Shown here piece by piece: positions 1 to 64,000 of a stretch of DNA of 64,000 nt. The stretch is from a virus (lineage: Duplodnaviria; Caudoviricetes): IMG/VR virus record IMGVR_UViG_2061766007_000959; one strand, 5' to 3'. Below the pieces are notes generated by a model. It did no database searches. It was not told the DNA's origin and saw nothing but the letters and a program-made list of their open reading frames with translations. Numbering within the stretch: the stretch's first letter is position 1; the number at the start of each line of letters is the position of its first letter. The position numbers and the translations under genes were made by a program.

Positions 1-26
1 TTTGCCCGTCCGACATTCACGACATA

Positions 27-233
27 ATGTACGGAATCAAACACAATTCCGACATACAATTCGTCGAACCGTTCATTTGTTCGTTCAACGAATGGGTCAC
101 GAAGGGTCACAAAACCGACAAAATGTCTTTCGACGAAATCCGCGAATATTGTTCGGGGTTGAAATTCGATGAGGCGAAACACGAAATAAACACGTCATAC
201 GTCAAGGCGTGGGTCAAACGGCACAATATATGA
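27..233 (+). CDS. hypothetical protein (may begin upstream of the window)
   Basis: ORF whose stop overlaps the next ATG (ATGA at 230-233). Confidence 0.55.
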   Translation: MYGIKHNSDIQFVEPFICSFNEWVTKGHKTDKMSFDEIREYCSGLKFDEAKHEINTSYVKAWVKRHNI

Positions 234-520
234 CGGAATCCGTTTTGAAATTCATCGGTCGATTCGGTGATTGCGATTGGCTTACAGGCAACTGTTACTA
301 TTTCGCCGTCATACTGAGGGACAGGTTCGGCGGTGTCATTTGTTACGACACGTCCTGCGGTCATTTCGTGACGCGCATAGACGACATATATTATGATTAC
401 AGCGGCGTTTACAATCCTGACAGACCTGACGCGGTAGTCGAATGGTCTCGGCTCAAAGCGCACGACCCCTTGCAGTACGGGCGCGTCTTACGGGACTGTG
501 TCGAGAACAACACTATTTGA
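230..520 (+). CDS. hypothetical phage protein (GNCYYFA...GHFV motif)
   Basis: ATG at 230 coupled to upstream stop; Cys/His motif. Confidence 0.65.
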   Translation: MTESVLKFIGRFGDCDWLTGNCYYFAVILRDRFGGVICYDTSCGHFVTRIDDIYYDYSGVYNPDRPDAVVEWSRLKAHDPLQYGRVLRDCVENNTI

Positions 521-589
521 CGCGAATTGTTTTTGTTCGGGGAAAACCGTATATTTGTGTTCTCGAATAACAATTAAAAATTTGACGTT

Positions 590-2236
590 ATGAAAGTTTT
601 AAGCGGATTGGATTTGAACGGTAATCAGATTACCAACGTTGACACTATAATTGACGGAACAGAGAATGATATAGTCAAGATAGGTAGCAACGGGGAACTT
701 GTTGACAGCGGTGTCAGTGTCAGTGACATAGAACCGAACGTTATCGAAAGCGTCTCGGTGAACGGCACGGCTTTGACCCCGACAAACAAGAACGTTGACA
801 TAGACCTGTCAGACTACGTCGAGACAACCGACGAGCGCATTATACCGACAGTCACCATGAACCTGTCGTATGATTTTGATATGTCAGAGGGCGTCTCGGG
901 GAATCACATTTCAAACACCTCGTATTCCTTTCCGAACGACGAAGTGCCGAATGTACAGTTCGCGAAACTCACGCTCAATATGACCTGCAATGTGAAATTG
1001 AACGGAAGTGTCGTTATGACGTCAGAGACGACACAGAATGGTTGGTTCAACAAACACGACATTCTGAACACTGTCTCAGGGGAAGAAGAGACTATGAACG
1101 TCATACACATAACAGCACCGTTCTTTTACGGTGAGGCGGTTGTCGAGTGCGAGGCTATAATCGCATACCAAACTCTGATTATATTTGAGCCTAATTATTG
1201 GGTGAATGACGCGGTACAGGCAGGGTTGGCGGATTTCGCGGAACAACTGCCGCCTGTCGCAAAGTCGAACGACTACGACGACCTCGACAACAAGCCCGAC
1301 CTGTCAGGTTACGCCGAGACAGCGAACCTGTCGGCTGTCGCAACCTCGGGTGATTATGACGACCTGAGCAACAAGCCCGACCTGTCAGGTTACGCCGAGA
1401 CAGCGAACTTGGCTACTGTCGCAACCTCGGGTGACTACGATGACCTTTTGAATAGACCTGACTTGGCGTCAGTGGCGACCTCGGGTGATTACGGTGATTT
1501 ATCAAACACCCCCGACCTTTCTGAATTTATTTCCCAAACGGATATATACGGTTTGGGTATCGCGTTCCTCAGCGGCTTGGCGTCAGTAGCAACATCAGGC
1601 AGTTACGACGATTTGTCCGATACCCCCAACCTTTCCGAATTTATTTCCGAAACGGATATATACGGTATGGGTATCGCGTTCCTCAGCAACTTGGCGTCAG
1701 TAGCGACCTCGGGTGATTACGGTGATTTATCAAACACCCCCGACCTTTCTGAATACGTAATGTCGTCCGACCTCGCGTCAGTAGCGACCTCGGGTGACTA
1801 CGAGGATTTGTCGAACACACCCGAATTGGCAACGGTCGCAACATCGGGAAATTACGAGGATTTGTCGGACACCCCCGACCTTTCCGATTTTGTGTTGTCG
1901 GAAAATTTGGCGGCTGTCGCAACGTCGGGAAGTTACAACGACCTTGAAGACCGCCCAAATTTGACAGGGTTCGGGGCTTTCTTTTCACTGAACATACTAA
2001 ACGAGGACAGCACTGATTCGTTCACCTTTGACGCGACATATATCAGTTCTGACGCCATACCGATAGTTCAGATAGTTTACGAGAACAAAATTGTGACAGA
2101 CGGAATAGAAGTCTCGTTCGACCCGTCAACAGGTTCTATTACAGTGCAATGGGACGATACCAAGTACGACGTCAATTCCAACACGCCGCTGACTGTTTCC
2201 GTTGTCGGCGCACCGACAGAACGAGAGGATTCGTAA
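590..2236 (+). CDS. fibre/appendage-like structural protein with tandem LAxVATSGxYxDLxxxP repeats
   Basis: About 9 repeats of a type common in phage fibre proteins; own promoter TATATTTG near 550. Confidence 0.7.
   Translation: MKVLSGLDLNGNQITNVDTIIDGTENDIVKIGSNGELVDSGVSVSDIEPNVIESVSVNGTALTPTNKNVDIDLSDYVETTDERIIPTVTMNLSYDFDMSEGVSGNHISNTSYSFPNDEVPNVQFAKLTLNMTCNVKLNGSVVMTSETTQNGWFNKHDILNTVSGEEETMNVIHITAPFFYGEAVVECEAIIAYQTLIIFEPNYWVNDAVQAGLADFAEQLPPVAKSNDYDDLDNKPDLSGYAETANLSAVATSGDYDDLSNKPDLSGYAETANLATVATSGDYDDLLNRPDLASVATSGDYGDLSNTPDLSEFISQTDIYGLGIAFLSGLASVATSGSYDDLSDTPNLSEFISETDIYGMGIAFLSNLASVATSGDYGDLSNTPDLSEYVMSSDLASVATSGDYEDLSNTPELATVATSGNYEDLSDTPDLSDFVLSENLAAVATSGSYNDLEDRPNLTGFGAFFSLNILNEDSTDSFTFDATYISSDAIPIVQIVYENKIVTDGIEVSFDPSTGSITVQWDDTKYDVNSNTPLTVSVVGAPTEREDS
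1250..1965 (+). repeat. intragenic tandem repeats, about 9 units of 18-40 aa, some near-identical in DNA
   Basis: Recurrent GCGACCTCGGGTGA(T/C)TAC; duplicated blocks around 1288/1369 and 1520/1635. Confidence 0.9.
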
Positions 2237-3048
2237 TGAGCATTGCTGTCTGCGCTTTGGCTAAATGGGAGAACCCGTACATAGACGAATGGGTCAGGTA
2301 TCATATTGACCTCGGATTTGACCGTGTCTTTCTGTACGATAACAACGACCCTGACGACCCGTATGTTGGCGACTGCATCGACGAGGGTTATCGGAACAGG
2401 GTCGAAATAATAGACCGTCGGGGCGTGAATATGCGCACAAGACAGCAGGTCGCCTATAACGATTGGATTTCACAGCATTGGAACGACTTTGATTTTTGCG
2501 CTTTTATCGACATAGACGAGTTCATAGTGACCCCTAACGGAATACGGGGGCTTGTGTCGGGAATGCCTGAGAACCGTGACTTTATGATTCTGAATTGGCA
2601 GATGTACGGTGACGACGAGACCATTGTCGGCGACGAGACGAAACCCGTGCGAGAGCGTTTCACGGTGAAACAGGGCGGCAGGAACAACGAATGGAACAAA
2701 TCTGTCAAGACAATCGTCAGGTGCGGCGGAAAACCCGTGAGAGCGTTGAACGCGCACGGATTCGTTTACGCTGACGGAGAAACGGCGTTATATTGTGACT
2801 GCAACGGCGAGGACGTCGGTTTGAAACTGAACAACAAGTTCTCGACCCGACCGTTTGAAAATCACGAATCGTACATAGCGCATTACGCGACAAAGTCACT
2901 GTCGGAATACCTGAAGTACAAAGTCAGGCGCATAGGCGTCGTTTGGAACAGTGATTCCATGAAAATACGGTATTATTTCAGACTGAACAAAAGGACGCCC
3001 GAAAAATTGGAATATATTGAGCGTTGGAAAGAAACAGGTGTGATTTGA
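2236..3048 (+). CDS. glycosyltransferase, GT-A fold (GT92/GT2-like)
   Basis: AVCALAKWENPYIDEWVRYH..GFD...LYDNN, FIDIDEF DxD motif, HYATKS; ATG overlaps upstream TAA. Confidence 0.85.
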   Translation: MSIAVCALAKWENPYIDEWVRYHIDLGFDRVFLYDNNDPDDPYVGDCIDEGYRNRVEIIDRRGVNMRTRQQVAYNDWISQHWNDFDFCAFIDIDEFIVTPNGIRGLVSGMPENRDFMILNWQMYGDDETIVGDETKPVRERFTVKQGGRNNEWNKSVKTIVRCGGKPVRALNAHGFVYADGETALYCDCNGEDVGLKLNNKFSTRPFENHESYIAHYATKSLSEYLKYKVRRIGVVWNSDSMKIRYYFRLNKRTPEKLEYIERWKETGVI

Positions 3049-3093
3049 ATTGAAAATGTTGTATATTTGTGAGTAATTTTAAACTTTATAATT

Positions 3094-3492
3094 ATGGCTA
3101 AGAATTTGAATTATAAGAAAGCGAGAGCGATAAAAGATTCGCAAAAACGCGTTGAGGATATGCGCTCGGGTGGTTCAGGCTCGCTACGGTCGTCAATATT
3201 CAACCGTCAGGACGAGGCGTTGACAAAAGAGGCGATTTCCGAATTTAAAGATTCGTTTTGGTCTAACGGCGGCAAGTGCGACGTTATCGGCGGCAACTTG
3301 TCAGGCTCGAACGGCAAGAAACACGTTTGTTGCGCGTATTTGCAGATTCCTGACAAAGTGCCTATGGGCGGCGGTGTTGACGCGCTGTTGGCTAAGGTTG
3401 ACTATGACAAGAACAAAAAAATATTCAAGGCTTATTACCGTCCGAAAAACGGCAAATGGGGACAGTCTAAAAACGTTGACGAAGAGGTTTAG
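3094..3492 (+). CDS. hypothetical protein with basic leader ending IKDS..RVED (candidate internal head protein)
   Basis: Own promoter near 3062; leader MAKNLNYKKARAIKDS. Confidence 0.6.
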   Translation: MAKNLNYKKARAIKDSQKRVEDMRSGGSGSLRSSIFNRQDEALTKEAISEFKDSFWSNGGKCDVIGGNLSGSNGKKHVCCAYLQIPDKVPMGGGVDALLAKVDYDKNKKIFKAYYRPKNGKWGQSKNVDEEV

Positions 3493-3495
3493 TAT

Positions 3496-3840
3496 ATGCG
3501 CGGAATAAACGACACCGATTGGGATTTTGAGACCCTGATACAGGAACACGGCATCGACTATCTTGAAGACGTGCGTCATATCAGGATTGTCGCAATGGAC
3601 GACGCGTACGACCTGTTGCCTGAGGACTACGAGTACAACGTTCGCTATATCGCTCAAAAGATATATTACGGCGGACATTGGGACGGCAGGAACAACAGGA
3701 TAGAAAACGGTTTCGCTTATTGGGCTGACTATGTTATCGACGACCGCGAGGGTTTCATACGCAGTATGATAAACGAGAGTGAGTTTTACGATTGGTGTGT
3801 CGATTGGGGTTATGTTGACAACGGCGAGGAGGACGAATAA
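3496..3840 (+). CDS. acidic hypothetical protein
   Basis: ORF tightly packed with neighbours. Confidence 0.7.
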   Translation: MRGINDTDWDFETLIQEHGIDYLEDVRHIRIVAMDDAYDLLPEDYEYNVRYIAQKIYYGGHWDGRNNRIENGFAYWADYVIDDREGFIRSMINESEFYDWCVDWGYVDNGEEDE

Positions 3841-3841
3841 T

Positions 3842-3970
3842 ATGAAACTGAATCCTACAAACAAGAGCCTGACGGCTACCTGTACGACGGCAAAGAAAAT
3901 CAGCAAGTCGCTGACGGACTATCACCGTACGGGAAAGACAAAGAACGAACGCAATTTAAAAAAACAGTGA
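3842..3970 (+). CDS. 42-aa ORF, possibly the N-terminus of the 3967-4815 protein through a -1 frameshift
   Basis: ATG right after upstream TAA; ends AAT TTA AAA AAA CAG TGA; -1 frame is open into the next ORF. Confidence 0.5.
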   Translation: MKLNPTNKSLTATCTTAKKISKSLTDYHRTGKTKNERNLKKQ

Positions 3971-4815
3971 GACACGATTACAGGCGAGCGGTATTATCGA
4001 GAATGGCTGTCGGTATGGCTGACATTCAACTGTCGCACAACGCGCTCGCGACAGAGGTGATACTGATATACAACGACCTGAGTATTGACCACTATCAGGA
4101 CAGCCGTATCGCTGAAATCGACCGTATAAAGAAACTCGCGATATTCCGCAAGTCAGAGGAACTGACATTCGTCCCTGACGATTCGGACGAACTGTTGGAC
4201 GACAAGGAATCGGCTATACCTTACGAGGTGCTGACGACGAACACGGGTCTGCCGCGCCTGCCGAGACGTGACGATATGCTGTTGAGCGAGGGCAACCTGT
4301 ACACGGTACATCACGTCAAACCTATGAACCGAGACATAGACGGTCTGATTCAACTGATAGTGTACCCTGAGAGGACAACGTTTATAGACCCGTTGAACAT
4401 ATACAAACTGACGTTATTGGACGCGGACACATTGTTGCCTATTCCCGACCTTGCGGAATACGAGAGGGGCGACGAACCTGAACCGACGCCTGAACCTGAA
4501 CCGACGCCTGAGCCTGACGAGCCGACTGACGGTGACGAGCCTGACGGGGGTGACGTTGAGCCTGAACCTGAACCTGAACCCGAACCCGAGCCACAGCCCG
4601 AACCTGAGCCGACACCGATACCGCCTGTCGTGTACAAGGACATTGTGCTTGACATTGTATGGGGCGGAAACCCGACGGAATACTCGTTCGACAACGAGAC
4701 GTGGAAACCGTTTCAGTCGAGAATCAGGTTCAACCTATCGGAAAAAGAGGCTCACAGAGTGCTGTATATCAGGGGCGGAATGGAAATTATTTCACAAATT
4801 GTATTTTTTGACTAA
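3967..4815 (+). CDS. putative neck/head-closure protein with Pro-Glu repeat linker
   Basis: Upstream of sheath; PRRDDMLL..GNLYTV beta pattern; (EP)n tract at about 4473-4620. Confidence 0.5.
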   Translation: MRHDYRRAVLSRMAVGMADIQLSHNALATEVILIYNDLSIDHYQDSRIAEIDRIKKLAIFRKSEELTFVPDDSDELLDDKESAIPYEVLTTNTGLPRLPRRDDMLLSEGNLYTVHHVKPMNRDIDGLIQLIVYPERTTFIDPLNIYKLTLLDADTLLPIPDLAEYERGDEPEPTPEPEPTPEPDEPTDGDEPDGGDVEPEPEPEPEPEPQPEPEPTPIPPVVYKDIVLDIVWGGNPTEYSFDNETWKPFQSRIRFNLSEKEAHRVLYIRGGMEIISQIVFFD

Positions 4816-4828
4816 AAAAGTGTATCAA

Positions 4829-4852
4829 TATTAAAATTATTTATATATTTGC
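4829..4852 (+). promoter_or_regulatory. class A promoter TATTAAAATTATTTATATATTTGC (also 30996, 32524, 59931)
   Basis: 24-bp near-identical repeat ending in Bacteroidota -7 element TAnnTTTG. Confidence 0.8.
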
Positions 4853-4897
4853 AGAGTGATAAACGAATGAATGTTTAACAATTTAAAACTAAATGAT

Positions 4898-5152
4898 ATG
4901 AATATCAAGGGTTTAATGAACAAACGGGTGTCGGATAGCAATTACGATTTCACCGACACGGAAATTAAAAAAGTAATCTCAGGGGTTTACAAAATCGAAC
5001 GTCAGCCGAACGGTATTATCGTATATACCGAAAACGCGTTCACAAGCCTGACTAAATTAAATGCGCTGAAAGGCATATTCGGTGTTTCGGATATTGAAGT
5101 TGACTTTCGTTACGACCGTACACACGGGTTGATTTACACGTTGATAAAATAA
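4898..5152 (+). CDS. small protein with basic leader ending KRVSDS (candidate internal head protein)
   Basis: MNIKGLMNKRVSDS leader; downstream of class A promoter. Confidence 0.6.
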   Translation: MNIKGLMNKRVSDSNYDFTDTEIKKVISGVYKIERQPNGIIVYTENAFTSLTKLNALKGIFGVSDIEVDFRYDRTHGLIYTLIK

Positions 5153-5179
5153 TATTAACGGTTTAAAACTATTGCGATT

Positions 5180-5473
5180 ATGAGGGACGTACGGAACGCG
5201 AAATTGCGCCGCATATTGAATGCCGATGGTATCAAGGATGTGGTTTTGAATTTTTCCGAAGGGTTTGTGTCGGTATGGTCGGAAGACGATTTTACCAACG
5301 ACATATTGTTCCGTGCGGACAATTCGATTGAAACCCGATTGTTCAAGGATTACACGGTCGAAGAATGGGCGGATATGATTCGTGAAATATACGACGAGGG
5401 GTTGGAAAATTACGAGGAAAGTCAACAAAGAATACAGCGGAGTGTTATCCGAATGGGTGGAAACACATACTGA
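5180..5473 (+). CDS. hypothetical protein
   Basis: ORF with AT-rich leader. Confidence 0.65.
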   Translation: MRDVRNAKLRRILNADGIKDVVLNFSEGFVSVWSEDDFTNDILFRADNSIETRLFKDYTVEEWADMIREIYDEGLENYEESQQRIQRSVIRMGGNTY

Positions 5474-5554
5474 TAACAACGGTTGTCAAACAACAAAAAC
5501 ACGAATCAACAAACGGTTCGTGTTTTTTTATATATTTGCGAAAACAAAACGAGT

Positions 5555-6172
5555 ATGATATACGAGTACGAGGCAGGAATATTGAACGTCATAAACGCGA
5601 TTTTCCCGAACATTAAAATCGCGACATACGCGACCGACGACAACATATTTGAAATGATGCGCGAGGTCACTAAGTTCCCTGCGTTCTTTTACCAACGGGA
5701 ATCGGCGGAATGGTCGAACAACAAACAGTTACAGATAACCGACGGTGTCGAGAGGTCGTCCTTTGTCAGATACGAGCAGAAGTACAAGGGAAAGTTGCTC
5801 GTCGAGAATCAGGGGCAGGCTATAACAATGGCGAGCAAGCTAAGGTTCGGGATAGCGCGTCACCCGTATATCACGGTTCATTTCCCGACAAAGGACGAGC
5901 AGGACGAGGTTGACGTTCAGTTCAGGCTCACGTACGTCGGAATAGGCGAGGACAGGTCTCAGGCTGACCCTAAGGGCGCGTTGCGTTGGGTTGATTTCGG
6001 TTGGCAGAGCCAACTGTTTATGTCAGAGTACACAGACGACATAGGCGACGCCCTCGTCAAGAGAATCAACATTTGGGTCAATCCAAAGAACATAACAGAG
6101 GCTCAGATATACAACGAGGAGGGTGTCTTTATGACGATACCGTTGCCGACTGTTGAACCTCTGAACCCGTAA
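5555..6172 (+). CDS. putative tail terminator/completion protein
   Basis: Directly upstream of sheath; about 205 aa; promoter TATATTTG near 5531 favours ATG 5555. Confidence 0.5.
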   Translation: MIYEYEAGILNVINAIFPNIKIATYATDDNIFEMMREVTKFPAFFYQRESAEWSNNKQLQITDGVERSSFVRYEQKYKGKLLVENQGQAITMASKLRFGIARHPYITVHFPTKDEQDEVDVQFRLTYVGIGEDRSQADPKGALRWVDFGWQSQLFMSEYTDDIGDALVKRINIWVNPKNITEAQIYNEEGVFMTIPLPTVEPLNP

Positions 6173-6238
6173 AGATTTTTGTTGTTTGATTGAAAAACAT
6201 TATCTTTGTGAAAGTAAAAAATTAAAATTGATTATACA

Positions 6239-7921
6239 ATGGCACAATCAGTATTAGACTTGATAGACGTTAAGTTTCAGGATGCCACAGGGCATACCTC
6301 AGTTTCCTCGACCGACATAATCGGTATGGTGATGCCTTTCTATTGGGGCGAATCGGACAAGGTCTCTGTTTACGGCAGAACGACATTCTACGAAATGTTC
6401 CCCGAATCGTTGCCGATAGGTGTCAAGAGTATCGAGAATACCGACCTGTACTCGGGCTACGCTCAGATAAAGGCGGCGTTCGCCCACGGCGCAGGCGAGG
6501 TTGAAATATACCGCCCGTCGAACGGTTGGAAATATCAGAACCTGACCATCAGCAAGACAGGCGGCGTTGTCGGTGACAGCGGTTCGCTAATCGCGGCTGA
6601 CACCAAGTACGACGAGACAAAGGCTGTGACCGTCGCCCTGAAATACGCAGGTTTCATTCCTCAGTCGCTCGCGTACGGATACGAGAACGTGAAAATCGGT
6701 GTGTCCCTGTCGAACTCGACCGACTATACGGACGGTGCTTTGATAAAGATAAACGTGTACGGCGTCGCCGCCGACAGCACTGAAACCCTGTTGGAGACAT
6801 TCGAGGGCGCGGCGAGCGCGACAGCCAAAATAGGCGGCGAATCAATCTACCTTGAAGACGTCGTGAACGGCAACAGTATGTTTATCGACGTGCGTGCGAC
6901 GGACAATGTCGTCATTCAGGCGGCGATAGCCGAGACTGAGTTTGCCTGCAAGACATACGACGAATCAGGCGTGTTCACACCTGCAACCTCAGGTCAGAAC
7001 CCGACACCTGCCTCGTTCACATCTGCGTTCAAGTTGGGAATCGACAACGGCTACGCCATGTTCAACGACTATGAATCGAGCGTATGCACGCTTATTATAA
7101 ACCCGTTCGTGACTAAGAGCGCGAAACAGAGCAACACCGAACTTGTAACCGAGTATGACGCGTATCTGAAAAACATAGCCGAGTACAGAAAGAACTGTTT
7201 GGCTGTCGTCGGATACCCGACAGACAACAACTCGGTTTACAGCAAGGAGAACATACAGACCTATTTCAACGCTCACGGCTCGAAGGGCAGTAAGTTCTGT
7301 ATCGCCGTTCAGGGTCAGGAATACCTGAGCGTGTTCGGTCAGCGTTTCACCCTGAACTGTGTCGGCGGCTATTGCGGCGCGATGGTGAACATAGCGAAAG
7401 AGGCTCACCTGAACCAAATCGCGTCGGGCTACGTTTACGGCAACTACGGCGGCTCGTTGAAGAAGTCGCTGTTGTCAGGCGCGGTGATAGACCTTATGGA
7501 AGAGGGAATCAACAGCGTGTACACGTCGAAACGCGGTAATCTTATTTGGGGTACTCGGACGCGCTACGGACGTCAGTCGTCATATTTCGGAAAAATAAAC
7601 GTAATGCGTGTTACAACCATGCTGTTGAAAAACATATTCCCGATAGCTATCGAGACACTGCACACGGACGCCGCCTCGAACCCTATCACACGGGCGTCGC
7701 TGAGTACAATGCTGAACAGCATTATCGACACGTATATCGCGAACCAAGACCTGCACGCCGACAGTTACGCCGATTGTAGCGATAGTATAAACACCGACTA
7801 CCTGACAAAGGGCGGCACAGTCCTGAACATTATACTGATGTTGCACTTTATCGGTTTGGTTGAGCGTGTAAGTATCAAGATTATCGCGACAGACACCTCT
7901 GTTACGGCTGAGTTTGTTTAA
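6239..7921 (+). CDS. contractile tail sheath protein
   Basis: IGMVMPFYWG N-terminus, AEYRKNCLAVV, GINSV...IWGTRT...INVMR C-terminal sheath motifs; 560 aa. Confidence 0.9.
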   Translation: MAQSVLDLIDVKFQDATGHTSVSSTDIIGMVMPFYWGESDKVSVYGRTTFYEMFPESLPIGVKSIENTDLYSGYAQIKAAFAHGAGEVEIYRPSNGWKYQNLTISKTGGVVGDSGSLIAADTKYDETKAVTVALKYAGFIPQSLAYGYENVKIGVSLSNSTDYTDGALIKINVYGVAADSTETLLETFEGAASATAKIGGESIYLEDVVNGNSMFIDVRATDNVVIQAAIAETEFACKTYDESGVFTPATSGQNPTPASFTSAFKLGIDNGYAMFNDYESSVCTLIINPFVTKSAKQSNTELVTEYDAYLKNIAEYRKNCLAVVGYPTDNNSVYSKENIQTYFNAHGSKGSKFCIAVQGQEYLSVFGQRFTLNCVGGYCGAMVNIAKEAHLNQIASGYVYGNYGGSLKKSLLSGAVIDLMEEGINSVYTSKRGNLIWGTRTRYGRQSSYFGKINVMRVTTMLLKNIFPIAIETLHTDAASNPITRASLSTMLNSIIDTYIANQDLHADSYADCSDSINTDYLTKGGTVLNIILMLHFIGLVERVSIKIIATDTSVTAEFV

Positions 7922-7939
7922 CGGTTCGGTAAGGCTGAT

Positions 7940-8137
7940 ATGAATTTCAAGAAAGCTATGAGACGGAAAATAAAAGACGAATGGGCGGTCGCGCCGTCCT
8001 CGTCTTTGGTTAAGAGGCTCGTCAGAGGGTTGGACGAATCAACTAACATAATCGAGCGGTATTTCCCGAAAAATCAGACAGAGAGGGAGTTTGTCAGCGC
8101 ACTGAAAGATATGGTTGAATATTTTAACAAATACTAA
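7940..8137 (+). CDS. small protein with basic leader ending KIKDE, inserted between sheath and tube
   Basis: MNFKKAMRRKIKDE leader. Confidence 0.6.
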   Translation: MNFKKAMRRKIKDEWAVAPSSSLVKRLVRGLDESTNIIERYFPKNQTEREFVSALKDMVEYFNKY

Positions 8138-8149
8138 ATAATTTAGGCT

Positions 8150-8689
8150 ATGAGTAGAAAGATAAACACATTCGCGAGTTTCATTACACAGCCGCTGAAC
8201 GTCTATAATTTCCAAATACGTATCACCTCGCCGACAGACAAGGTTGACGAATCGGTGCTTATGGTTGTGGAATCGACCAAGTTCCCGTCAGAGAAATTAC
8301 GTGAAATGGTGCTGAACTATCAGGGTGAGAAAATATCGTACCCTGCCAAGCCTGAGAACGGCGGAACGTGGACTATCACGATTCCTGAGGGTGACAAGGC
8401 TCAGGTGCGCAAGGAACTCGACCGTTTGAAAAACAAACAGTACGACCAAAAGTCGGGTGTTATGTCACCGTCCTTTTGGTACGATATTGAGGTGTTCCAC
8501 CGCGACTTGCAGGACAACATTGTGTTCTCAATCGTGTTACACGGCTGTTGGATGATGGGTCGCAACGAACACGAGGTCAAGACGGACAACGTGACAGACA
8601 GCGTCAAGTGGAGTTACGATTTCAAGTACCAATGGATTGAGGACAAGGTAAACGACAACGAGGGTTCGCCCAACCCGTTCGGTGAGTAA
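8150..8689 (+). CDS. tail tube protein (T4 gp19-like)
   Basis: Follows sheath; 179 aa; WTITI, LHGCW and FKYQW tube-type pattern. Confidence 0.8.
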   Translation: MSRKINTFASFITQPLNVYNFQIRITSPTDKVDESVLMVVESTKFPSEKLREMVLNYQGEKISYPAKPENGGTWTITIPEGDKAQVRKELDRLKNKQYDQKSGVMSPSFWYDIEVFHRDLQDNIVFSIVLHGCWMMGRNEHEVKTDNVTDSVKWSYDFKYQWIEDKVNDNEGSPNPFGE

Positions 8690-8700
8690 TACTATGAGTT

Positions 8701-9372
8701 ATGTCGAGAAAACTGACAGCATTCCGTGTCGCGAACATAACGCCGCAGACTACGTGCAACTACGCCGTGCTGATTCCGTCGGTATGGCGTTCGTTGCTTG
8801 CTGTTGAGAGTGCGTCGATGCCGTTCAAAAAGACGGCGGCGGCGTCTATATACATACGGGGAATAGAATACAAGATTCCCGTCAAACAAATGGGACAGGG
8901 TACTTGGACTTGCACAATGGTCGAAAACCTGTTTATGGGGTCTCTGTATCAGAGCCTGAATCAGTATTACAGAAGTGCAGGCGGTGACATATCGGAGTAT
9001 TCGTCGTTCTCGACTTTCAGCCTGAACAACATATACATATTCATTACGGATGCCCTGACAGGCACTGCGCCCGTCGCCGCGTGCGTCCTGAAGGACTGTT
9101 ACCTGACAGACGTGAGCGAAATATCTTTGAACGCGAGCGGTGCGACAGACGTTATGAAAGTGAAACTCACATTCCAATACAACGACATTCTCGACCCGAT
9201 AAAAATGGCTAACAACCTGACGGGGCAGAAGTTCACCCTGAATGACGGTGGCAAGAAAAGCATTCAGGCTATTGAGGCAGGTGTCGCAGGAATCACAGCG
9301 GCGGCTTGGGGTGTCAATTGGGTTGTGAACAAAGGCGTTGACAAAATCGAGGAACTATTAAAGGGTGAGTGA
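8701..9372 (+). CDS. tube-fold paralogue (tube initiator/baseplate junction)
   Basis: Similar to tube: VESASMP, GTWTCT, LKDCY, LTFQY. Confidence 0.6.
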   Translation: MSRKLTAFRVANITPQTTCNYAVLIPSVWRSLLAVESASMPFKKTAAASIYIRGIEYKIPVKQMGQGTWTCTMVENLFMGSLYQSLNQYYRSAGGDISEYSSFSTFSLNNIYIFITDALTGTAPVAACVLKDCYLTDVSEISLNASGATDVMKVKLTFQYNDILDPIKMANNLTGQKFTLNDGGKKSIQAIEAGVAGITAAAWGVNWVVNKGVDKIEELLKGE

Positions 9373-10025
9373 TGAGCCAAGACAATCTGTTTCGGAATAT
9401 TGACGACCTGAAAAAGTATATCAAGTCGTTCACGACAAGGATAGTAAGCGACGATTATCTTTCCCCGTCCTTGCAGTCTGACTACACGATAGCTATATAC
9501 AGGAATTTCGACGACTACAAGAACAAGATAAACCCTGCCGTGTACGAGCCTGTGCTGATTCACAGCCTGTCCCTGCCCCTGTCGAACGGTGTTTCTATGA
9601 CTATGGACAAGTTGGGTCTGCAAGCGGCTGATTTCAGCGCGACGAACAAAATGTCATTCGAGTTCATAGCCGTACCGTACAGCCATAAGACGGGGGCGAA
9701 CCTGACGGCTCAGGAGACGACATACACGTCGTTGGTGCATTTTTACTACGCACAGCGTTTCACGGACAAGGGGACGCTGAAAATAAAGAGAGAGGGCGAC
9801 GCGTTGCCGACTGTGTTCGTGATAAACCTGAAGACGAACAATATAGTGTACGTGTTAAAGAACTGTGTTTTCTCGTACCCGAAGTTTCAGACGTCACCGA
9901 GTTCAAACAGTATAGCCGTGTACAGGACAGAGGTGACGTTCTCCTCGTACAGAGAGTTCTTGCAGGACAACATAAACGATTACAACATTTCCCAAACGAT
10001 GGCGAGGGACGTATCCAAATACTAA
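9369..10025 (+). CDS. second tube-fold-like tail/baseplate protein
   Basis: SLSLP...LKNCVF...VTFSSY pattern; operon position. Confidence 0.5.
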   Translation: MMSQDNLFRNIDDLKKYIKSFTTRIVSDDYLSPSLQSDYTIAIYRNFDDYKNKINPAVYEPVLIHSLSLPLSNGVSMTMDKLGLQAADFSATNKMSFEFIAVPYSHKTGANLTAQETTYTSLVHFYYAQRFTDKGTLKIKREGDALPTVFVINLKTNNIVYVLKNCVFSYPKFQTSPSSNSIAVYRTEVTFSSYREFLQDNINDYNISQTMARDVSKY

Positions 10026-10043
10026 CAACAAAACAATACAACT

Positions 10044-10835
10044 ATGAAAGTGATTTTACCGAGCAACGGTCTGTTAGGCACAAAATGGCTTGATTTGAGA
10101 GAGCCTAAGTTCTGCGACCTGAGAAAGACGATAACCGCGACAAGTGACGAGTATCTGTTCAAGTACGAGTTCGTCAGCGGACTGTGCGAGTTCGACCCTA
10201 AGAAAATAACTATGGACGACGTTCAGTACCTGTATGAAATAGCGGCGTCGGCAATATCGTTCAACACACTGAAGTTCAAGGTCAGGTGCAGTGAGTGTGA
10301 CACGGAAATCAGCAGTGAGTTCTCGTTCGCGGACGACGACATACCCGTCAAGACGTTGCACAAGGATTCAAGGAAATGCAAGAAAAAGGTCGGTGACGAG
10401 GAATACGTCTTTCATATTCTGTCGGCTCAGGACGGCGTTGACATACATACGTACGGCTTGGACGACGACGAACAGGACAGAATGGTCGAAGAGGCGACCG
10501 TGTGCAAGGTGTTAGGGTACGACATAACAGACGAGAATATCGAAAAGGTGAGGGCGTTGCCTGTCGCTATATATGTCGCCTGTTTCCTGTTTGTGAAAGC
10601 GAACAGGCACGGAATGGTCATAACAAAGGCTGTGAAATGTCCTAAATGCAAGACAGAGGCGCGTGTGCGCTTGGAATTGGATTCGTCGTGGGTCAAGATA
10701 GACCTGCCGACGTTCGTCGCACAGTACGCCCAAATAAGGGACTGTGTCGATTTCAAGTCGTTCCTTGATTTCACCATTCCTGAGTTTAAGAATTTTATTG
10801 ATTATCTGAACGCGGAGGCAAAGAAAGATGAGTGA
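10044..10835 (+). CDS. baseplate hub/tail assembly chaperone (T4 gp26/gp51-like)
   Basis: VILPSNG start, two CxxC motifs (CSEC, CPKC), precedes tape-measure-like gene. Confidence 0.65.
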   Translation: MKVILPSNGLLGTKWLDLREPKFCDLRKTITATSDEYLFKYEFVSGLCEFDPKKITMDDVQYLYEIAASAISFNTLKFKVRCSECDTEISSEFSFADDDIPVKTLHKDSRKCKKKVGDEEYVFHILSAQDGVDIHTYGLDDDEQDRMVEEATVCKVLGYDITDENIEKVRALPVAIYVACFLFVKANRHGMVITKAVKCPKCKTEARVRLELDSSWVKIDLPTFVAQYAQIRDCVDFKSFLDFTIPEFKNFIDYLNAEAKKDE

Positions 10836-12291
10836 GGGTAGCGGAAAATTGGCTGAGACACTTGCGTCGTCGATTGTTGACAAGATGACCGAACTCGCTA
10901 ACAAGGGGCGAGTAGAGGGTGATTGGGTTAAAAATTCGGACAATATGTTCGGCACTATGTTCGATGTGTTACAGGCTGTTGCCGAGAACTCGTATAACGC
11001 CCGTATGCTGAGTGATTCGACTGACGCGACGTTAAACGCCAAACAGATTGAAGACCGTGCGAGTTTCAAGGAACTGAACGATTTTATCAAAGAAGAGGTT
11101 GTCGAACGTCTCAAACATATTGAGGCGCAACGAAAGGACACGAAAGGCAATAATGAACCCTCGAAGTCAGATTTGGGTATCAGCACCGAATCAGGTGACA
11201 CGGACGAGACAGAGGGTGAGGACGTCAGGGGCAAGCACACGATACAGCGTTCAATAAGCCGTTTGGAAAAAGGTCAGAACAAAATAATAAAATCGGTTGA
11301 GAACCTGCAAAAGGACAACCGTCACATAAAGACCAACATGGACGATTCCGAAAGGCGGTCGCGCAAGCATTTAATCAAAATGGAACGGTCTATCAAGCAC
11401 ACTATCAAATCACGGATGGGCAAGCTATGGTCTATGTTCAAAAAGACGCTTATTATCGGTCTGTTGCTGTTCTTTCCCCCGATATTAAAAAGGGCGTTCG
11501 GTAAGTTAGCTGACTTGCTTTCACCTGTAACAGAATGGTTTAAGATAAATTTTCCGTCACTTTACGAGTATATCAAGGATTTGTCAAGATACGTTGGTAG
11601 CATAGCGTCCGATTTCAAGTTCCTTGTTGACAAAATCAAGTTCGCTTTGGATTGGATAGACGAACACGAAACAGGCGTCAAAGTGGGTGCAGGTGCGGCG
11701 TCGGGGGCGTTGGCAGGTGCGGCTATCGGTAGTGTAATCCCAGGGGTCGGTACGGCTGTCGGGGCGGCTATTGGCGCAGGTGTCGGCGCGATTGGGGGCG
11801 GAATAGACGCAAAAATGTCACAGAGTGAGAAAGAATACGAGAAAGAGACAGCCGAGCGTCAGGAGGTTATGGCAAAATACGACGTCGATAGAATGATAAA
11901 GAACGGTGAGTTGGACGGGTCGGACGAGGCGGCGGTTGAGGCGGCGACGGCGGAAAGGTTAAATGAAATACAGGAATACGAGAAAACCGTTCCAACCACA
12001 AACTTGGATATGAGTGTCAGGAAAGACGGAGAGGGTTTTGGTTCTATGTTCAAGCGAAAATGGAGAGAAATGTTCAGGGACACGGGGTCAGCCACGACCC
12101 CTAAGGTGTCAACGACAGCACCGACCCCAACCGAGACGGCGGCTGACGCTTTGGAAGGTAGCCTTAACGGTCAGACGGAAGTCGAGCCTAACGACGACGA
12201 GGCAAAGGCTTTGAGCGCGGCGTATCAGATAATAAACGAAACCAATATAAACAACCTGTATGTGAAACAATCGGCAACTCTGTGGGGGTGA
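10828..12291 (+). CDS. short tape-measure-like protein
   Basis: Coiled coil, hydrophobic segment and glycine zipper GAAIGSVIPGVGTAVGAAIG. Confidence 0.6.
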   Translation: MSEGSGKLAETLASSIVDKMTELANKGRVEGDWVKNSDNMFGTMFDVLQAVAENSYNARMLSDSTDATLNAKQIEDRASFKELNDFIKEEVVERLKHIEAQRKDTKGNNEPSKSDLGISTESGDTDETEGEDVRGKHTIQRSISRLEKGQNKIIKSVENLQKDNRHIKTNMDDSERRSRKHLIKMERSIKHTIKSRMGKLWSMFKKTLIIGLLLFFPPILKRAFGKLADLLSPVTEWFKINFPSLYEYIKDLSRYVGSIASDFKFLVDKIKFALDWIDEHETGVKVGAGAASGALAGAAIGSVIPGVGTAVGAAIGAGVGAIGGGIDAKMSQSEKEYEKETAERQEVMAKYDVDRMIKNGELDGSDEAAVEAATAERLNEIQEYEKTVPTTNLDMSVRKDGEGFGSMFKRKWREMFRDTGSATTPKVSTTAPTPTETAADALEGSLNGQTEVEPNDDEAKALSAAYQIINETNINNLYVKQSATLWG

Positions 12292-12298
12292 GTAGGGA

Positions 12299-13642
12299 AT
12301 GAGCAAACTGTTGCTGAGGATATTACTGAGGTTCGCGAGGAAATTCGCTGTCAAGCAACTTGAAAAGTTCTTGGTTGAATACGCCAAGGGCAGGTTCGAC
12401 TATCTACTTGACAGCCCTGTTCCGCCCGAAATGGGTGATTTCCCTGAAATAACCCTGCCGATAAAAAAGGACAACGGTGAGGAGACCAACGGCGAACACC
12501 TCGATAAAGTTGTCAGAGAGGCGGCTGTCGGAATCAGCGGCGGTGTTTTTCTGTTGACACAGTTCGCTGAGAATGTTTCCGATTCCGAGACACGCACGGC
12601 AAGTCGGGACTTGGATTCAGCGAAAGAGGATTGGAACGACGATATATTGCCCGTATTGGTATCGGCAGGCATTGGCGTCGCGTCCGTTATGAGTGATATT
12701 GACGTGTCAGAAATCAAACTGTCAAACCTTGACTTAGAGCCGATACCGACATACAACCCTCTGTTTCCTGACGAGAGAGAGAGCATTAGGAGAGAATATG
12801 ACGAGAAAGGGAAAAAGAAAACCCAAACAGGGGGCGTGCCGTCAGGCTCGGGAAACTTTAAGGGTGTCAGAGATTGGTTGACAGCCACGCCGCAACCGAG
12901 CGTAGAGGCGTCAAAGTTCCAAATAATCAAGCGCAACGGCGAGACGTACATAACCCGTTACGGTCAGGAACGCCGTATCAGGCAGGCTCGCCTGAACGAA
13001 TCATTCGACAGTCTGTTAGAAGGTTACACGTACGACAGCAAGCGTCAGGCGATAGGTGCGACGGGCGCGTTCTTTGGCAGTGACAGCGGTGTTATGCGCA
13101 AGATAAACAAGATAATACTGCACTGTACGGCTGACCCTGAGGGCAGAGACCACACGCTCGAATATTACAACAGTTTGCACTTGCAGAGGGACAACGGCAC
13201 TTGGACGGGTATCGGCTATCATTTTATCATACACCCTGACGGCACTGTCGAAACGGCTCGTCCCGTGAATATGATAGGTTCGCACTGCAAGGGACAGAAC
13301 TCGTACTCAATAGGTATCGCTTATATCGGCGGCGAGAACAAAAAGGGGAAAGCGAAAGACACCCGAACGAAAGCGCAGAAAAAGCAAATGTGGCGGTTGG
13401 TGCTGTATCTTTTAGAGCGTTTCCCGTCAGCGACCGTACACGGTCATCACGAATACGACCCTAAGCCCTGCCCCTGTTTCGACGTTCAGAAGGAATGGAA
13501 AAAGTTGAGGGCAAACAATTTCAACTTGGACGACAGCGGTGTCGTCGGCGACTTGGCTTATTCGTTCTCGACGTCACAGAGTATCGAGAACGTACACAGT
13601 CAGATAATCGAAATGCAAGAGCCTGAGAGTAACGAGGCTTGA
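12299..13642 (+). CDS. virion-associated protein with C-terminal N-acetylmuramoyl-L-alanine amidase (Amidase_2, T7 lysozyme-like)
   Basis: IILHCTA, IGYHF, GSHCKGQN.SIGIAYIGG, GHHE..KPCPCFD zinc amidase motifs. Confidence 0.9.
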   Translation: MSKLLLRILLRFARKFAVKQLEKFLVEYAKGRFDYLLDSPVPPEMGDFPEITLPIKKDNGEETNGEHLDKVVREAAVGISGGVFLLTQFAENVSDSETRTASRDLDSAKEDWNDDILPVLVSAGIGVASVMSDIDVSEIKLSNLDLEPIPTYNPLFPDERESIRREYDEKGKKKTQTGGVPSGSGNFKGVRDWLTATPQPSVEASKFQIIKRNGETYITRYGQERRIRQARLNESFDSLLEGYTYDSKRQAIGATGAFFGSDSGVMRKINKIILHCTADPEGRDHTLEYYNSLHLQRDNGTWTGIGYHFIIHPDGTVETARPVNMIGSHCKGQNSYSIGIAYIGGENKKGKAKDTRTKAQKKQMWRLVLYLLERFPSATVHGHHEYDPKPCPCFDVQKEWKKLRANNFNLDDSGVVGDLAYSFSTSQSIENVHSQIIEMQEPESNEA

Positions 13643-13755
13643 CATAATTTACTGATAATACTTTTTGCAGGTAAAGCATAATTTCGTATTTTCGCAGAAA
13701 GTTGTCGGCGTGACACGGCGGCACAAGATTATGTCATAATGAATATTGATAATCA

Positions 13756-14769
13756 ATGGCGAGCAAGGGTTTTAATATAGACGAAATCAGGGAACTCAAC
13801 AAACTGAAAATCTACGCTATCAAGAACGGCGGCGAATCGGAATTTGTTATGGGCGCGTACCTGACGACGGCACTTGGCGATTTCAAGGCAGACATAACGG
13901 TTGACAGCCTGACAAGGCAAATGGGTGAGACTGTGAAAGGTTTGGGTGTCGTAGGCAGTCTGATGAAATCGACGGCTGTATCATTCATAAAGGAAAAGTT
14001 GAGCGGTTCGTGGGGGAATCTTTTAGGCACGGGTATCGAACTGACTAATGACATAAACTACAATTTCAACTATCGTTTCAACGGAATCAGTGAGTTCAGT
14101 CACACGTTCAGTTGCGAGTTGGTTGTGAAAGACGATTTCACAAAGGACGTTATAAATCCGCTTTGGAAACTGATTGAGTACGTTCTGCCTGACGAGACGT
14201 CACAGTTCTCGGAAACGGAAACATACAAAAGCATAGAAGACAAGACAAAGTACGGTGCTGACCTGTTACAAGACTTTATAAATAACAAAAACACAAGCAA
14301 CCCGTTCATAGAACAGGACATATTGGACAAGTTTTTCAAGTATGTCAGGACTGTCGGCGGTGAAATAGGCGACATGGTCGGCGGTATTTCGTTCATAAAG
14401 AAACCGAAACAGTTGCAGGGCGGAATGTCCCACACCCGAATAACAATAGGCGACTACATACAGATTGACAATGTTGTTATAGACAGTGTCAGTTTCAACA
14501 TACCGTACCTGTTATACGACGGCGGTCTGTTCGACAAGGTGCAGATAAATATCGGTGTCAAGGGAAACCGCAAAATGACACTGAACACGTACGAATGGGT
14601 GAGACGCCTGACGACCTACGCCAAGGACGAACTCGACAAAATGAAACTGACACCGTTACAGCCTGTGCCGTTGAACCAAGAGTTCAGCGCACCGCAACTT
14701 GTCAGACCCAACACCCCGAACGCAACGGGTGTTGACACTATTGCTAACAATTCAGGTGACTTAACTTAA
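13756..14769 (+). CDS. putative baseplate/tail protein
   Basis: Position; IGDYIQIDNVVIDSVSF beta motif. Confidence 0.5.
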   Translation: MASKGFNIDEIRELNKLKIYAIKNGGESEFVMGAYLTTALGDFKADITVDSLTRQMGETVKGLGVVGSLMKSTAVSFIKEKLSGSWGNLLGTGIELTNDINYNFNYRFNGISEFSHTFSCELVVKDDFTKDVINPLWKLIEYVLPDETSQFSETETYKSIEDKTKYGADLLQDFINNKNTSNPFIEQDILDKFFKYVRTVGGEIGDMVGGISFIKKPKQLQGGMSHTRITIGDYIQIDNVVIDSVSFNIPYLLYDGGLFDKVQINIGVKGNRKMTLNTYEWVRRLTTYAKDELDKMKLTPLQPVPLNQEFSAPQLVRPNTPNATGVDTIANNSGDLT

Positions 14770-14774
14770 AGACT

Positions 14775-15011
14775 ATGACAGTAAAAGAGGCGGCGGCGTT
14801 ATATCCTGTGTACGAATACACGACCTCGGTCGGGGACAACCTGACGCGTATCGTGCGCCTGTTGTACAACGGCGATTCGGACAAGGCGACAGCCGCGATA
14901 AAGGAACTGAACCTGAGGTACGATTGGGCGTACCTTGAAGGCGGCGTGACAATCAAGTATTTTCCCGAGGACGTATTATTGAAAGTAGATGTGGTTTACA
15001 GTCAAAGATAA
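14775..15011 (+). CDS. LysM-like baseplate protein (P2 gpX/T4 gp53-like)
   Basis: YTTSVGDNLTRIVRLLY...IKELN LysM pattern. Confidence 0.75.
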   Translation: MTVKEAAALYPVYEYTTSVGDNLTRIVRLLYNGDSDKATAAIKELNLRYDWAYLEGGVTIKYFPEDVLLKVDVVYSQR

Positions 15012-15891
15012 AGCGATTCCGATAGCCGACTTGGTTCTGACGGACAACCTCGCGACGTATCACAACACGATTTCGTTCACGACGGTAACTAAAATCTATG
15101 CGTCCGAGGGTGTCATAGAAACGGACTTTTCAAAGAAGTTCGAGGTCTGTATCACAAGTCAGACGAGAATGCAGGGTGACAAAATGAAAGTTGACTGCGT
15201 CACTAAAAAGGTTCACGACGCGTTCAACTCGACGACGGCAGGGTACACGGGCAGGACGACCGTTGACGGGCTGTTCGCCAAACTCGGGTTCAATTACAGT
15301 TCCAACTTTCAATCGAACAACACGTATTTCTCGATTCCTCAGGGAATGGTGACGTCCCTGTTCGACAACCTGACAAAGTACGCGTCGTTCGCCAACGGCG
15401 GCGGTGCGCATTTCTACATGGCTTACGACGGGACTGTACACGGGTTCGACTACAAACTGATAAAGGAAAAGTACAAGGCGGCTATACTCGACTGTTCCAT
15501 TCTGTCGGAACAGATTAGGACGGATTGGTGCGACTATACGCCGTCAGAGTTCGACATATTCTATTGGGACAACAACAACAAGTTCAAGACGGAGACCCTG
15601 ACATTGGAAAAGGGGTTCGGGAAAGCCGTCGTACACATAAACGACACGACGGGCGTGTGGCGAGACGCCGCCAAACAGGAACTGACGAACACGTTTTACA
15701 ACAAATGGTTTTCGGGACACACGATTACCGTCAGCACTACGTTGGGAATATTCCCCCCGTTGGGAACTTTGGTGAGGTTCAGGGAATCGCCTATGACGTA
15801 TATCGTGAAAGCCGTATCTAACGCATACAACGAGTTACAGGAAGTTCCTACGACGACAGTAATTCTTATTTCAGAACCAACATTTGTTTAA
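14989..15891 (+). CDS. baseplate hub protein (gp27/gpD-like)
   Basis: Canonical position between LysM protein and spike; 300 aa. Confidence 0.55.
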   Translation: MWFTVKDKAIPIADLVLTDNLATYHNTISFTTVTKIYASEGVIETDFSKKFEVCITSQTRMQGDKMKVDCVTKKVHDAFNSTTAGYTGRTTVDGLFAKLGFNYSSNFQSNNTYFSIPQGMVTSLFDNLTKYASFANGGGAHFYMAYDGTVHGFDYKLIKEKYKAAILDCSILSEQIRTDWCDYTPSEFDIFYWDNNNKFKTETLTLEKGFGKAVVHINDTTGVWRDAAKQELTNTFYNKWFSGHTITVSTTLGIFPPLGTLVRFRESPMTYIVKAVSNAYNELQEVPTTTVILISEPTFV

Positions 15892-15894
15892 GCT

Positions 15895-16323
15895 ATGGCA
15901 AAGATAATCAAGGCAATATGCACGACAGCGTCAGCGGACGACAAGATGGGACGGGTGCGCCTGAAATCAGACGGCGTTTGGAATCAGGACACCGAACTCG
16001 TACAGTCCCTGAACGGTTGCACCCTGAGCAAGGGCGACGTGGTGTTTGTGTCAGTCGAGGACGGTTATTACAACCCTTTGATACTCGGCAAGGCTGACCG
16101 AAACGAAATTGTGCTAAATTTGTTGGTTGAAAGGATAAACAGTTTAGAGGACAAGTTGAACGAGGCGGTCAACAAACAGAACGAGGTTATAATGAAACTC
16201 GCGGCGTCGGCGTCGGCGGCAGGTTTCGTATGGAGCGGCGCGGCGACATTCGCGGCTGTGCAACCCTTACAGACGATACCGACAAAGACACAGTTGAGAG
16301 ACATACAGGATAATTACAAATAA
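15895..16323 (+). CDS. baseplate central spike (gp5/gpV OB-fold-like)
   Basis: DDKMGRVRL...KGDVVFV...NPLILG OB-fold pattern. Confidence 0.7.
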   Translation: MAKIIKAICTTASADDKMGRVRLKSDGVWNQDTELVQSLNGCTLSKGDVVFVSVEDGYYNPLILGKADRNEIVLNLLVERINSLEDKLNEAVNKQNEVIMKLAASASAAGFVWSGAATFAAVQPLQTIPTKTQLRDIQDNYK

Positions 16324-16333
16324 TTGATAAACA

Positions 16334-16636
16334 ATGGATTTACCGATAGTTTTGAAAGGAGATTCGACATTCGTTACGGGTGTCTTGGAACTGAAACAGG
16401 ACTTGTACCTGTTGCTGAAAGAGCCGATTAGGACTTGGTATCAGTCGGCTCGGACAGGCTCGTACATACCGTTGCACTCGGCTGACGTCGTCGAACTGCG
16501 CAACGCTGTCAAGGACACGCTCGCACAACTGAAGGGGGTTGAAATAAAATCTGTCGAGGTTGTCGAAACAAATGTTATATTGCGCATAAATTACAACGGT
16601 CGGGAATTAGAGGAGTTATTTGAGTTGAACAACTAA
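16334..16636 (+). CDS. baseplate wedge/sheath initiator (gp25/gpW-like)
   Basis: 100 aa; ELKQDLYLLL...W....GS pattern; position. Confidence 0.65.
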   Translation: MDLPIVLKGDSTFVTGVLELKQDLYLLLKEPIRTWYQSARTGSYIPLHSADVVELRNAVKDTLAQLKGVEIKSVEVVETNVILRINYNGRELEELFELNN

Positions 16637-16650
16637 AAACACATAATACA

Positions 16651-19600
16651 ATGCGTGCTAAATCAGAAATAATCAGGGAACTTTCGGCGTCGCTCACAAG
16701 CGACATTTGGAAAAAGCTACAAACGTCGCTGTTAGGCAGGGAACTGCTCGCGTTGGGCGGTGAAATCATATCGGAATCGGAGAACGTCAAGGACACACTA
16801 TTGTTCCAACTCAACCCCGAGACAGCCAACAAGTACGGTCTGTATCTGCTGTCGCAGATGAACGAAATACCGATTACCAACGTCAAGCCGAACACGGTCG
16901 AGGTTCTTATGAAAAACGATTCCAAGTCGTACGCGCCGTACACTCTGTCGTACAACGTCGGCAACGCGTCGTTTGTGAACATCGAGTACACAATGCACGA
17001 CAAGACGGCGAACTTTGTCTGCGGAACGCACAAATACTATTACAGGAACGGCGCGTCCCTGAACAACAACGACGGCGAGGAGACTTACTTTTTCGACGGT
17101 GAGTATTCTTACAGCGGAATAAAACTCGGCAACGCCTATCCTGATTCTATAACGATAACGGACAAGGACGGTTTGGAAATACAGCGTTACTCGCCTGAGG
17201 TTGCGCTGTCCGACAACATCGACCTTATGTACAAGGTCGTAACGGGTCTCGACGGCGTGATATACGTTCGTTTCATTTGCGCCGAGGACGTTGAATCACC
17301 GTCCGTGTTCAACATCGATTGGCTTGACCACAGCGTCAAGGACGTTGACATCGAGGACAGGGACGTCAAGGACAACGGAACTGTCGTCGGCACTGTCGAA
17401 TATCATTCCAAGGGCAGTACGGACGACCTGACCTATATGCGCAGTCAGTTAAAGAAAGGTATGGCTGTGTCAAGCGGTCTGAACACCCCTGTAATGATTG
17501 AACAGTATGTGAACGGCTTTCCGTTCGTTATTGATTCCAAGTGCAAGGTTGACACGAAAGAGGGCGGACTGTGCGTGTATGTGAAACCTGCGTCGATTTC
17601 CGATTTGAGTACCTATTTGGATTTCTCGGAAATAGCCGCGCACATTGCGTTCAACACGATACTGTTCCCGAAAATCAAGGTGCGCACGGGTGACATCCTG
17701 AAGTTCGATATAGAAATAAGCGGCGTCACGAGCGAACTGTACAAGAACGAAATAAGAACCCTGATACAGGACGAGTTCGCCGAGGAGAAAATGAAATTCG
17801 ACACCAATGTAAACATTTCAAATATCCTGAACCTTATATATATGAAATACAATATCTTACCTGAAATTTCTATGTCACTGACAGAGAAGTTCTCGAACGG
17901 TGAGGTGTTGTCGGGAATACCTATTTCAGGCACGTTGCAGGGTTTTGACGCGGACAACAACATATCGGTTTGGGAAGACAAGAACATAATGTACGGAACA
18001 AGTCAGGACACCTGTGTACCGTTCGGAATCTTGGACGTCGCAGGCGCGTCAGGCACTATGTTCATTCTGAAACAAAGCCCGAGAGACGAGAACGCCGACG
18101 ACGACGCGGATATGATATACAAACTCGAACAGACAGACCATAACGGTACGCTTGTGTTTACGCCTATGACAGAGGAGGTCGGCGGCGTCACCCAAAAGAT
18201 TGAGACCGATTCCCTTTACAGAAGTAGGGAGACGAGCAACATAACCGACAAGAAAAGCCGATTCTATCTGTACGACGCGTCAACGGATACAATCAAGTCG
18301 TTCGACGAGGACTTGAAAAACCTTATAAACAGGACGGAGAACCCGTCCATTCTGAACACCGCTTGGCACTCGGCGACACAGGATTTCAAGAACCTGTACG
18401 ATATGGACGTCATTTCGACGAACGACAGTGCGGTGTTCAATTTCAGGTTCACGTCAAAGGGTGTTCAGGGAACGAAAATATCAGGCGGCACGTCGTCGGA
18501 ATCGGACGAGTTCTATACCCTGACCTATTGGAATGACAAGAACTTGGACAATTTCGCTTATTTCAGGGACGGCAACAAGAAATATCAGATGGCGATAGCG
18601 GCTGACACGTCACTGTCGCTTATGAACATAAACACGAACGGATGGAACTACTATGACACCCTCGACGGAAACGACGAGAAAGTCAAGGGTTTCTCGGTCG
18701 GTCTGTGCGGCAAGGACGATTACGGTGCTGACGTTGACATAAATTCGAGCGCGTTCATATACGAAAATCAGTTCTATTATATTTCGGGGCTGAACAGCGA
18801 TTTCGTCTCGATACACAACAACAAGACGGGAAATGATTTCGGCGTCCAACTGTCGTCTGTAATCAGGGGTCTGATTGTCGTTGACGACCGTCTGTATGTC
18901 GTTCAGAAAAACAACGTCACGATAGTTGACGGTTTCAGCGGAATCAAACAGCACTCGTACATATACAACATTTACCTGAATGTGAACAGGCAGATGGAAA
19001 TCACGGAAATAACAAAGGGTTTCAACGACTACATTCTGATAAAGTCAGTGAACGAGAACGGCGAGGACGCCTACTATGTAGCCACGGGCTTTGAGTTCCT
19101 GTCGGAGACCAAACTCGGGTTCAAGAACCTGAAAGAGGTGTTCACCGACGTTGAGGACAAGGCTGATTTCAGAATCGGAAGTTGCAACGGCGAGTATGCG
19201 ACACTGTACAAAGAGGTGAACAATTCGAGCCAAAACGGGTTCGTGTTCTGCTGTTGCAACCTGACTACGGGCGAATCAAAGGTTTACAACAAAATCGCGA
19301 CACTCACAGAGGAAACGGAAATCACCAACCTGACCGACGACCTCGTGTTCAGTGAGAAAATAATACAGCCGTTCGTTGAAAAGTACGCCAAGAAAGAGGC
19401 AGGCGACCTGTACGGCGACGAGGTGTCGAACTACGAGAACGAGACCCTGTCGTCGAACGGAACGTTCTACTATCACATAAACAACAAGACGTACACGCAC
19501 AGGGTGAACGACAACGGAGCGGTTATGGCTGTCTATGACATTGTTTGGGACAATAACGAGGTGAACAAACAGGTCGGTGACATTATACTGTATATGTCGT

Positions 19601-19794
19601 CGAGGGGCAGTCTAATCAAATACAAGGAGACCGCTGTCAGAATGAACACTAAAATCGGCGTTTACGACAAAATAAGCAACACGCTCAAACTTGACATAGT
19701 GAACAACGTAAGCACTGTCAAATACAAGAGCATAAACGTTCACAAGTCAGACAAGACATATATGGTTTTGAACGACATAAGATTCATAGACTGA
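16651..19794 (+). CDS. large baseplate wedge protein (gp6/gpJ-like N-terminus)
   Basis: Follows gp25-like gene; ETANKYGLYLL and YVRF motifs; 1047 aa. Confidence 0.6.
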   Translation: MRAKSEIIRELSASLTSDIWKKLQTSLLGRELLALGGEIISESENVKDTLLFQLNPETANKYGLYLLSQMNEIPITNVKPNTVEVLMKNDSKSYAPYTLSYNVGNASFVNIEYTMHDKTANFVCGTHKYYYRNGASLNNNDGEETYFFDGEYSYSGIKLGNAYPDSITITDKDGLEIQRYSPEVALSDNIDLMYKVVTGLDGVIYVRFICAEDVESPSVFNIDWLDHSVKDVDIEDRDVKDNGTVVGTVEYHSKGSTDDLTYMRSQLKKGMAVSSGLNTPVMIEQYVNGFPFVIDSKCKVDTKEGGLCVYVKPASISDLSTYLDFSEIAAHIAFNTILFPKIKVRTGDILKFDIEISGVTSELYKNEIRTLIQDEFAEEKMKFDTNVNISNILNLIYMKYNILPEISMSLTEKFSNGEVLSGIPISGTLQGFDADNNISVWEDKNIMYGTSQDTCVPFGILDVAGASGTMFILKQSPRDENADDDADMIYKLEQTDHNGTLVFTPMTEEVGGVTQKIETDSLYRSRETSNITDKKSRFYLYDASTDTIKSFDEDLKNLINRTENPSILNTAWHSATQDFKNLYDMDVISTNDSAVFNFRFTSKGVQGTKISGGTSSESDEFYTLTYWNDKNLDNFAYFRDGNKKYQMAIAADTSLSLMNINTNGWNYYDTLDGNDEKVKGFSVGLCGKDDYGADVDINSSAFIYENQFYYISGLNSDFVSIHNNKTGNDFGVQLSSVIRGLIVVDDRLYVVQKNNVTIVDGFSGIKQHSYIYNIYLNVNRQMEITEITKGFNDYILIKSVNENGEDAYYVATGFEFLSETKLGFKNLKEVFTDVEDKADFRIGSCNGEYATLYKEVNNSSQNGFVFCCCNLTTGESKVYNKIATLTEETEITNLTDDLVFSEKIIQPFVEKYAKKEAGDLYGDEVSNYENETLSSNGTFYYHINNKTYTHRVNDNGAVMAVYDIVWDNNEVNKQVGDIILYMSSRGSLIKYKETAVRMNTKIGVYDKISNTLKLDIVNNVSTVKYKSINVHKSDKTYMVLNDIRFID

Positions 19795-19795
19795 T

Positions 19796-22183
19796 ATGAA
19801 AACGACACTCAACTACAATACGATTGAGACCCTGCAAGTGCAACAGGGTTGGAAAGAATACTTGGACAGTATCGTCGCACAGAGCGAGCGCGTCTTTGAC
19901 GACAACCTTGTTTCCGAGTATGACGAATCGGACGGTCAGGGAATTGTCAGGCGTATGGAGAAGACGGACGCCGTCTCGCCGAAATACGCTGTGCTGAATT
20001 TCAGGAAAGACCTTATACCCCTAATCAGGAAAGAGAACATTTCCCTCAGGGCTTTGCTGAGACTGCTGTCGATTTACGGTTGCAGGATAAAGGCTGATTT
20101 CGACGGTGTCGTTCTGCCGCACACATTCAAGATTCAGGGCAATTTCGACAGCGTCGGCGTTCGGGGCTATCACACTCAGAACAGGACGTACGACCATGAC
20201 GCCGCCCGTACGACGCCGCAGAACGTTCAAGAGGACGCGGACTGTTTCATTCCGAATATGTCGAACAACGCGTTCGAAGAGGACACGACGTTCAAGTACA
20301 TATACAACATATTCGGCTACAATCAGAAAAACCCCATGCTGTCCTACTCGTACGTTTACAGGTTCGAGAAATACTACCCTGTCAAGATTATGAAACTGAA
20401 CGAAGACTATCACGAACTGATAGACCCTGAGGGTAGCGGCGAGGATACGAGGATTTGGGTTGACGACCCGACGGACGAGGGCAAGTATTACGTCAGGGAA
20501 TCGGACGTTATAAAGGTAGCCGAGACAACGTCAGGCGACAGGGAACACTCGACCGATATTGAGTTTATCGACGGTGACGTCCCAATATACGAGTGGGTAG
20601 AGGACATAGAAAATGAAAAGGGAATCATAGCGAGAATGACCTTGGTCGAGTATGACTACGGGGACAAGATGTTCAAACTGAAAGACAACATTCAGCCGTC
20701 CGACATTTTGGACTGCATTTCCGACCCCGTGTTCATAGTGATAAACGACCACGACAAGATAGACCTTCAGAAATCGTTTTACGCCGTCGTTGTGAGCGGC
20801 GAGACACAGACGTTCCCGATAATAAGGTACAACGCCGAGGCTAACTTGGAAAGCGTTGAAGACCCTGTTGACGATGACAAGAGCGAGTACGACCTGTCAT
20901 ACGTGATAGCGAACTCTGATTTCAGTTTCGTACACAGAAACACGTTCAGAAAGAAAACGGACGCCGAACATCCTGACGATTACGAGGTGTTCAGTGTCAC
21001 CTTAAAGACAGAGGGTTACACGAGCCTGACTGTGAATTACAACGTGTACACGATAGACGGCGAGGACGGCGAGTTCATTATCGGTGACATTATCTACGAC
21101 AAGATAGAACCGTTGGCTATGCACGTCAGGGAGAAACAGTTGTTCGCTGAGGACAGCTATATCAAGGCTCAGCCCCTGTTCGTGTACAGGACGCTCGGTG
21201 AGAGGATACCAAAGACCGAATGTTCCGAGACAGCCAATTTCGACAACGAGAGGGGCGGCGCGGACAAACTGAACTACGAAATAAAGTTCGACGACTTTCA
21301 GAACGACAGCATAGCGAACGGGGTTTACATAGAAAAGAAATCGACAATTATATCGAACGACCCGACCTCGACAGCCGACTTGGTAGCCAAGGACGTGTTC
21401 TATTCGAGAAAATACACGGTTTACGAGGTTTACAAGCGCGTCATTTCAAAAAAGACCGTTGTAAAGACATTCACCCGTGAGACAAGTTGGTACGACTATT
21501 TCGACCTGTCGTTGGTTGACACGTACGAGCGCGGCGAGTTCCTTGGCAACTATTACGCTGTTGAGGACTTGTCAAAGAAAACCCTGAACAGACCCGTGAC
21601 CCTGTTCTCACAGTCGGGTCTGATTAAAGGCAGTGTGTCGGGCGAGTACGATTCCGACCTGAACGTTATTGAAATAAGGGACGGCAAGAGCAACGATTAC
21701 GAACTTGTGCCGCTGAGGAAAGAGGCTGAAATAGAAACAATGTATTTCAACCATTTCGTGAAAGTTTACCCGATTGTTGACGAGGAGACGGACGACGTCG
21801 TAAGCACGCACAAACTGTACTGTGACAACCTCGAACTCGTCGAGTACGCCAACTGTGTCCCGTATATCGTTTCGTACGACAGGAAAGGCACAGAGGACAG
21901 GGACTGCTCTGTTTTCGGTCGCATACTGTCGTACAACAAGCGCACGCACCTGATTACGGTGAACAACCCGATTTGGTTCGCCAACTCGAAAGACCCGAAA
22001 TACGTTGTGGTCGCGTATCAGAATATGTCGCCGTTTATGCGTCCGAACCGCCTGACGGTAATCGCGCCTGACGGGGGTGTCAAGGGCGTCGTCAGTCCGA
22101 TGCTCGACAATTTCAGGAACGCGGCTTGTTACGATATTGAACTTTACACAAAAGAGGAATACGAATCATTAGACAACAACTAA
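19796..22183 (+). CDS. putative baseplate wedge protein (gp7/gpI-like position)
   Basis: Operon position; 795 aa. Confidence 0.45.
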   Translation: MKTTLNYNTIETLQVQQGWKEYLDSIVAQSERVFDDNLVSEYDESDGQGIVRRMEKTDAVSPKYAVLNFRKDLIPLIRKENISLRALLRLLSIYGCRIKADFDGVVLPHTFKIQGNFDSVGVRGYHTQNRTYDHDAARTTPQNVQEDADCFIPNMSNNAFEEDTTFKYIYNIFGYNQKNPMLSYSYVYRFEKYYPVKIMKLNEDYHELIDPEGSGEDTRIWVDDPTDEGKYYVRESDVIKVAETTSGDREHSTDIEFIDGDVPIYEWVEDIENEKGIIARMTLVEYDYGDKMFKLKDNIQPSDILDCISDPVFIVINDHDKIDLQKSFYAVVVSGETQTFPIIRYNAEANLESVEDPVDDDKSEYDLSYVIANSDFSFVHRNTFRKKTDAEHPDDYEVFSVTLKTEGYTSLTVNYNVYTIDGEDGEFIIGDIIYDKIEPLAMHVREKQLFAEDSYIKAQPLFVYRTLGERIPKTECSETANFDNERGGADKLNYEIKFDDFQNDSIANGVYIEKKSTIISNDPTSTADLVAKDVFYSRKYTVYEVYKRVISKKTVVKTFTRETSWYDYFDLSLVDTYERGEFLGNYYAVEDLSKKTLNRPVTLFSQSGLIKGSVSGEYDSDLNVIEIRDGKSNDYELVPLRKEAEIETMYFNHFVKVYPIVDEETDDVVSTHKLYCDNLELVEYANCVPYIVSYDRKGTEDRDCSVFGRILSYNKRTHLITVNNPIWFANSKDPKYVVVAYQNMSPFMRPNRLTVIAPDGGVKGVVSPMLDNFRNAACYDIELYTKEEYESLDNN

Positions 22184-22194
22184 AAAGAATCATT

Positions 22195-22695
22195 ATGGCT
22201 ATCAACAGAAACGAGGCGAAAGAGACGTTAGAGGCGAGCATGGTCGATGTAGAGAAACGCTACGCCGATTTCATACTTGAAATAGACACGAAAATAAGGC
22301 TCGCGTCAGGCTACGAGGTTCTGCCTTACTTTTTCGGCAGTACCGACAGCGCGTCACACGACGCGTACTTTGACGATGAGACCAAGTTGGGTATATACGT
22401 GAGAAACCTGAACAGCCTCACGGAACTGAAAAGCCCTAAGAAAAAATGCTCGTTTATATGCGCGGACGGCACGGCTACCAAGTACAAGGGTACGTTCGCT
22501 TACCCGAAAGAATGGGGCGACTTAGAGAGCGTTTGGGATTTCTTAGAGGCTAACCGCCTGACGACAAGCACGCCGTCAACCGACGAATGGAAAAAGTACG
22601 GTGACATAACAGTAAACCTTTTGGGCGAGGACAGGTATTACAGAGTGTACGAATCAGGCGAACTGTCGTCGTCACTTTTCAGCTTTGTTTTTTAA
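22195..22695 (+). CDS. hypothetical virion protein
   Basis: In tail operon. Confidence 0.55.
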   Translation: MAINRNEAKETLEASMVDVEKRYADFILEIDTKIRLASGYEVLPYFFGSTDSASHDAYFDDETKLGIYVRNLNSLTELKSPKKKCSFICADGTATKYKGTFAYPKEWGDLESVWDFLEANRLTTSTPSTDEWKKYGDITVNLLGEDRYYRVYESGELSSSLFSFVF

Positions 22696-22714
22696 ATGAA
22701 TTAAATAACTGATT

Positions 22715-24493
22715 ATGAATTGGAAAAAGTTTTGGCGAACAGGCGCGGCGTTGGTGACAGGCGGCGCGAGTGAAATAGGAAAGTTCACGTATGACGCGGC
22801 GACGGGCGGCTTTGACTACGCGAAAGAGGAATTGAAGAATACCGTCAACGACTTTATTCCTGAAAAGACACAGGAGAAGTTGAGAAAGATTCAGAATTTC
22901 TTTTTGGACGCTTTCGACTATGTGAACTGCCTGAACCCCGTGTTTTTGATAGGGAAACTGACGAATCAGGATTGGCTTATGAACCTTTCCACGGGCGGAC
23001 TGTACTATCTGAAAAACGAACTGAGGGCGTTGAACAACTACGTTTTCGGCACGGACACGGACGAGGAGGCAAACCCGACAGACCACATAATAACCTATAC
23101 CAACACCGAGGCTGTTTTCTCGTTCTTGGACATAGACATACAGGAATACCTTGACGAACACGTGGCGGCTTGGAAAACCTGTCTTCAGATGGTGCGTCAG
23201 TTCCCCGACTTTTACGGGACGACGCAGGCGAAAGCCGACGCCATGACAGAGGACGAGGCGTCCGACCTGTTCTACAAGAAAGAGGGTTGGAAACCGTACT
23301 GTTCAAAGGGTGTCATAGACGACATAGTCGAGCAATGGTACGGCGACGGCGGCACGGGCGAGGGTATTACTTTCCGTTTTGTGAACAAGGGTATAATAAG
23401 GCGTTGCCGATTCCTGAACAACGAGTTCGGTTTCTATACGGACGAGTACAAGAAACTCGTTATGAACATTTGGAAAATAGACGACATGGACTTGATGTCT
23501 GAGACGAACGCCGTCCCAAACTGTTATTTCGTCAGGGACTTTTTCAAAATGGACAGAATGTACTACACGTCCAACGAGAAGGGTATAGTCGTAAGCACCT
23601 CGTCAACGGGCGGAACTCGTGACGAGATAATCCTCGATTACATATATTCCAAGACCTGCCTCGACGTGTACGCCAAATCTATAAAGGAGAACATAAAGTC
23701 AGGTTACTATTACAACGGCGAGTTTTATTATGACGCGGCGCACACGTCGCAAATGTCGGGAAGTAACGGCTCGTATTACAGGGACAAGGACACAAAGGTA
23801 CTGTACATATATGACGGCTCGTCTTACAACACCGTTGACGAATCAAGCCTGAACATATACAACGGGGCTGTTGTGACAGGCTATTATCTGATTCCGTACG
23901 CTTACGATAACGGAACACGCGGCAAGTACCTGAAAATGTACGCGTCGAATTTCAAAGTCCCGAACAGCGGCGCAAGCATATACACAGACCATCCGAGCCT
24001 GCCTTACAAGACAACGACGGAGGCTTACAACATACTGCACTATTTCTTTGAGAGGGAGTCGTACACAAGCGGTATGGATTGGCAAGAGGCGAACCATGTC
24101 AGCGTTGACGCTGAAAACCCGACAAAAGAGGTCAGGGGCAACGATTATGTCGGTATGACATACGAGAACCACAGTTTCCTGACGCTTTCCGAGGTCAGGA
24201 ACTATATCACTCAGTACGCCATTCCGCTCATTCAGTATTACCAATACAAGGGTTACACGGTGACGCCGATATACTCGTCGTCGCACGCCCAACAGTTCAC
24301 CAACACAGACCAACCGTTCCAAAACAATTTCCTGTCAGAGAAACCCGTCACCGATTACAACGAAAGGACGGGACTCCATTTCAAGGGTGACGAGAAAAAG
24401 AACGGCTACTATGACATTATACCGTACAAGTACATAACGGGCTTTGTCATAAGTTGGGGCGACAAGGACACAGAGGTCGCGGAGAGCGAATGA
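22715..24493 (+). CDS. putative virion/fibre-associated protein
   Basis: GYYYNGEFYYDAAHT...YRD...LYIYDGSSY fibre-type motif; end of tail operon. Confidence 0.5.
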   Translation: MNWKKFWRTGAALVTGGASEIGKFTYDAATGGFDYAKEELKNTVNDFIPEKTQEKLRKIQNFFLDAFDYVNCLNPVFLIGKLTNQDWLMNLSTGGLYYLKNELRALNNYVFGTDTDEEANPTDHIITYTNTEAVFSFLDIDIQEYLDEHVAAWKTCLQMVRQFPDFYGTTQAKADAMTEDEASDLFYKKEGWKPYCSKGVIDDIVEQWYGDGGTGEGITFRFVNKGIIRRCRFLNNEFGFYTDEYKKLVMNIWKIDDMDLMSETNAVPNCYFVRDFFKMDRMYYTSNEKGIVVSTSSTGGTRDEIILDYIYSKTCLDVYAKSIKENIKSGYYYNGEFYYDAAHTSQMSGSNGSYYRDKDTKVLYIYDGSSYNTVDESSLNIYNGAVVTGYYLIPYAYDNGTRGKYLKMYASNFKVPNSGASIYTDHPSLPYKTTTEAYNILHYFFERESYTSGMDWQEANHVSVDAENPTKEVRGNDYVGMTYENHSFLTLSEVRNYITQYAIPLIQYYQYKGYTVTPIYSSSHAQQFTNTDQPFQNNFLSEKPVTDYNERTGLHFKGDEKKNGYYDIIPYKYITGFVISWGDKDTEVAESE

Positions 24494-24519
24494 TTTTTTT
24501 TGAAAAAATATTGTTGCGC

Positions 24520-24544
24520 GTAACAAAAACATAATTATATTTGC
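24520..24544 (+). promoter_or_regulatory. class B promoter/operator GTAAY-N9-RTTAY overlapping the -7 element (also 36996, 45728, 47878, 50350, 54687, 62223, 63187)
   Basis: Eight copies with constant 9-bp spacer. Confidence 0.75.
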
Positions 24545-24563
24545 ACTCGTAAAGATTACGACT

Positions 24564-24812
24564 ATGACATTTATGATTGTGTTTTTGATTTTATACGGCT
24601 TGGGCTTAGGGGCGTGCCACCTGTCAGCTATGCTGTTCAGCGGTACGGACGCGAGCCTTGTCAGGAATATCGGCTACGTGCCGATTCTGAACGTTGTAGC
24701 CGCGATACTGATAGTGTTTTTTCTTTTCTACATTGTGAGGGACTATCGCGAGGAAAAAAAGAAACAGGCTGAGGCTGAGAGCAAGGAACAGGTCGGTTCG
24801 TCTAACGGTTAG
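24564..24812 (+). CDS. small membrane protein, 2 TM helices (holin-like possible)
   Basis: Two hydrophobic segments and a charged C-tail; stop codon lies inside the tRNA. Confidence 0.6.
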   Translation: MTFMIVFLILYGLGLGACHLSAMLFSGTDASLVRNIGYVPILNVVAAILIVFFLFYIVRDYREEKKKQAEAESKEQVGSSNG

Positions 24813-24862
24813 GACGCAAGGTTTTCAACCTTGAAATATGAGTTCGATTCTCGTACTGACTA
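24791..24862 (+). tRNA. tRNA-Glu (TTC), CCA not encoded
   Basis: Acceptor GGTCGGT/ACTGACT, D arm GTCTAACGGTTAGGAC, anticodon arm CAAGG-TTTTCAA-CCTTG, T arm ATGAG-TTCGATT-CTCGT. Confidence 0.9.
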
Positions 24863-25000
24863 CGATTTAAAAACACACGGCGCGAAGTCGCCTAAATACA
24901 AGGTTCTTTCAGACATACTTTAAACAAATAAGCAAGTATGTATGGCAGTTGTATGGGGGGGCGGTTTACCAATGTCGAAAGCACCGTCCCCTGATTTTTC

Positions 25001-25192
25001 GGTTGTAAAGATTGTGATTCAGAGCCACTTTATTCCCTTACCATATCTATAAGTCAATTGTTACACCTATCACGATAACAGCACCAAGAGAGTTAAACAT
25101 CGCACGGGGAATTTTCTGACTAAAAGTCCTACCTTATTTTCACGCAATGCTCAGTCAGGAACGCAAGGGCGGTGCGACACCGCCCACAACCA
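25001..25192 (+). ncRNA. candidate structured RNA with tRNA-like closing domain
   Basis: 5' GGTTGT pairs with 3' ACAACC-A, stacked on GGGCGG-TGCGACA-CCGCCC. Confidence 0.35.
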
Positions 25193-25223
25193 CTTGAAAA
25201 GGAATTTTTTAAAACACAAATAA

Positions 25224-25706
25224 ATGAGTTACCAACTATGTCAGTATCACAAACAGGCAGGTTGCGAGGAATGCAAGTACCTGTTTTACAGCCAATGCAA
25301 GAAATTTTGGCAGATACACGCACGATTCCTGATGAGGAACATTCTGAGGGAGAAGACGGACGCGTTCAAGTACACGCCCGTAAAGAACGCCGAGAAACAC
25401 AAGGTTTTACAGAGCCGCAAGAAAGACGTCGCCAAGTCGGTCGCAATGCAGTTCGCCATCGAAAAGAACGCCGAGGTGATTCCGTACACGACGAACACCG
25501 CACTGAACCTGATTGTGAACGCCGTCGAGGAAGTCAACGCGTCAGTCGCGTTCGTGACGGTGACGACGGCTATCGGCGAGGCTGACAAGATTATAAACCT
25601 GTTGGAGAATTTCACGGACACGACGGTACACAACGGCGGAAAGGTCGTGCTGTTTATCGACCCGTCGTGCAGATACAAATTCAAATACCCGTCAGCCGAT
25701 GAATAG
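25224..25706 (+). CDS. Cys-rich N-terminal protein, possibly a degenerate helicase loader
   Basis: C-x2-H-x3-C-x2-C-x7-C cluster; upstream of helicase; no Walker A. Confidence 0.5.
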   Translation: MSYQLCQYHKQAGCEECKYLFYSQCKKFWQIHARFLMRNILREKTDAFKYTPVKNAEKHKVLQSRKKDVAKSVAMQFAIEKNAEVIPYTTNTALNLIVNAVEEVNASVAFVTVTTAIGEADKIINLLENFTDTTVHNGGKVVLFIDPSCRYKFKYPSADE

Positions 25707-26055
25707 CGAGTTCAAACACCCGATTGGCACTAAGTTATGGTGGGTCGGAATGGAATACGAAAATCCGAATTGGGTTTGGAAAATATGCGAGCGCGAGGTC
25801 ACGGCTGTACGCGAGACGCGGTGGTTCAACGACGAAAACCCGTTACGGCAAATATTTTTGTCAGGTATGTCCTCCTATGAGGGCGAGAATTGGTTTGACG
25901 ACGATTTTCAAATTATAAAAGAGTACGACGGTACGGAATGGTACTGTACGGGCTATATGTGCGACACCGTGTTTGAGACTAAGGACGAGGCTGAGAAATA
26001 CCTGAATTTGGAAATCAAGTACGAAAAGAAAAAGAAAAGCGAAAATGAAGACTAA
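25699..26055 (+). CDS. hypothetical protein
   Basis: FKHPIG...VFETKDEAE pattern, similar to 32584 ORF. Confidence 0.65.
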   Translation: MNSEFKHPIGTKLWWVGMEYENPNWVWKICEREVTAVRETRWFNDENPLRQIFLSGMSSYEGENWFDDDFQIIKEYDGTEWYCTGYMCDTVFETKDEAEKYLNLEIKYEKKKKSENED

Positions 26056-26263
26056 CGAGGAAATGGCGAGGGAAATAGCCGCCAAATTGGGCGGATTCCA
26101 AGAGGCGTATGACGGCGCAATGGCAATGGCGGAAATCAAGGACAAGCAAATAAAAAAGGTTTTACGGGCGTTGTCAAGTGAAACAGGCGACCCACGGCAT
26201 TTTTACGACGAGGACGATTTGTGGAATAAAATGCCATTGGACGGTTCAGTGCCATTTTCGTAA
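26045..26263 (+). CDS. hypothetical protein (related to 55906 and 56541)
   Basis: NEEMAREIA...AMAEIKDKQ. Confidence 0.65.
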   Translation: MKTNEEMAREIAAKLGGFQEAYDGAMAMAEIKDKQIKKVLRALSSETGDPRHFYDEDDLWNKMPLDGSVPFS

Positions 26264-26264
26264 T

Positions 26265-26456
26265 ATGAAATCGATTTACAACAGCGGATTGAAACAACAT
26301 TGGACTAAAAAGGGCAATGTTATGAAACCCAAAATGTCCTTTGACACGCCCGAGGACGCCAAGCGTTACAGGGACGAAAACGGTATCAGTTTCAGGTACA
26401 AGCCGTACCTGTGCGACGTTTGCAACAAATATCATTTGGGACACAAAAACAAATAA
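26265..26456 (+). CDS. small Zn-ribbon protein
   Basis: PYLCDVCNKYHLGH. Confidence 0.65.
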   Translation: MKSIYNSGLKQHWTKKGNVMKPKMSFDTPEDAKRYRDENGISFRYKPYLCDVCNKYHLGHKNK

Positions 26457-26463
26457 AAATATT

Positions 26464-27795
26464 ATGACAGCAACATTCTTTTACTCGATAGCAGGTCTGA
26501 AACAGTCGAACACGATTGACGACCTGTTGCACAATATGTCAACGATTGAGTACATAAACCAAAAGGACAGGAACGTAGCCGAATACTGCCTGCAATGCGC
26601 GGAACACGGGAACTATCCGTCGGCTGACTATTTCGTGAACATATACGACAAGCCGAAAACCGTCCTGAAGACAGAGGCTGAAATAGTCCTGCATTTCAAA
26701 GAGTTGGTTGACTTTCACGCGAGACAGGCGGTACAGCGCAACGTCACGACGGCAATAAACGAGACGTCAACGTCGGCTGACCTTCTGACGCGCCTGTCAA
26801 AGATAATCACCGACACAGAGAACGCTAACGACAGCGAGTTCAGTTTCGACGACTGCAAGCCCGAACTGTACGGCGACGTTGACAAGCCGCTCGACAGCGG
26901 ACTTATGACGGGAATCGAGGAACTTGACAAGACGACAAACGGTTTCCAACGGGGTACGGTGGCGAGTATCTGCGGTTTCACGGGACACGGAAAGTCAACG
27001 GCGTGCAACAGCGCGGCGTACCAAAATATCGTAAGCGGAAAGAAAGTCCTGATTATATCAATTGAGTTGCCGCCCGACATGGTTTGGAAACAGTTTGAGA
27101 CGCGCTATATGTTCGAGCGAGAACTCGCCGTTGACGTTCACAACATGGAACATCACACGTTGGACGACAGTGTCGGCAAACAGGTTGTATCATACGAGCC
27201 TGATTTTAAGCGCGACGTAGTTCCCAATCTGTTGGTGATAGACGAATCGAAAATCACGAAAAAGATAATGACCGATTATCGAAAGATAAACAAACTGTTC
27301 AAGGCGGCTGAGCGCAAACTCGGCGGCTTGGACATGGTGATTGTTGACCACGTCGGTCAGTTGGAACTGTTGTACCCTGAGACGGGAAACATAATTCTGA
27401 AACAACTCACGTCAGCGGCTAAGACGTTCAAGAACGAAAACGGGGAAAAGATTGTCATGGTGTGGGCTGTGCAGTGCAACCGCGAGGGCAACAGGCGCGC
27501 GATACGCCGCGAGGGTCAGTATGACTTGCAGGCGATAGCCGACCTTAACGAGGTCGAGCGTTCGTCGTCATACTGTGTGTTCCTGTACACGTCGGACGCT
27601 ATGAAAATAACACAGGAGACGAAAGTGTCTATGCTTAAAAACCGTCTCGGTGTTCCGATTCCTGTCCCGTTTGTCACGTCGTTCACCCCGTCGGTCGTTA
27701 TGGTCGGCAGAAAATTTGACAGGGCGAATATGAGCGACGTTGATTTCTCGTTTACCGAAATGGGCGGTGAGTACGAGGATATACCGCCGTTCTAA
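26464..27795 (+). CDS. dnaB: replicative DNA helicase, DnaB/SF4 family
   Basis: TGIEELD, Walker A GFTGHGKS, Walker B MVIVDH, QCNR, LKNR arginine finger. Confidence 0.92.
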   Translation: MTATFFYSIAGLKQSNTIDDLLHNMSTIEYINQKDRNVAEYCLQCAEHGNYPSADYFVNIYDKPKTVLKTEAEIVLHFKELVDFHARQAVQRNVTTAINETSTSADLLTRLSKIITDTENANDSEFSFDDCKPELYGDVDKPLDSGLMTGIEELDKTTNGFQRGTVASICGFTGHGKSTACNSAAYQNIVSGKKVLIISIELPPDMVWKQFETRYMFERELAVDVHNMEHHTLDDSVGKQVVSYEPDFKRDVVPNLLVIDESKITKKIMTDYRKINKLFKAAERKLGGLDMVIVDHVGQLELLYPETGNIILKQLTSAAKTFKNENGEKIVMVWAVQCNREGNRRAIRREGQYDLQAIADLNEVERSSSYCVFLYTSDAMKITQETKVSMLKNRLGVPIPVPFVTSFTPSVVMVGRKFDRANMSDVDFSFTEMGGEYEDIPPF

Positions 27796-27860
27796 AAAAG
27801 TTTTTTGAATTATTGTGAAAAAACAATATTTTTGTGATACGTTTTTTAAACAAATACGTA

Positions 27861-30128
27861 ATGAGTAAAGATTTTTTGGCAGGTTTAGTTAAAGTCCGCA
27901 ACGGTGAAAACCGAACAGAGAGTTCGGCACGCGGACTTGAAGTCGTGCGGCAGAAGAGAACAGTGCTTGACGACGCTATTACAAATAACAAAAAGACAGA
28001 GTTGCCGCGTGTAAGCGACAAGTCATATTACAAGCCCTCACGCATTTCGCGCATTTCACAGGTCGAGCGTCCTCAGAAGACGCAGTACATTGTGTTGGAC
28101 AGCAGGGCGATTGATGAAATAGCCGAAATGGGCAACGCTCAGAGACGCAAGTTCCTGTCGCGCCTGTCTGACGGTGAGCGTCGCAAGGTTCTGCGCGCGC
28201 TGAACGCCGTGAGGGTTCGTGACGACTTGGAGAACGGCGAGGTTGAGCGTCGGGATTTGAACCGTCAACTCGAACCTCAGGACTTGTATGTAATCAACGA
28301 CCTGTTGACAAAATACGCCTATTCGAGAAAGGACGACGAGTTGAGAATGCTTGAAAGCTACAAGGACATTCTGAACGACAGCGACCCTCAGGAGGCGGCT
28401 GTGTTGGACATTATCAACAAGGTTATCGACAACGAACTCGATATGACAGCCGACGAAGAGGAACTGAACATACTTTACGATTTCTTAGAGGACAACAAGT
28501 TCGAGACCGAATCTTTACAGACCGCGCTGACAATCGCTTTCGGTGACACTATTGACGAGAACGGCGACGGTGTCGTCGGTGACGAGCCTGAGGGTAACGA
28601 ACTCGGTGACGAGGAACTTGATATTGAGGGTGACGACTTGGGTGGTGACGACCTTGATATTGAGGGTGACGAACTCGGCGGCGAGCCTGAGGACGAGACA
28701 CCCGACCTGAACATAAACCTCGGTGATTCACGGAGACGCCAACCGAGACCGATGAAACGCGTCGCTGACAACAGAAACGGGTCAGAGCGTCCTGAAAGAC
28801 GTATCGAGCGCAAGCGTGTCGAGGACACCGCCGAGGAATCGTTCGAGGACGTCGAGGCTTTGATTATAGACGACGCCTACGACCTTGCCGACGATATGCT
28901 GAACGGTCGCGCTATGAACGTGAGCGATTCTATGAACGAAATAGTAGAGCGTTACACGAAACGTTGCGGCGAGCGTGTCCGCGTGAAAGACTGCATGGAC
29001 AGGGCGTTCGCCCACTCAGTGCAGGAAATATCGCTTGAAAAGTCGGCGCACGTACAGAAAGTGAAGGACGATATTATAGACCAAATAGACGAGCAGTTGG
29101 GTGACGAATCAGGCGAGAGCGGTGACGGCAAGACATTGCTCGAAAGTTTGGGTTCGGCGTTAGAGGCGTTCGCGAACGGTGACACGAGCGAGTTGCAGGC
29201 GTTGGCTGACCTGTCCGTTGACGACATAAACCCTGAAGAGGAATCAATAGACGAGGACTTTGAGGGTAACGAACTCGGTGACGAGGAACTTGATATTGAG
29301 GGTGACGGTTTGGAAACGGACATCGAGACAGAGAGCGGCAAGGGTGACGAACTCGGTGACGAGGACGACGAGGAATCTGAGGACGAGGACGAGGATGAAG
29401 ACGACGAGGACAAAAAGGTTGACAAGATAAAACTGAACCTGCACGATTCAGCCGTTATGTTGGCAAAATGGTTGGTCGCAAAGGACAAACGCGCCAACAA
29501 GATTATCGACGCCCTGAAAGACGAGTTGCCGATACTGAAAAAGTACAATTTCAAAATATCCGATTCAGAGTTGATTGAAGAGGAATTTGAACCTGTCGAG
29601 GTTATCGAGCCTTTGCTGAACCGCGAGGAATTTCACTCAGTGTATCAGACACCGCCGTACGTCGGCGAAATGGCTAAGGAATCGAACCCCGTAGAGTGTC
29701 TGTCCGCGACAGCCGTGAACTACGGCGACCTGTCGCCTGTCATTCAGGTTGAGTGCGAGAACGGAACGGTTCAGAATTGGATTCCGATTATGGGTTCGAG
29801 CGAGAATATCGCGGAACAGTTGAACGTTGAGGGCGCGAATGTTGAAAAGATTATTTCCGACAACTGTGTTCCTGCGGAGGACTACTATTCAGCGGCGGCT
29901 AAGACGAACAACTTGGGTATTATAGACAGTAAGTTCTACAAACGCAAGTTGAGTGACGAGTGTTGGGTCTGCGACGACGTTCCTGAGTTCATAAAGGACG
30001 AGGGTGTCGAGGGCGGCGCGATGTTCGCACAAGAGGGACTGACGACTATGCCGAAAGTCGTACCGTCAGGCTCGGTTCTTATTTACGGAACGAAATACAA
30101 CTATTACAATAAATCTAAAAAACAATAA
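27861..30128 (+). CDS. very acidic protein with repeated [VIL]-x-D motifs; putative prohead core/scaffold
   Basis: GDEELDIEG repeats, poly-acidic tracts, about 15 [KRN]-[VIL]-x-D sites. Confidence 0.55.
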   Translation: MSKDFLAGLVKVRNGENRTESSARGLEVVRQKRTVLDDAITNNKKTELPRVSDKSYYKPSRISRISQVERPQKTQYIVLDSRAIDEIAEMGNAQRRKFLSRLSDGERRKVLRALNAVRVRDDLENGEVERRDLNRQLEPQDLYVINDLLTKYAYSRKDDELRMLESYKDILNDSDPQEAAVLDIINKVIDNELDMTADEEELNILYDFLEDNKFETESLQTALTIAFGDTIDENGDGVVGDEPEGNELGDEELDIEGDDLGGDDLDIEGDELGGEPEDETPDLNINLGDSRRRQPRPMKRVADNRNGSERPERRIERKRVEDTAEESFEDVEALIIDDAYDLADDMLNGRAMNVSDSMNEIVERYTKRCGERVRVKDCMDRAFAHSVQEISLEKSAHVQKVKDDIIDQIDEQLGDESGESGDGKTLLESLGSALEAFANGDTSELQALADLSVDDINPEEESIDEDFEGNELGDEELDIEGDGLETDIETESGKGDELGDEDDEESEDEDEDEDDEDKKVDKIKLNLHDSAVMLAKWLVAKDKRANKIIDALKDELPILKKYNFKISDSELIEEEFEPVEVIEPLLNREEFHSVYQTPPYVGEMAKESNPVECLSATAVNYGDLSPVIQVECENGTVQNWIPIMGSSENIAEQLNVEGANVEKIISDNCVPAEDYYSAAAKTNNLGIIDSKFYKRKLSDECWVCDDVPEFIKDEGVEGGAMFAQEGLTTMPKVVPSGSVLIYGTKYNYYNKSKKQ

Positions 30129-30132
30129 GGAT

Positions 30133-30699
30133 ATGAAAACAGTTGAAATTTATTCGTTCGACGAATTGGACGAGGCAACACAGAAAAAAGTTATTCAAAG
30201 ATATTACGGTGACGTTTCTGAGGCTTTGGGTGATTTTATAAATGACGATTTTCTTGGCACGTCAAAGGCAATATGTGAACAGTTGGGACTAAAAACAATT
30301 CGCGGAAGTTACGCACAGTTTGAATTGAGTGACCCATCAGCGTATGAATATGTATATTTAAAAACGGACAACAGGGACGAAGACGGTTACGACATATATA
30401 ATGACGACAGTTACGAATCAGTTGTTGCGTGGTTGAATGACAAAAAACAGGGTTTCAAATACCAAGACGATTTGTATTTCACGGGTGCTTACAGTGACGG
30501 TGCGGTTTGCGATTATATCAACAAGGTTTTGAGCGGCGAAGAGCAACCTCAGGATATTGACGAGTTCCTTTCAAAACTAAGCCGTATCTTTGACCGTGCT
30601 TGGGAGGACGAGTTTACTTACGGTTTTGACGACGACACAATTGCTGAAACAATAATCGCTAACGATTGGGAATTTACAGCAGACGGCAAACGGGTTTAA
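30133..30699 (+). CDS. acidic conserved mobile-element protein
   Basis: YSFDELDE...ETIIANDWEFTADG termini typical of a phage/plasmid family. Confidence 0.65.
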   Translation: MKTVEIYSFDELDEATQKKVIQRYYGDVSEALGDFINDDFLGTSKAICEQLGLKTIRGSYAQFELSDPSAYEYVYLKTDNRDEDGYDIYNDDSYESVVAWLNDKKQGFKYQDDLYFTGAYSDGAVCDYINKVLSGEEQPQDIDEFLSKLSRIFDRAWEDEFTYGFDDDTIAETIIANDWEFTADGKRV

Positions 30700-30755
30700 T
30701 AAATAACGCCTTTTATGATTACAAAGGTTTACTAACAATTTAAAACAGTAAAGAT

Positions 30756-30890
30756 ATGAATAAGGAAAAGTTTTTAAAGGAACTGAAAAGAACCCGAAGT
30801 CAGGCGGAATCACTGATGTATTCTCTGCATTATCTGTTAGAGGAAACAGTCTATGACGCAAGAGACTATATTGAAAACTTAGAGTATTAA
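30756..30890 (+). CDS. 44-aa hypothetical protein (not in ORF track)
   Basis: MNKEKFLKELKR... after A-rich leader, before terminator. Confidence 0.45.
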   Translation: MNKEKFLKELKRTRSQAESLMYSLHYLLEETVYDARDYIENLEY

Positions 30891-30932
30891 AACGCCTTTT
30901 CAAATTCATAATAAATATTTTATTTGTGTGGT

Positions 30933-30967
30933 GGTGCGGATTCAGTAATGTTTCCGCACTTTTTTTA
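30933..30967 (+). terminator. intrinsic terminator
   Basis: GTGCGGA...TCCGCAC followed by T run. Confidence 0.75.
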
Positions 30968-31067
30968 TACATTTTTTTATAACAAAGTATTGTTATATTA
31001 AAATTATTTATATATTTGCAACGTCGGAACGATAGTGTTACCGACGGAACTTTAAACAATTATAACT

Positions 31068-31307
31068 ATGGCAAGACGAGTAGAAATAGTAAAAGCGGCT
31101 CATAAGTATTGTGACCCGACAAGTGAACCGCAACCAAGTGCTAATTTAGCATTTATAGTAGGTGCGGAATGGGCTGATGAACATCCTTCGTGGAAACCAA
31201 CAGACGAGCAGTTGAACGCATTGCGTCGTGTTTCTAATGGTTGGAGATATAGTCGGCAACTAAAGGAAGAGTTAGCCGCACTCTATGAACAACTTAAAAA
31301 TCTTTGA
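31068..31307 (+). CDS. hypothetical protein, GAxWADEH family
   Basis: Paralogous to 60445 and 60681. Confidence 0.7.
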   Translation: MARRVEIVKAAHKYCDPTSEPQPSANLAFIVGAEWADEHPSWKPTDEQLNALRRVSNGWRYSRQLKEELAALYEQLKNL

Positions 31308-31310
31308 GTT

Positions 31311-31523
31311 ATGCAATTACAAGTTGGAGATATATTTCAGCAGGCGTGGCGTGGCTGTCAAAGACCGATGTGGTTCAAAGTTCTTTTCATCTGCCGTGAA
31401 AAGAACACGGTTAAAGTTGAGTGCCACAGTATTGAGGGCTATGTCCACATTGAAGAATGGGATGACCTTGATTTAACCGAGTCCGCATTTGAAATTGGCG
31501 AATATAAAATGATTGAATTATGA
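31311..31523 (+). CDS. hypothetical protein
   Basis: Packed small ORF. Confidence 0.6.
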   Translation: MQLQVGDIFQQAWRGCQRPMWFKVLFICREKNTVKVECHSIEGYVHIEEWDDLDLTESAFEIGEYKMIEL

Positions 31524-31726
31524 AAACACATTTATTAAAAAGAATTATTGATAAAAATGAAATGTGGCTTGATTTATGGCAAAAACATTCATTTGACCTG
31601 CTACCGAAAATAACAATCAATATCATCAATAGAAAATTGAGCGAGTTATATATAGGTTGGTTATTTTGGGAGATAAGATATAATATGTCACAAGAAATTG
31701 GTAATACTTGTTTTAAAAGAAAATAA
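31520..31726 (+). CDS. hypothetical protein
   Basis: ATGA overlap. Confidence 0.55.
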   Translation: MKTHLLKRIIDKNEMWLDLWQKHSFDLLPKITINIINRKLSELYIGWLFWEIRYNMSQEIGNTCFKRK

Positions 31727-31729
31727 GTT

Positions 31730-32386
31730 ATGGAAACACACATAGTAAAGTATAAGTTTTTGCATTGCAACAAGCAAAAAAAAATTATAGAACAGATGTA
31801 TGGCAATGAATTTGACAACTTTGTATGTAATCGTGAAAAATATTTAGCGTTTTTGGACAAGGTTGTTGCTGACAATAGAGTAGAGGAATTAAATAATATT
31901 TTAGGAAATAATGATATGAATTGCAAGTATTACCACAATGGCTATCAAGGAGACAAGGTTGTTTCCGACAATAGAGTAGAAGAATTAAATAATATTTTAA
32001 AGTGTAACGAACATACAATTATGACAACAACAAAACTAAAAAACGGCATTCCCACATTGGAAATCGGGGTGTTGTACGAAACAACGACAAATGTTGATAC
32101 CGAAACCGTCAATTGGATTGGCGAACGGGTGTTCGAGAAAATGGAAAACAACGTGTATTTTGAGAATTTATCGAAATACAACGATGACATTTCACAATTT
32201 TACATTCCTGCTTTGAAACAGGATTACAATATCGCGTTGGCGCGGTTCAAACGCCATTATCCGACGGCGGAGTTTAAATCGTGTTTAATTTTGTTCCAAC
32301 GTGACGTTGACGGCGGCATATTGTCGAAACATATAATTTTCGCGACCGACGACGATTTTTACGATTATTTGGGAATCAAAAAATAA
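31730..32386 (+). CDS. hypothetical protein, probable mosaic fusion with internal duplication
   Basis: DKVVxDNRVEELNNIL twice; second plausible start at 32021. Confidence 0.55.
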   Translation: METHIVKYKFLHCNKQKKIIEQMYGNEFDNFVCNREKYLAFLDKVVADNRVEELNNILGNNDMNCKYYHNGYQGDKVVSDNRVEELNNILKCNEHTIMTTTKLKNGIPTLEIGVLYETTTNVDTETVNWIGERVFEKMENNVYFENLSKYNDDISQFYIPALKQDYNIALARFKRHYPTAEFKSCLILFQRDVDGGILSKHIIFATDDDFYDYLGIKK

Positions 32387-32583
32387 AACGGTTATGTGCA
32401 TACTGTCATTATTTCGGAAAATCGGAAACCGTTGAACAACCTTGAAAAGTGTAACGATTAAAACACAATAACGATGACAACGGGTTTGTTAAAAAAATAT
32501 CTTTTATGTAACAAGTATTGTATTATTAAAATTATTTATATATTTGCCACGTCAATAGTGACAGGATTTTAAAAAATGGTAAT

Positions 32584-32853
32584 ATGGAAACAAAATTTTC
32601 AATCGGACAAGAGGTTTGGTTTATGAGCAACAACAGACCAACGTGTATGCAAGTTTGCAAAATTGACATTAAAAGCGAACCGACAAAGTACAACCACAAC
32701 GAGGGCAAAAATTATGGCGATGTATTGGAGTGGGCAAAGCCAACAATTCATTATGACTTTTGGGATTGTGATTCGCCATATTTAAAAGAACTATGCGAGA
32801 GCGAAGTTTTTGCCACAAAAGAAGAATTGAGAAAAGCCGTTTTCGGTGAATAA
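32584..32853 (+). CDS. hypothetical protein
   Basis: TKFSIGQEVWF...VFATKEEL; after class A promoter. Confidence 0.7.
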   Translation: METKFSIGQEVWFMSNNRPTCMQVCKIDIKSEPTKYNHNEGKNYGDVLEWAKPTIHYDFWDCDSPYLKELCESEVFATKEELRKAVFGE

Positions 32854-32878
32854 CAAAAACATTTAAACAATTACTACT

Positions 32879-33097
32879 ATGACAAAGACAGAAGCAAAAC
32901 GATACGCGCTTGAAATGATTGGCAACAATGCTGAAATTATAATAGCAGAGTATGAGTATTTAAGTTATGACGATGGTAGCAGAATGTCTTACGAAGACCA
33001 AGACAAGGTTATTGCGGCATTGGACGAGATATGTGACAAATGTCTTAAACAGGCGGATAAGATAAAATACAAACTATTAAAGAAAATACAGAAATGA
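32879..33097 (+). CDS. hypothetical protein
   Basis: Packed small ORF. Confidence 0.65.
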   Translation: MTKTEAKRYALEMIGNNAEIIIAEYEYLSYDDGSRMSYEDQDKVIAALDEICDKCLKQADKIKYKLLKKIQK

Positions 33098-33498
33098 AAT
33101 TCAAAGTAGGTAACACGATTAGGAGTAAGATAACGGGTCGGGAATACACAATCGGCGAGGTTTCCGACGTGATGTATTGGTTTGTCGGTCACGGCGGCGT
33201 ACCTGTTGAAGACGCCGATTCGTCATACGAATTAGTCGAACAACCCAAATTTCACTTACCCGCGCTTGAACATGATTTCGGTTTGTCGGATTATAAGAAA
33301 ATGTGGGACGAACATGTCTTACGAGTGATAACCGAAATCACGAAGAAAAACACTGAAACGTTTGTCGGAATAATTGACAACATGTTGCGTTACATGGATT
33401 GTGACGGGGTTCGGGACGATGTTCGTTTGGGGTACAGACAGTTCGCGTACGAATTGAAAAAACAAGTGCAACAATATTACAACGGATTAAAACTATGA
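33094..33498 (+). CDS. hypothetical protein
   Basis: ATGA overlap; KFKVG start. Confidence 0.65.
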   Translation: MKFKVGNTIRSKITGREYTIGEVSDVMYWFVGHGGVPVEDADSSYELVEQPKFHLPALEHDFGLSDYKKMWDEHVLRVITEITKKNTETFVGIIDNMLRYMDCDGVRDDVRLGYRQFAYELKKQVQQYYNGLKL

Positions 33499-33884
33499 CA
33501 CAGGAAGAACAACAACGATTCGTGAATGACCTTTCGGCACGCGTGCCATACGGATTGCAGGTTCAGGTCAGTGGGGTGTTTTCCGAAACGGTTGAGGCAC
33601 GCCTGAAATATATTGATTACTACAACCGAGTGTATCTGTACGGATATAATTTTGGGGTTGAAATGATAAATCGGAAAACAAACGAATTACAAATCAAACC
33701 GTTTCTTCGCCCCATATCCAACGAGGAAAAAGAAGAGGTTTGTTCGGATTTCGCCCGTTTTGGAAACACCCTTGACAATTGGGTTCAGGCGGTTAATCTT
33801 TTGAATGAAACACATTGTGACTATAACGGTTGGATTGAGAAAGGTTTTGCGTTACCCGCACCCGATGAAATGTATAACGATTAA
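33495..33884 (+). CDS. hypothetical protein (paralogue of 34126)
   Basis: DLSARVPYG..IKPFLRP..ALPAPDEMYN. Confidence 0.75.
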   Translation: MTQEEQQRFVNDLSARVPYGLQVQVSGVFSETVEARLKYIDYYNRVYLYGYNFGVEMINRKTNELQIKPFLRPISNEEKEEVCSDFARFGNTLDNWVQAVNLLNETHCDYNGWIEKGFALPAPDEMYND

Positions 33885-33896
33885 ATAATTAAAACC

Positions 33897-34133
33897 ATGA
33901 AAGAATTTAAAATTGGCGGACTTGAAATTTTTACGTCAAAGACAATTTTTGAAAATAAAATTCATTTTATGATGTTGCCAAGTTTGGATTTCATAAAAGA
34001 ATCGATTAAAGTACGGTCTTTTGTTGATTATCCGAGCGAACATTACAAACACTATACATTAGTAAAGATAGTCGTATCTTGGTTATTTTTCTACGTAACG
34101 TTTTCGGTAAAATTTAATCAATACTATGAATAA
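33897..34133 (+). CDS. hypothetical protein
   Basis: Packed small ORF. Confidence 0.55.
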   Translation: MKEFKIGGLEIFTSKTIFENKIHFMMLPSLDFIKESIKVRSFVDYPSEHYKHYTLVKIVVSWLFFYVTFSVKFNQYYE

Positions 34134-34569
34134 ACAAGACATAGAATTATTAATGAAAGACCTTTGCGGTCGTTTGCCATATGGGGTGAAAGTACAGCCT
34201 TGCGGTTCGGCATTTCCACATAAATTTATAGGTTATGACAAGGGTTTGGTAAGAATAGATACCGACCAAAGATATGAGTTGGAAAATATCAAACCCTACC
34301 TCCGACCGATGTCAAGTATGACGGAGGAAGAAGCAATAGAGTTTGTCAGTTTGTATGGTGTAGAGGATTTTTTGAAAGTCAATGTAACACAAGAATGTTT
34401 TGAAATCATTATTGATGATGAATTGATACCTGTAATGAAATTGTTGTATGAAGATATTCATCTTCCTGTTGAGTGCTTTGATTTTCTTTTAAAAAATCAC
34501 TTTGATTTTCGCAACCTAATCCCTATGGGGTTAGCCTTGCCTGCACCTGACGGAATGTATAACTTTTAA
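34126..34569 (+). CDS. hypothetical protein (paralogue of 33495)
   Basis: DLCGRLPYG..IKPYLRP..ALPAPDGMYN. Confidence 0.75.
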   Translation: MNKQDIELLMKDLCGRLPYGVKVQPCGSAFPHKFIGYDKGLVRIDTDQRYELENIKPYLRPMSSMTEEEAIEFVSLYGVEDFLKVNVTQECFEIIIDDELIPVMKLLYEDIHLPVECFDFLLKNHFDFRNLIPMGLALPAPDGMYNF

Positions 34570-34581
34570 ATAATCAAAACT

Positions 34582-34941
34582 ATGACACAAATAGCAACAA
34601 CAGTAGAACAGAGCAAGAAACTCATTGAGTTAGGTATTGATGTGAATACTGCGGATATGATGTGGACTTACGATTTTACAATAGGTCGTATTAACGGACT
34701 TAATGTAATTTCAACGCAACTTAAACCAGAAGAAAACGATATTCCTGCTTGGAGTTTGTCAGCGTTGCTTGATATTCTTCCTTTCCCGCAGTTATCCAAA
34801 GATAAACTTGGTGGTGGTAAGGTAAGATGGATGGCAAGTGTATATCCAGATAATTGCAGACATGATTCTTGTTGGCATGATAACCCTATTGATGTTGCCT
34901 TTGAAATGGTGTGTTATTTACTTGAAAATAAACTGATTTAA
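34582..34941 (+). CDS. hypothetical protein typical of Bacteroidales phages
   Basis: TTVEQSKKL..TADM..PAWSLSALL. Confidence 0.7.
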   Translation: MTQIATTVEQSKKLIELGIDVNTADMMWTYDFTIGRINGLNVISTQLKPEENDIPAWSLSALLDILPFPQLSKDKLGGGKVRWMASVYPDNCRHDSCWHDNPIDVAFEMVCYLLENKLI

Positions 34942-34958
34942 TAATTAAAACTGTAAAA

Positions 34959-35183
34959 ATGAAAAATATAACAAAGGAATCTATTGAACAAGATTTGAAG
35001 GTTATACAGGATATGGTTTTCAAATATAAAGAAGCCATTTACGAGAGTCAAGAAGGACAACTTGCGCATTTTGATAATCAGTCTAAATTGTGCAGATTAT
35101 GTATGGGTGACATTTGTTGTGGATTGATTATTGCAAGGGATGCGCTTAACTATTTAAGTGGAATAGAAATAATAGAAGATTAA
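34959..35183 (+). CDS. hypothetical protein
   Basis: Packed small ORF. Confidence 0.6.
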   Translation: MKNITKESIEQDLKVIQDMVFKYKEAIYESQEGQLAHFDNQSKLCRLCMGDICCGLIIARDALNYLSGIEIIED

Positions 35184-35185
35184 TC

Positions 35186-35467
35186 ATGAAACATTTAATA
35201 GACAAATCCGCTTTAGTTGCGGAGATAAAGAAACTGAACCCACCATTTTATCCCACTTTGGCGGAAAAATATGCCTATCAAGATGCTATTGAAGATTGCG
35301 TTGGCGTTGTTTGTGATGTTGAAGTGAAAGATGTGGATATAAACAAGGAAATATCTCAGTTTATAGACACTAATTTTGAAAAAGCAACAATAGGTCACAA
35401 ATTAAGTTTAAGACGTGTAGCAAATCATTTCTTTGAACTTGGACTTAAGGCACAGAAAGGAGAATAG
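35186..35467 (+). CDS. hypothetical protein (paralogue of 56256)
   Basis: IDKSALVAEI...EVK; ends KGE. Confidence 0.7.
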   Translation: MKHLIDKSALVAEIKKLNPPFYPTLAEKYAYQDAIEDCVGVVCDVEVKDVDINKEISQFIDTNFEKATIGHKLSLRRVANHFFELGLKAQKGE

Positions 35468-35472
35468 AACTT

Positions 35473-35889
35473 ATGAAGGATGATTGTTTATCGTTTGAAG
35501 TAGCCGATTTGTCAAACGACAAGTCGTTTGACGAATGGTGTCACGCCGCGTGGTTTTACAACCCGAAACAGGTCGGGTCGGAATCATTCGTTGAAACCGA
35601 TAATAAGGTTTGTAACATCGGGTTGAAAAAAGGAAACGAACCGTTCACGCGTTGGGCGGTGTCCGCGCCGACATACCAACAGGTGTTCAGGTGGTTGCGG
35701 GAAAAACACAACATATTTATTTCGGTTGGTTGTGACATATGCGATTCGTTTGATTTTTATTCTATGATTTATGTCAAAGGCGAAGAATCATGGAAAACCG
35801 TTGTGGATTTTGAAGATGAAGGTAGTGAATCTTTTGAACGGGCGGCGGAAAAATCGATTAAATATTGTTTAACCGTATTGATTGTGTAA
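35473..35889 (+). CDS. hypothetical protein
   Basis: SAPTYQQVFRWLREKHNI motif. Confidence 0.7.
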   Translation: MKDDCLSFEVADLSNDKSFDEWCHAAWFYNPKQVGSESFVETDNKVCNIGLKKGNEPFTRWAVSAPTYQQVFRWLREKHNIFISVGCDICDSFDFYSMIYVKGEESWKTVVDFEDEGSESFERAAEKSIKYCLTVLIV

Positions 35890-35920
35890 TCAAAATATTG
35901 AATCATTAATAGTTGAAATT

Positions 35921-36664
35921 ATGGCAGGAATTGACAAAACATATTTGAAAAATTGGGAACAATTCGACGCGGCTCGCAATTGGGCGAAAGAAACGCGTAT
36001 TCCGTTGAAAAACGGAAAGACTGTGTGTATGTCCGATTTTATGTATTATCCCGACCTGACGAAACAGGAATGGGATGAAATGCACGACGAACGTATTAAA
36101 TACGCGAACGAACATTACAACACCCCCGAACACATCGCCGAAATGCGGAAATGGGAGGGTGACGATTGGACGTTCAACGCGGAAAACTATTTCGATGTTG
36201 TGTTGTGGAACACACCGACATACGCCGACGTGTTTCTGATTCGCAACTGTCCGTTCGATTTCATACACGAACGTCTTAAAGAACAATACGGTGAAGAAGA
36301 ATACGAACAAATCAAGAACGGAACATCCGTGTATGACACATACCAACGTAACGGGTTGGGCAAAAACGCACGGGTGAAATTCAGCAAACACGCGTTTTCG
36401 TACCTGCCCCGTAACAAAAAATGTTGGTGGTGGATTGATATTATTGATTGGGGTTGGTGGTACAACGAGGATGACGATATGTGGTACAATCATTATGAGT
36501 TGATGCCGATGACCTGCAATGTAAATGACAAAATCCACGGTGCGCTCACAAAGAAAAACATCGTGAATATGATTCGCCGATGGAATTTACCGAAAGGAAT
36601 CAAGGTTCGGTTTACGTGTCGATTCAATCACGCATATTGGGAATTTACGGCGACGGTGAAATGA
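35921..36664 (+). CDS. hypothetical protein
   Basis: Long Trp-rich ORF; ATG 35921. Confidence 0.7.
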   Translation: MAGIDKTYLKNWEQFDAARNWAKETRIPLKNGKTVCMSDFMYYPDLTKQEWDEMHDERIKYANEHYNTPEHIAEMRKWEGDDWTFNAENYFDVVLWNTPTYADVFLIRNCPFDFIHERLKEQYGEEEYEQIKNGTSVYDTYQRNGLGKNARVKFSKHAFSYLPRNKKCWWWIDIIDWGWWYNEDDDMWYNHYELMPMTCNVNDKIHGALTKKNIVNMIRRWNLPKGIKVRFTCRFNHAYWEFTATVK

Positions 36665-36691
36665 TTTGTATAACAATTAAAAACAAAAATC

Positions 36692-37006
36692 ATGAATGCA
36701 AGTGAAATTTTTTGTATGGTAACCATATTGGTGTTTTTGTTATTGATTCTAATAGCCGCATTCACCAAAGAAAAAATACATTTCAATGCGAACACCAACA
36801 AAATCAAAGATGTCAAATTTGTGGTTGTAAAGATAGAACAATGTTATTCAAACGACCCAAGTGAAATACTTATCGCGAAATACACGATAGAAAACACGTT
36901 TTTCAGTAGAAACAACAGCGAGGGTTTCAAACACCAAACGTTCTGTTTTTATGACAAACGGAACAAATATAAAATTGGGGACGTACTGACATTATGTAAT
37001 GAATAA
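36692..37006 (+). CDS. membrane-anchored hypothetical protein
   Basis: N-terminal TM helix. Confidence 0.65.
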   Translation: MNASEIFCMVTILVFLLLILIAAFTKEKIHFNANTNKIKDVKFVVVKIEQCYSNDPSEILIAKYTIENTFFSRNNSEGFKHQTFCFYDKRNKYKIGDVLTLCNE

Positions 37007-37041
37007 TTTATTACATTCGCACCCGATAACAACAACACGAA

Positions 37042-37416
37042 ATGGATTTACACTCGTTCAAAGATTACGTCAACGGCACGTTGAACATCGATACGGAATA
37101 CAGAAGGATTTTCGGTCGGGACATCCCGTCGGGGAAATTCTTTTGCCCGTTCCACGTCAACACGAACACACCCGCCGCCAAAAGATATTTCAACGGAATC
37201 AAGTGTTTCAGTTGTAACCGTTTTTACACGGTTTACGATTTGTTGTACACATTCGACAGGAAACGATTGGATGACATAAAGGGTTCGATGGTGATAGAAC
37301 CGTTGAAACAGTCCACGTTACAACAACAGAAACGAATCAGAATCGTCGATTACGACCCGAACGGGCGGATGACCTATATATTAGACACGATATTAAAAGC
37401 GAACGAAATATGTTAG
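37042..37416 (+). CDS. stand-alone CHC2 zinc-finger (primase Zn-binding domain) protein
   Basis: CPFH...TP...CFSC; only 124 aa, no TOPRIM domain. Confidence 0.8.
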   Translation: MDLHSFKDYVNGTLNIDTEYRRIFGRDIPSGKFFCPFHVNTNTPAAKRYFNGIKCFSCNRFYTVYDLLYTFDRKRLDDIKGSMVIEPLKQSTLQQQKRIRIVDYDPNGRMTYILDTILKANEIC

Positions 37417-39959
37417 AAACCGAATACAGCAACACCAAACACACATTGTACCTCGTCCAAACCACGGACGATTTACGGTCGATACAAACCGACGGGCATA
37501 CCGTCGCGTTGAATGTCGAAACAACGGGTTACGATTACAATAAAGACACCATTGTCGGGGTGTCAATCGCGGTGTTGGACGGGGACAGAATCACATCGTA
37601 TTATATTCCGTTACGGCACACGGTCGGTAATAACATCGACACCGAACCGACGTTCGCTTTGGTTCAGAAAATAATTGACAACAACGGGGTTTATTTTTAC
37701 AATCGTGATTTCGTGTTCACATTCCTTGAAAAAGAGGGAATCCGATGCGGTTTGAACCACACGCACGACACACAGATAATGTTGTACCTGTGTACCAACA
37801 AACCGTGTCCGACACGCAACGAATACGCGCATCTGTTTTTCCCCGACGTTCCGATTTACGAACTCGACCTCGAACGATTGAATTTCGCGGAACACAACCC
37901 CGACGTGGCTTTCATATTCGCGGCACAGAAAACGGTGTTGACAATCATGTTGGCACGGTACGTTTGGAAAACCTATGACATGATTCACAACATATACCAA
38001 TTGGATAACGAATCAAATGAGGTGGTGCGTTGGATATGTAAGAACACCGAACTACCAATATCGAAAGAACGCGTGCGGGAGGAATTGAACAACGTGAACA
38101 CCGACATCGACGAAATCAAATACAAACTACGCGGATTGTTGGGGTATGACGCGGAAATCGACAACCCCGTGAAACGTCTTGATTTGGTGCGTGAATGTAT
38201 CGGGACGGTGGAAAGCCTTTCGGATTACGCCGTGAAGGATTCCGCTCATCCCGTTGTTATGTTGGTGAAACGTTACGGGGAACTGTCCGTGTACCGAACC
38301 ACGCTTGAAAAGATGTTGGATTACGGGGACACGATGCGCGTCCGATATTCCACGGTGACGGCGGCGACAGGTCGTTTGTCGTCAGGCGGCGCGAAGGGTA
38401 ACACATTTTTCAACGATTTCAACATCCAGGCGGTTGAGAAAAAAGACGTTGTGCGTTATGTCCACCGAACCGATGACGGAATCGGTTTCACGATTGACGA
38501 CAACCCCGACAACGCGGTCAAAACGGTTAAATGCAAAGGCGGATTGCGTGACGCGTTCGTATGTCCCGACGGGTATGTTTGGGTGTCCGCCGACTACAGC
38601 GGCGAGGAAATGGTGTTGGCGGCATGTTTCAGTAAGGACGAAAACCTTATCGAACCAATACGCGAGGGAAAGGATATTCACCGACATATCGCCGAAACGA
38701 TGTTCGGACAAACGGACGACGAAAGCCGTTCACGGATAAAACAGTTGAATTTCAGTGTGATATACGGGGCGACGGAATATTCCATCGCGAAACGTTTGAA
38801 AATAACTGTGGATGAATGCCGCGAAATGTTGGCTAAATATTTCAACCATTTGGGCGGTTTGGACGAGTGGCGTAAACGGATGGTCGATAAGGCACGCAAA
38901 AACGGTTATGTATCGACGTTGTTCGGGCGACCCCGTATGTTGTTCGATTCGTATCAAAGGGGTGATTACCGCGCGGCAGACCGTTGTGCTTGCAATTCCC
39001 CGATACAGGGATGCACCCCGTTGTCGGGACATTTGGAAACCGAACATTCGGCTGTCCGTATGGAATCCGTCGTCGGTCGAAGATTGAAAGACGTTCACGG
39101 CGGTTTGTTGATACCGACACACCGTGGGGAATCCGAACCGTTGTTCTGTTTGTTCAGACGCGGGGAATGGATGATATGCGACGAAAACCATTCGTTTGTG
39201 TATGGTAATAAAAAAGCACCGAAGGTCGCGGCGTTGCGCAACGGTATAAAAAAACGCGTTTGGTTGGCTGAACTACGAAAGAAACAGTGGCGGTTCAACC
39301 GATTCGTGTTCCGTCCGTCGGGCGAATGCGCGTCGTTGTTCGTGATGTTGTGCAAGCGTGACACGGAAATAAAGGACGACAACGTGACGTTGAACAGCGC
39401 GTTGTTCAAACTTGCGTTGACCCGACATTGGTTTTCAGCGGATTACAACGCGGCGGTGTCGTTACGTTCGGTCGCGTCGATATTCGGGTACAACGTACTA
39501 TATAATGCGCGGCGTGACAAATTCAGGGTTTCGTTCCGCCGTCACAAACGGGTTCGGTTACGTTCTATCAGTTGGTGTTTGAAACAAGGAAAAACAGTTC
39601 CCGTCGGTTCGTGTACGAAGATAACCGACATGCAGATGTACGACAATCAGGGGTTCGTGAACAAAAACACGGGCGCGGATATTATCCGAATCGATTTGTG
39701 TAAATTCAAACGGTTGTTTGACACCGACGCAGATTGGGCGGCGAACGTCAAATTTGCATGTACCATACATGACGAATGCAATTTTTACGTCAAAAAGGAA
39801 TATTTGTGCGACGCGATACACAAAATATACGACACAATGTATTTCCAACACCCGTTGATGGCGTTACCTTTACGCGCCACCGTGTCCGTCGGGGCGGATT
39901 GGGGACATTTGTTAGATATTGATGTTCAATCCGTTACGGATAATAAAATATTAATATAA
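37410..39959 (+). CDS. polA: family A DNA polymerase with degenerate 3'-5' exonuclease domain and an intein
   Basis: ATGRLSS, motif A ADYSGEE, motif B R..IK..NF..IYG, GYVSTLFGRPR, NSPIQG/TGAD, motif C IHDE. Confidence 0.93.
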   Translation: MLETEYSNTKHTLYLVQTTDDLRSIQTDGHTVALNVETTGYDYNKDTIVGVSIAVLDGDRITSYYIPLRHTVGNNIDTEPTFALVQKIIDNNGVYFYNRDFVFTFLEKEGIRCGLNHTHDTQIMLYLCTNKPCPTRNEYAHLFFPDVPIYELDLERLNFAEHNPDVAFIFAAQKTVLTIMLARYVWKTYDMIHNIYQLDNESNEVVRWICKNTELPISKERVREELNNVNTDIDEIKYKLRGLLGYDAEIDNPVKRLDLVRECIGTVESLSDYAVKDSAHPVVMLVKRYGELSVYRTTLEKMLDYGDTMRVRYSTVTAATGRLSSGGAKGNTFFNDFNIQAVEKKDVVRYVHRTDDGIGFTIDDNPDNAVKTVKCKGGLRDAFVCPDGYVWVSADYSGEEMVLAACFSKDENLIEPIREGKDIHRHIAETMFGQTDDESRSRIKQLNFSVIYGATEYSIAKRLKITVDECREMLAKYFNHLGGLDEWRKRMVDKARKNGYVSTLFGRPRMLFDSYQRGDYRAADRCACNSPIQGCTPLSGHLETEHSAVRMESVVGRRLKDVHGGLLIPTHRGESEPLFCLFRRGEWMICDENHSFVYGNKKAPKVAALRNGIKKRVWLAELRKKQWRFNRFVFRPSGECASLFVMLCKRDTEIKDDNVTLNSALFKLALTRHWFSADYNAAVSLRSVASIFGYNVLYNARRDKFRVSFRRHKRVRLRSISWCLKQGKTVPVGSCTKITDMQMYDNQGFVNKNTGADIIRIDLCKFKRLFDTDADWAANVKFACTIHDECNFYVKKEYLCDAIHKIYDTMYFQHPLMALPLRATVSVGADWGHLLDIDVQSVTDNKILI
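39012..39668 (+). mobile_element. intein (219 aa) in DNA polymerase; endonuclease domain degenerate
   Basis: Splits conserved NSPIQG|TGADI; starts Cys, block B CDENH, ends GFVNKN before Thr. Confidence 0.88.
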
Positions 39960-40046
39960 AAATATTTTACATATTGTATTGTTTGTATCAAAATTATGTG
40001 TACATTTGTGTATTAAAATTTTGTTGAATTTAAAAACGATACGGTT

Positions 40047-40811
40047 ATGGCACGTTATGTAACAGAATTTCATTTGACACACCCCGTGAACGATTTGGAC
40101 GCGGCTCGTGAATATTTACAAGCCGATAATATGACGGAATATTTAATCGATGACCTCGATTATTTGAAATTGACACGTCTTCAACCATCGGACATCGTGA
40201 ATCTCCAATGGGATTTACAGGACAAACAATACGGTTTGATTTATCTTGATACCGCGATTGACCTTACCGATGACGAATTGGCGAAAATATCCGATTGGGT
40301 CAGCGGGCAAAACAGCGACGGATTGGGCGAGGGGTTTGAGCAACAGGATTTCGCGGCGGGTGAAGATTGGGAGGAATACGAATACGAGGATGAAGATGGT
40401 GACACACAAACGGATTATGAAGAGGTAAGCACTATGGCATCGTTCGATTGGAAAACCAACAATTATTCGTTTAAAAAAATATCTGATTCGCGCCGCGTGA
40501 ACGATTTTTACTATAACGAAGAATCGAGGACAATGCGCAACTATTCGGATTTGTCCGAACAGGAAAAAAACAATGAATTGATACAGACATACGAATACGC
40601 GTTCACGTACATGATGAACAACCTCGACAGTTATATCGATACAACGAACGACCGCGCCGTCAAGGATTACATCGCCGAACAGGTTTACATATTCATGGGT
40701 AACGACCCGATGTTCGATAAAGACCAAATCGAATTGCACGGTATCAATTACGACAACGGGTTCGCCGAAGATTTGATTGATTTTCTATATAACGAATTTT
40801 TGGAACAATAA
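40047..40811 (+). CDS. acidic two-domain protein with internal KISDSRRVND linker
   Basis: SGQNSDGLGEGFEQ motif; own promoter near 40001. Confidence 0.65.
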   Translation: MARYVTEFHLTHPVNDLDAAREYLQADNMTEYLIDDLDYLKLTRLQPSDIVNLQWDLQDKQYGLIYLDTAIDLTDDELAKISDWVSGQNSDGLGEGFEQQDFAAGEDWEEYEYEDEDGDTQTDYEEVSTMASFDWKTNNYSFKKISDSRRVNDFYYNEESRTMRNYSDLSEQEKNNELIQTYEYAFTYMMNNLDSYIDTTNDRAVKDYIAEQVYIFMGNDPMFDKDQIELHGINYDNGFAEDLIDFLYNEFLEQ

Positions 40812-40850
40812 AGCAGAAGCCATTTTTTAAAATAGGTTGTGAATCACAAC

Positions 40851-40888
40851 CAAATCCGTATAATTTTTATAATTGTACGGATTTTTTT
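40851..40888 (+). terminator. intrinsic terminator
   Basis: AAATCCGTA...TACGGATTT plus T run. Confidence 0.7.
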
Positions 40889-40922
40889 ATTTTTGTGGAA
40901 AACAATTTAAAATCGTAACACG

Positions 40923-42656
40923 ATGGCTGAAAATAGAAGAATCGTACAATTACATAAAAAGGACGACACAAGCGAATTGTGGATTCCAATCAACACGGGT
41001 GAGTGTGTTGAAATGACGGATTACGTGAATAACGGTGAAACGGGTTCGATAACACAAATCGACAATCTTAACACCGCGCTTGCAAAATTAGAGAACACAA
41101 AAGCCGATGCGGGCGAGTCACTTGCGGATTACAACATCACCGACGCTTACACGAAAGATGAAATTGACATTTTGTTGTCAGGAATATATCATGTACATGG
41201 CAGTTTGGCAAGTACGGACATTCATTCCACATTGTTGGATTCAGACACAAAGACGGGTGATGTTTACAATCTTTCGGACGATACCGTATTGACAAATGAC
41301 TTTATTGAATACGAAGGTGTTGCCACTCCGATTTCCGCAGGTACAAACATCGTTGTTGTGAACACGGGTACAAATGAAAACCCCGTGTATAAATTTGACA
41401 TGCTTGCCATGAACATATCGTCAGCAATACAGGCGGCGACATCAACGGCATTAGGTGGTATCAAAATAGGTTACACGGACAACACCACGGGTACGAGAAA
41501 CTACCCTGTTAGTTTGGATAACAACGATAAGGCATTTGTCAATGTTCCGTGGGCGAACACCGAATATTCACTTGGATTAAACGGAAACACGTTATCCCTT
41601 ACACCATCTACGGGTACAGCCCAAACGGTGACATTACCAAGCGTTCTGCCTGACGGCACGAACAAATCGGGAAAATGTTTAAAGGTTGTTGATAACAGTG
41701 GCACATTGTCATGGGAGGATGACCTTACGGCAACATACACGGCGGGTGTCGGTTTGGATTTGAACAACGGGACATTCAAGGTAAAATTGAACAGTGAAAC
41801 AAGTTTGGGTACGATTGGAACAACACCGAAATTATACGCTGTCGGTGTGGATTCAAACGGCAAACTGTGTACGAATGTCACATGGGATAACACACATTAC
41901 ACGGCGACCCCCGTATTAGGCGCAACAAACGCGACGGCGAACGCGACGGCGGCAACCAACAATGACGCGACATACATGAATATTGTTGAGAACAACGCGA
42001 AATCGGGCGGAATACAAATCATAGGTACAGGTTTGGTAAGTGTAAGTGCAAAAGACGGAGTATTGACGGTTGTTGGAACTGACCCCATTCCGTCACAAAC
42101 AGGACATAACAACAAATTCCTTTCAACCAACGGCACTACATTGTCATGGGCAACCCCGTCGGATTTAAACACATTCCGTGTTATTCAGGTTGACAATACG
42201 CAATTGTTGGCGACGGATTCAAACAAGGCGTTCGATATTATCGGCGGACGTAACGTGACGTTGACGACGGACAACACACAATCGGGTTACGCGTCGGTTA
42301 CAATTGATGTTCCAATAACAGATAACAAACCGACCGTCACCAACTCCGCCGCGTCAATCACGTTCAAATACGGTAACAACTATTTCGTGGGCGCATCGGC
42401 GTATTCCGCACCAAGCGTGAATGCGGGTTCGGCGGTAACAACCCTTACAATCACAGATGGCAACGGGGTGAACGACAGTACGGACTTTGAGGCAAACGTG
42501 TTCTTTAAGGCGGGTGATAATGCGTCGGGAATGACAGTAACGTTACCATCAGGATTTATGTTGATTGGTGAAGAACCTGAATATGTGTCGGGAAACGTTT
42601 ATTTGGTTTCATTCTACAAGGGTACGGCGATATTCGGTGAAATGACAGTAGTATAA
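40923..42656 (+). CDS. tail/head fibre-like protein
   Basis: ATSTALGGIKIG, TYTAGVGL, PSQTGHNNKFLSTNGTTLSW fibre modules; Thr/Asn-rich. Confidence 0.7.
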   Translation: MAENRRIVQLHKKDDTSELWIPINTGECVEMTDYVNNGETGSITQIDNLNTALAKLENTKADAGESLADYNITDAYTKDEIDILLSGIYHVHGSLASTDIHSTLLDSDTKTGDVYNLSDDTVLTNDFIEYEGVATPISAGTNIVVVNTGTNENPVYKFDMLAMNISSAIQAATSTALGGIKIGYTDNTTGTRNYPVSLDNNDKAFVNVPWANTEYSLGLNGNTLSLTPSTGTAQTVTLPSVLPDGTNKSGKCLKVVDNSGTLSWEDDLTATYTAGVGLDLNNGTFKVKLNSETSLGTIGTTPKLYAVGVDSNGKLCTNVTWDNTHYTATPVLGATNATANATAATNNDATYMNIVENNAKSGGIQIIGTGLVSVSAKDGVLTVVGTDPIPSQTGHNNKFLSTNGTTLSWATPSDLNTFRVIQVDNTQLLATDSNKAFDIIGGRNVTLTTDNTQSGYASVTIDVPITDNKPTVTNSAASITFKYGNNYFVGASAYSAPSVNAGSAVTTLTITDGNGVNDSTDFEANVFFKAGDNASGMTVTLPSGFMLIGEEPEYVSGNVYLVSFYKGTAIFGEMTVV

Positions 42657-42675
42657 CAACAAACATGACGATATT

Positions 42676-44958
42676 ATGGCGATACGACATTGGCATTGGC
42701 TGTTGACGCAAAAGAAAGACGAACCCGAACCAACGGATTACAAGGTACGGGGTACAGCGATAAACAACGCACAGTTTGAACCCGATTACGCAGGATATGA
42801 ACAAGTTCCGTTAATGGATAATAATTATTATAATTATTATTTGAACGGTGATATTGATCCAGAAATCACGCCACTTAACGATAAAGTGTATTATTATTAT
42901 GACTATCAAGATTATACACAAAAATATTTTTACATAGAAAACAACACGGTTGTCGATTATACACCCCCGAAACCGAACGGAAGTATCACGTTTAATGTCA
43001 AATTCAAAACAGACGGGGTTGTGGATTCAGATTTCACAAATATTGTTTGTTCGGTTAGTCCTGAAGGTGATTGGGAATTTACGTATTCAACAAATAAAGT
43101 CATTTATTCCATCGATAGTTTTCATAATGAAAATGACACATATTATGACGAAATATACGGTGAATTTTCCGATTACGCAACACACATTTTGACATCGGTT
43201 GATTTTAGTAAATGTGACCGATTAAACAGTTTAGTTTCGATGACGAACGCGTTTTCAGGTTGTGTGTATTTGCGTAATATAGTTTTTAGCAATAAACAAT
43301 CGTTTACAAATTTGGAATATGCAACGAACGCGTTTTTTGATTGTAATTTGGTTAATTCTGCTGTTGTAAAAATATTATCCGCGCCGAATTTAACTAACGA
43401 TTACATAAGTTTGGGGTTGTATTCGTTTTATGACAATAACATTCATTATGCGATAAAACAGGATTTACAAAACGCGTATTATTTATCAATTGATGATTAT
43501 TACAATAGTGACAATACCGTCGTTACAATACCGTCACAAATAACAATCGGAAACAACACGCTGACGGTTAAAAATATAATTATAAACAACAATACGGGAC
43601 GTGACGCGTTTTATCAGGCTAACATTACCCAAATAACTATACCGAACACAATACAACGAATCGGTTGGGGTTCGTTCATTAGTTGTTACGATTTAACAAC
43701 GGTTGTCATAAATTCAAATTCTGTTTTGTCGGATATTGGTATATGCGCATTTTACGGTTGTAACAATTTGCAACAAATAACACTTCCGAACACGGTAACG
43801 ACAATCGGTTCATATGCGTTTGGATATTGTGAAAATTTAACCCAAATGACAATTCCAAATTCTGTAACTATATTGGGATATAGTCAACAATACGGAAATG
43901 ATAGTTTTTGGGAAGATTACGGGTATATGATAGATAGTGGCGAAACATATGTTTGGCGTAATTATCATTTACATGGTGGTGGTGATTCCCCATACAGTTA
44001 CCAGGGCAGGGAAGAAACAAGCGTATTCGCTTATTGTTACGATTTAACATCGGTTGTTTTATCAAATACGATAACACAAATAGTGTCACAATGTTTTTAC
44101 GATTGTACATCGTTGACATCGATAACCATTCCAAATTCGGTGACGGAAATTCATTTTTATGCGTTTGAAAATTGTGAGAGTTTGTCATCCGTTCAATTAT
44201 CAAACAATTTGGTGACAATTGGCGATGGCGCATTCAGAAACAATAATTTAAGTTCAATATCGTTCCCAAGCACAATACGACAAATCGGTCAAGGTAATTT
44301 TATAGGTGTTCAAAACGTGTCGTTCCCGAATATAAGCGTTTTGTACACATTAACATGTTGGGCGTATGACCGTGCAACCAATTATAATGTTGTGGCACGT
44401 TATTTGAAAGCCAATAACATAAACCAAATAACCATTCCGAATACAGTGACAGAAATTGGTGGCGGTGTATTCGCGTATTGTGACAATTTAACATCGGTAA
44501 CAATACCTAATACCATCACCAAAATAAATAACTCTGCATTCTTGTATTGTACGGGATTAACACAAATAACCATACCTAATTCCGTAACGATAATTGGTGA
44601 TAACGTATTTGAGCAATGCACGGGATTGACACAAATAGTTATATCCAATTCCCTGGTTATGATTGGCGAATACGCATTTGCATATTGTACAGGGGTAACA
44701 CAACAAATCGTCATGCCAAATTCTTTAACCAAAATAGACCGTTATTGTTTTTACGGGTGTTTAGGGTTGACGGATGTTTACATACCAATTTCGGTTACAA
44801 CAATCGGGTGTGAGGCATTCAACAATAATAATATAACATTCCATTGTGAAGCACAATCCAAACCCGCTGATTGGTATGTAGAGTATCATTATTCAGACGG
44901 TCAAATCCATTATTGGAACACCAACATGGGTACGGTAAATTACGGGGAAACATGGTAA
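42676..44958 (+). CDS. BspA-type leucine-rich repeat (LRR_5) protein, putative adhesin/receptor-binding protein
   Basis: Many LTxITIPNSVTxIGxxAFxxC repeats. Confidence 0.9.
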   Translation: MAIRHWHWLLTQKKDEPEPTDYKVRGTAINNAQFEPDYAGYEQVPLMDNNYYNYYLNGDIDPEITPLNDKVYYYYDYQDYTQKYFYIENNTVVDYTPPKPNGSITFNVKFKTDGVVDSDFTNIVCSVSPEGDWEFTYSTNKVIYSIDSFHNENDTYYDEIYGEFSDYATHILTSVDFSKCDRLNSLVSMTNAFSGCVYLRNIVFSNKQSFTNLEYATNAFFDCNLVNSAVVKILSAPNLTNDYISLGLYSFYDNNIHYAIKQDLQNAYYLSIDDYYNSDNTVVTIPSQITIGNNTLTVKNIIINNNTGRDAFYQANITQITIPNTIQRIGWGSFISCYDLTTVVINSNSVLSDIGICAFYGCNNLQQITLPNTVTTIGSYAFGYCENLTQMTIPNSVTILGYSQQYGNDSFWEDYGYMIDSGETYVWRNYHLHGGGDSPYSYQGREETSVFAYCYDLTSVVLSNTITQIVSQCFYDCTSLTSITIPNSVTEIHFYAFENCESLSSVQLSNNLVTIGDGAFRNNNLSSISFPSTIRQIGQGNFIGVQNVSFPNISVLYTLTCWAYDRATNYNVVARYLKANNINQITIPNTVTEIGGGVFAYCDNLTSVTIPNTITKINNSAFLYCTGLTQITIPNSVTIIGDNVFEQCTGLTQIVISNSLVMIGEYAFAYCTGVTQQIVMPNSLTKIDRYCFYGCLGLTDVYIPISVTTIGCEAFNNNNITFHCEAQSKPADWYVEYHYSDGQIHYWNTNMGTVNYGETW

Positions 44959-44975
44959 CAAAAACAAATACAGAA

Positions 44976-45701
44976 ATGGAAACAATTGTAACATTAACCT
45001 CATTCGGAAAACGGATAAGAACAACAATGCCGCAATCGGTTGAGTCAATCAACAAACAAATCGGATTCAAACCCGAATTGATTGTTTTGTATGTCACCCG
45101 TGACGATTACGAATCCGCAAAATCTGTGTCAAAACAATTCGACAACTTGGACGTGCGAACTGTACCTGAAGACATACGCTGTTACAAAAAATACACAGCG
45201 TTGACCGAACGGGAGTTCGACGACAAATTTGTTTGGGTCATCGACGATGATTTGTATTACAGTGATTACGATTACGAATCGTTCGTCAAAACATACGACA
45301 AACACAACGGAAAACCAATGGTTTACGGTTTTAATTTTTGGGAAGTGAAATCATTTGACGAATATTTTTACAGAAACCAAATCAAAAAAAACGGAATCGT
45401 TAAAGGAAATTATGTGATTGGTTGTAACAAAATATTCCCCCCGAACGTCGCACGCCTTGAACCAAATTTCCTTAATGCGGCATTCCGTATTTCCCCGACG
45501 TGTGACGACACATATCTGTCCCCGTATTTAATAAGCAGCAACATATCCGTGTGTAAAATCAAATTACCCGATGACAAATTCGAAAACTACAAACAACTTG
45601 AAATACCGTCGAACACAATCAAACTAATAAACGTGAATCGTTATTTATGGAAATCGAATCTAAAACGTAATTTTGACCATTTTGGTTTGTACCGACCGTG
45701 A
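44976..45701 (+). CDS. glycosyltransferase, GT-A fold (GT2-like)
   Basis: IVTLTSF..RI, DIRCYKK, VIDDDLYY, CDD motifs. Confidence 0.8.
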   Translation: METIVTLTSFGKRIRTTMPQSVESINKQIGFKPELIVLYVTRDDYESAKSVSKQFDNLDVRTVPEDIRCYKKYTALTEREFDDKFVWVIDDDLYYSDYDYESFVKTYDKHNGKPMVYGFNFWEVKSFDEYFYRNQIKKNGIVKGNYVIGCNKIFPPNVARLEPNFLNAAFRISPTCDDTYLSPYLISSNISVCKIKLPDDKFENYKQLEIPSNTIKLINVNRYLWKSNLKRNFDHFGLYRP

Positions 45702-45780
45702 CACAACTTATCAACAATCCTAACAATGTAATGATAATGCGGTTATCTTTGCGCACGGAAACAATTAAAACTTAACGACA

Positions 45781-45993
45781 ATGGAAATAAAGGACATTCT
45801 TTACGAAAAGACGTACAACAGAATCGCGTTCATCGACAGAATCAACGATGCGATACGCGACAAAAAAATGATTCAGCGTCAGGTGGCAATCGACCTCGGT
45901 TTCTACCCGCAGAACCTTAACGCCTTCCTGAAAGGCAAAATGGCTATGTCAACCGAAAAAATAAAAAAACTTACCGACTATGTCGGAATGTAA
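45781..45993 (+). CDS. XRE/Cro-type HTH transcriptional regulator
   Basis: QRQVAIDLGFYPQNLNAFLKGK helix-turn-helix. Confidence 0.85.
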   Translation: MEIKDILYEKTYNRIAFIDRINDAIRDKKMIQRQVAIDLGFYPQNLNAFLKGKMAMSTEKIKKLTDYVGM

Positions 45994-45994
45994 A

Positions 45995-46530
45995 AAATTA
46001 ACACGTATATTTGCACAATCAAAAACATAAGACAATATCATTACATCATTACATTAATGAACATTACAAATCACATATCATTTTCAAATTCTAACAATCT
46101 ATCACAAAAAGATACCTGTATACTTTCATTTCGTAACTTTTTTAATCATTTTAATTACAATTTATCACAATCTTCTACCATTAACATAACAAATCAAAAC
46201 GGAAGTGCCGAAAAACCACACGCCAGACCATATCTTTTTCCGTATATGTGGAGCGTAAAGCATACACACGGCGTATTGGGTTGTAGAAATCGGACGGTGA
46301 GAAAAACAACGACAGCAGATAATAATAATAATAATAGTAACAACAGTAATAACGATTACAACTATAACCGTAATATGAATGACTATTGTGATTACAATCG
46401 TAATAACAATAACAATCATAACAACCGTTATAAACGTTATACTAAACACACCAGTCACATAAGTACGTGTACGTATATATTCTTTAAACCAACCAACAGT
46501 GTTGGTATTAATAATATCCTTCGTAAACCT
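45995..46530. other. AT-rich, probably non-coding region with CATTAC and (AAT/AAC)n repeats; candidate replication origin
   Basis: Low complexity, short tandem repeats, local C-over-G skew alongside. Confidence 0.35.
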
Positions 46531-46536
46531 CTCCGT

Positions 46537-46731
46537 ATGTGCTTGGCAGTGTCACTTATCGCAACCACGGTTTCATGCAACCGTTCATACGTCTACCGCG
46601 TCGAATACAACAACGGTTCTGTGGAATACTTCGACTACGAACCCGATAACGCGGCAGACGCGGCAGAAACCGTGAAAGAAACAAAAAAAATCAGAACGGA
46701 CGAAATACAAAAATACGAGAACAACCAATGA
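46537..46731 (+). CDS. small putative lipoprotein
   Basis: Hydrophobic stretch ending TVSC; start uncertain. Confidence 0.4.
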   Translation: MCLAVSLIATTVSCNRSYVYRVEYNNGSVEYFDYEPDNAADAAETVKETKKIRTDEIQKYENNQ

Positions 46732-47165
46732 AAGCGGTCAAAATACAAAACCGAAGCATAATCCCGTCGGGAACAACGGACGGTTGCGTCACACTTAACG
46801 GCGACAAACGCCGCGCGACGTACTACCCATACGAATCCCCGATTTTCAGCTTCGTCGTGTACACCGACGGCAAACAAACATCCGCCGAACGCTCACGACG
46901 CGCCGCAATCAAACGTTGTAACGAACTGTCAAAACCCGACTCCGTGACATACATACGCCTCGGAAGCAAACTCGTATATTTCCTCGAATACGGTCAAAAA
47001 CCCGTGTTCTTCCGTGGATTCCAAACCAGTAATTGGAAAAACAAACCATACGAACGCGCATTGATAGATTACGACCAACACACACCAAAGGACATCACCG
47101 AACGGTACGACGCAATCACATTCGCGCTCGAACAAATGGCACAACAAAATGAAACACACGATTAA
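46728..47165 (+). CDS. hypothetical protein
   Basis: ATGA overlap. Confidence 0.65.
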   Translation: MKAVKIQNRSIIPSGTTDGCVTLNGDKRRATYYPYESPIFSFVVYTDGKQTSAERSRRAAIKRCNELSKPDSVTYIRLGSKLVYFLEYGQKPVFFRGFQTSNWKNKPYERALIDYDQHTPKDITERYDAITFALEQMAQQNETHD

Positions 47166-47688
47166 CCTTAAATCAAACCTCTACACCTTCGGTAAGTTCG
47201 GAAAGGCACTCCTCGAAGTCCTCGACACACAGAACCTCTACGACCGCGGCAAAATCAAAGCAAAGATAACCGCCGACGACATCAACCCCGACGACTATTG
47301 CAGAATACACTGCCGCGACATTTGGTACATGGACGGTTTCCTGCGCACATCCAACATACGCCACATCGCGTACCAACCCGCGCACCTTAACCACCTGTTC
47401 AAGGACGACACACTGTACATATCCTACGAACGACCAATCAAACCTTCAAACGACACCACGTTGATAACATTCAACGGCGCGGATTTCCACATCAGCGGAA
47501 ACGACATCATCAACATCGTCAACCACGCAGAAAAACACGGTCTTCCCGACCTACAACACGAACTCCAACACATCAAAACGGAAATACGACAGAAAGTGGA
47601 ATGGTTCAGAACAAACCACCCCGACGAGTATTTCCGCGCGTTCCAAACAAACGAACCGACCGACGTGTTCAAATACTACCAATCATGA
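47149..47688 (+). CDS. hypothetical protein
   Basis: Overlapping chain of ORFs. Confidence 0.7.
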   Translation: MKHTINLKSNLYTFGKFGKALLEVLDTQNLYDRGKIKAKITADDINPDDYCRIHCRDIWYMDGFLRTSNIRHIAYQPAHLNHLFKDDTLYISYERPIKPSNDTTLITFNGADFHISGNDIINIVNHAEKHGLPDLQHELQHIKTEIRQKVEWFRTNHPDEYFRAFQTNEPTDVFKYYQS

Positions 47689-47873
47689 AACGTCTTACAA
47701 TCCACTACAACACTAAAAGCCGTCTTTACATAATGGAGTTCGACAACGACGGCACTAAATCATTAACCGCCGCGCCACGTTGGGTCAAGGACAACCGAAC
47801 ACTTGAAATGTGGCTTTCCGACAGAACATCCGACGGGACGTTCCCGAACGATGTCGAAATCATTTTCCAATAA
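47685..47873 (+). CDS. hypothetical protein
   Basis: ATGA overlap at 47685. Confidence 0.6.
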   Translation: MKRLTIHYNTKSRLYIMEFDNDGTKSLTAAPRWVKDNRTLEMWLSDRTSDGTFPNDVEIIFQ

Positions 47874-47924
47874 CAACGTAACGAAAAAGTTATTACATTT
47901 GCACCCGACAATAACAACAAAGAT

Positions 47925-49178
47925 ATGAGTGCGAACAAATCAGACCTTGAATACCAATGGCGTTTGACATCCACATTGTTGAACACCGAAACACAACAAC
48001 GTCTTCTTAAACCCACGGGACGTAACAACGAATACAAGAAATCCGACTACATAGCCGCGTTATCCAAAACGAACGCGTACAAACAACACGGTCACACACT
48101 ATCGACAGACCTGTCCGCCGCAGACATTTGGAACGCGCTCACACCGTCGGAACGATTCCGTCTGTCATTCCACACACCGTGCCTCGCACGCCCCATCGAC
48201 GACCTTAACCAATCGGAACAACACGACATATACACGAACCCCGATTGGGTGTTCACCGAGAAACACCGTGGAATACGCGCCGTCCTGATTGTAAACAACA
48301 ACGTCACGAACATCTATTCACGCAACTACGCTGACGACGGTTCACTAATCGACTACGCCAAACGCATAAGCCAACATCCGACATACGACGGCACATACGC
48401 GGTTGATGTCATGATTACACTGTCAGAACCGTTCGACATCACGGACGATTTAAGAAACCACAGCATCACGGCGGAATCACGCCCCGAACAAATCCTGGGT
48501 CTTATGTGTGTTGACACACCCGTCGCAATCGGACTACAGAACACTGCGAAACAACAATACGGAATAGATTTGATAACGTTCCGTCTAATCCACCCGTTAT
48601 ACCTGAACGGTATCAACTACCTTAAACACCCGCTCGGTGACGGAATGGACGTGTACGACGAAACAATCCGCATCGGACAACAAATCGGTCTTAACATACA
48701 ACCCGTACAACGTTGCAATGCGAAAACCGAAGCCGAGAAACGGGTCTTCCTTAAATCCATACTCGACAACAACGGGGACGGCGTGGTCGCACAAAACCGC
48801 AACGGGGTGTACGATACCACGGACAGGCGTAACAAATCGTCCTATGTCAAAATAAAACGCATCACCGACGACCGTATGGGCGACACCATAGACGCGTTCC
48901 TGACGGGGGTGGAAAACGGGAACATAATCCTTTCAATATACGAGGAACGTGACGGACAACGGTTCAGGCGCACCATCGCTAAAATCAAAACCCCGAAACG
49001 CGTCGAATCAGAACTGTACGCGGGCGCGGTTATCGAACTGACGGGAAGCGGGATAAACGCGTCGGGAATGATTGTACGACCCAAATTCGTTAAAATGCGG
49101 CACGACAAACTTTATAACAACTGCGTATATACGACGGAATTTTTACGGGCACAAAGAAATGTCGGGTTTCATTATTGA
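47925..49178 (+). CDS. ATP-dependent DNA ligase-like protein with altered catalytic motifs
   Basis: EKHRGIR, YSRN, GDGVV, YVKIK, RPKFVKMRHDK OB-fold end. Confidence 0.8.
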   Translation: MSANKSDLEYQWRLTSTLLNTETQQRLLKPTGRNNEYKKSDYIAALSKTNAYKQHGHTLSTDLSAADIWNALTPSERFRLSFHTPCLARPIDDLNQSEQHDIYTNPDWVFTEKHRGIRAVLIVNNNVTNIYSRNYADDGSLIDYAKRISQHPTYDGTYAVDVMITLSEPFDITDDLRNHSITAESRPEQILGLMCVDTPVAIGLQNTAKQQYGIDLITFRLIHPLYLNGINYLKHPLGDGMDVYDETIRIGQQIGLNIQPVQRCNAKTEAEKRVFLKSILDNNGDGVVAQNRNGVYDTTDRRNKSSYVKIKRITDDRMGDTIDAFLTGVENGNIILSIYEERDGQRFRRTIAKIKTPKRVESELYAGAVIELTGSGINASGMIVRPKFVKMRHDKLYNNCVYTTEFLRAQRNVGFHY

Positions 49179-49261
49179 TTTGGATAACCAATATTGGAAT
49201 CCCAAAAACGGGAAACCAATAAATTGATTTGGATATATGAAAAACAATGTATATGTTTGCA

Positions 49262-49466
49262 GTGTTCAAAGGTTAAATGGTGGCGACGAAACCACCGACA
49301 CATAAACGTATCGGTTTTTTTTATTGCCATTACATTTGAATTTACAAAAACGTGTTGTAAGTGTACGGGATTCGGTGACGACCCGTGAAAGTATAGACCA
49401 TTTAACTTTTGAACGGCACTTATGTAACACGTTTTTTTTTGTTTAACGTTCTAAAAATTAAATGGT
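49262..49466 (+). promoter_or_regulatory. structured leader of the antirepressor gene (c4-like antisense/attenuator architecture)
   Basis: Two TTAAATGGT copies and one internal complement; competing stem ending in a T run. Confidence 0.7.
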
Positions 49467-50339
49467 ATGAACGAACAAATCAAAATTTTCGAGAACCCGC
49501 AATTCGGTAAAATCCGAACATCGGGTACACCTGACGAACCGTTGTTTTGTCTTGCGGATGTGTGTAAGGTGTTAGACCTTCAACCAAGTAGGGTCAAAGA
49601 CCGTTTGAGTTGTGGGGTTATTTCAAGTAACCCCATCGTCGATTCACTTGGAAGACAACAATTTGCGACATTCATCAACGAAGACGGTTTGTACGATGTC
49701 ATTTTGGATAGCCGTAAACCCGAAGCGAAGGCGTTCCGCAAATGGGTCACATCGGAAATATTGCCGTCAATTCGCAAACACGGCGGTTACATCGCCACGA
49801 CCCCCGACGATACGCCCGAATTGATTATGGCACGCGCGTTGAAAATAGCCGACGCGACAATCAGGAAACACGAACAGGAATTGGCGGCGGCGCGTGAACA
49901 ACTGTCAATCGCCGAACATACGGTTGAAAAACAGAACCAGCAATTGACGGAACAAAAACCAAAGGTGGAATTTTATGACGCGGTTACGAAATCCGACGAC
50001 ACACTGTCGGTGGAATACGCCGCGAAGATTATCAACAAAAAAGTCATCGGTGTCCCCAATTTCGGTCGCAACAAACTGTTCAGTATATTACGCGAAACCG
50101 AAATCCTGTTCGGAAAGGGACGCAATATCCGCCCGTATCAAAAGTATATCGATTCGGGTTATTTCAAACTGTTGGAATACGCGTATGAGGACAAAAGGGG
50201 TGTCGGACGCGTCGGTGTGATGATTCGCGTGACACAAAAGGGTTTGGCGTACATAATCAAAACCATCAAAAAATACTACAACGACAAACGTGAATCCGAA
50301 CAACAAAACAAACCGATTCAATTACATTTAGGCATTTAA
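49467..50339 (+). CDS. antirepressor, Bro-N plus ANT/KilA-C domains
   Basis: FENPQFGKIRT..PLFCLADVC..SRKPEAKAFRKWVTSEILPSIRKHG; KPKVEFYD..GRNKLF..VTQKG. Confidence 0.92.
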   Translation: MNEQIKIFENPQFGKIRTSGTPDEPLFCLADVCKVLDLQPSRVKDRLSCGVISSNPIVDSLGRQQFATFINEDGLYDVILDSRKPEAKAFRKWVTSEILPSIRKHGGYIATTPDDTPELIMARALKIADATIRKHEQELAAAREQLSIAEHTVEKQNQQLTEQKPKVEFYDAVTKSDDTLSVEYAAKIINKKVIGVPNFGRNKLFSILRETEILFGKGRNIRPYQKYIDSGYFKLLEYAYEDKRGVGRVGVMIRVTQKGLAYIIKTIKKYYNDKRESEQQNKPIQLHLGI

Positions 50340-50397
50340 TCGGTACAACGTAACAAAACAATTATTACATTTGCACCCGATAACAACAATATGATTT

Positions 50398-51567
50398 ATG
50401 TCAGTAAACATCAAAGTACATAATTTCCAATCGATTACGGATGCGGACATCACCGTGGACGGGTTCACCATTCTTGTCGGTGAATCGTCACAGGGCAAAT
50501 CCGCGTGCATGCGTGCCGTGAACGCCGCGTGCAACAACCGATTCAAACAGGGATTTCTGAAATACGGGACGGATGAAATGCGAATCGACATCAAATATTC
50601 CGACGACGACCGCACATTATCCGTGACGAAGACTAAAAAGGATTCCCCGACGTACCAACTTGGTGACACCGTGTACCAAAAACTGAACCGCACCGTCCCG
50701 CCCGAAATAGACGATTTCAACGGGTTCGGGGTTATTGACAACTACGAACAAAAATACCAATTAAACTTTTTCACACAGTTCAGTAAACCGTTGTTGTTGG
50801 AGTTTTCACAGAAACGCATTCTTGAGATTCTTTCATCGTCAAAGGCGTTCGACGACATGAACGATGCGGTTTCCAAACTGAACAAAAAGAAAGAACAGAA
50901 CAACGGCGCGTTCAAACAACTGTCACAGATGATAACGGACAACAAGACACAATTGTCGTCGTTATCGGAACGGGAATCCGCGATACACGATAACATCGCC
51001 ACGGTCGCCGAACACATGGAACGCCTGAAGGAACGCGAGAAACAAACGCAGACGGTCGAAGAATTGTCGGGGTTGGAAAACGCACGTCGGGAAACCGAAA
51101 CACGGATTAAGGATTTGAAAATCGTCATCGCGCATTGCGAACAAATTTCGGACGTGAAAGATGAAATCAAACGTTTGGACGAATTGAACGGTTACGTCAC
51201 CGAACAAACGGAATCCGAGAAACGCCAAGAAAACACCCAGAAACGAATATCACTGTGTGAACGGTATATTTCCCTATCCGAACGGAAAAAGTCCAACAGA
51301 ACGGATTTAATCACGGAATTGGAAAACCTTATCACGGAATCCCGTTCCGCGCAACCACGGATAAAACGGTTGTCCGAAACGGTCAAAACCGCCGAACGAT
51401 GCGTCAACCTGACCCGACGCGTGAACGAAACGTCCGACGGGATAAACCGACTTACGCGCCTGTCCGAACTGATGGACGCGTGCCGAACCGCGCAAAAGAC
51501 GATACGTGAAAAACAAAACATGATAGACAACCACATCTGCCCCGTATGCGGGAACAAAATGGTGTGA
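50398..51567 (+). CDS. Rad50/SbcC-like ATPase, N-terminal half (Walker A, coiled coil, Zn hook)
   Basis: VHNFQSI, GESSQGKS, terminal CPVCG. Confidence 0.88.
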   Translation: MSVNIKVHNFQSITDADITVDGFTILVGESSQGKSACMRAVNAACNNRFKQGFLKYGTDEMRIDIKYSDDDRTLSVTKTKKDSPTYQLGDTVYQKLNRTVPPEIDDFNGFGVIDNYEQKYQLNFFTQFSKPLLLEFSQKRILEILSSSKAFDDMNDAVSKLNKKKEQNNGAFKQLSQMITDNKTQLSSLSERESAIHDNIATVAEHMERLKEREKQTQTVEELSGLENARRETETRIKDLKIVIAHCEQISDVKDEIKRLDELNGYVTEQTESEKRQENTQKRISLCERYISLSERKKSNRTDLITELENLITESRSAQPRIKRLSETVKTAERCVNLTRRVNETSDGINRLTRLSELMDACRTAQKTIREKQNMIDNHICPVCGNKMV

Positions 51568-51622
51568 TTACGATTTGAAAGCAAAAACAACAATTCAATA
51601 ACAATTTAAAAGTGAAAACACG

Positions 51623-51859
51623 ATGGACGTTGAAAAAATCTACAAAGACACGAAAGCGGAATTGGAACGCCTGAACACGGAACAGGCAATCCGCGTTGAG
51701 AAAATCAAAACCCTGGCGGCGGAGTTCGGTTTCACGGTTGACGGCACACTGTCAACCAACGTGTCCGCGAAACGCGCGGAATTGGAACAGGAAAAAGCCG
51801 AATTGGAATCCGAACTTCAATCCGTATTACTCGAACTTGAAAAAACGCAGACTGAATGA
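51623..51859 (+). CDS. small coiled-coil protein between the Rad50/SbcC halves
   Basis: Heptad pattern; coupled to next gene. Confidence 0.7.
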   Translation: MDVEKIYKDTKAELERLNTEQAIRVEKIKTLAAEFGFTVDGTLSTNVSAKRAELEQEKAELESELQSVLLELEKTQTE

Positions 51860-52452
51860 ACCCCGAACTTGAACGACGCGCCAACGCGCAACTGTTACGT
51901 CATAACGAACTGACGAACGACATACGCCGCGTCCAATCCGTCATCGACAACGCGGAACAATCCCTCGTCGGGATAAACCGCGAACGGGAATTGATAGAAC
52001 GTTCCCTGTTGGCTTTGAAACAGGTGCGCCCGTTACTGTCAGGTTCGTCGATAAAGGAATGTGAGGAATTGGCGAACGCCGCGATACGGTCGATATTCAA
52101 TTTCGATTACACGGTGGAATACGACATGGAATCCAACCGATTCGTCCTGAACAAAGGCGACTATTCGACGGATTTGTCGGAAGCCGAGGGCGGCGGAATA
52201 ATAACCGTCATATCGTTTGTGTTCCTTGTTTATCTGATAGTGAAACTGAACCGACGCAGAATCATTTTCTTGGACGAAGCGTTCACACAGGTGTCGGATT
52301 CCTATTTCGGGGCGTTCATCGGGTTCGTGAACGAACTGTGCGGTGATTTGGGTTTCGACCTGTTGTTGGTGTCACACGACCAACGCATAACGGCGGACGA
52401 CGTTCGGCATGTTTACCAAATCGCGGACGGGAAATCGAAACGGGTGAAGTAA
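51856..52452 (+). CDS. Rad50/SbcC-like ATPase, C-terminal half
   Basis: Signature EGGG, Walker B IIFLDEAF, H-loop VSHD. Confidence 0.88.
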   Translation: MNPELERRANAQLLRHNELTNDIRRVQSVIDNAEQSLVGINRERELIERSLLALKQVRPLLSGSSIKECEELANAAIRSIFNFDYTVEYDMESNRFVLNKGDYSTDLSEAEGGGIITVISFVFLVYLIVKLNRRRIIFLDEAFTQVSDSYFGAFIGFVNELCGDLGFDLLLVSHDQRITADDVRHVYQIADGKSKRVK

Positions 52453-52562
52453 TAAATTGAAAGTAAAAACGGGTGTTTTGATTACGATTTAAAACTTACA
52501 CTTCGAGAATCGTTAATAAAAATTGAAAGCAAAACGGGGTGTTTTGATTACAAATTGAAAGT
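52450..52562 (+). repeat. ATTGAAAG boxes at 32-34 bp spacing (66-bp duplicated unit); related copies at 51567-51620 and 54078-54187
   Basis: Boxes at 52456, 52488 (variant), 52522, 52554, 54081, 54147, 54179. Confidence 0.8.
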
Positions 52563-52587
52563 TCATATCGTTTTAGTTTAACAGTCA

Positions 52588-52628
52588 GGGCGGCGTTCGG
52601 TTGACAATCGGATGCCGCCCGTCATTTA
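52588..52628 (+). terminator. GC-rich hairpin, probable terminator
   Basis: GGGCGGCGTTCGGTT...AATCGGATGCCGCCC. Confidence 0.6.
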
Positions 52629-52757
52629 TATATACGCGCGAACCCCGTTGCACCCCAACCAAATGTAAATTTTTACCAAAATGTAAAATTTTCCACAAAA
52701 TTGTTTGTTAATTAAATGTAAATTTTTACATTTGCCCCCGTCAAAAAACATTTGAAT

Positions 52758-53111
52758 ATGGAAAACAACAACAAAACGACCGAATACAACGGTTACACAA
52801 TCGAACGCCGTTCGGACGGCAAGTTCAACGCCACGGGATTCCTGAAACAGTGGAATGTGTCGGCGGACGTGAAGAAACGGACAGACGTGTTCCTTCGCGC
52901 CGATTCCACCAAGACGTTCGTCAACGGCGGAGGTGAGGGTTACGACCCCGTGTCCGTGGTTTGCGAACGCAGGGAGAACACCCGTTCCACGTTAACGCTG
53001 TGGTTCGAGGAACAACTGTTCATGCTGTTCCTTATGTGGTTAGACCCCCGATACGGAATAGGGTTCATACGCGGGTTTGACAAGACGTTCGGTAACGGAC
53101 ATAATGTTTAA
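52758..53111 (+). CDS. KilA-N domain protein
   Basis: YNGYTIERRSDGKFNATGFLK...W....FLMWLDP. Confidence 0.8.
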   Translation: MENNNKTTEYNGYTIERRSDGKFNATGFLKQWNVSADVKKRTDVFLRADSTKTFVNGGGEGYDPVSVVCERRENTRSTLTLWFEEQLFMLFLMWLDPRYGIGFIRGFDKTFGNGHNV

Positions 53112-53129
53112 CAACAATAAAAAAGTATC

Positions 53130-53819
53130 ATGGAATTAAAAATCGAAAAAGACGAAAAGTTCGGCACAGTCCGAACGACAAAGGACAACGGCAACCCGAA
53201 ACTCGAGGGTGATTTGCTTTACTGTGTGGACGACATCTGTGACAAACTTGGTGTCGATATGGAATGGGCGTGCGACACGATGGGGCGCGGTTTCGTGTTC
53301 CCGTACACGTTCGACGGCGTGACGTTGAAATTCACAATCAAATACGCCATCGACAAACTGTTCGACACGTTGTGCGCGATGTCGTTGAACGGGAAATCCA
53401 CAATCCCGATTGACTATGTTAAGGAATACGCGGTGTGGCTGTTCCGAATAGACGAACACGATTTGGTGATGTCGGTGACACCCGAACATGAGGTGTTCCT
53501 GACGGAAAACGACCTTATGACCGTTTACGGAATCGAGGTGGTCATGTGCGACCCGAACGGGCGGAATATCGGCACGAGGGAACTTGACACGTTCGGTGAC
53601 AAAGAAACCGCGCACACGTTCCTGCGCGAATACAGCAAACGCGTCACGGGTTGGGTGTTGGAACAAAACAAGTTCGACGACGGCGTGTCGCTTCATCGGT
53701 ACAACCCCGACGGGACGGCGACGCGTATGTTGGTCAAACCGAAAGCCGTGTTCAAAAGTTGGGACGCGTACATAAACAAATATTCCGATATGATAAGGAT
53801 ATGTGATTTAAAATTTTAG
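53130..53819 (+). CDS. protein with divergent Bro-N-like N-terminus
   Basis: KFGTVRT...YCVDDICDKLG resembles 49467 N-terminus. Confidence 0.55.
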   Translation: MELKIEKDEKFGTVRTTKDNGNPKLEGDLLYCVDDICDKLGVDMEWACDTMGRGFVFPYTFDGVTLKFTIKYAIDKLFDTLCAMSLNGKSTIPIDYVKEYAVWLFRIDEHDLVMSVTPEHEVFLTENDLMTVYGIEVVMCDPNGRNIGTRELDTFGDKETAHTFLREYSKRVTGWVLEQNKFDDGVSLHRYNPDGTATRMLVKPKAVFKSWDAYINKYSDMIRICDLKF

Positions 53820-53869
53820 GAATCATGTGACATTTAATTAATAACTACTAACTCAAATCTTTTTTAAAA

Positions 53870-54067
53870 ATGAAACGATTGTTACTAACCATTATCCTGA
53901 TTGCGGCGGTGTCCGTGGCATCGGGAGCGTGTTGCGGGACGGCGACTGCGGCTGACCGACCCAACACGAAGGCGGTGAAAACCGCAAAGCAAAAACACGC
54001 GTCGGCGTACAAACCGTGTACGGGTTCGAGGTGCGCAATCCCGAAACGGAAACACGCCAAGCGGTGA
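53870..54067 (+). CDS. small secreted or lipid-anchored cationic Cys-containing peptide
   Basis: MKRLLLTIILIAAVSVASGAC signal peptide. Confidence 0.6.
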   Translation: MKRLLLTIILIAAVSVASGACCGTATAADRPNTKAVKTAKQKHASAYKPCTGSRCAIPKRKHAKR

Positions 54068-54190
54068 TTCAAAGTTACGGATTGAAAGTGAAACACGGGT
54101 TTTTACTTTCAATCCGTTTCATTTTTCCAACAGGATGTTAATAAAAATTGAAAGCAAAATAGGGTATTTTACTTACAAATTGAAAGTACA

Positions 54191-54523
54191 ATGGATATGA
54201 AAGACAAATTCACGGTGTTCGGGACGGAATACACAATCAACGAAACGGAATCCCCGACCCCGCTCGAGGACGGGTCGTCGCAATACGCCGTGTGCAAAAG
54301 CCAGGAATACACGGTCGAATTGACGCGGACGACGGTTGAGGGGAAACCGATACCGACAAGCGAACGTGAAAAAATGTTGGTGCATGAAATTATGCACGCG
54401 ATATTGAACGAGGGCGCGTACACGGACGAATCCAACAACGAACGGTTGGTGGAATGGTTGGCGCGTAACGTGTACGACATATTCGTGATACAGGACATTC
54501 TTAACAAACAGTCACACGTATGA
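54191..54523 (+). CDS. HExxH zincin-like small protein
   Basis: LVHEIMHAI...NERLV. Confidence 0.75.
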   Translation: MDMKDKFTVFGTEYTINETESPTPLEDGSSQYAVCKSQEYTVELTRTTVEGKPIPTSEREKMLVHEIMHAILNEGAYTDESNNERLVEWLARNVYDIFVIQDILNKQSHV

Positions 54524-54690
54524 ACGCAAAAGCCTTTTTTGATTTGGTTTCCGACATGCGGAAACTCCAACGGGAATATTTCGCAACCCGCGACACCTGT
54601 GTCTTGACCGCATCCAAACGCGTCGAAAAACAGGTTGACGACGAAATCGAACGCGTGAACAAAATTTTGGAACAACATGGTACAACGTAA
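54520..54690 (+). CDS. 56-aa hypothetical protein (not in ORF track)
   Basis: ATGA overlap; MRKLQREYF...EKQVDDEI. Confidence 0.65.
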   Translation: MNAKAFFDLVSDMRKLQREYFATRDTCVLTASKRVEKQVDDEIERVNKILEQHGTT

Positions 54691-54742
54691 TAAAACTATT
54701 ATTACATTTGCCGACGTTTAATCACAAAAAAACAACAAAGCA

Positions 54743-55042
54743 ATGGAAAAGAACAAGACATTCGATTTGGTGAAATCGATATTGGAAAACGACCCCGACA
54801 CACGGGATGACGATTTCGCCCTGATTTACAAAGTGGCGGAACATTATGGTTTGGAAGATTGTTCGTTCGGATATGCGTTGAAGTGTTGGAAGACGGAAAG
54901 GATGCCGTCGTTCGAGGCTATCACCCGCGCACGGCGCAAGGTTCAGGAATTGAACCCGTCGCTGTGTTCCGAGGAACGTATCGCGGAAATGCGCCGCAAA
55001 CAGGAAAGGAAGTATCACGATTTTTATTCGGCGAACAAATGA
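54743..55042 (+). CDS. hypothetical protein
   Basis: PDTRDDD...EAITRARRKVQE motif. Confidence 0.7.
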   Translation: MEKNKTFDLVKSILENDPDTRDDDFALIYKVAEHYGLEDCSFGYALKCWKTERMPSFEAITRARRKVQELNPSLCSEERIAEMRRKQERKYHDFYSANK

Positions 55043-55902
55043 CGAAATTCGTATTCATAACCGATTTGCACATAACGTCCGTGTGCAACGTCCGAACGGG
55101 CGACGTGTTGGACGACATATGTAAGAAACTTGATTATGTCGTCGGGTACGCGAACGACAACGGCATGCCGATTGTGATTGGTGGTGACGTGTTTGACAAA
55201 CCCACCGTCCCCGATTTCGTGAAAGCGGCTGTCGGGCGCGTGTTCAGAAAAGCCGTGAACCCGATATACACGATAAACGGAAACCACGACACACTGTACA
55301 ACAACGACGAGTTCAACGTCAGAACGTCATACAACCTTTTCTGTGAAATGGGTTTGTTCACCGATTTCACGGGCGGACGTGTCTTGGGGGGTTGTGTCCT
55401 GACGAACGAATTACCCCTTAAAACGAACGGGAAACCGACGGTGTGTGTGTACCACGGTTTTTGGAACATCGACGACGGACGATGGTGTTGTAAGACGGAT
55501 GATGTCGTCGGGACGGCGGACGAAACGTTGGTGTTGTTGGGACACGACCATACCGTGTACGCTGACGAAATGGTCGGTGAAAACATACGTGTCGTGCGCC
55601 CAGGGTCTTTTCTGCGGGGGATTCGTATCGACGAACAGAACAGAACACCGATGATGGCGGTTTGTTCGTTGGTTGACGGGAAATGGGTCGTGGAATACGA
55701 ACCGATAAAATGCCGTCCCGCGTCGGAGATATTCACGGCGAAACAGTACGCGATGAAGGCGACCGAGGTTCGGGATTCGTATGCGGACATTATCGAACGT
55801 TTGAAAACCGCGCGGACGGGTGAAATGACGTTGGAGGACGCGTTAAAGGAAGTGACTGAACAGGAAATAGTGGATTACATAAACTTATGTTTGGGGGAAT
55901 AG
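55039..55902 (+). CDS. Mre11/SbcD-like metallophosphoesterase nuclease
   Basis: DLH, GGDVFD, GNHD, HG, GHDH, PGS motifs. Confidence 0.9.
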   Translation: MTKFVFITDLHITSVCNVRTGDVLDDICKKLDYVVGYANDNGMPIVIGGDVFDKPTVPDFVKAAVGRVFRKAVNPIYTINGNHDTLYNNDEFNVRTSYNLFCEMGLFTDFTGGRVLGGCVLTNELPLKTNGKPTVCVYHGFWNIDDGRWCCKTDDVVGTADETLVLLGHDHTVYADEMVGENIRVVRPGSFLRGIRIDEQNRTPMMAVCSLVDGKWVVEYEPIKCRPASEIFTAKQYAMKATEVRDSYADIIERLKTARTGEMTLEDALKEVTEQEIVDYINLCLGE

Positions 55903-55905
55903 ACT

Positions 55906-56151
55906 ATGGGACACGTATTAAATGAAACCAAAGCAAGAGAGATAGCAAAGTCAAATGGTATCAACTATAAAAATCATTCAAAGTATGAAGATGATATGGA
56001 TTCTACGTTAGAATGTTATAAATCCGCACTTGAAGCGATGGATTGGAAAGATGAGCAAGAAATTGAGTTTCTGCAAAGCCTTATGTTCCACGCAACGTAT
56101 TATATCGTTGATAGAATCAACGAAAGGATAAAATTATTGAAAGGAGAATAG
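55906..56151 (+). CDS. hypothetical protein (paralogue of 56541)
   Basis: WKDEQEIEFLQSLMF...RIKLLKGE. Confidence 0.75.
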   Translation: MGHVLNETKAREIAKSNGINYKNHSKYEDDMDSTLECYKSALEAMDWKDEQEIEFLQSLMFHATYYIVDRINERIKLLKGE

Positions 56152-56255
56152 AACTATGAACAACAAACACAATAAAATCATACCAACGCAACAAGACGTA
56201 TTTAAAATTAAATATGCTGCACACCAATGGTATCAAATAAAAAGGAGAATAAACT

Positions 56256-56528
56256 ATGGCACAATACATTGACAAAGCCGCTTTGGTGGCGGAGATAGAG
56301 AGAAGAATCAAAAGCATACTTGAATTGATACATCCAAATGGCTATGACGAAGCGGCATTGCAGTTATATAAAGGATTGTTGTCTTTCACCAACTCCCTTG
56401 AAGTGAAAGAACCAACCGCTTCCGATAGAGGGATTGCGGAAGAAATCATCACGAACCTAAAGCGTGTTGAGCAGGACTATCACATCGACCTTACAAGAGA
56501 AATGGAATGGATAAGGAATAAAGTATAA
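56256..56528 (+). CDS. hypothetical protein (paralogue of 35186)
   Basis: IDKAALVAEI. Confidence 0.7.
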   Translation: MAQYIDKAALVAEIERRIKSILELIHPNGYDEAALQLYKGLLSFTNSLEVKEPTASDRGIAEEIITNLKRVEQDYHIDLTREMEWIRNKV

Positions 56529-56540
56529 AAAAATAGGACT

Positions 56541-56804
56541 ATGGAACACGTATCAAACAAAGGTAAAGCAAAGGAGATTTGCGGTTGTGGTAATTGTTAT
56601 TACAATTTGGAAGGAATCGAATGCCTAAAGGATAATGGAATATTATGTTGTTTGAAACCTTGTTTAAAAGACACATTGCAAGCAATGCAATGGAAAGACG
56701 AACAGGAAATCGAGTTTTTGCAAAGTCTTATGTTCCAAGCGTCAACACAACAGGCATTGGGCATAATCATTAACAACCGAATAAAACTGTTGAAAGGGGA
56801 ATAG
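56541..56804 (+). CDS. hypothetical protein (paralogue of 55906, Cys-rich centre)
   Basis: Shared termini with 55906. Confidence 0.75.
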   Translation: MEHVSNKGKAKEICGCGNCYYNLEGIECLKDNGILCCLKPCLKDTLQAMQWKDEQEIEFLQSLMFQASTQQALGIIINNRIKLLKGE

Positions 56805-56807
56805 ACT

Positions 56808-56975
56808 ATGGAATTAAAGGGTTTAGTAAAAATGGAAGTAAGACCTATTAAGTGTCCTTTGCAAAAAACTACGTGCGCAGGTTGCATATATCACGTTGAC
56901 ACCTATGTTGAAAAGGGAAACGACGGGTTAACCGCAACAATATTGTGTGATTTCAATAATATGAAAGGGAAATGA
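56808..56975 (+). CDS. 55-aa Cys-rich hypothetical protein (not in ORF track)
   Basis: Fills the gap between conserved junctions. Confidence 0.55.
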   Translation: MELKGLVKMEVRPIKCPLQKTTCAGCIYHVDTYVEKGNDGLTATILCDFNNMKGK

Positions 56976-56978
56976 GTT

Positions 56979-57188
56979 ATGAAAACAAATGAAGCACCCG
57001 AAAAGATTTATGTGAAAATAATACACCCGTTTTCAGAGGAATATACCGAAATAATCGCCTTTGAAAATGGTAGTGGTATTGAGTACATCCGCACCGATGC
57101 CTTTATTGAAAAGGTTTGGGATTGGCTCACTAATCAAAAGGGCGAACACACCAAAGAAGATTTTATTAAAGCAATGAAAGGAGAATGA
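56979..57188 (+). CDS. hypothetical protein
   Basis: APEKIY...EYIRTDAFIEK; ends KGE. Confidence 0.7.
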   Translation: MKTNEAPEKIYVKIIHPFSEEYTEIIAFENGSGIEYIRTDAFIEKVWDWLTNQKGEHTKEDFIKAMKGE

Positions 57189-57191
57189 GAT

Positions 57192-57449
57192 ATGAAAAAT
57201 ACAGTTGTTTCTATAATACTTATATTTATTTGTATGTTTATAGCCATTTTTCTTTATTGCCGTCCGCAAAAAGATGTGGCAAGACGTGTAACATCTGATG
57301 ATTTTGCAGTTATCGAATATGATAGTTGCGAGTATGTTATTAGAAGTGCGGGGTATCAAGGATTTCTTGCACACAAAGGTAATTGCAAGTATTGTGCTGA
57401 AAGGCGCAAACAAGAACTACAGGAAGTTATAAAAGCAATGGAGGAATGA
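57192..57449 (+). CDS. membrane-anchored hypothetical protein
   Basis: TM helix; AHKGNCKYC. Confidence 0.7.
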   Translation: MKNTVVSIILIFICMFIAIFLYCRPQKDVARRVTSDDFAVIEYDSCEYVIRSAGYQGFLAHKGNCKYCAERRKQELQEVIKAMEE

Positions 57450-57649
57450 GACCTATGACAAAGTATAGAATAATAGAGATTGAGCGTTTTAAAGCCGATA
57501 AGATTTATATATCGCAAAAACGGCTATTTGGTTTCCTGTGGTGGTATAACTTTCTAAACAACCGTGTCTTTTTTACTCAAAAAGAAGCCGAAGAAGCAAT
57601 TGAGTTTGATATGTGGAAAGATAAGAAAAGAATTGTAAAAACTTACTAA
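57446..57649 (+). CDS. hypothetical protein
   Basis: KYRII..QKRLFGFLWW. Confidence 0.6.
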   Translation: MRPMTKYRIIEIERFKADKIYISQKRLFGFLWWYNFLNNRVFFTQKEAEEAIEFDMWKDKKRIVKTY

Positions 57650-57848
57650 ACTATGGAACTTGGCTTGTTGATGTCGAAATTGGAACGAATCCGAATGTCG
57701 GTCGGTGACGCGGCGGAGGTTCGTATTGTCAGTGACGATGACATGACGGATTGTGAGATATGTGACGTGGCTGTCGCAACCGATGATGATGAAAAACCGT
57801 ATGTCGCGGTGGTATTTAATTCGTGATTATAAATGGAGGGGAACATAT

Positions 57849-58094
57849 ATGGTCAAAAAGAAAAACGAAACCGTTGTCCGTTACTGTAGGGACTGTGCGT
57901 TGTCGAAACCCGACATGAAGTTCGAGAACCTGTCGTTGGACGGGAAACCCACGTTGTTGTCATGTCCGCATCAAGAATGGCGGATGGTGATAACGACGAC
58001 GGAAGTGTGTTCGCACTACACGGAAAAGAAACCCGTGATGGAAGATAACTTCGTTACAGAAAACAAATTGATGGACGATTGGATGAATTGGTGA
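57849..58094 (+). CDS. Cys-rich hypothetical protein
   Basis: CRDC...C...C. Confidence 0.6.
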   Translation: MVKKKNETVVRYCRDCALSKPDMKFENLSLDGKPTLLSCPHQEWRMVITTTEVCSHYTEKKPVMEDNFVTENKLMDDWMNW

Positions 58095-58129
58095 GTTATT
58101 TGTATATTTGTGATTGTAATTTTCTTCAT

Positions 58130-59624
58130 ATAATTGGTGTCAAGGAAACCACGAAATCTTTAGTTTCGTGGAGGAATTGACACAAGCCTTTTTTTTGTTT
58201 AACATATATTTTATGCAAAAAAAATGAAAAATTATAATATAATATGAATATTTTTAATTATATTTGCTATCTATAAGAAAGAAACGAATTTTACGATGTA
58301 TTTGACCACAAAAATAACACAAACTGAACACAATAGCGAGGTTGACTTGTCTATACTCGCACACTTGTGCTATCATTCAGCAAGGTTGTACAATGTTGGT
58401 CTATACTCCGTTAGACAACACTATTTCAATACACAAAAATACCTTCCTTATTACGAAAATTACAAAGAGTGCAAGGAGAATGAAAATTATAGCATCCTTC
58501 TTTCGGATTGTTCCCAACAAATACTACGTCTTGTAGATAGGGATATGCAGTCGTTCTTCAAACTTCTTACATTGAAGAAAAGCGGTAAGTATTCCGATAA
58601 GGTCAAACTTCCAAAATACAAGAAGGCAGACGAACTTGCTATCTGCACAATTCAAGGTAGGAGTTGCCGTATCCAAAAGGATGGTCGTGTGGCAATAGGT
58701 CTAACAAAGGAATTCCGTAAGAAGTACCAAATCAACGAAAGACGAATCCTATTCACAATCCCAAAGAATATTAGGTGCGTTTCCGAATTTAAAGAAATAA
58801 GGATAATACCGCAATTCAACGGAAAACAATTTTCAATAGAGTTTATCTACGAATCAAAGAAGGATTTAAAACAATCGGTAGGTGATGGCTATATGTCAAT
58901 AGACTTGGGATTAGACAACCTCGTTGCAAGTACAATCTTTTCTAATGGTGGCGTTCAGCAATTCTTGATTGATGGACGAAGACTGAAAAACATAAACCAC
59001 TATTACAATAAGAAAGTTGCAACGCTAAAGGGAGAATACGACAAGAAAGGTATAAGTCATAACACCAAACGAATGCTTCGTCTAATCAATGGTAGGTACA
59101 ACCGCATCAACGATTATTTCAACAAGTCCGTTCAGTTGATAATCAACAAGTGCATTGAAAACGGAGTTACCACATTGGTAATCGGATATAATAAGGAACA
59201 AAAACAAGAAATCAACATCGGTAAGGTTAACAACCAAAACTTTGTTATGATACCATTGCATAAGTTCCGACAAAAGTTGAAATACAAATGTGAGTTGCAC
59301 GGAATCAAATATTGTCCACAAGAAGAAAGTTACACATCTAAAGCAAGTTGTCTTGACGATGATAAAATTCCTACTTATGGCGAGAATGAGACTACGAAAT
59401 TCAGTGGAAAACGCATCCACAGAGGTTTGTACAAGTCTGCTGACGGAAAAGTTCTTAATGCGGACATAAATGGGAGTGTGAACATTCTCAAAAAATACCT
59501 AATTTCAAGTAAATCAAATGTTGTTTTTACAACAGATGATGTAAGAGTGCTTGTAAACGCACCTTGTAAAAGACTTTCAGTATTTTGCTAAAGCCCACGA
59601 ATCTTTAGTTCGTGGGCAGTTTAC
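58130..59624 (+). mobile_element. IS200/IS605-family element, tnpB only (IS1341-like)
   Basis: Left hairpin CCACGAAA-TCTTTAG-TTTCGTGG, right hairpin CCCACGAA-TCTTTAG-TTCGTGGG; guide/cleavage tetranucleotides fit the IS608 spacing. Confidence 0.9.
58296..59591 (+). CDS. tnpB: TnpB RNA-guided endonuclease
   Basis: LYN HTH, SIDLGLDN (RuvC-I), QEESYTSK, NADINGSVNIL (RuvC-III). Confidence 0.93.
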   Translation: MYLTTKITQTEHNSEVDLSILAHLCYHSARLYNVGLYSVRQHYFNTQKYLPYYENYKECKENENYSILLSDCSQQILRLVDRDMQSFFKLLTLKKSGKYSDKVKLPKYKKADELAICTIQGRSCRIQKDGRVAIGLTKEFRKKYQINERRILFTIPKNIRCVSEFKEIRIIPQFNGKQFSIEFIYESKKDLKQSVGDGYMSIDLGLDNLVASTIFSNGGVQQFLIDGRRLKNINHYYNKKVATLKGEYDKKGISHNTKRMLRLINGRYNRINDYFNKSVQLIINKCIENGVTTLVIGYNKEQKQEINIGKVNNQNFVMIPLHKFRQKLKYKCELHGIKYCPQEESYTSKASCLDDDKIPTYGENETTKFSGKRIHRGLYKSADGKVLNADINGSVNILKKYLISSKSNVVFTTDDVRVLVNAPCKRLSVFC

Positions 59625-59649
59625 TGTTAACACAACTATTATTTTCATG

Positions 59650-59688
59650 AACCGCCCAACGCTGTGATAGCAGTGGGGCGGTTTTTTG
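59650..59688 (+). terminator. intrinsic terminator
   Basis: AACCGCCC...GGGCGGTT plus T run. Confidence 0.7.
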
Positions 59689-59993
59689 ACGGCGGAACAA
59701 AACGCACCCGTGTTGGTGGATTCCGCCGTTTTTTGTGCCAGGTATTTGTATTTGACATTCAAACGGTTATATCCAAAACACCCCGAAACGTGACCCGATA
59801 TGTGCCGCCCTGTGTAAACTTGTATATAATGTGGTCGGGATTTCCTATGCAAATAAAAACGTGTTGATTCATAATAAAATACAATAAAATGTGATTTCCT
59901 ATGCAAATAAATATAATAATATGTTTGTTATATTAAAATAATTTATATATTTGCAACACCGTTACAATAGTGTGGCGGACGACTAAAAACATA

Positions 59994-60275
59994 AATGACA
60001 TGACAAGACCATCAAAGTATTTGGCGATGTACAACGGTCGGGCGATTCCGTTCGACGACATACGGGATTTCGCGGTAAACGAATTGGGGTTTGACGTTAT
60101 CCCGAAGGATGATAACGACGGTTGGAGAATAGTTATCAACGGGAAAACCATACCGACGACCTATTCGGACGAATGGACGCGGGACGAGGTTATTGAAGAC
60201 TTTTTGGAATCGATGTTACTCGTCCATGTGGAACAATATGTGTACGGTTTGTATTTTTACGAAGCGATGAAATGA
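59994..60275 (+). CDS. hypothetical protein
   Basis: Downstream of class A promoter at 59931. Confidence 0.65.
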   Translation, partial: NDMTRPSKYLAMYNGRAIPFDDIRDFAVNELGFDVIPKDDNDGWRIVINGKTIPTTYSDEWTRDEVIEDFLESMLLVHVEQYVYGLYFYEAMK

Positions 60276-60448
60276 TAACAAAATGGTATGAGGTAACGTG
60301 TGATTGTTGCGGCGTGGCGATAAACCATTACATCGAACAGAAACCCACGAAACAAATGTTGGTGGATGACGGTTGTGTCATCCGTAACGGAAAAATATTC
60401 TGCACGAAACAATGTTTTGAACGGTATTATAAAAACACAAAAAAATGA
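60272..60448 (+). CDS. 58-aa Zn-binding hypothetical protein (not in ORF track)
   Basis: CDCC...FCTKQC; ATGA overlaps at both ends. Confidence 0.65.
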   Translation: MITKWYEVTCDCCGVAINHYIEQKPTKQMLVDDGCVIRNGKIFCTKQCFERYYKNTKK

Positions 60449-60684
60449 ATAGAAACGAACAAATCAAACAGGCGGCTTTTAGTAGATTCTGTTTGAGTCA
60501 GTCGATAACATTCGGTTTACAGTGCGATTCTTTTGCGGAGGGTGCGAAATGGGCGGACGAACATATTTCCGCCGAAACATTCCGACATTGTATCGCGATG
60601 TTGAACAACACCTGTTTCGAGGACGGCACGGGTGTCGAAGATTCCGAAATCGAATACACAATCAAACAAAGGGGGTTGGTATGA
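60445..60684 (+). CDS. hypothetical protein, GAxWADEH family
   Basis: FAEGAKWADEH. Confidence 0.7.
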   Translation: MNRNEQIKQAAFSRFCLSQSITFGLQCDSFAEGAKWADEHISAETFRHCIAMLNNTCFEDGTGVEDSEIEYTIKQRGLV

Positions 60685-61094
60685 CACGCGAGGAAATGTT
60701 GAAACGACACATCGTGCGCGAATCGGAAATAAAACAGGCGGCGACCGCACACGCCGACGCGAAGGAAAAAGCGGCGGATTGTGGCACGGAATTTTCGACC
60801 CCTGAATTGGCGGACGCGTTCGCCAATGGTGCGAAATGGGCGGACGAACATCCGTATTGGCGACCCAATGTAGAACAGTTGGAAGTGCTGATGCGGGTCA
60901 TTCTTGAGGAACGCGGTGTTGACCCGCGACCCGAAGGCGCGAACCTGTATTTCGCGCGGACGCTCGAATCGTTGCACCAAGACATCATGCACCATTTCGT
61001 CAACCCTAAATTGACGGAACGGAAGATAATCGAAACGGTCGGTTCGGCGCGTGCGGACGATGACGACGATTTTTACGAAACGTTACACACGTAA
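60681..61094 (+). CDS. hypothetical protein, GAxWADEH family
   Basis: FANGAKWADEHPYWRP. Confidence 0.7.
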   Translation: MTREEMLKRHIVRESEIKQAATAHADAKEKAADCGTEFSTPELADAFANGAKWADEHPYWRPNVEQLEVLMRVILEERGVDPRPEGANLYFARTLESLHQDIMHHFVNPKLTERKIIETVGSARADDDDDFYETLHT

Positions 61095-61114
61095 ACGGAA
61101 GGGACGGTATAAAA

Positions 61115-61312
61115 ATGAAACACGATTTGAACATTAACAACGTGACGGTTTCACGGTGTGAAACGGTTGATGGGAACGGGGATATTACGGTGGACGCGAC
61201 GGTTCACGTTTATCTCGACCCCGTGATTCCGAAACAGGGTTCATGGACGGGTTTGTTCACGGCGGAATTTGAAAACGGTGAATGTGTAACCATTAAAAAT
61301 TTTAAATCATGA
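61115..61312 (+). CDS. hypothetical protein
   Basis: Packed small ORF. Confidence 0.55.
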   Translation: MKHDLNINNVTVSRCETVDGNGDITVDATVHVYLDPVIPKQGSWTGLFTAEFENGECVTIKNFKS

Positions 61313-61596
61313 TAAAATTGGAAAAACAAGACATTGTGTATTTGCTTAACAGTATTGTCGAATATGACGACACGGTTTTGATTATTTATCAGAAACCCGT
61401 GAACGTGAACGGTGTGTTGGCACATTCGAGCAGGTGTTCCTACGATTACGACAAGGAAAAATACTGCATAGTGTGGTATGACGGCGGTGTGAACGAAATA
61501 TGTACGGATTACTACATATTCGATGACGCGGCGTTGGTGTTGTCAGACGATATTGACGAATCCGAAAACGCCGTGTACGCGATAGAATACGAATAA
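61309..61596 (+). CDS. hypothetical protein
   Basis: ATGA overlap. Confidence 0.6.
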   Translation: MIKLEKQDIVYLLNSIVEYDDTVLIIYQKPVNVNGVLAHSSRCSYDYDKEKYCIVWYDGGVNEICTDYYIFDDAALVLSDDIDESENAVYAIEYE

Positions 61597-61609
61597 AAAA
61601 ACGGGAATT

Positions 61610-61960
61610 ATGAAACAAAGTGAAGTATTCAAAATCAAACAACAGGGTATCGGTTACAACCGAAACCGTGTTGACGTGTGGGTTGACGATTACGGAATCG
61701 ACGCGGTGTCTTGGATGTTGGCAAACGGGTATTTGAAACATTCTAAAAAACATTACCGTGGGGAAAATCCGACACATGTTTATTACGAATTTACGTTCAA
61801 GGGTGTATGGTTGCACCGTTGGCATGAATGTTCGGTGTGGGATTTTTTCTATTATTACGTGTTTCATTTGTGTTACGTGCGGTATTGGTTTCGTCGGTTG
61901 GCGGATTGGTTCGGACGGAAACACAACGAATACGACGGTGTTGACCTCGATTTGATTTGA
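61610..61960 (+). CDS. hypothetical protein
   Basis: Packed ORF. Confidence 0.6.
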   Translation: MKQSEVFKIKQQGIGYNRNRVDVWVDDYGIDAVSWMLANGYLKHSKKHYRGENPTHVYYEFTFKGVWLHRWHECSVWDFFYYYVFHLCYVRYWFRRLADWFGRKHNEYDGVDLDLI

Positions 61961-61961
61961 A

Positions 61962-62207
61962 ATGGAATTGGTGAAACGCAAACGGGAATACCCCGTGGAC
62001 GGTGTGTTCAACATCGGGCGCGGGATGTACCAAGTCAGGGAAGCGGACGGACGGTATTACACAAAGTTCGATTCCGACGGAATACGCGAGTACGAATGTC
62101 GTTCGTGCTGTTTCCGAATGAACCGTGACCGTGGTTCGTGCGCGATGTTGGCGTGCCGCGCGTCGGAACGTTCGGACGGGCGCGAGGTCGTTTTCCAAAA
62201 AATTTGA
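61962..62207 (+). CDS. Cys-rich hypothetical protein
   Basis: CRSCCF...C...C..SERSDGREVVF. Confidence 0.7.
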   Translation: MELVKRKREYPVDGVFNIGRGMYQVREADGRYYTKFDSDGIREYECRSCCFRMNRDRGSCAMLACRASERSDGREVVFQKI

Positions 62208-62272
62208 AAACGGGTGTTGTATGTAACAAAAACATTATTACATTTACAACCGAATTTTAAAACGAATGAATT

Positions 62273-62560
62273 ATGGTTAATGAATTAACGAAACTGCATT
62301 TAACGAAAGACGACCTGAAGGTTTTGAAACATTTACGGTCAATCGACAATTTGTTCAAAAAGGGTGATTTAACCATATGGGGGTTGTTTGCGGACAACGG
62401 CACGATGAAGGTGTTGAAAACGGTCTATTCCGAGGATTACACGGTTGAAACGTTTTACGACATAACGTGTGACGGGGGCGACCCTGACAGTGGCGGGAGA
62501 CTTGGCATACGTTCGGATGATGAACTTGAAAATTTATATTTATATGAACAGGAGGGTTGA
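62273..62560 (+). CDS. hypothetical protein
   Basis: After class B motif; ITCDGGDPD. Confidence 0.7.
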   Translation: MVNELTKLHLTKDDLKVLKHLRSIDNLFKKGDLTIWGLFADNGTMKVLKTVYSEDYTVETFYDITCDGGDPDSGGRLGIRSDDELENLYLYEQEG

Positions 62561-62563
62561 ATC

Positions 62564-62824
62564 ATGCAATCAACAACAATGACGGGCGAAGCGCGTGATA
62601 TTTCGATACAATGTCCGACGGAATATGAAAACAAGGGTTACACGGACGAAGTGTACGTGCGGTTACAACGTTACAACGCCGCGATGTCGGCGATGGAGTG
62701 GATGGTTGGGCGTGTGACCGAATGGTTGAACGAGAACGCGACGTTCTACGCGCATTTCGACGATTTTTCCAAACTTGACGAAATGGTCGAGGATTTGAAA
62801 AACGACATCGAACGTGGGGAATGA
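62564..62824 (+). CDS. hypothetical protein
   Basis: Packed ORF. Confidence 0.65.
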   Translation: MQSTTMTGEARDISIQCPTEYENKGYTDEVYVRLQRYNAAMSAMEWMVGRVTEWLNENATFYAHFDDFSKLDEMVEDLKNDIERGE

Positions 62825-62840
62825 CTAAAAATGTACGGTC

Positions 62841-63161
62841 ATGGCAACGGACAGAAGGGCATATTACCGTGAATACAACAAAAAACACGGCGACCGACAC
62901 CGAAAGGGATATTACCACGAATACAACGCGGCTCACCCCGAACGGTTGAACCGTGGGTACACGAAAGGGTATGTGAACGGGAATGTGTCGGAGGGCAGAT
63001 TGGATAAAAAAGAGTGGTTAAACAAGACGTTGGGAGTATATGTTATCGGACACGATGAGTTCGGAATGCCGATAACGAACGATGCGATGACCAACCTGCT
63101 GATTGAAAAAGAGTGGCAGTGGCACGATGACGATTGGTGCGAAGGAATCGATGACGATTGA
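62841..63161 (+). CDS. hypothetical protein
   Basis: YYREYNKKH duplicated motif. Confidence 0.65.
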   Translation: MATDRRAYYREYNKKHGDRHRKGYYHEYNAAHPERLNRGYTKGYVNGNVSEGRLDKKEWLNKTLGVYVIGHDEFGMPITNDAMTNLLIEKEWQWHDDDWCEGIDDD

Positions 63162-63263
63162 AAATAATTTCAATATTGTGCATCACATAACAAAAACATT
63201 ATTACATTTACAACCGAATTTGAAATAGATAACTTTTTAATAAACATTTAAAAAACAATAACT

Positions 63264-63473
63264 ATGGCAGAGGGAAATCAAACAGTTCAAGGGGGAATTG
63301 GAATCTTTGAACTTCTTACGGTGGTGTTTATCGTGTTGAAACTGACGAAAGTGATTGATTGGTCTTGGTGGTGGGTGTTAGCACCAACCTGGGGTTCTGT
63401 GGTGTTGATTTTGTTGGTTGCGATTATTAGCGGAACAATTGAGTGGCGGAAATACAAAAAGTTCAACGAATAG
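63264..63473 (+). CDS. small membrane protein (LKLTxVIDWSWWWVLAP family)
   Basis: Widespread phage TM motif. Confidence 0.8.
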   Translation: MAEGNQTVQGGIGIFELLTVVFIVLKLTKVIDWSWWWVLAPTWGSVVLILLVAIISGTIEWRKYKKFNE

Positions 63474-63479
63474 GCGAAT

Positions 63480-63911
63480 ATGAAACAGGTGTTTGAAACG
63501 GGTGATTGGGTTGAAATCAACGGGAAACCCGAACAGATATGCGCGGTACACGAAAGGAGGGTGTCGTACCGTGTCGGTGGTGACAAAACGTCACACCCGA
63601 TTTGGGTGTTCAACAACGCCGTCAAACCGATACCCCTGACGGCGGAAGTGTTTTTCAACAACGGGTTCAAATGCACGGGTGTTCACGAGGTGAAGATGAA
63701 TGATATTGGTGTCATCGGGGTGGTTAAGGAACGGTTCATATACAAGGATGATGATTGTTATGTGACGGTGACACCAATCGGTGATTCTTGGAACGTGACA
63801 CATGTCCTGTATGATGCGTCACAACCGACGAACTCCGCGACGGTAAGAAACGTACACGAACTCCAACACGCGTTTGGTCTGTTCGGGGTTGATATTAAAA
63901 TACGGATGTAA
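63480..63911 (+). CDS. hypothetical protein
   Basis: GDWV..KPIPLT..VHELQH pattern. Confidence 0.75.
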   Translation: MKQVFETGDWVEINGKPEQICAVHERRVSYRVGGDKTSHPIWVFNNAVKPIPLTAEVFFNNGFKCTGVHEVKMNDIGVIGVVKERFIYKDDDCYVTVTPIGDSWNVTHVLYDASQPTNSATVRNVHELQHAFGLFGVDIKIRM

Positions 63912-63916
63912 TAACA

Positions 63917-64000
63917 ATGGAAACAATTAAAAATAACATGGATATGAAACAGGTGTTTAAAACAGGTGATGGGGTTAAAATCAACGAAAATTCCAAACAA
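63917..64000 (+). CDS. partial ORF, paralogue of 63480, runs off the window
   Basis: MKQVFKTGDGVKIN vs MKQVFETGDWVEIN. Confidence 0.6.
   Translation, partial: METIKNNMDMKQVFKTGDGVKINENSKQ

Follow-up and report, generated by a model that had tools for sequence, protein, structure and literature searches.

Among the family A DNA polymerases (PolAs) of cells, a proofreading domain that has kept its fold and lost its metal-binding aspartates is well documented, and in bacterial DNA polymerase I (Pol I) such substitution patterns are common. Bst Pol I is described as having Val319, Ala376 and Lys450 at the sites of Klenow D355, D424 and D501 and no exonuclease activity (PMC13207698). Helicobacter pylori Pol I is without Asp355, Asp424 and Asp501, and its proofreading was reported to be experimentally absent (PMC3121766). 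These enzymes serve cellular repair and Okazaki processing, carry a 5'-nuclease domain and work beside a proofreading Pol III. A survey and reclassification published in 2023 reports that PolAs require the exonuclease domain even when it is inactive (PMC10201439), and its Table 1 includes the APEX PolAs of Actinobacteria, Pol theta and Pol nu, cellular accessory repair enzymes in which an inactive site is kept as a structural domain; the APEX pocket is described as loop-sealed. For phages, the same survey states that all PolAs seem to preserve the exonuclease, with 1-5% of some phage clusters lacking DxE according to Table 1 (PMC10201439). The only published phage exception that we found is divPolA1, an exonuclease-dead accessory enzyme reported in 2024 from Flavobacterium phage vB_FspM_immuto and 13 related phages, 14 in all, with genomes of 155-190 kb. 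All three exonuclease aspartates are replaced in it, and every one of these phages is reported to encode a regular family A, B or C polymerase as well (PMC11348598).

The gene studied here lies in a 64-kb window, which is the whole stretch of phage DNA that was analysed, and its features are collected in the table below. The encoded protein belongs to family A, as it matches PF00476 with an E-value of 3.7e-53 and 181.3 bits (family cut-off 34.3) and Pol I chains from the PDB with an E-value of 3e-32. Its N-terminus is shared by its relatives in the alignment. It begins directly at the exonuclease-like domain, with no match to the 5'-nuclease families PF02739 and PF01367, and is thus not an orthologue of bacterial Pol I with such a domain. 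The nearest relatives, proteins of 600-1650 aa, are likewise without 5'-nuclease domains. Together with its close relatives it forms a clade of 24 sequences from independent assemblies that are 52-96% identical. The polymerase motifs A (D...E), B (R..K...F/Y...YG) and C (HDE) align to those of Klenow, and D395, Y396, E400, R440, K444, F448, Y452 and G453 show no variation among 16 clade sequences, which bears out the view in the preliminary description of this DNA that the polymerase site is intact.

Between motifs B and C the polymerase is interrupted by an intein, around which the Pfam match breaks into two pieces. The intein starts with Cys1, ends with ...NKN and is followed by Thr at +1, and all clade members share the three residues concerned (C535, N753 and T754), so that splicing is predicted. 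One relative (P0025) has no intein and reads straight across the insertion point.

The gene neighbourhood is that of a replication module. The start ATG overlaps the stop codon of a small upstream ORF with a Cys/His cluster, which we take to be a likely primase-type zinc finger; the ORF has no Pfam match, and its only PHROG match is to family 11992, of unknown function (E 0.0055). A DnaB-like helicase of the same module is the replication partner of the polymerase. Going by this neighbourhood alone, the enzyme is most likely the replicative polymerase of the phage, because its gene adjoins the zinc-finger ORF and lies near the helicase gene.

Table. Features of the polymerase gene and of related genes in the window
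Feature	Position	Strand	Remarks and evidence
DnaB-like replicative helicase	26341..27795	+	PF03796 DnaB_C, E 3.7e-15
124-aa ORF with Cys/His cluster (CPFH...CFSC)	37042..37416	+	Overlaps polymerase start; ORF list
Family A DNA polymerase gene	37410..39959	+	849 codons + TAA; ORF list
N-terminal DEDDy-fold 3'-5' exonuclease-like domain, aa 1-265	37410..38204	+	Predicted to be catalytically degenerate; homology to relatives and Klenow fragment
ExoI position, N35-V-E37	37512..37520	+	D355 equivalent lost, E357 equivalent kept
ExoII position, N98-R-D100-F-V102	37701..37715	+	D424 equivalent lost; V102 at 37713, D100 at 37707
Clade-specific changes in exonuclease-like domain	37800..37868	+	K131 (37800), R136 (37815), D153 (37866); clade compared with intact relatives
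ExoIII position, F170-A-A-Q-K174	37917..37931	+	D501 equivalent is Lys; K174 at 37929
Polymerase domain, N-terminal part, aa 266-534	38205..39011	+	Motifs A and B; PF00476, PDB matches, Klenow alignment
Motif A, DYSGEE	38592-38609		
Motif B, RSRIKQLNFSVIYG	38727-38768		
Intein, 219 aa, aa 535-753	39012..39668	+	Between NSPIQG and TGADIIR
Polymerase domain, C-terminal part, aa 754-849	39669..39956	+	Motif C; Klenow alignment, motifs
Motif C, HDE	within 39765-39779		
SbcC-like proteins	50398-51564, 51856-52449		Window ORFs
SbcD/Mre11-like protein	54859-55899		Window ORF

The identity of the N-terminal domain rests on its homology to relatives with an intact exonuclease, which reaches E-values of 1e-30. 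At E <= 1e-3 the domain is matched by 221 cluster representatives, nearly all of them with an intact DEDDy site. A profile built from 60 relatives aligns across the entire Klenow fragment (E 1e-113) and places their D-T-E, N-x-x-x-D and Y-A-A-x-D on the Klenow motifs FDTETD, NLKYD and YAAEDAD, and our protein aligns with the relatives without a gap through all three Exo motifs. Other searches say little about this domain: PF01612 has no match in the polymerase ORF, which shows only a weak match to RNase_H_2 (PF13482), and when just the N-terminal domain was compared with the PDB, the matches were at chance level only. The profile search that yielded the Klenow alignment gave no alignment for the exonuclease regions of Taq and Bst, and for this reason we took the Bst residues from a review.

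Through these alignments the Klenow positions D355, E357, D424, Y497 and D501 correspond to N35, E37, V102, F170 and K174. The homologous fold is thus present, and none of the signatures of an active DEDDy site is found, neither D-x-E at ExoI, nor N-x3-D at ExoII, nor Y-x3-D at ExoIII. Three of the four metal-binding residues are lost and only the glutamate, E37, remains. The preliminary description had assigned the three motifs in the same way; its residues and coordinates are all correct on re-reading the sequence, and the fold markers that it named (ETTG, IVGVSIA, YYIPLRH and HDT) are all there.

By the same description, another acidic residue in the metal site, such as D100, would speak against the loss. 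D100 does not bear this out, as the residue at position 100 varies between D, E, W, P and V within the clade. A comparison of the clade with its exonuclease-intact relatives revealed no conserved acid that replaces the lost aspartates. D42, D46 and D120 are conserved in the intact relatives too, and for that reason are not new ligands. D153 is the one conserved acid that is particular to the clade, present in 23 of the 24 sequences where 39% of the intact relatives have G. The domain might still be an exonuclease through other ligands, for instance E37 together with D153, D42, D46 or others, or through one-metal chemistry. The invariance of E37, the conservation of D153 and the purifying selection on the domain (see below) would fit with this. 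We nevertheless regard it as very improbable, as every clade member has a lysine at the D501 ligand, position 102 varies among hydrophobic or small residues, N, G or C can stand at position 35, and the same pattern in the Pol I enzymes of Bst and H. pylori is reported to go with absence of exonuclease (PMC13207698, PMC3121766).

The losses are uniform across the clade. The equivalents of D355, D424 and D501 are absent from all 24 clade sequences, while E37 is retained in every one of them. Position 35 is N in 22 sequences and G or C in one each; at position 102 there are 12 V, nine A and one each of T, M and S; K174 is invariant; and position 170, the equivalent of Klenow Y497, has F in 18 sequences and Y in the other six. 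By comparison, DENDYD is read by 195 of the 268 aligned relatives. For the phylogenetic tree we excluded the exonuclease columns and built the alignment rows by merging hmmsearch domain rows across inteins. In this polymerase-column tree of 95 rows, the 23 full-length clade members form a single branch (SH-aLRT 100, stem 0.41) that is nested among exonuclease-intact relatives, and the trait needs two changes. The substituted state is derived and fixed in the clade, and the loss of the proofreading site is recent. A second, independent loss with the same Asp-to-Lys change is seen in another sequence (P0133), a hint that phage replicases can reach this state and that it is viable in them.

The exonuclease-like domain is still under purifying selection. 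Its dN/dS is 0.066, compared with 0.040 for the polymerase part and 0.134 for the intein, which are rough values because they come from only two DNA sequences with saturated dS (2.0-3.7). The ratio of exonuclease to polymerase domain divergence is 1.40 in the clade versus 1.00 in six intact sister sequences. Apart from the unusual residues themselves nothing speaks for an artefact or a decaying pseudogene, to which we assign practically no chance: the frame is open over 849 codons, independent assemblies yielded 22 full-length relatives with lengths of 847-863 aa, and dN/dS is 0.04-0.13 in every part of the gene. Since the same three losses recur in 24 of 24 sequences from independent assemblies, sequencing error and chance are excluded, and the preliminary description was right to see a fixed evolutionary loss. 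The phages that carry the clade are large uncultured rumen-type phages with contigs that reach 135-147 kb. In metagenome contigs we found 12 loci, the longest contig being 75.7 kb and not extending past the equivalent of the window.

The phage protein therefore belongs with the vestigial-exonuclease PolAs, in which the aspartate ligands are lost and the fold is retained. It resembles Bst and H. pylori Pol I in this respect, with N/V/K in place of the Val/Ala/Lys of Bst, and one cellular Pol I in our match set (P0034) even has the same N/E/V/Y/K pattern. Unlike the cellular Pol I enzymes, it has no 5'-nuclease domain, lies in a replication module and is the sole polymerase found. It shares an inactive site kept within a structural domain with the APEX PolAs, Pol theta and Pol nu, but these are accessory enzymes of cells. 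The exonuclease-proficient phage PolAs, those of the T7 gp5 type and the metagenomic sister group (P0023 and P0025-P0029), have the same two-domain architecture, similar inteins and a helicase and primase-type neighbourhood in common with it. Identity between the sister group and our protein is 27-30% over the exonuclease domain and 33-50% over the polymerase parts. All these exonuclease-proficient enzymes differ from our protein in that DENDYD is kept. We thus see a known kind of exonuclease-dead PolA in an unusual replicative context, and found no published description of the clade in the literature searched.

The comparison with divPolA1 raises the question whether our protein could also be an accessory polymerase. 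In this case a second, regular phage polymerase encoded elsewhere, or the Pol III of the host, would copy the genome, and the PolA would serve repair, lesion bypass, gap filling or recombination-dependent synthesis. Such a role has been proposed for divPolA1 in phages that each have a regular polymerase (PMC11348598), and divPolA1 is likewise a phage PolA with a replaced Asp triad, a replication-gene context and a large genome. In Flavobacterium phage immuto_3-5A we could confirm two PolA genes, but only the regular one at 39.5 kb matches our protein, and weakly (E 3e-7). The divPolA1 gene (1-1326 of immuto_3-5A) gives no match at E <= 1; it encodes 441 aa with a truncated thumb and weak PF00476 matches, whereas our protein is a canonical PolA of full length. 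Kinship with divPolA1 is rejected, as there is no detectable specific sequence relationship. An accessory role is also hard to reconcile with a canonical PolA (181 bits to PF00476) inside a replication module, and with the lack of a second polymerase in the DNA that we searched. On balance we consider it unlikely, although about 32 kb of the genome lie outside that search.

The search covered the 64-kb window and a 65.6-kb IMG/VR record of a relative (G001), through which alone the 29 kb after the window are covered; the 32 kb or so that precede it are outside this scope. Neither a second polymerase nor a DnaQ-like gene was found in the window or the relative's record. The record has no match to the polymerase families PF00136, PF03104 and PF07733 or a second one to PF00476, and none to the exonuclease families PF00929, PF01612 and PF02811 or a second one to PF13482. 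The ORFs and six frames of the window contain no further exonuclease or polymerase domain of the PolA type. The same exonuclease families are absent, by Pfam, from 42 of the 44 window ORFs of at least 140 aa, and the other two were assigned by PHROGs. Scanning 13 unassigned ORFs for D-x-E and [HY]-x4-D motifs gave nothing convincing. Most of the phage proteins have no Pfam or PHROG assignment, so that a very divergent exonuclease could escape detection. No nucleotide-modification families occur among the Pfam matches of window ORFs, which for the earlier idea of a modified-base-tolerant polymerase is absence of evidence only. Two structural proteins from the start of the window had no matches in other IMG/VR contigs.

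These searches also bear on the idea that proofreading is provided in trans. A phage or host 3'-5' exonuclease (DnaQ-like, of the Mre11/Rad50-type SbcCD, or the host epsilon) would then correct errors, and the cleft would bind frayed 3' ends and pass them on. The window does encode SbcD/Mre11-like and SbcC-like proteins, and the cleft has gained basic residues that are invariant in the clade. Besides K174 these are K131, where 51% of the intact relatives have E, and R136, where 91% have L or M. SbcCD is, however, a recombination and hairpin nuclease, and we know of no case in which it acts as a proofreader. There is a precedent for separation in T7-like phages, which are reported to have split exonuclease and polymerase genes (PMC10201439), but exonuclease families were found neither in the relative's record nor in the scanned window ORFs, and we give correction in trans only a small chance.

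We think it likely that the protein is a Klenow-like phage polymerase with an intact polymerase site, in which the exonuclease domain would be a folded, selected and non-catalytic module. Removal of the intein would leave a polymerase of about 630 aa. As N35, V102 and K174 stand in place of the metal-holding residues D355, D424 and D501, the domain is expected neither to bind metal nor to hydrolyse a mismatched 3' end; from the sequence we infer that exonuclease activity is absent. Lys174 may take the place of the metal beside Glu37 and stabilise the cleft, for which the position of Lys450 in Bst Pol I is a described parallel (PMC13207698). The domain would be retained since family A polymerases depend on it for their stability and perhaps also for contacts with DNA or partners. 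In replicating their DNA, the phages of the clade then probably do without error correction by the polymerase itself, and fidelity would rest on base selection and whatever repair acts in trans.

A further and more speculative reading, which we hold to be possible but doubtful, is that this is the sole DNA polymerase of phages with contigs of 135-147 kb and that they have no DEDD or PHP proofreading at all. They would then either bear an error load per genome that greatly exceeds what other large dsDNA viruses carry, or use the cleft in a new way, as a metal-free site where frayed 3' ends are held until a corrector of a new type, acting in trans, takes over. In one in-vitro assay, Taq, which is naturally without exonuclease, made about 2.5e-4 errors per base and Klenow 2.5e-5 (PMC12634111); by analogy with these enzymes, a Taq-like rate would mean tens of errors per copy of a 125-kb genome.

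A PolA without a proofreading site in a replication module would challenge the view that all phage family A replicases keep proofreading. A naturally exonuclease-free mesophilic PolA, as the sequence would predict, may be of practical interest. The clade offers a natural system for studying what level of fidelity is required when a genome is much larger than 100 kb, whether host repair or trans factors compensate, and why the N/V/K solution with a retained glutamate recurs in unrelated polymerases.

The three proofreading aspartates that the preliminary description reported as lost from this family A DNA polymerase (PolA) are indeed absent, and every coordinate it gave for them is exact. When the exonuclease-like domain, residues 1-265, was the query of an exhaustive HMMER search, 221 cluster representatives matched at E<=1e-3, 74 of them at E<=1e-10. 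A profile built from 60 of these relatives spans the entire Klenow fragment (E 1e-113) and places their DTE, NxxxD and YAAxD on Klenow FDTETD, NLKYD and YAAEDAD. With the gapless alignment of the query to these relatives across all three exonuclease motifs, this establishes the ExoI, ExoII and ExoIII assignment by homology. The D355A and D355A/E357A Klenow mutant chains are among the profile matches, which confirms which aspartate is meant. The Klenow residue numbers used for the exonuclease sites are consistent with literature passages.

Features of the polymerase gene and of the other window ORFs (positions in the window)
Feature	Position	Strand	Details
DnaB-like helicase	26341-27792		Pfam
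124-aa ORF	37042-37416		CPFH...CFSC cluster; overlaps polymerase start codon; without catalytic primase domain; no Pfam match
Family A DNA polymerase gene	37410-39959	+	849 aa; Pfam DNA_pol_A E 3.7e-53 in two stretches
ExoI position	37512	+	N35-V-E37
ExoII position	37701-37715	+	N98-R-D100-F-V102
ExoIII position	37917-37931	+	F170-A-A-Q-K174
Intein	39012-39668	+	219 codons between NSPIQG and TGADIIR; Cys first, Asn last, then Thr
254-aa ORF	40047-40808		directly 3' of polymerase; acidic; no family match; contains DSRRVND
ATP-dependent DNA ligase, weak match	47925-49175		25.4 bits, below Pfam cut-off 26.2
SbcC/Rad50-like ATPase pieces	50398-51564, 51856-52449		apparently split into two ORFs, small ORF between
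SbcD/Mre11-like phosphoesterase	54859-55899		about 2.4 kb downstream of SbcC-like pieces
TnpB-like protein	58296-59588		OrfB_IS605 and Cas12f1-like TNB domain, within phage genome

In a word-indexed search the query group consisted of 22 proteins of full length, 847-863 aa long and 53-96% identical, plus a fragment of 481 aa. When all stored proteins were aligned to an N-terminal-domain HMM, 195 of the 268 domain rows read D-E-N-D-Y-D at the six ExoI, ExoII and ExoIII positions; the other rows outside the query group are mainly fragments gapped at some positions, with a few single variants. The 24 query-group rows have N (22), G (1) or C (1) at the ExoI Asp position and always keep the Glu. 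At ExoII they begin with N or K and carry V (12), A (9) or T, M or S for the Asp, and at ExoIII the first position is F in 18 and Y in 6, followed by K at the Asp position throughout. Since all 24 rows share the three losses, these are a lineage trait and not a sequencing error, as had been proposed.

The direction of change was addressed with a tree built on the polymerase columns alone, to which neither exonuclease nor intein positions contributed (IQ-TREE with LG+G4 in a quick search). Of 137 rows, 42 were dropped for exceeding 20% gaps, which left 95 rows; 361 columns were used. All 23 full-length members of the clade fall on a single branch (SH-aLRT 100), nested in a larger group in which all other members are DENDYD. 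The tree is unrooted, and loss is the parsimonious direction because every other lineage and Klenow retain the acids. The stem to the clade is long within the polymerase domain itself, at 0.41 changes per column, so the polymerase part also changed much around the time when the proofreading site was lost. Lysine at the D501 site takes two changes to explain on this tree. The one outside the clade is in the 817-aa metagenomic protein P0133 (S-R-D-E-F-K), whose closest companions are two intact proteins (SH-aLRT 99); here the exonuclease acids were lost independently within this polymerase family, and Lys is once more the last of the six residues.

A different acidic residue might in principle have taken over metal binding, and D100 (37707) had been named as a candidate ligand. 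This position is D, E, W, P or V within the clade, and the loss of the site stands. The conserved acids E37, D42, D46, E107, D120, D199 and E204 are conserved in exonuclease-intact relatives too, leaving D153 as the only clade-specific conserved acid of the domain. It is one of six clade-specific invariant changes, with N35, S63, K131, R136 and K174. The K131 site is Glu in 51% of intact relatives and the R136 site is Leu or Met in 91%. The putative cleft has thus become poorer in acidic and richer in basic residues. In a single pairwise comparison with the 80%-identical polymerase of an IMG/VR relative, dN/dS was 0.066 for the exonuclease-like domain, 0.040 and 0.055 for the N-terminal and C-terminal polymerase parts and 0.134 for the intein, all rough values since dS is saturated. 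Within the clade, divergence of the exonuclease-like domain is 1.40 times that of the polymerase domain (253 pairs); for six intact sister sequences the ratio is 1.00 (15 pairs). The domain, though somewhat relaxed, is clearly maintained.

The polymerase motifs were described as intact, and their key residues are invariant in 16 clade sequences: D395, Y396 and E400 in motif A, R440, K444, F448, Y452 and G453 in motif B, and H787, D788 and E789 in motif C. Residues 374-583 align with Pol I chains of known structure (E 3e-32). The Pfam match is split because an insert interrupts the query. From its terminal residues, the Thr that follows and the continuous sequence across this site in the intein-less relative P0025, we conclude that the insert is an intein, in which Lys, not His, precedes the terminal Asn. 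After the predicted splicing the mature protein should be about 630 aa. The intein is retained at the NSPIQG|TGADII site in 22 of 22 full-length clade relatives and can be aligned to same-site inserts of the exonuclease-intact sister proteins P0023 (34% identity) and P0027 (27%), and is therefore older than the exonuclease loss.

Proofreading could also be supplied by a DnaQ-like gene or a second polymerase elsewhere in the genome. Among the 44 non-overlapping window ORFs of at least 140 aa (42 scanned with Pfam, two with PHROGs) and a minority of the smaller ones, no RNase_T/DnaQ, PolA-exo, PolB, Pol III or PHP family was found, and our own exonuclease-domain and polymerase-domain HMMs matched only the query gene in six frames of the 64-kb window. 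The 65.6-kb relative record, which extends about 33 kb past the window end as computed from locus coordinates, has one PolA in six-frame searches, none of PF00929, PF01612, PF00136, PF03104, PF02811 and PF07733, and for PF13482 nothing beyond the N-terminus of the PolA itself. No separate proofreader or second polymerase was thus found by these family searches in either record, the latter with a CheckV completeness of 46%. The window probably lies at about 32-96 kb of a genome record of about 125 kb, and the searches relate to the part from about 32 kb onward. The scanned window ORFs include no TOPRIM or primase family; further matches are an Ant-like protein, an amidase, a BspA-type LRR protein and a glycosyltransferase. 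Its gene neighbours make phage replicase the most likely role of the enzyme.

Similar losses are known in other enzymes. In Bst Pol I the three Asp sites are occupied by Val319, Ala376 and Lys450 (PMC13207698), and H. pylori Pol I is described in PMC3121766 as having no Asp355, Asp424 or Asp501, performing no proofreading and promoting mutagenesis. Among 91 cellular Pol I matches, 80 are DENDYD and only P0034, a 952-aa cellular Pol I with 5'-nuclease domains, has the phage clade pattern (N/E/V/Y/K); two more have Lys at the last position, although the alignment of degenerate ones is unreliable. Together, P0034 and Bst Lys450 suggest that replacement of the Asp by Lys while the Glu is kept has recurred. 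All three aspartates are also replaced in divPolA1, reported in the relevant passages of PMC11348598 from 14 phages of 155-190 kb that each also carry a regular polymerase. One such genome encodes both a divergent PolA of 441 aa (at 1-1326) and, near 39 kb, a regular PolA; the query matches only the regular one, and weakly. In the present clade a canonical enzyme has therefore lost the site in a separate event of more recent date.

Taken with the biochemical precedent of enzymes with the same substitutions, the sequence strongly supports a lack of exonuclease activity, and the fixed loss of the proofreading site that was first proposed is upheld overall. The spliced polymerase would be Klenow-like, its polymerase site active and its proofreading domain dead yet structurally needed; in that domain Lys174 probably neutralises the retained Glu37 where a metal would sit. 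A vestigial exonuclease is an already known feature of family A polymerases. In its passages on the subject, the 2023 PolA reclassification (PMC10201439) states that PolAs structurally require the exonuclease domain even if inactive, and gives DxE as not conserved in APEX, Pol theta and Pol nu, conserved in only about 42% of canonical Pol I, and conserved in every phage PolA subfamily (95-100%). The setting of the present loss is uncommon, and it contradicts this published generalisation on phage PolAs.
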